Assembly (NCBI GenBank): GCA_965263355.1
Contig: CBDHHL010000058.1
Span: 1-13,721, forward strand
Length of the DNA: 13,721 bases
Source of the DNA: Leptolyngbyaceae cyanobacterium
GTDB taxonomy: Bacteria > Cyanobacteriota > Cyanobacteriia > Phormidesmidales > Phormidesmidaceae
Direction of reading: 5' to 3'
A program made the position numbers and the translations under genes. The notes below the pieces were generated by a model, which did no database searches, was not told where the DNA came from, and saw nothing but the letters and a program-made list of their open reading frames with translations. Positions 1 through 13,721 of the stretch are shown one piece after another; within the stretch, counting starts at the first letter, position 1; each line of letters begins with the position of its first letter.

Positions 1-112
1 GTATCGTTTGAGAAGGGGATAAGTTTGCACTGGTGTAGTAACTAGACTAGATGGCTAGTCTCCCACGGCTATGAATAGCGAAATGCTGAAAGTAAGTAGC
101 GATTATCTTCAA

Positions 113-118
113 AGTCAA
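113..118 (-). promoter_or_regulatory. -35 box (TTGACT) at the IS110 right end, half of the circle-junction promoter
   Basis: Joining the ends at the CT core gives TTGACT-ttgaagataatcgcttg(17 nt)-TATGTT. Confidence 0.75.
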
Positions 119-123
119 GTTAT

Positions 124-483
<360 letters not shown>

Positions 484-496
484 CTATTCTCATGAC

Positions 497-528
497 TTCG
501 GCACTCAGTGATGCCAACTTCGGCACCT
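497..528 (+). repeat. IS21 right-end repeats (2 units; putative IstA binding sites)
   Basis: TTCGGCACTCAGTGATG at 497-513 and TTCGGCACCT at 519-528, the same unit as the left-end array in inverted orientation. Confidence 0.85.
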
Positions 529-636
529 CTACCTCAAGCATCCCAAAAAGAGTCTATTGGTCCAGGTAATAAAAGCATAATCTAGAGTTGCTTCACCGGG
601 TGCATCATTGACCGAAATTGAGGGTTAAAAATTCGA

Positions 637-1410
637 TTAATTCGAACTAGAAATTTCATTTTTGTCATCCTCGGTTTTAGGCGTGAGTTGACTGGTAAGT
701 TTGCGCATAGATTCGCCATTGAGAGTGAGTTTCAAAGAATCATGAACAATGCGGTCAAGAATGGCATCGGCGAGGGTGGAGTCTTGGATTTTTGGATGCC
801 AATCTTTGATGGGAAATTGAGAGGCAAACAGACAGGAGGCTTGCCGATAGCGGTCATCGAGGAAATCGAGTAGTTCGCGAGCGTCATTGGGGGTTAGGGG
901 ATCTCTAAGCCATTCATCTAAAATGAGCAAATCGAAGGAAGCCAACTGCTTACGGAATTTAGGAAAGGAGCCGTCAGCTTTAGCGAATTTAAGTTCGGTA
1001 ATGAGATTGGCGGTTTTGAAATAACGCACGGTGTGCCCCTGTTTACAAAGATGGTCGGCCAGGGTGCACGCGAGAAACGTTTTTCCTACTCCCGTCGGCC
1101 CCACCATAATGAGATGAAGATGTTGGCAAAGCCATTGCCCTTGGGTCCATTCGAGAAATTGAGCTTTGTGGAGTCCCCGTGGCACCTTAAAATCGACCTC
1201 GCTCAAGGCGGCCCCAATAAAGAGTTGGGCTTGCTTGAGGCGTCGTTTGAGTCGTTGATTTTGGCGTCGCAAATACTCCCGTTCGACGAGCAAGGCAAAG
1301 CGCTCATCAAAACTCAGATCGTGGTAGGTGGGCTGTTCGTGCTGTTCACACCAGGCCTCCAGTAAGCCCGTGAGTCGTAAGTCTTTAAGTTGGTCAATGG
1401 TGGATTGCAT
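637..1410 (-). CDS. istB: IS21-like element helper AAA+ ATPase IstB
   Basis: Walker A GPTGVGKT, Walker B LLILDEW, ADAILDRIVH and GESMR motifs; directly downstream of istA. Confidence 0.97.
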   Translation of the reverse strand: MQSTIDQLKDLRLTGLLEAWCEQHEQPTYHDLSFDERFALLVEREYLRRQNQRLKRRLKQAQLFIGAALSEVDFKVPRGLHKAQFLEWTQGQWLCQHLHLIMVGPTGVGKTFLACTLADHLCKQGHTVRYFKTANLITELKFAKADGSFPKFRKQLASFDLLILDEWLRDPLTPNDARELLDFLDDRYRQASCLFASQFPIKDWHPKIQDSTLADAILDRIVHDSLKLTLNGESMRKLTSQLTPKTEDDKNEISSSN

Positions 1411-1433
1411 TAGAGGACTCCATAAACGGACTA

Positions 1434-2978
1434 TCAGTTGTAGTAAGCACTGCCACGAACATTGTCGTGGTCACTACTGGGAAGGGGTGGCACCTCGACA
1501 AGCACAGGCGTTTGGTCAAGATGATGTTGGAGAATATGCTTAAGTCGCCGATACCCAGACATGCCGAGGGTATTGGCGCGTTTACACGCATCTTCTAGGC
1601 GTTCGCTGCCATAGCGGGTGGCTAAGCTTTGCAGTCCTTTAAGAGACCGAAAGGCTTGTTCATCGTGGTCTTTGCTTTTGAAGATCGCCTCGACTTGAGT
1701 GTGGGTGTGGGGACCGATCTGATGCGCCCACGCGACAAACGTTTCTTTCGATTGACGGTTGTACGCCCAGTGTTCCGGCGGCATATGATGGTCTAGAGTG
1801 GTATGGCGATAGGGAGCCACACACCGGGCATGGGTGGCAATCCGCTGGTTATCATAAAACACCTCCACCAAGTGCTCTGTGGTTTTGACCATCACCGGAT
1901 GCCCCACATGCCAATAGGGCACCGAATAATAGTGTTTATCGAGGCTAATGTGATAATCCGGGGATACTTTGGCCTGCTTCCAGGTAGCAAAGACAAACGG
2001 ATACTTCGGTAAGGGCTTAAGCGCCCCCTGGTCTACCTGCTCGAACAGCTCACGGCGTGACATACCATAGGCATACATCGTCCGGTCATTGAGTTGTTTG
2101 AGTAACGGTCGAATCGCGTCATTGAGGTCACTGAGCCGATAGAAGGTTTGGTTGCGTAAGCGAGCCAGAATTTGACGTTCCACTTCTTGCACCGCTTTTT
2201 CCACCTTCGATTTATCTCGCGGAGCCTTGGGTCTAGCGGGCACCACAGCGACTTGATAATGCTCGGCAAACCCTTGATAGCTCCGGTTAATGCCCGGTTC
2301 ATACCGACAGGGATCCGTCACCCCTGATTTCAAATTGTCCGGTATAATCTCCTCGGGTACCCCCCCAAAGAACTCAAGGGCGCGTTGATGAGACCCCAGC
2401 CAATTGGCCAGAGTTTGGCTCTCGGTCGCTTCGGCAAACGTATAGTTACTGGCTCCCAAGCAGGCGACAAAGATTTGTACCGCTCTCACTTCGCCGGTGA
2501 CTGGATGGGTGAGCGTCAGGGTCATCCCACAATAATCCACCAACATTTTTTCCCCACCTCGATAGGTCTGACGCATGGAAAGTTTCTGAGTGCCTTTCCA
2601 TCGGTTATAGCGACGACAAAATTGACCATAACTGATGCTCCAATCGCCCCGGTCTAACCCTTCTTGCCACAGCAAAGCCAGGGTCACCCCTTTACGACTG
2701 AGTTCTCGATAGACCGGGGCAAAATCGATCTCTGTTTTGCTGAGCGATGACGCGCTTTGCTTGCCCAACCTCTGGTGAGCCTCACTATCGCTGAGTCCTT
2801 GAAGCTCCTCATAGTTCAGGCCTTTGGCTGTTGCTCGACGGATGTAGTCTTGGACCGTCGAGCGCGCAACCGCGCAACTACGCGCGATTTGGGTTTGGTT
2901 ATACCCCAAAGCGTGCAGACGAATGATTTCTCTAAATTTCTCCATAGACAGTAATTTTCCTTGTTGTTTTTTCGTCAT
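1434..2978 (-). CDS. istA: IS21-family DDE transposase IstA
   Basis: N-terminal HTH (QTQIARSCAVARSTVQDY), catalytic VDYCG / PDNLKSGV / KSKVEKAV, YYSVP motif, C-terminal HDNVRGSAYY. The true start may be the second Met (MEKFREII). Confidence 0.97.
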   Translation of the reverse strand: MTKKQQGKLLSMEKFREIIRLHALGYNQTQIARSCAVARSTVQDYIRRATAKGLNYEELQGLSDSEAHQRLGKQSASSLSKTEIDFAPVYRELSRKGVTLALLWQEGLDRGDWSISYGQFCRRYNRWKGTQKLSMRQTYRGGEKMLVDYCGMTLTLTHPVTGEVRAVQIFVACLGASNYTFAEATESQTLANWLGSHQRALEFFGGVPEEIIPDNLKSGVTDPCRYEPGINRSYQGFAEHYQVAVVPARPKAPRDKSKVEKAVQEVERQILARLRNQTFYRLSDLNDAIRPLLKQLNDRTMYAYGMSRRELFEQVDQGALKPLPKYPFVFATWKQAKVSPDYHISLDKHYYSVPYWHVGHPVMVKTTEHLVEVFYDNQRIATHARCVAPYRHTTLDHHMPPEHWAYNRQSKETFVAWAHQIGPHTHTQVEAIFKSKDHDEQAFRSLKGLQSLATRYGSERLEDACKRANTLGMSGYRRLKHILQHHLDQTPVLVEVPPLPSSDHDNVRGSAYYN

Positions 2979-3070
2979 TGGGGCTCATTAACCTCACGTT
3001 CTTGTGCGAACGCAGTCTAATGGCCTCCGATGCATCGGGATAAATTACCTGTCCAAATAGATCTTATTTT

Positions 3071-3282
3071 GATGTCGAAGTACGCATCACTCAGGTGCCG
3101 AAGTAACATCATTCAGGTGCCGAAGCTGACATCACTCAGGTGCCGAAGTAACATCACTCAGGTGCCGAAGCTGACATCATTCAGGTGCCGGAACATCATC
3201 ATTTAGATGCCGAAGCCACATCACTCAGGTGCCGAAGTTGACGTCATTCAGATGCCGGAATAAACATCATTGGGGTGCCGAA
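3071..3282 (-). repeat. IS21 left-end tandem array: 9 full + 1 degenerate units, consensus TTCGGCACCTGARTGATG, period 22-23 bp
   Basis: Units read directly from the sequence; linkers are only 4-5 nt; the same array is present at 10625-10836. Confidence 0.93.
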
Positions 3283-3299
3283 GTACACATCATTTTGCA

Positions 3300-3307
3300 G
3301 TGGATAC
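3300..3307 (+). repeat. 8-bp target-site duplication of IS21 copy 1 (GTGGATAC), right copy
   Basis: Identical to 473-480 and directly abuts the CA terminus at 3298-3299. Confidence 0.95.
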
Positions 3308-3928
3308 AATGGGACCAATCCCTTTAGGGGATTGTAATAGCACTTTTCGCTGTCGCCATTCTGCTTTGGTCTCACTTAGACGTTCAATATCTTTATCGAG
3401 TTGTTGTATCTGCTCTGTAAGCCAATCGATATGGGTTTGAACACTATCTTTGAGTTTCCCTTTGAGTTGCTGTCGGCGATTCTTCTCAGCCGATAAGATC
3501 CCAACCAGTTGTGACCGACGAGTAACCCAAGCTTTGAGTTCTCTTTCGACCTCTGAGGCAAAGACCGTTGCCGCTGGTGTCATGACTTGACCAAAGTGCG
3601 CCAGCACATAGGCATCGAGTGCATCCGTTTTGGCAAGTTTATTCATGGCCTTAGCGAAGTCACGCACGGGCCGAGGATTGACAACGCTGATTCGAATACC
3701 AGCGTGATACAGCGTGAGCGCCATCAAAACCTCATAGCCACCGGTTGATTCACAGACAACCCCGACATTAGTCTGACCGGCTATGGACTGCTTGAGCGAT
3801 TCAATTCCATCTAAGTCGTTACGAAACGTTGATAGCCTTTGTGTCGCTAGCTCGTAGACATCCAGTTTATCTTTACTGACATCAATGCCAACCCAGTTCA
3901 ACTCAGCAGTCGCTGATTGTGATTGCAT
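3300..3928 (-). pseudogene. N-terminal half (DEDD RuvC-like domain and coiled coil) of the IS110 recombinase
   Basis: Motifs GIDVSK, CESTG, VNPRPVRDF and KTDALDA (D-E-D-D); RBS AAGGAGG upstream. The rejoined gene reads ...[18 protein letters not shown]... and is 978 nt (325 aa). Confidence 0.95.
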
Positions 3929-3964
3929 GCATACACCTCCTTAAAAGGGAACGCTTGGGGGACT

Positions 3965-4120
3965 CCATCCTCTGCACTCTTTCTTGCAAGATACGGTCTC
4001 CGAATCGGAACCTGGCGATTTTTCGAGTTCTCAGAGCGATGAATTGAAGCAGTGACTCTAGCTACTTAACGGACTATGAAACGGGTTCATGACCTAGGTG
4101 GTATCGGTCTACTGCTTCCT
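3965..4120 (-). ncRNA. IS110 bridge RNA (target-binding loop followed by donor-binding loop)
   Basis: Two stem-internal-loop-hairpin modules: stem 4111-4118/4046-4053 with inner hairpin 4076-4090, and stem ~4025-4036/3970-3979 with inner hairpin ~3995-4012. The loops contain sequences matching the flanks (CCACCT, TAAGTAG) and the element ends (AAAATCGC, TGCAAG). Boundaries are approximate. Confidence 0.82.
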
Positions 4121-4125
4121 TATTC

Positions 4126-4131
4126 AACATA
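4126..4131 (-). promoter_or_regulatory. -10 box (TATGTT) at the IS110 left end, half of the circle-junction promoter
   Basis: Lies exactly 17 nt from TTGACT in the reconstructed circle and just upstream of the first bridge RNA stem. Confidence 0.7.
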
Positions 4132-4335
4132 CAAGGTGGCCAAAACTATTCAATATCTCGAATGCTGCCAGACAAGCAGCTTAGCGATTCAGAACTACGT
4201 TTACTTATGGCTATCTACTTATTATTTATAAGTGTGTTTAAGAAGTTAATCATTGCCACTTAAGTTTATCGTATCAAAACATTACTGCCAGACGGTATGT
4301 GACATCTAAGGCAGACTGTACAGAGACTAGAATTT

Positions 4336-7320
4336 TTAAGAAGAGGTAGACAGTCTTCTCTTTACCTCCTCCAGCATAGATTGAGTTTTAGTTAAATCAG
4401 GGTGTGTTTCAGGAAATTTTCTTATGTTGATTGCCAAAGCTTTAGAGAAATACTGTAGGGCTTCTTCTAACATATTCTGACTAAAGTAGAGTTCTCCATG
4501 GTTATAGTAGCTTTTAGCAATCAACTCATGATCTGGTTGTAGTTTCTGTAAGAATATACTTAGAGCCTTGCCGTTATATTCTTGACTTCTTTTATAATCC
4601 CCTATATTTGTATATAGCTTCCCTAGATTATTGAAGATAATAGCTAAATTTGGATGCTCTTCTCCAAGTAGTTGTTCCAGTATTTCTAGTGCTTTTTGCC
4701 AAGGCTGTTTTGCTAGCTGATACAGTCCTTGTTTTTCATAGACCATAGCCAGACTATTAAGGCTAGAGGCCACCTCTATGTGTTGTTCTCCAAGTAGTCG
4801 CTTTCGCATCTCTAATGCCTTTTTACAGAGCGGTTCTGCTAGCTGATACTGCCCTTGTTTTTCATAGACCACAGCCAGATTATCAATAATAGTAGCTACC
4901 TCTAGATGTTCTTCTCCAAGCCGTTGTTTTTTTAGCTCTAGTACCTCTTGATAGAGAGCCTCCGCTAGCTGGTACTGTCCTTGTTTAAGGGACAGTCTGG
5001 CCAGACTATTAAGGCTAGAGGCCACCTCTATGTGTTGCTCTCCATGGAGCTGCTTTCGCATCTCTAATACCTCTTGATAGAGCAGTTCTGCTAGCTGATA
5101 CTGCCCTTGCTTTTCATAGACCACAGCCAGATTATTAAGGCTAGAGGCCACCTCTATATGTTGTTCTCCATGGAGTTGCTTTCGCATCTCTAATGCGTTT
5201 TTGTAGAGCGGTTCTGCTAGCTGATACTGCCCTTGTTTTTCATAGACCACAGCCAGATTATTAAGGCTAGAGGCCACCTCTACATGTTGTTCTCCATGGA
5301 GTTGCTTTTTTAGCTCTAACATCTTTTTACAGAGTGGTTCTGCTAGCTGATACTGCCCTTGTTTTCCATAGACTACAGCCAGATTATTAAGGCTAATTGC
5401 CACCTCTGGATGTTGTTCTCCAAATAGTCGCTTTCGCATCTCTAATGCCTCTTTATGAAGCGATTCTGCTAGCTGATACCGTCCTTGATAAAAGTAGAGT
5501 ACAGCTAAATTATTGAGGCTGGTAGCCACCTCTGGATGTTCTTCTCCAAGTAGTCGCTTTTTCTCTAGCGCTTTTTTATAGAGCGGTTCTGCTAGCTGAT
5601 ACTGCCCTTGTTTTTCATAGACCACAGCCAGATTATTAAAGCTAATTGCCACATCGGGATGCTCATCGCCGAGCAGCCGCTCTCGCATCTCTAACGCTCT
5701 TCTACAGAGCGGCTCTGCTAAATGATACTGTTCTTGTGCAGAGTAGAATTCTGCCAGATTATTTAGGCTAGAGGCCACATCGGGATGCTCATCGCCGAGC
5801 AGCTGCTCTCGCATCTCCAACGCCTTTCTTAGGAGAGGTTCTGCTAGCTGATGCCGTCCTTGTCTAAAGTAGAGTCCGGCTAAACTATTAAGGCTAGAGG
5901 CCACATCGGGATGCTCATCGCCGAGCAGCCGCTCTCGCATCTCCAACGCCTTTCTTAGGAGAGGTTCTGCTAGCTGATGCCGTCCTTGTCTAAAGTAGAG
6001 TCCGGCTAAACTATTAAGGCTAGAGGCCACATCGGGATGCTCATCGCCGAGCAGCTGCTCTCGCATCTCTAACGCTCTTCTACAGAGCGGCTCTGCTAAA
6101 TGATACTGTCCTTGTCTAAAGTAGAGTCCGGCTAAACTATTAAGGCTAGAGGCCACATCGGGATGCTCATCGCCGAGCAGCTGCTCTCGCATCTCTAACG
6201 CTCTTCTACAGAGCGGCTCTGCTAAATGATACTGTCCTTGTGTAGAGTAGAATTCTGCCAAACTATTAAGGCTAGTGGCCACATCGGGATGCTCATCGCC
6301 GAGCAGCTGCTCTCGCATCTCTAACACCTTTTTATAGAGTGACTCTGTCAGACTATATCGTCCTTGTGCAGAGTAGAGTCCGGCTAGATTGTTGAGGCTA
6401 ACGGCCACAGATAAATGTTGTTCTCCAAGTAGGCGCTTATGCATCTCTAACGCCTCTCTATAGAGCGGTTCTGCCAGACTATATCGTCCTTGTTTAGAGT
6501 AGAGTCCGGCTAGATTGTTGAGGTTAGTGGCCACATCGGGATGCTCATCGCCGAGCAGCCGCTTATGCATCTCTAATGCCTCTTTATAGAGCGGTTCTGC
6601 CAGACTATATCGTCCTTGTGCAGAGTAGAGTCCGGCTAGATTGTTGAGATTAGTGGCTACACTGGGATGCTCATCGCCGAGCAGCCGCTTTCGCATCTCT
6701 AACGCCTCTCTTAGGAGAGGTTCTGCTAATTCATATCGTCCTTGGTCAAAGTAGAGTCCGGCTAAACTATGGAGGCTAGTGGCCACATCGAGATGCTCAT
6801 CGCCGAGCAGCCGCTTTCGCATCTCTAACGCCCCTCTTAGGAGGGGTTCTGCTAACTCATATCGTCCTTGTGTAGAGTAAAATACTGCTAGATTATTGAA
6901 GCTAACGGCTACATAAGGATGTTCTGGACCAAACCTCTCCTCTGTAAATCTCTTAGCTTTTCTTGCAATAGAAATTGCCTTGTCAAGATCTCCTGAGTAT
7001 TGATAGAGATGAGTTAAAGAGATTAAAAACGATATGATTACATCATCTTCTATTTCTATTAGATTTAGGTTTAGGTAAGCTTTTTCAATCAACTTCAACC
7101 TACGTTTATATCTAGAGAAATCCCCAGGAGAACTATACCTGCTTAGCCTTGGGATCTTCCTTATTGTACTTTTAATAGCCTCCTCCTCAATGAAGTTGAG
7201 CCATTGTTGCCTATCTTTCTCTACTGCTTTGCTTCTAAAAAAATCTCTTATAAGAGCATGATAAGTGTAACCGTTTGATTCATCTTGATCGTTACTCCTT
7301 GAAAGTAGGCTATGATTCAC
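4336..7320 (-). CDS. TPR-repeat protein (about 21 42-aa kinesin-light-chain-type TPRs), probably the C-terminal part of a frameshifted NB-ARC-TPR (NLR-like) protein
   Basis: Repeated GDEHPDVAxSLNNLAxLYxxQGxYxLAEPLxxxALEMRxxLL. The N-terminus LVNHSLL...YTYHALIRDFF resembles the end of the winged-helix (MHD-like) region of STAND proteins. Confidence 0.9.
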   Translation of the reverse strand: MNHSLLSRSNDQDESNGYTYHALIRDFFRSKAVEKDRQQWLNFIEEEAIKSTIRKIPRLSRYSSPGDFSRYKRRLKLIEKAYLNLNLIEIEDDVIISFLISLTHLYQYSGDLDKAISIARKAKRFTEERFGPEHPYVAVSFNNLAVFYSTQGRYELAEPLLRGALEMRKRLLGDEHLDVATSLHSLAGLYFDQGRYELAEPLLREALEMRKRLLGDEHPSVATNLNNLAGLYSAQGRYSLAEPLYKEALEMHKRLLGDEHPDVATNLNNLAGLYSKQGRYSLAEPLYREALEMHKRLLGEQHLSVAVSLNNLAGLYSAQGRYSLTESLYKKVLEMREQLLGDEHPDVATSLNSLAEFYSTQGQYHLAEPLCRRALEMREQLLGDEHPDVASSLNSLAGLYFRQGQYHLAEPLCRRALEMREQLLGDEHPDVASSLNSLAGLYFRQGRHQLAEPLLRKALEMRERLLGDEHPDVASSLNSLAGLYFRQGRHQLAEPLLRKALEMREQLLGDEHPDVASSLNNLAEFYSAQEQYHLAEPLCRRALEMRERLLGDEHPDVAISFNNLAVVYEKQGQYQLAEPLYKKALEKKRLLGEEHPEVATSLNNLAVLYFYQGRYQLAESLHKEALEMRKRLFGEQHPEVAISLNNLAVVYGKQGQYQLAEPLCKKMLELKKQLHGEQHVEVASSLNNLAVVYEKQGQYQLAEPLYKNALEMRKQLHGEQHIEVASSLNNLAVVYEKQGQYQLAELLYQEVLEMRKQLHGEQHIEVASSLNSLARLSLKQGQYQLAEALYQEVLELKKQRLGEEHLEVATIIDNLAVVYEKQGQYQLAEPLCKKALEMRKRLLGEQHIEVASSLNSLAMVYEKQGLYQLAKQPWQKALEILEQLLGEEHPNLAIIFNNLGKLYTNIGDYKRSQEYNGKALSIFLQKLQPDHELIAKSYYNHGELYFSQNMLEEALQYFSKALAINIRKFPETHPDLTKTQSMLEEVKRRLSTSS
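4666..6930 (-). repeat. 18 tandem ~126-bp coding repeats with high internal DNA identity
   Basis: Recurrent blocks such as GCCACATCGGGATGCTCATCGCCGAGCAG at 126-nt spacing; unit 11 is one codon shorter. Confidence 0.93.
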
Positions 7321-8861
7321 TAATTCTGCTCTTGCTGTACGTCGATCTCTCTGGTAAAACTGTAATCATCAAGCTCAGTAAATCCTTTTTCTAAAGCTTC
7401 GTCCACAACTTCCCAATCAACGAATGATGAAGGAAAGCATGTCAGTAGCTTGCTTACCATCTGAGTGAATGGTTTAAGCCTATTCCAGGTTAAATCAAAG
7501 ACTGCTCCAGCTCCTCGCTGGGCATCTGTAAATTGAGCTACGTCTTCAAGTGCGAGATCACCTATGAGACCTTCTTCCCCTGGTTTCCAATTTTGGCGTA
7601 AGGCTTTTAGTCTTTCCAGAGTATTTGTCAGTCTTTCAGCTACTCCTTCCGCTAAAAGGTAGCTTCCAAGTAGTCTTACAGCCAGGGGGAGTCTGTCCAT
7701 TACAGCTTCCCCTAGAATTTCCCTAGCTGCTTCTATCTCGTCATCGACCCGGTTGGGGCCAATCAAAGTTTTTAATTGTTCTAATGAGTCATTGAGGCTC
7801 GGCAGTTTCAGTTCGTATAGCTTAGCAATTGGGCCTAAAACAGTATAGCGACTAGTTACAAGGAAAGAGAACTTATTTTGAGCTTTAGGTCTGGCAACTA
7901 CTTCTCTTAGTTCTCGATTACTTTTAACATCGTCAAAGACAAAAAGAATTTTTTTGTCTCTTAGCTGTCTCCAGGCTTCATTTAGTTGATCTTCTGGAGC
8001 TATTATTTTTTCGTCGATGAAAACATTGAACCTCTTCGCAAAGCTCAGTATCTGGCTTATACGATAGTGGATCTCTTCAGTTTCTTCTTTTTGTGATGCT
8101 ATTTTATCTTTGCCTGCTTTTACCCAACAACGGCCATCAGGGTAGGTACTGGCGTATTCAACAGCGTATTCAACAGCAAGTCTACTTTTACCGATCCCAC
8201 CCATACCCGTCAGAGTAAGGCATTTAATGGGATCTTTACCCTTTAATAGTTCATGGATATTTTCTAGATCTTTAGTCCGTGTGAGGCCAGTAAATTCGAA
8301 TTGTGAAAGCTCACTGGGAAGGTTGTATTCTATGTCAGCAGGAGGGGAAGATAGCTCCTCTGTTTGAGTTTGAAGAGCTTTCTTGCTCTTTATTTCTTCG
8401 TGAATTTGCTTGCAAACTTTGAGAGGTGGGAGAGTTTCCTTAACTCTTTTAATATACTCATTAAAATGAGCAGTCCACTGTTCAAGCGAATCTGTAGGAC
8501 CAGTAAACTTAAGTACTCGTTCCCATCCTGGTTCTTTTAACTCTTCAATCGATTTCTCTTGCAGGTGTTCACAAAATATAGGAATTAAATTATTAGCAAG
8601 ATAGGAAAAATGATTTTTAAAGGTACCAAGTTTACGTTTTATTCCCCGGTAAGATTCAGATTTTTTGCTAAATTCTTTCAAAAACGACGAGACTGATTGA
8701 GTCCTTAGAATAATTGATGCAGGTTGCTTTTCTAGCTGTGATTTTTTATCTTTCAAGATATTTTCTTTATAGAGAAAAAAGACGAGATCTTGTAAGAACT
8801 CTTGTCTAGCATCAGCAAAGATGTATCCTCTATAGTCTTCTTGCTTACCGTCTTTATCCAT
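7320..8861 (-). CDS. NB-ARC (STAND, AP-ATPase) NTPase with an unassigned ~175-aa N-terminal domain
   Basis: NLP...FTG..R, Walker A GMGGIGKS, Walker B LFVFDDV, sensor FLVTSR, RLPLAVRLLG (GLPL-like), VFDLTWNRL. Confidence 0.9.
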   Translation of the reverse strand: MDKDGKQEDYRGYIFADARQEFLQDLVFFLYKENILKDKKSQLEKQPASIILRTQSVSSFLKEFSKKSESYRGIKRKLGTFKNHFSYLANNLIPIFCEHLQEKSIEELKEPGWERVLKFTGPTDSLEQWTAHFNEYIKRVKETLPPLKVCKQIHEEIKSKKALQTQTEELSSPPADIEYNLPSELSQFEFTGLTRTKDLENIHELLKGKDPIKCLTLTGMGGIGKSRLAVEYAVEYASTYPDGRCWVKAGKDKIASQKEETEEIHYRISQILSFAKRFNVFIDEKIIAPEDQLNEAWRQLRDKKILFVFDDVKSNRELREVVARPKAQNKFSFLVTSRYTVLGPIAKLYELKLPSLNDSLEQLKTLIGPNRVDDEIEAAREILGEAVMDRLPLAVRLLGSYLLAEGVAERLTNTLERLKALRQNWKPGEEGLIGDLALEDVAQFTDAQRGAGAVFDLTWNRLKPFTQMVSKLLTCFPSSFVDWEVVDEALEKGFTELDDYSFTREIDVQQEQN

Positions 8862-8941
8862 CTTTCAGGCAACTGCTTACATGGATCAAAGCTAGCAAAT
8901 AATAACTACGTTAAACGTCTATTTTAATTGAAATAAAAGTA

Positions 8942-9766
8942 ATGTTAGGAGGTCCTGACCCATTCGATGCTGATACAAGCACCTCAATTGTAAAGAACAC
9001 AGACGATGGAACTTATCTTGAATCAAGACGTGGTGTAACTGAGATAACTGGTTTTGATAGAGACTATGTTCCAGTACCCTGGAAAGCTGTGCCACAAGTG
9101 CTTAGACATATAGCTAATGAGGTTAAGCTTATCGAAGCTATTGGGGGAAAGTTTTCAGTAGGTTTTGAGCAGCCCAAAAAATATGGAGGAGCTAAGGGGC
9201 GGATTGATAGGTTTCCTGTCACAGCTGGTGATATAGAACTTGCAGCCTATTGTGTTGAATATATTCAAGCAGAATTAGATAGAAGCGTAGCGGAAAGAGA
9301 TCAAGGTCTGACCTACTGTATTAAAGAAATCGATAATATACCAGAATTCTTAAAAGACCCCGAAAAGGGAAAGAGTTGGATTGAAATAGCTGAGATGGAT
9401 AGGCTTGTATACGAACCTCCAATTTTCATGGAACGTCAAGTTACAGAAAGTGGTGAGGAATTTATTATAAATCCTGAGCTTTTACAAAAAGAGACTACTC
9501 GCTGGATGATGGCTTTTAGAGCTAGCAATTCAGTAGGAAAGGATGTGCATCGAAACATTCATACGTTTCAAAAACCCTTTTGTGATCCTCCTGGCCAAGC
9601 ATTAATGTACATCAGCACCTTGGCTAAAGAGGTAACTATTGGAGGGCAAACCGAATGGGTACCTCTAGAAATTCCATCGGTTCTGATGAACCGAGCAGAG
9701 CAGAATGATACCGGCTCTACTTTGCGGAACTACCATGCCGTACCTCATAAATACGGTACGGCCTAA
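8942..9766 (+). CDS. Hypothetical protein (274 aa), divergent from the NB-ARC gene
   Basis: Long ORF in AT-rich DNA with globular-protein composition, no competing long ORF, and stem-loops at its 3' end. No motif recognised. Confidence 0.75.
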   Translation: MLGGPDPFDADTSTSIVKNTDDGTYLESRRGVTEITGFDRDYVPVPWKAVPQVLRHIANEVKLIEAIGGKFSVGFEQPKKYGGAKGRIDRFPVTAGDIELAAYCVEYIQAELDRSVAERDQGLTYCIKEIDNIPEFLKDPEKGKSWIEIAEMDRLVYEPPIFMERQVTESGEEFIINPELLQKETTRWMMAFRASNSVGKDVHRNIHTFQKPFCDPPGQALMYISTLAKEVTIGGQTEWVPLEIPSVLMNRAEQNDTGSTLRNYHAVPHKYGTA

Positions 9767-9800
9767 ACACTAGGTGCAACGCATGTACAACGTTGCACCT
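9737..9800 (+). terminator. Two tandem perfect stem-loops spanning the stop codon (terminator or 3'-stabilising structure)
   Basis: GCCGTACC 9737-9744 / GGTACGGC 9755-9762 and AGGTGCAACG 9772-9781 / CGTTGCACCT 9791-9800. There is no U-tract, so the function is uncertain. Confidence 0.4.
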
Positions 9801-10189
9801 TAGTCTTATCTGGTCCAAATCCAATATCTTTCCAGTAGACTTGGACACAGAAAGGCCCCCAGAGAGCGCCAACTTTCTGGGGCTTGTTAAGTCGAATTCA
9901 ATTTTCAACATACAGATGCTGACCTATTACGAGCGAGTACGATTCTCGCCCCTACCTCCCATCCTGAATGAAGCAGGATAGCAGGCAGACCAATTTACTC
10001 TATAACCAGGACAAATGCTTCTTAAGCTGACAACTTAAGAGCATCAGTTGTGCTGAAAACTATCTTTCTCAAGGCTAACATAGCTTACTCAAACCTGAGT
10101 GACAGCTTGATAGATTCTCCTACACATTTTTAGGAGAGAACTTTGCATTGTCCTGGTATCCATCTCTACTGCTCTTTGGGTACCGTTAC

Positions 10190-10582
10190 ATGAAAACAGA
10201 ACCTCACAGAAAAACAGATGAAACTTCTTCATCTGAGCAACCAGAGTCTTTAGAAGAAACCTTAAATAGTTTCGATGAGGCAGACAGAAAACTTGCAGCC
10301 TTTTTAATTATTACTGTTTCTTGGGAACAGATGACATGTGGTCTCTTCCTTTTCTCAGACTGTTGCTTGCGCCGTGCCTTAACGTTCCTAAGTGACTTTG
10401 AGCAACGGCGAATTGCTGGTCTTTTAGCCAATCACCTAAAGACGGCAAGTATTGACACCATTCAATCCCTAAATAACCTGCCAAAGAATTTGAAGCAGAC
10501 AGCTTGGAGTCAGCTTGCCCCCCATGAACAGCGTCGTATTCAGAGGCTTCTTAATGCTCAGCTAGGAGGCCATCATGAGTGA
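10190..10582 (+). CDS. Hypothetical helical protein (130 aa from ATG 10190; the ORF track starts at TTG 10148)
   Basis: Internal duplicated motif LSDFEQRRI / LAPHEQRRI. Its 3' end contains GGAGG plus an overlapping ATG for a following gene, typical of operon coupling. Confidence 0.65.
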   Translation: MKTEPHRKTDETSSSEQPESLEETLNSFDEADRKLAAFLIITVSWEQMTCGLFLFSDCCLRRALTFLSDFEQRRIAGLLANHLKTASIDTIQSLNNLPKNLKQTAWSQLAPHEQRRIQRLLNAQLGGHHE

Positions 10583-10607
10583 CGCTAAAACTGCATATGA
10601 AGCTACC
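10575..10607 (+). pseudogene. First 11 codons (MSDAKTAYEAT) of a gene interrupted by IS21 copy 2
   Basis: AGGAGG-ccatc-ATG overlaps the end of the upstream ORF; the IS terminus TGCAAAATG starts at 10608. Confidence 0.55.
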
Positions 10608-11359
10608 TGCAAAATGATGTGTACTTCGGCACCCCAATGATGTTTATTCCGGCATCTGAATGACGTCAACTTCGGCACCTGAGTGATGTGGCTTCGGCAT
10701 CTAAATGATGATGTTCCGGCACCTGAATGATGTCAGCTTCGGCACCTGAGTGATGTTACTTCGGCACCTGAGTGATGTCAGCTTCGGCACCTGAATGATG
10801 TTACTTCGGCACCTGAGTGATGCGTACTTCGACATCAAAATAAGATCTATTTGGACAGGTAATTTATCCCGATGCATCGGAGGCCATTAGACTGCGTTCG
10901 CACAAGAACGTGAGGTTAATGAGCCCCAATGACGAAAAAACAACAAGGAAAATTACTGTCTATGGAGAAATTTAGAGAAATCATTCGTCTGCACGCTTTG
11001 GGGTATAACCAAACCCAAATCGCGCGTAGTTGCGCGGTTGCGCGCTCGACGGTCCAAGACTACATCCGTCGAGCAACAGCCAAAGGCCTGAACTATGAGG
11101 AGCTTCAAGGACTCAGCGATAGTGAGGCTCACCAGAGGTTGGGCAAGCAAAGCGCGTCATCGCTCAGCAAAACAGAGATCGATTTTGCCCCGGTCTATCG
11201 AGAACTCAGTCGTAAAGGGGTGACCCTGGCTTTGCTGTGGCAAGAAGGGTTAGACCGGGGCGATTGGAGCATCAGTTATGGTCAATTTTGTCGTCGCTAT
11301 AACCGATGGAAAGGCACTCAGAAACTTTCCATGCGTCAGACCTATCGAGGTGGGGAAAA
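10608..11359 (+). mobile_element. Second IS21 copy, left 752 bp only, inverted relative to copy 1
   Basis: Reverse complement of 2548-3299 with no differences seen by eye. Identity ends after GGTGGGGAAAA at 11359. Confidence 0.95.
10625..10836 (+). repeat. IS21 left-end tandem array, copy 2 (10 units)
   Basis: Units start at 10625, 10648, 10671, 10693, 10715, 10738, 10760, 10783, 10805 and 10828. Confidence 0.93.
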
Positions 11360-11375
11360 CTATCGTGCATCTTGA
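10929..11375 (+). pseudogene. istA: Truncated istA (N-terminal HTH region only, 143 native aa plus a foreign NYRAS tail)
   Basis: Identical to IstA of copy 1 up to TYRGGE, and cut just before the first catalytic Asp (VDYCG). Confidence 0.93.
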
Positions 11376-11383
11376 TACTCCTT

Positions 11384-13430
11384 TCAAAAATTCAACGTTT
11401 TGACGGTTCCCGCTATCAAGGCCTGGAATTTTGCTAACGTATCGGGGCGGTCGGGAAATAGATAGAGTTTGGATTGTGGATCCTGTGTAATGGTGATGAT
11501 GCCCTTCTTAATCCGACGATATATCCAGTGGGACGGACAGTTGAGGGACGCTGCGAGCTGAGGAATCGTCACATACCCTGGTACCTGACGAGGCTGAGAC
11601 GGGGGACGTTGTTTAAAGATCCGATGGTTCAAACGAATTCTTTGAACAGTACTGGGTAACAGGGTGAGTTGTGAGGGTGAGCGAAACCCTTCTTGAGTGA
11701 GGGCAGTAGCAATATAGCGGTCGTCTAACCCTTGTTGACTCAGATCGATAATACGCTGTTCTAGTTTATCACGATTACTCAAGTCTGAGATGGCTCCAAC
11801 AATGACCGATAAATCTGTTGTGGTCACATCACCTCCTTTCCAAACGATACGAATACGTATGGTATCTCTAGCAACCCGATGAAGAACAACTTTGTCTATT
11901 AAACAACGCAAAAGAGATTTTTTCTGAATTCTTGTGAGCACATTATCTTGCCAAAGCTCAGGCAGCTTTTTGCCAATATCCATGAACGCGGCTTGAAGCT
12001 CGGGCGAGAGCTTGGGGTGTGGCTTGGTTGTTGTTTGAGTCGTAATTCTGTCCTCAGCTTGCCTGAGTTCTCGTAACGCATCTTCCCATCGACGCTCTAA
12101 TTCAGACGCGACTAATCTGTTGTCTGGATCCACTTGGTTGTATTGACGTTCAGCTAAAGCAACCTGATACTGTAATCGTTCTAATTGTTGCTTTTGGGCA
12201 TGTTCAATCAAATTAAGCGATGTTTGCTGTGCTTGAATCGCTTCTGTATAGGCATCTAGCTCCAGAGGTGACAGTGCTTCAAAGAACGATTTTACGACAT
12301 ACGCATCAATACTATCTGCGAGCATAGACTGACAGACAGCTTCACGATAATGTTGATGGCGATAGTTGCAAATATAACGCGTTGCCTTTTTATATTGAAC
12401 CACCATCTTATGGCCACATTCACCACAGTACGTTAAGCCATGGATCATGGCAGTCCCTTGTCGCGGAATCCCTCGATTTTTCTTATGGTTATATTCCGCG
12501 TAGTTATCTTGTAGCTGTGCTTGAATCTGTTCATAGGTTTCCCAACAGATGTAGGCTGGATACTTGTCCTTCACGAGAATCCTCCATTCAGAACGCGGGA
12601 CCGTCTGATACGTCACTTGGTGAGGGTTGGAACCACTCCGAACACTTCGAGTGCGCCCATACACAAAGGCTCCTGCATAAGCTGGATTTTTCAGCATTGA
12701 CAGGATGGCTGCGGTTCCTGGGGTTCGCCAAATGATATCTCCAAATCGATTTTGGCGCGGTATCAACACCTGGTCCTGGTTAAATGTCGTGACTACCTGA
12801 CTGGCAGCTTTCACTTTCAGAAATGTTGTAAACACAAGGCTAATGCGGTCTTGGACTTCCTGATTAGGATGTTTCTGAACAATGCCTTGTTCGTCTCGAA
12901 CCAGGCCAACGGGTAGACGGACTTCTAAGTCTCCACGTTGGGCCTTATTAAGAACACCTGCCCGTAGACGGGCTCGAATGGTATGGAGTTCTAGCTCGGA
13001 GATTTGACCCTTCAATCCCAATAGCAACCGTCCGTTCGCGTTGCCTGGATCATAGACACCCTCTCGATCTGCAATCAAGCACCGCCGATAGCCACACAAA
13101 TCTAACAGCGGGTACCAGTCAGAACAATTACGTGATAAGCGGGTCACATCGTAGGAGAGGATAATGCCGACGGTCCCTAATGTGACTTGGGCAATCATGT
13201 CTTTAAAACCCTTCTCGATGCTCAGCTGTGGAGGCGGTGATGCCTAAGTCACGGTCAATCAGCTCAATGTTCGCTGGGCTCCAGCCTAGCTCCAGCGCTC
13301 GTTGTTTGAGGGCATACTGCAACTGTAGACTTTCTTGATTGTTCAGGAGCTGATTCGGGCTCGATTGGCGGATATAGATTAGGGCTTTGCGATTGAGATG
13401 TTGGGGTGTTACAAGTTCGGATGTTGTCAT
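11384..13430 (-). CDS. Large serine recombinase (resolvase + recombinase + Zn-ribbon + coiled coil + C-terminal HTH), 681 aa if the +1 frameshift at ~13205 is corrected
   Basis: YIRQSS (catalytic Ser), DLGITAS..REGF|KDMIAQV..GIILSYDVTRLSRN, NPAYAGAFVYGR, CGECG..YIC..C, VDPDNRLVASELERRW; RBS GAGGAGG. The ORFs 13203-13430 and 11384-13198 are two halves of one gene. Confidence 0.9.
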
Positions 13431-13527
13431 CGATAACCTCCTCGAAGATAGTAATCAGGTCTTTGATGATGCAGGCTTGGAGGTCTGAGGACAGGCGATT
13501 CCAAACGTGATGGGGGGAGATGGACAT
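13264..13527 (-). CDS. Small hypothetical protein overlapping the recombinase start
   Basis: Amphipathic VWNRLSSDLQACIIKDLITIFEEV segment that contains the recombinase RBS. The C-terminal half overlaps the recombinase and may be incidental. Confidence 0.4.
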   Translation of the reverse strand: MSISPHHVWNRLSSDLQACIIKDLITIFEEVIDDNIRTCNTPTSQSQSPNLYPPIEPESAPEQSRKSTVAVCPQTTSAGARLEPSEH

Positions 13528-13721
13528 AAGACGTCACACTGATGGAAAAGAGTGACCAATTCAGTCACACTCTCCAGCGTGAGCTTTGTTCCTAAGTGGC
13601 TTCGAGGGAGCCCTAATTGAGTGGAATCGAGATCAATACGCAAGCGCATGGGCTCTTTGTAAAGGACGTCGACATAACCAGATGAGCCTGGTGGTTTAAC
13701 GATTGAAAAGACGGTGAAACG
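13455..13721 (-). CDS. Partial hypothetical protein upstream of the recombinase (5' end outside the window); possibly DUF5372-like
   Basis: The frame is open to the window edge: RFTVFSIVKPPGSSGYVDVLYKEPMRLRIDLDSTQLG...KLTLESVTELVTL. The family assignment is from recalled gene context only. Confidence 0.5.
   Translation of the reverse strand, partial: RFTVFSIVKPPGSSGYVDVLYKEPMRLRIDLDSTQLGLPRSHLGTKLTLESVTELVTLFHQCDVLCPSPPITFGIACPQTSKPASSKT

Follow-up and report, generated by a model that had tools for sequence, protein, structure and literature searches.

A likely two-loop bridge RNA in the left end of an IS21-interrupted IS110 element of a Leptolyngbyaceae cyanobacterium

Does the non-coding DNA beside a split recombinase gene in this cyanobacterial contig encode a bridge RNA, and to which site would such an RNA direct its enzyme? 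An earlier note, made from the letters of the window (the whole stretch of 13,721 nucleotides analysed here), had read the region as an IS110 bridge RNA whose four guide segments match the element's own target and donor. With a probability of about 0.93, we read positions 3964-4120 of the minus strand as non-coding DNA from the left end of an IS110 element of the IS621 type; this DNA likely encodes a two-loop bridge RNA that would guide the recombinase to YCAC-CT-ACTTA, although the recombinase gene is split here by an IS21 element. The element ends, the cores, the guide-flank matches, the covarying stems, the protein family and the IS21 insertion are directly supported.

Element ends, recombinase and IS21 insertion

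The IS110 element lies on the minus strand between a CT core at 4135-4134 and a CT core at 99-98. Its left junction is TGGCCAC-CT-TGTAT and its right junction ATAATCG-CT-ACTTAC (Table 1). These are the ends named in the earlier note, and they hold, supported by an unoccupied paralogous site (L225) and by other copies. The left end comprises 205 nt, with the recombinase gene starting at 3928, and the right end comprises 24 nt. The short core is repeated at both ends and the insertion is otherwise scarless by comparison with L225, as is characteristic of the IS110 family. Between the two ends no long sub-terminal inverted repeat was found, the longest perfect inverted match being 3 bp. The features of the IS1111 group (sub-terminal inverted repeats of 7-17 bp and the RNA in a long right end) are thus absent, and the layout, with the RNA in a long left end and a short right end, is that of the IS110 group (IS621 type). 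A DNA search with the left end across the phylum gave matches in 3 of 401 genomes, and a search of a plasmid collection with the element gave none.

Table 1. Positions of the element, its predicted RNA and its flanks in the window
Feature	Positions	Strand	Remark
Right target flank (RT) ACTTA, host DNA	93..97	-	Right junctions of copies, guide match
Right CT core, element boundary	98..99	-	Junction sequence
Left donor (LD) ATAATCG	100..106	-	Identical in 21/24 element types
Predicted -35 hexamer TTGACT (right end, 24 nt)	113..118	-	Consensus match
Recombinase C-terminal part, Tnp domain	124..472	-	Pfam PF02371, E 2.9e-15; catalytic serine S240 at 384-382
IS21-family element inside recombinase gene	481..3299	-	istA 2978-1434, istB 1410-637, TG...CA ends
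Recombinase N-terminal part, DEDD RuvC-like domain	3300..3928	-	Pfam PF01548, E 2.7e-24; D16, E60, D102, D105
Predicted bridge RNA (about 155-160 nt with inferred ends)	3964..4120	-	Leaves no space for an IS621-like 5' stem-loop
Donor-binding loop and its closing stems	3964..4043	-	Helices 2-4: 78%, 98% and 96% paired
Right donor guide ATCTTGCAAG	3983..3992	-	CAAG pairs with CTTG, G-T wobble, then probably AT past a bulge
Left donor guide AAAATCGC	4015..4022	-	7/8 match to ATAATCGC; changes together with donor in L038 and L140
Target-binding loop	4046..4118	-	Outer stem 4118-4111 with 4053-4046; helix 1 paired in 97% of cells
Handshake position	4060..4061	-	Pairing of C4061 with donor position 7 (G100) is possible; C in 22/24 element types
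Right target guide TAAGTAG	4062..4068	-	Complementary to CT-ACTTA; 5/5 right junctions
Left target guide ATACCACCT	4096..4104	-	L001 has T for C4101, and T in its target for C4139 of the window
Predicted -10 hexamer TATGTT of junction promoter	4126..4131	-	17 bp from TTGACT after joining of the ends
Right donor (RD) TGTAT, first bases of left end	4129..4133	-	Conserved in relatives
Left CT core, element boundary	4134..4135	-	Unoccupied paralogue L225 of the L001 site
Possible MITE-like host repeat of ~93 bp, right inverted end split by the insertion (weak)	4134..4221	-	14/17 inverted match from 4221
Left target flank (LT) TGGCCAC, host DNA	4136..4142	-	4/7 match to left guide; L001 and L036 diverge directly outside CAC

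The recombinase gene is split by an IS21 element of 2.8 kb, on either side of which 8 bp are duplicated (GTATCCAC; 3307-3300 and 480-473). After discounting IS21 and one of the duplicates, we obtained 325 codons with no stop, the two halves being free of frameshift. The rebuilt protein is identical at 315 of 325 residues to that of L001, an intact copy 97% identical to the window's and found at another site in a cyanobacterial MAG. Against solved structures, the L001 protein matched IS621 (E 4e-39) and ISCro4 (PDB 9t56, E 1.6e-38). D16, E60, D102 and D105 align with D11, E60, D102 and D105 of IS621, and S240 aligns with IS621 S241; both the PF01548 domain with its DEDD residues and the PF02371 Tnp domain with its conserved serine are therefore present, as in other IS110 enzymes. 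The single recombinase frame of 300-460 aa typical of the family is interrupted in the window (IS21 at 3299-481) and intact in L001 (325 aa). The 325-aa recombinase proposed in the earlier note thus stands as a rebuilt frame and in its family, although the gene is cut by IS21 and the system is not intact here.

Because of this split, the window copy cannot make full-length enzyme and is likely dead in cis. As it still has intact ends, promoter halves and RNA, an intact copy elsewhere could in principle mobilise the 4.0-kb unit carrying IS21; IS110 elements bearing cargo have been described (10.64898/2026.08.14.744561).

In the left end of IS21 (3061-3300) a repeat of 22-23 nt occurs about 9-10 times. 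IS21 is present a second time at 10607-11359, as an inverted copy truncated to 753 nt but 100% identical. This copy adjoins a large serine recombinase gene (11384-13430, minus strand) at that gene's 3' end. The gene carries Resolvase, Recombinase and zinc-ribbon domains, and in its N-terminal part it seems to be divided between frames of 75 aa (13430-13203) and 604 aa. Also on the minus strand (4336-8861), an NB-ARC protein of 513 aa overlaps by one base with a 994-aa protein made of 42-residue (126-bp) repeats; the two frames are possibly one frameshifted NB-ARC/TPR gene. On the plus strand, a 274-aa open frame (8942-9766) had no Pfam match.

Target site and guide matches among copies and relatives

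The flanks of other copies, whose convergence the earlier note had proposed as a check, converge on CAC-CT-ACTTA. L001 is inserted between AGTTCAC-CT on the left and CT-ACTTAG on the right, and its left end differs from that of the window at 6 positions in 205 nt. All five right junctions (window, L001, L147 with the same flank in run X2, and runs X7 and X9) read CT-ACTTA and diverge at or just past the next base, and the three readable left junctions (window, L001 and L036, the last with GGACCAC-CT) all end in CAC-CT; the left flank in run X1 is the same as the window's and was not counted separately. The unoccupied site L225, which is paralogous, is 98.9% identical to the L001 left flank over 182 nt and continues CAC-CT-ACTTAAC. 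Since L225 carries CAC-CT-ACTTA without the element, the bases common to the junctions are host DNA. One compensatory change was found, guide C4101 facing target C4139 in the window and T facing T in L001.

Opposite the distal guide bases ATA, the readable left flanks have TGG, AGT and GGA. For this reason the 14-mer target of the earlier note was shortened: YCAC-CT-ACTTA (11 bp) is supported, and the first three bases, ATA, are not.

A loose end behind the left core in run X2 was considered as an empty allele of the L001 site and rejected, as it turned out to be a paralogous copy of the repeat located on the same contig. L036 (1501-1534) holds, where a host repeat has its tip, a left-end remnant of 34 bp that stops immediately short of the left guide; this remnant is also present in run X2. 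A contig of run X7, on L001 coordinates 1278-1334, holds the left end through the left guide and then ACTTA with unrelated DNA, as if the stretch from the guide's own CT to the right core had been removed; its depth is 2.8, in one contig, and an assembly error is possible. This contig resembles the single-match partial excisions described in 10.64898/2026.08.14.744561. In L136 (1403-1545), the first 29-38 nt of the left end are present four times in tandem, with one joint exactly at guide-CT|TGTAT, which suggests either that the element inserted into the DNA of its own guide or that the assembly is at fault.

In base shuffles of the 204-nt left end, none of 200,000 held all four guide motifs in order, a figure which overstates the case because the motifs were chosen after the fact; singly, CCACCT occurred in 6,176, TAAGTAG in 3,249 and T[GA]CAAG in 22,018 of the 200,000. 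The match of the right guide to the right flank in relatives was therefore used as an independent test. The relatives comprised 93 loci with a protein match (L001, L002, L037, L038 and L117 onward) together with the window, 110 more distant loci being left out. Loci were dropped when the left end was not parsed (20), the right end was missing (10), the left end was long (10), the site was a duplicate (15) or the flank was short (1), which left 38 sites and 24 element types.

Across the 24 types, the right guide matched the five non-core bases of its own flank at 104 of 120 positions (permuted mean 37.3; 0/20,000 permutations), and the left guide matched its own seven flank bases at 114 of 168 (permuted mean 91.3; 0/20,000). 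With the window's family removed, 14 elements with distinct right guides still gave 65/70 for RT (permuted 22.2; 0/20,000) and 68/98 for LT (permuted 57.2; 26/20,000). The window's right flank scored 5/5 with the window guide and its 97% twin only, the other 22 guides reaching 3 at most. On the left side, the guides are C-rich and 15 of the 23 others equalled or exceeded the window's own 4/7, and the left-guide match of the window is weak when taken alone.

The donor ATAATCG-CT-TGTAT is nearly fixed, and its clean changes, in L038 and L140, are accompanied by a change of the left donor guide. The donor loop is otherwise nearly invariant, so little covariation is visible there. L216 has an insertion at the donor/guide position. 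Within the left donor guide region, L151, L183 and L216 carry a hairpin-like insertion of 24-25 nt.

One relative (G077) occupies 11 distinct sites in one genome, all of them CCCACC-CT-AC, with a right match of 2-3 of 5 (three scored rows). Most of its 12 copies (L153, L154 and L200-L210) are similar in flank well past the guide. The flanks of L153 and L154 contain a GGTGGGCA.TGCCCACC hairpin, which hints at a REP-like structured target.

A sister lineage (L119, L122, L133, L158, L159 and L182, also L118, L120 and L157), with 56-61% protein identity to L001, is inserted in CRISPR-like repeats at GTTTCCGTCCC-CT-TGCGGGG. In L133 the element splits an array whose spacing is 69-77 nt, and the distal part of the repeat differs between the two sides of the element. 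In members with readable ends, the left end is longer by about 90 nt, with a second guide-like motif nested inside the target loop, and the right end measures about 210-230 nt. L133 gave no match at Rfam gathering thresholds, and a literature search for IS110 target sites in CRISPR repeats returned nothing on that topic by title.

Predicted RNA fold and junction promoter

All four guide segments of the earlier note were found on the minus strand at the positions it gave, and both its bridge-RNA reading and its guide assignments are upheld by the guide-flank matches, the covarying stems and the other copies. Folding gave a mixed result. Folded singly, the window RNA was no more stable than shuffled sequences (z -0.62, with 51 of 200 shuffles as stable) and the donor loop was absent from the fold. 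In a fold of 4122-3958 both loops formed; the target-loop stem was paired along its whole length, the guides were 61-83% unpaired, and stability exceeded that of shuffles by about 1 SD. The part of the folding claim that stands is thus the two loops and their covarying stems, and not single-sequence stability.

In an alignment of 24 sequences (21 of the 24 element types and three loci with a left end only), the stems of the two loops are paired in 90.4% of 659 cells, and 20 of 29 pairs have changed on both sides, including 9 of the 10 pairs of helix 1 in the target-binding loop. None of 500 shuffles reached the real pairing value and slid controls gave 36-48%, figures which we take as support and not as a probability, because the tested structure was drawn in part from the window's own fold, which favours it, and because kinship inflates shuffle tests. 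A search of Rfam with 3800-4300 returned just two chance snoRNA matches (E 0.49 and 3.1).

For the right donor guide, the earlier note had proposed TGCAAG (3988-3983, minus strand). Its position and the pairing of CAAG plus a wobble stand, and the contiguous sixth pair (T3988) is disfavoured, as this column is variable among relatives. Variation there falls on the two bases that separate the invariant ATC (3992-3990) from the invariant CAAG. The variable T3988 column and the invariant ATC favour a discontinuous pairing like that solved for IS621, for which a handshake base is also described (PMC11208158). In 22 of the 24 types a C follows the right target guide, where it can pair with donor position 7.

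The ends, when joined, would give TTGACT-17-TATGTT, a Sigma70-like promoter by consensus match only; the 17-bp spacing was found in all 23 other element types (23/23). In IS621 a promoter is rebuilt at the joined ends (PMC11208160). Host DNA upstream of the element contains two promoter-like sites, against 0.8 +/- 0.9 in shuffles, a difference to which we give no weight. Among 17 listed runs, no RNA run contains the stretch, which says nothing about expression either way. A circle-junction joint was sought in the contigs of runs X1, X2, X3, X7, X8 and X9 and none was found, the sole joint (run X9 contigs) being internal and of low likeness.

From the core to the target-loop stem there are about 13 nt in the alignment, and a 5' stem-loop of the IS621 type is absent. 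We did not count this stem-loop as defining, because diverse bridge RNA structures are reported (PMC11208160) and engineered split RNAs are functional with and without it (10.1101/2025.05.14.653916). The published supplementary alignment includes rows with the ATAATCG-CT-TGTAT donor and a long gap at the place of the 5' stem-loop (PMC11208160).

Landing sites, competing readings and related systems

The left flank of L001 is a copy of a repeat of ~190 bp, which has 21 matches, many of them partial, in the nearest genome (G001), and which typically ends in TAAG...CTTA as imperfect inverted repeats. L036 and L001 are located at opposite ends of repeat copies, and both readable G001 left junctions (2/2) are at repeat ends. 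Three repeat copies with CC for CT at the core are unoccupied. In the window, the flank has a 14/17 inverted match 88 bp upstream (4/5,000 shuffles); a search for this flank in G001 gave no match. The ~190-bp repeat had no match in a DNA search of the plasmid collection, which therefore provides no tie to a transposase, and the term MITE-like refers to its size, copy number and inverted ends. Judging from these sequences, the element likely targets repeat ends. The evidence for such a preference is two junctions and one suggestive inverted match, since the 10-mer CACCTACTTA is not enriched in G001 (9 unoccupied sites, 2 of them in repeat matches, against 16 for the reversed control) and the window flank is unmatched there.

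What then sets the landing site? The guide alone, through about 11 bp, might do so, with landing at repeat ends being incidental because the repeats happen to contain the word. We hold this at slightly under even odds: just two of the nine empty CACCTACTTA sites fall in the repeat family, in a small sample with the L147 flank not classed, which agrees with it, whereas the two left junctions at repeat ends and the inverted match in the window flank point the other way. It appears unlikely, though it deserves mention, that the lineage parasitises MITE tips. In such a case the compact RNA would read the terminal CTACTTA of the ~190-bp repeat at either end, would have been retargeted by one base between 97%-identical copies, and would need some feature of the repeat beyond the 11-bp match, because several equally matching sites outside the repeat are empty. 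A different objection is that ACTTA and CAC are the element's own conserved termini, that the "guides" mirror these ends, and that the enzyme picks its sites by protein-DNA contact. That ACTTA and CAC are common to all close copies would agree with this, but the unoccupied L225 largely refutes it, and relatives with the same donor ends have differing flanks, each matching its own guide; we consider it very improbable.

The chances are even that the RNA region is a decaying relic, neither made nor functional in the source genome, so that the matches record history only. The recombinase is split, and the junction promoter does not form without excision, both of which favour this. The decay is minimal, however, because the left end differs from L001 at only the 6 positions given above and the protein halves have neither stop nor frameshift; moreover, low read-through expression has been reported for linear IS621 (PMC13626964). 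A relic is compatible with the bridge-RNA reading and concerns present activity only.

Under the bridge-RNA reading that we prefer, and by analogy with IS621, the element would circularise at the CT cores and so bring TTGACT of the right end to 17 bp from TATGTT of the left end. The junction promoter would start the RNA near 4120, directly at the target-loop stem. A recombinase dimer would bind each RNA loop. In target and donor alike, the left guides would pair with the bottom strands and the right guides with the top strands, and strand exchange at CT would be the work of serine 240 together with the DEDD residues. The guide spells the tip of a family of short host repeats with inverted ends (TAAG...CTTA), likely the source of most landing sites. 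IS21 hit the element once it had landed, and movement would now be possible only with enzyme from an intact copy.

With IS621 of E. coli (PMC11208160, PMC11208158) the element has in common a DEDD and serine Tnp recombinase of about 325 aa, the CT core, a long left and short right end, a junction promoter, two loops with LTG/RTG and LDG/RDG, the right-donor pairing of CAAG with a G-T wobble, and the handshake base. It differs from IS621 in its distant protein (E 4e-39), its own target YCAC-CT-ACTTA and donor ATAATCG-CT-TGTAT, a right guide pairing of 7 nt instead of 4, the lack of a 5' stem-loop (the 13 nt or so noted above), and the gene cut by IS21. ISCro4 / IS622 (10.1101/2025.05.14.653916) belongs to the same family and has the same loop design, but it is 88% identical to IS621 and experimentally active, whereas the window element is far from both and known from sequence alone.

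In its likely preference for repeat ends the element resembles other members of the IS110 family, which are reported to insert into repeats (ISPpu9 and ISPpu10) or into the termini of another transposon (IS4321/IS5075, Tn21 ends). Here, in contrast to those elements, the RNA lies in the left end, long sub-terminal inverted repeats are absent, and the host repeat is a non-coding MITE-like element of ~190 bp. Searches for IS110 with cyanobacterial miniature inverted-repeat elements returned no paper on this topic by title or beginning of abstract, and the combination of IS110, MITE and bridge RNA returned ISPpu9 only. Nothing was found in the literature for TAAGTAGGT in cyanobacteria; bioRxiv supplements, which lay outside this search, may list the element. 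The searched portions of the natural-sequence supplements of PMC11208160 contained neither the guide words nor the target words of this element.

Thousands of IS110 bridge RNAs have already been predicted (PMC11208160), and this element is an ordinary and probably inactive addition to the IS110 bridge-recombinase group. It leaves the working model of IS110 unchanged, landing in repeats and transposon ends being a known habit of the family. What it adds is a fully readable natural bridge-recombinase system, with target, donor, four guides and, in L001, an intact enzyme, which displays a natural one-base guide change matched by a change in the target. The short RNA and the long right guide are both of interest to genome-editing screens.
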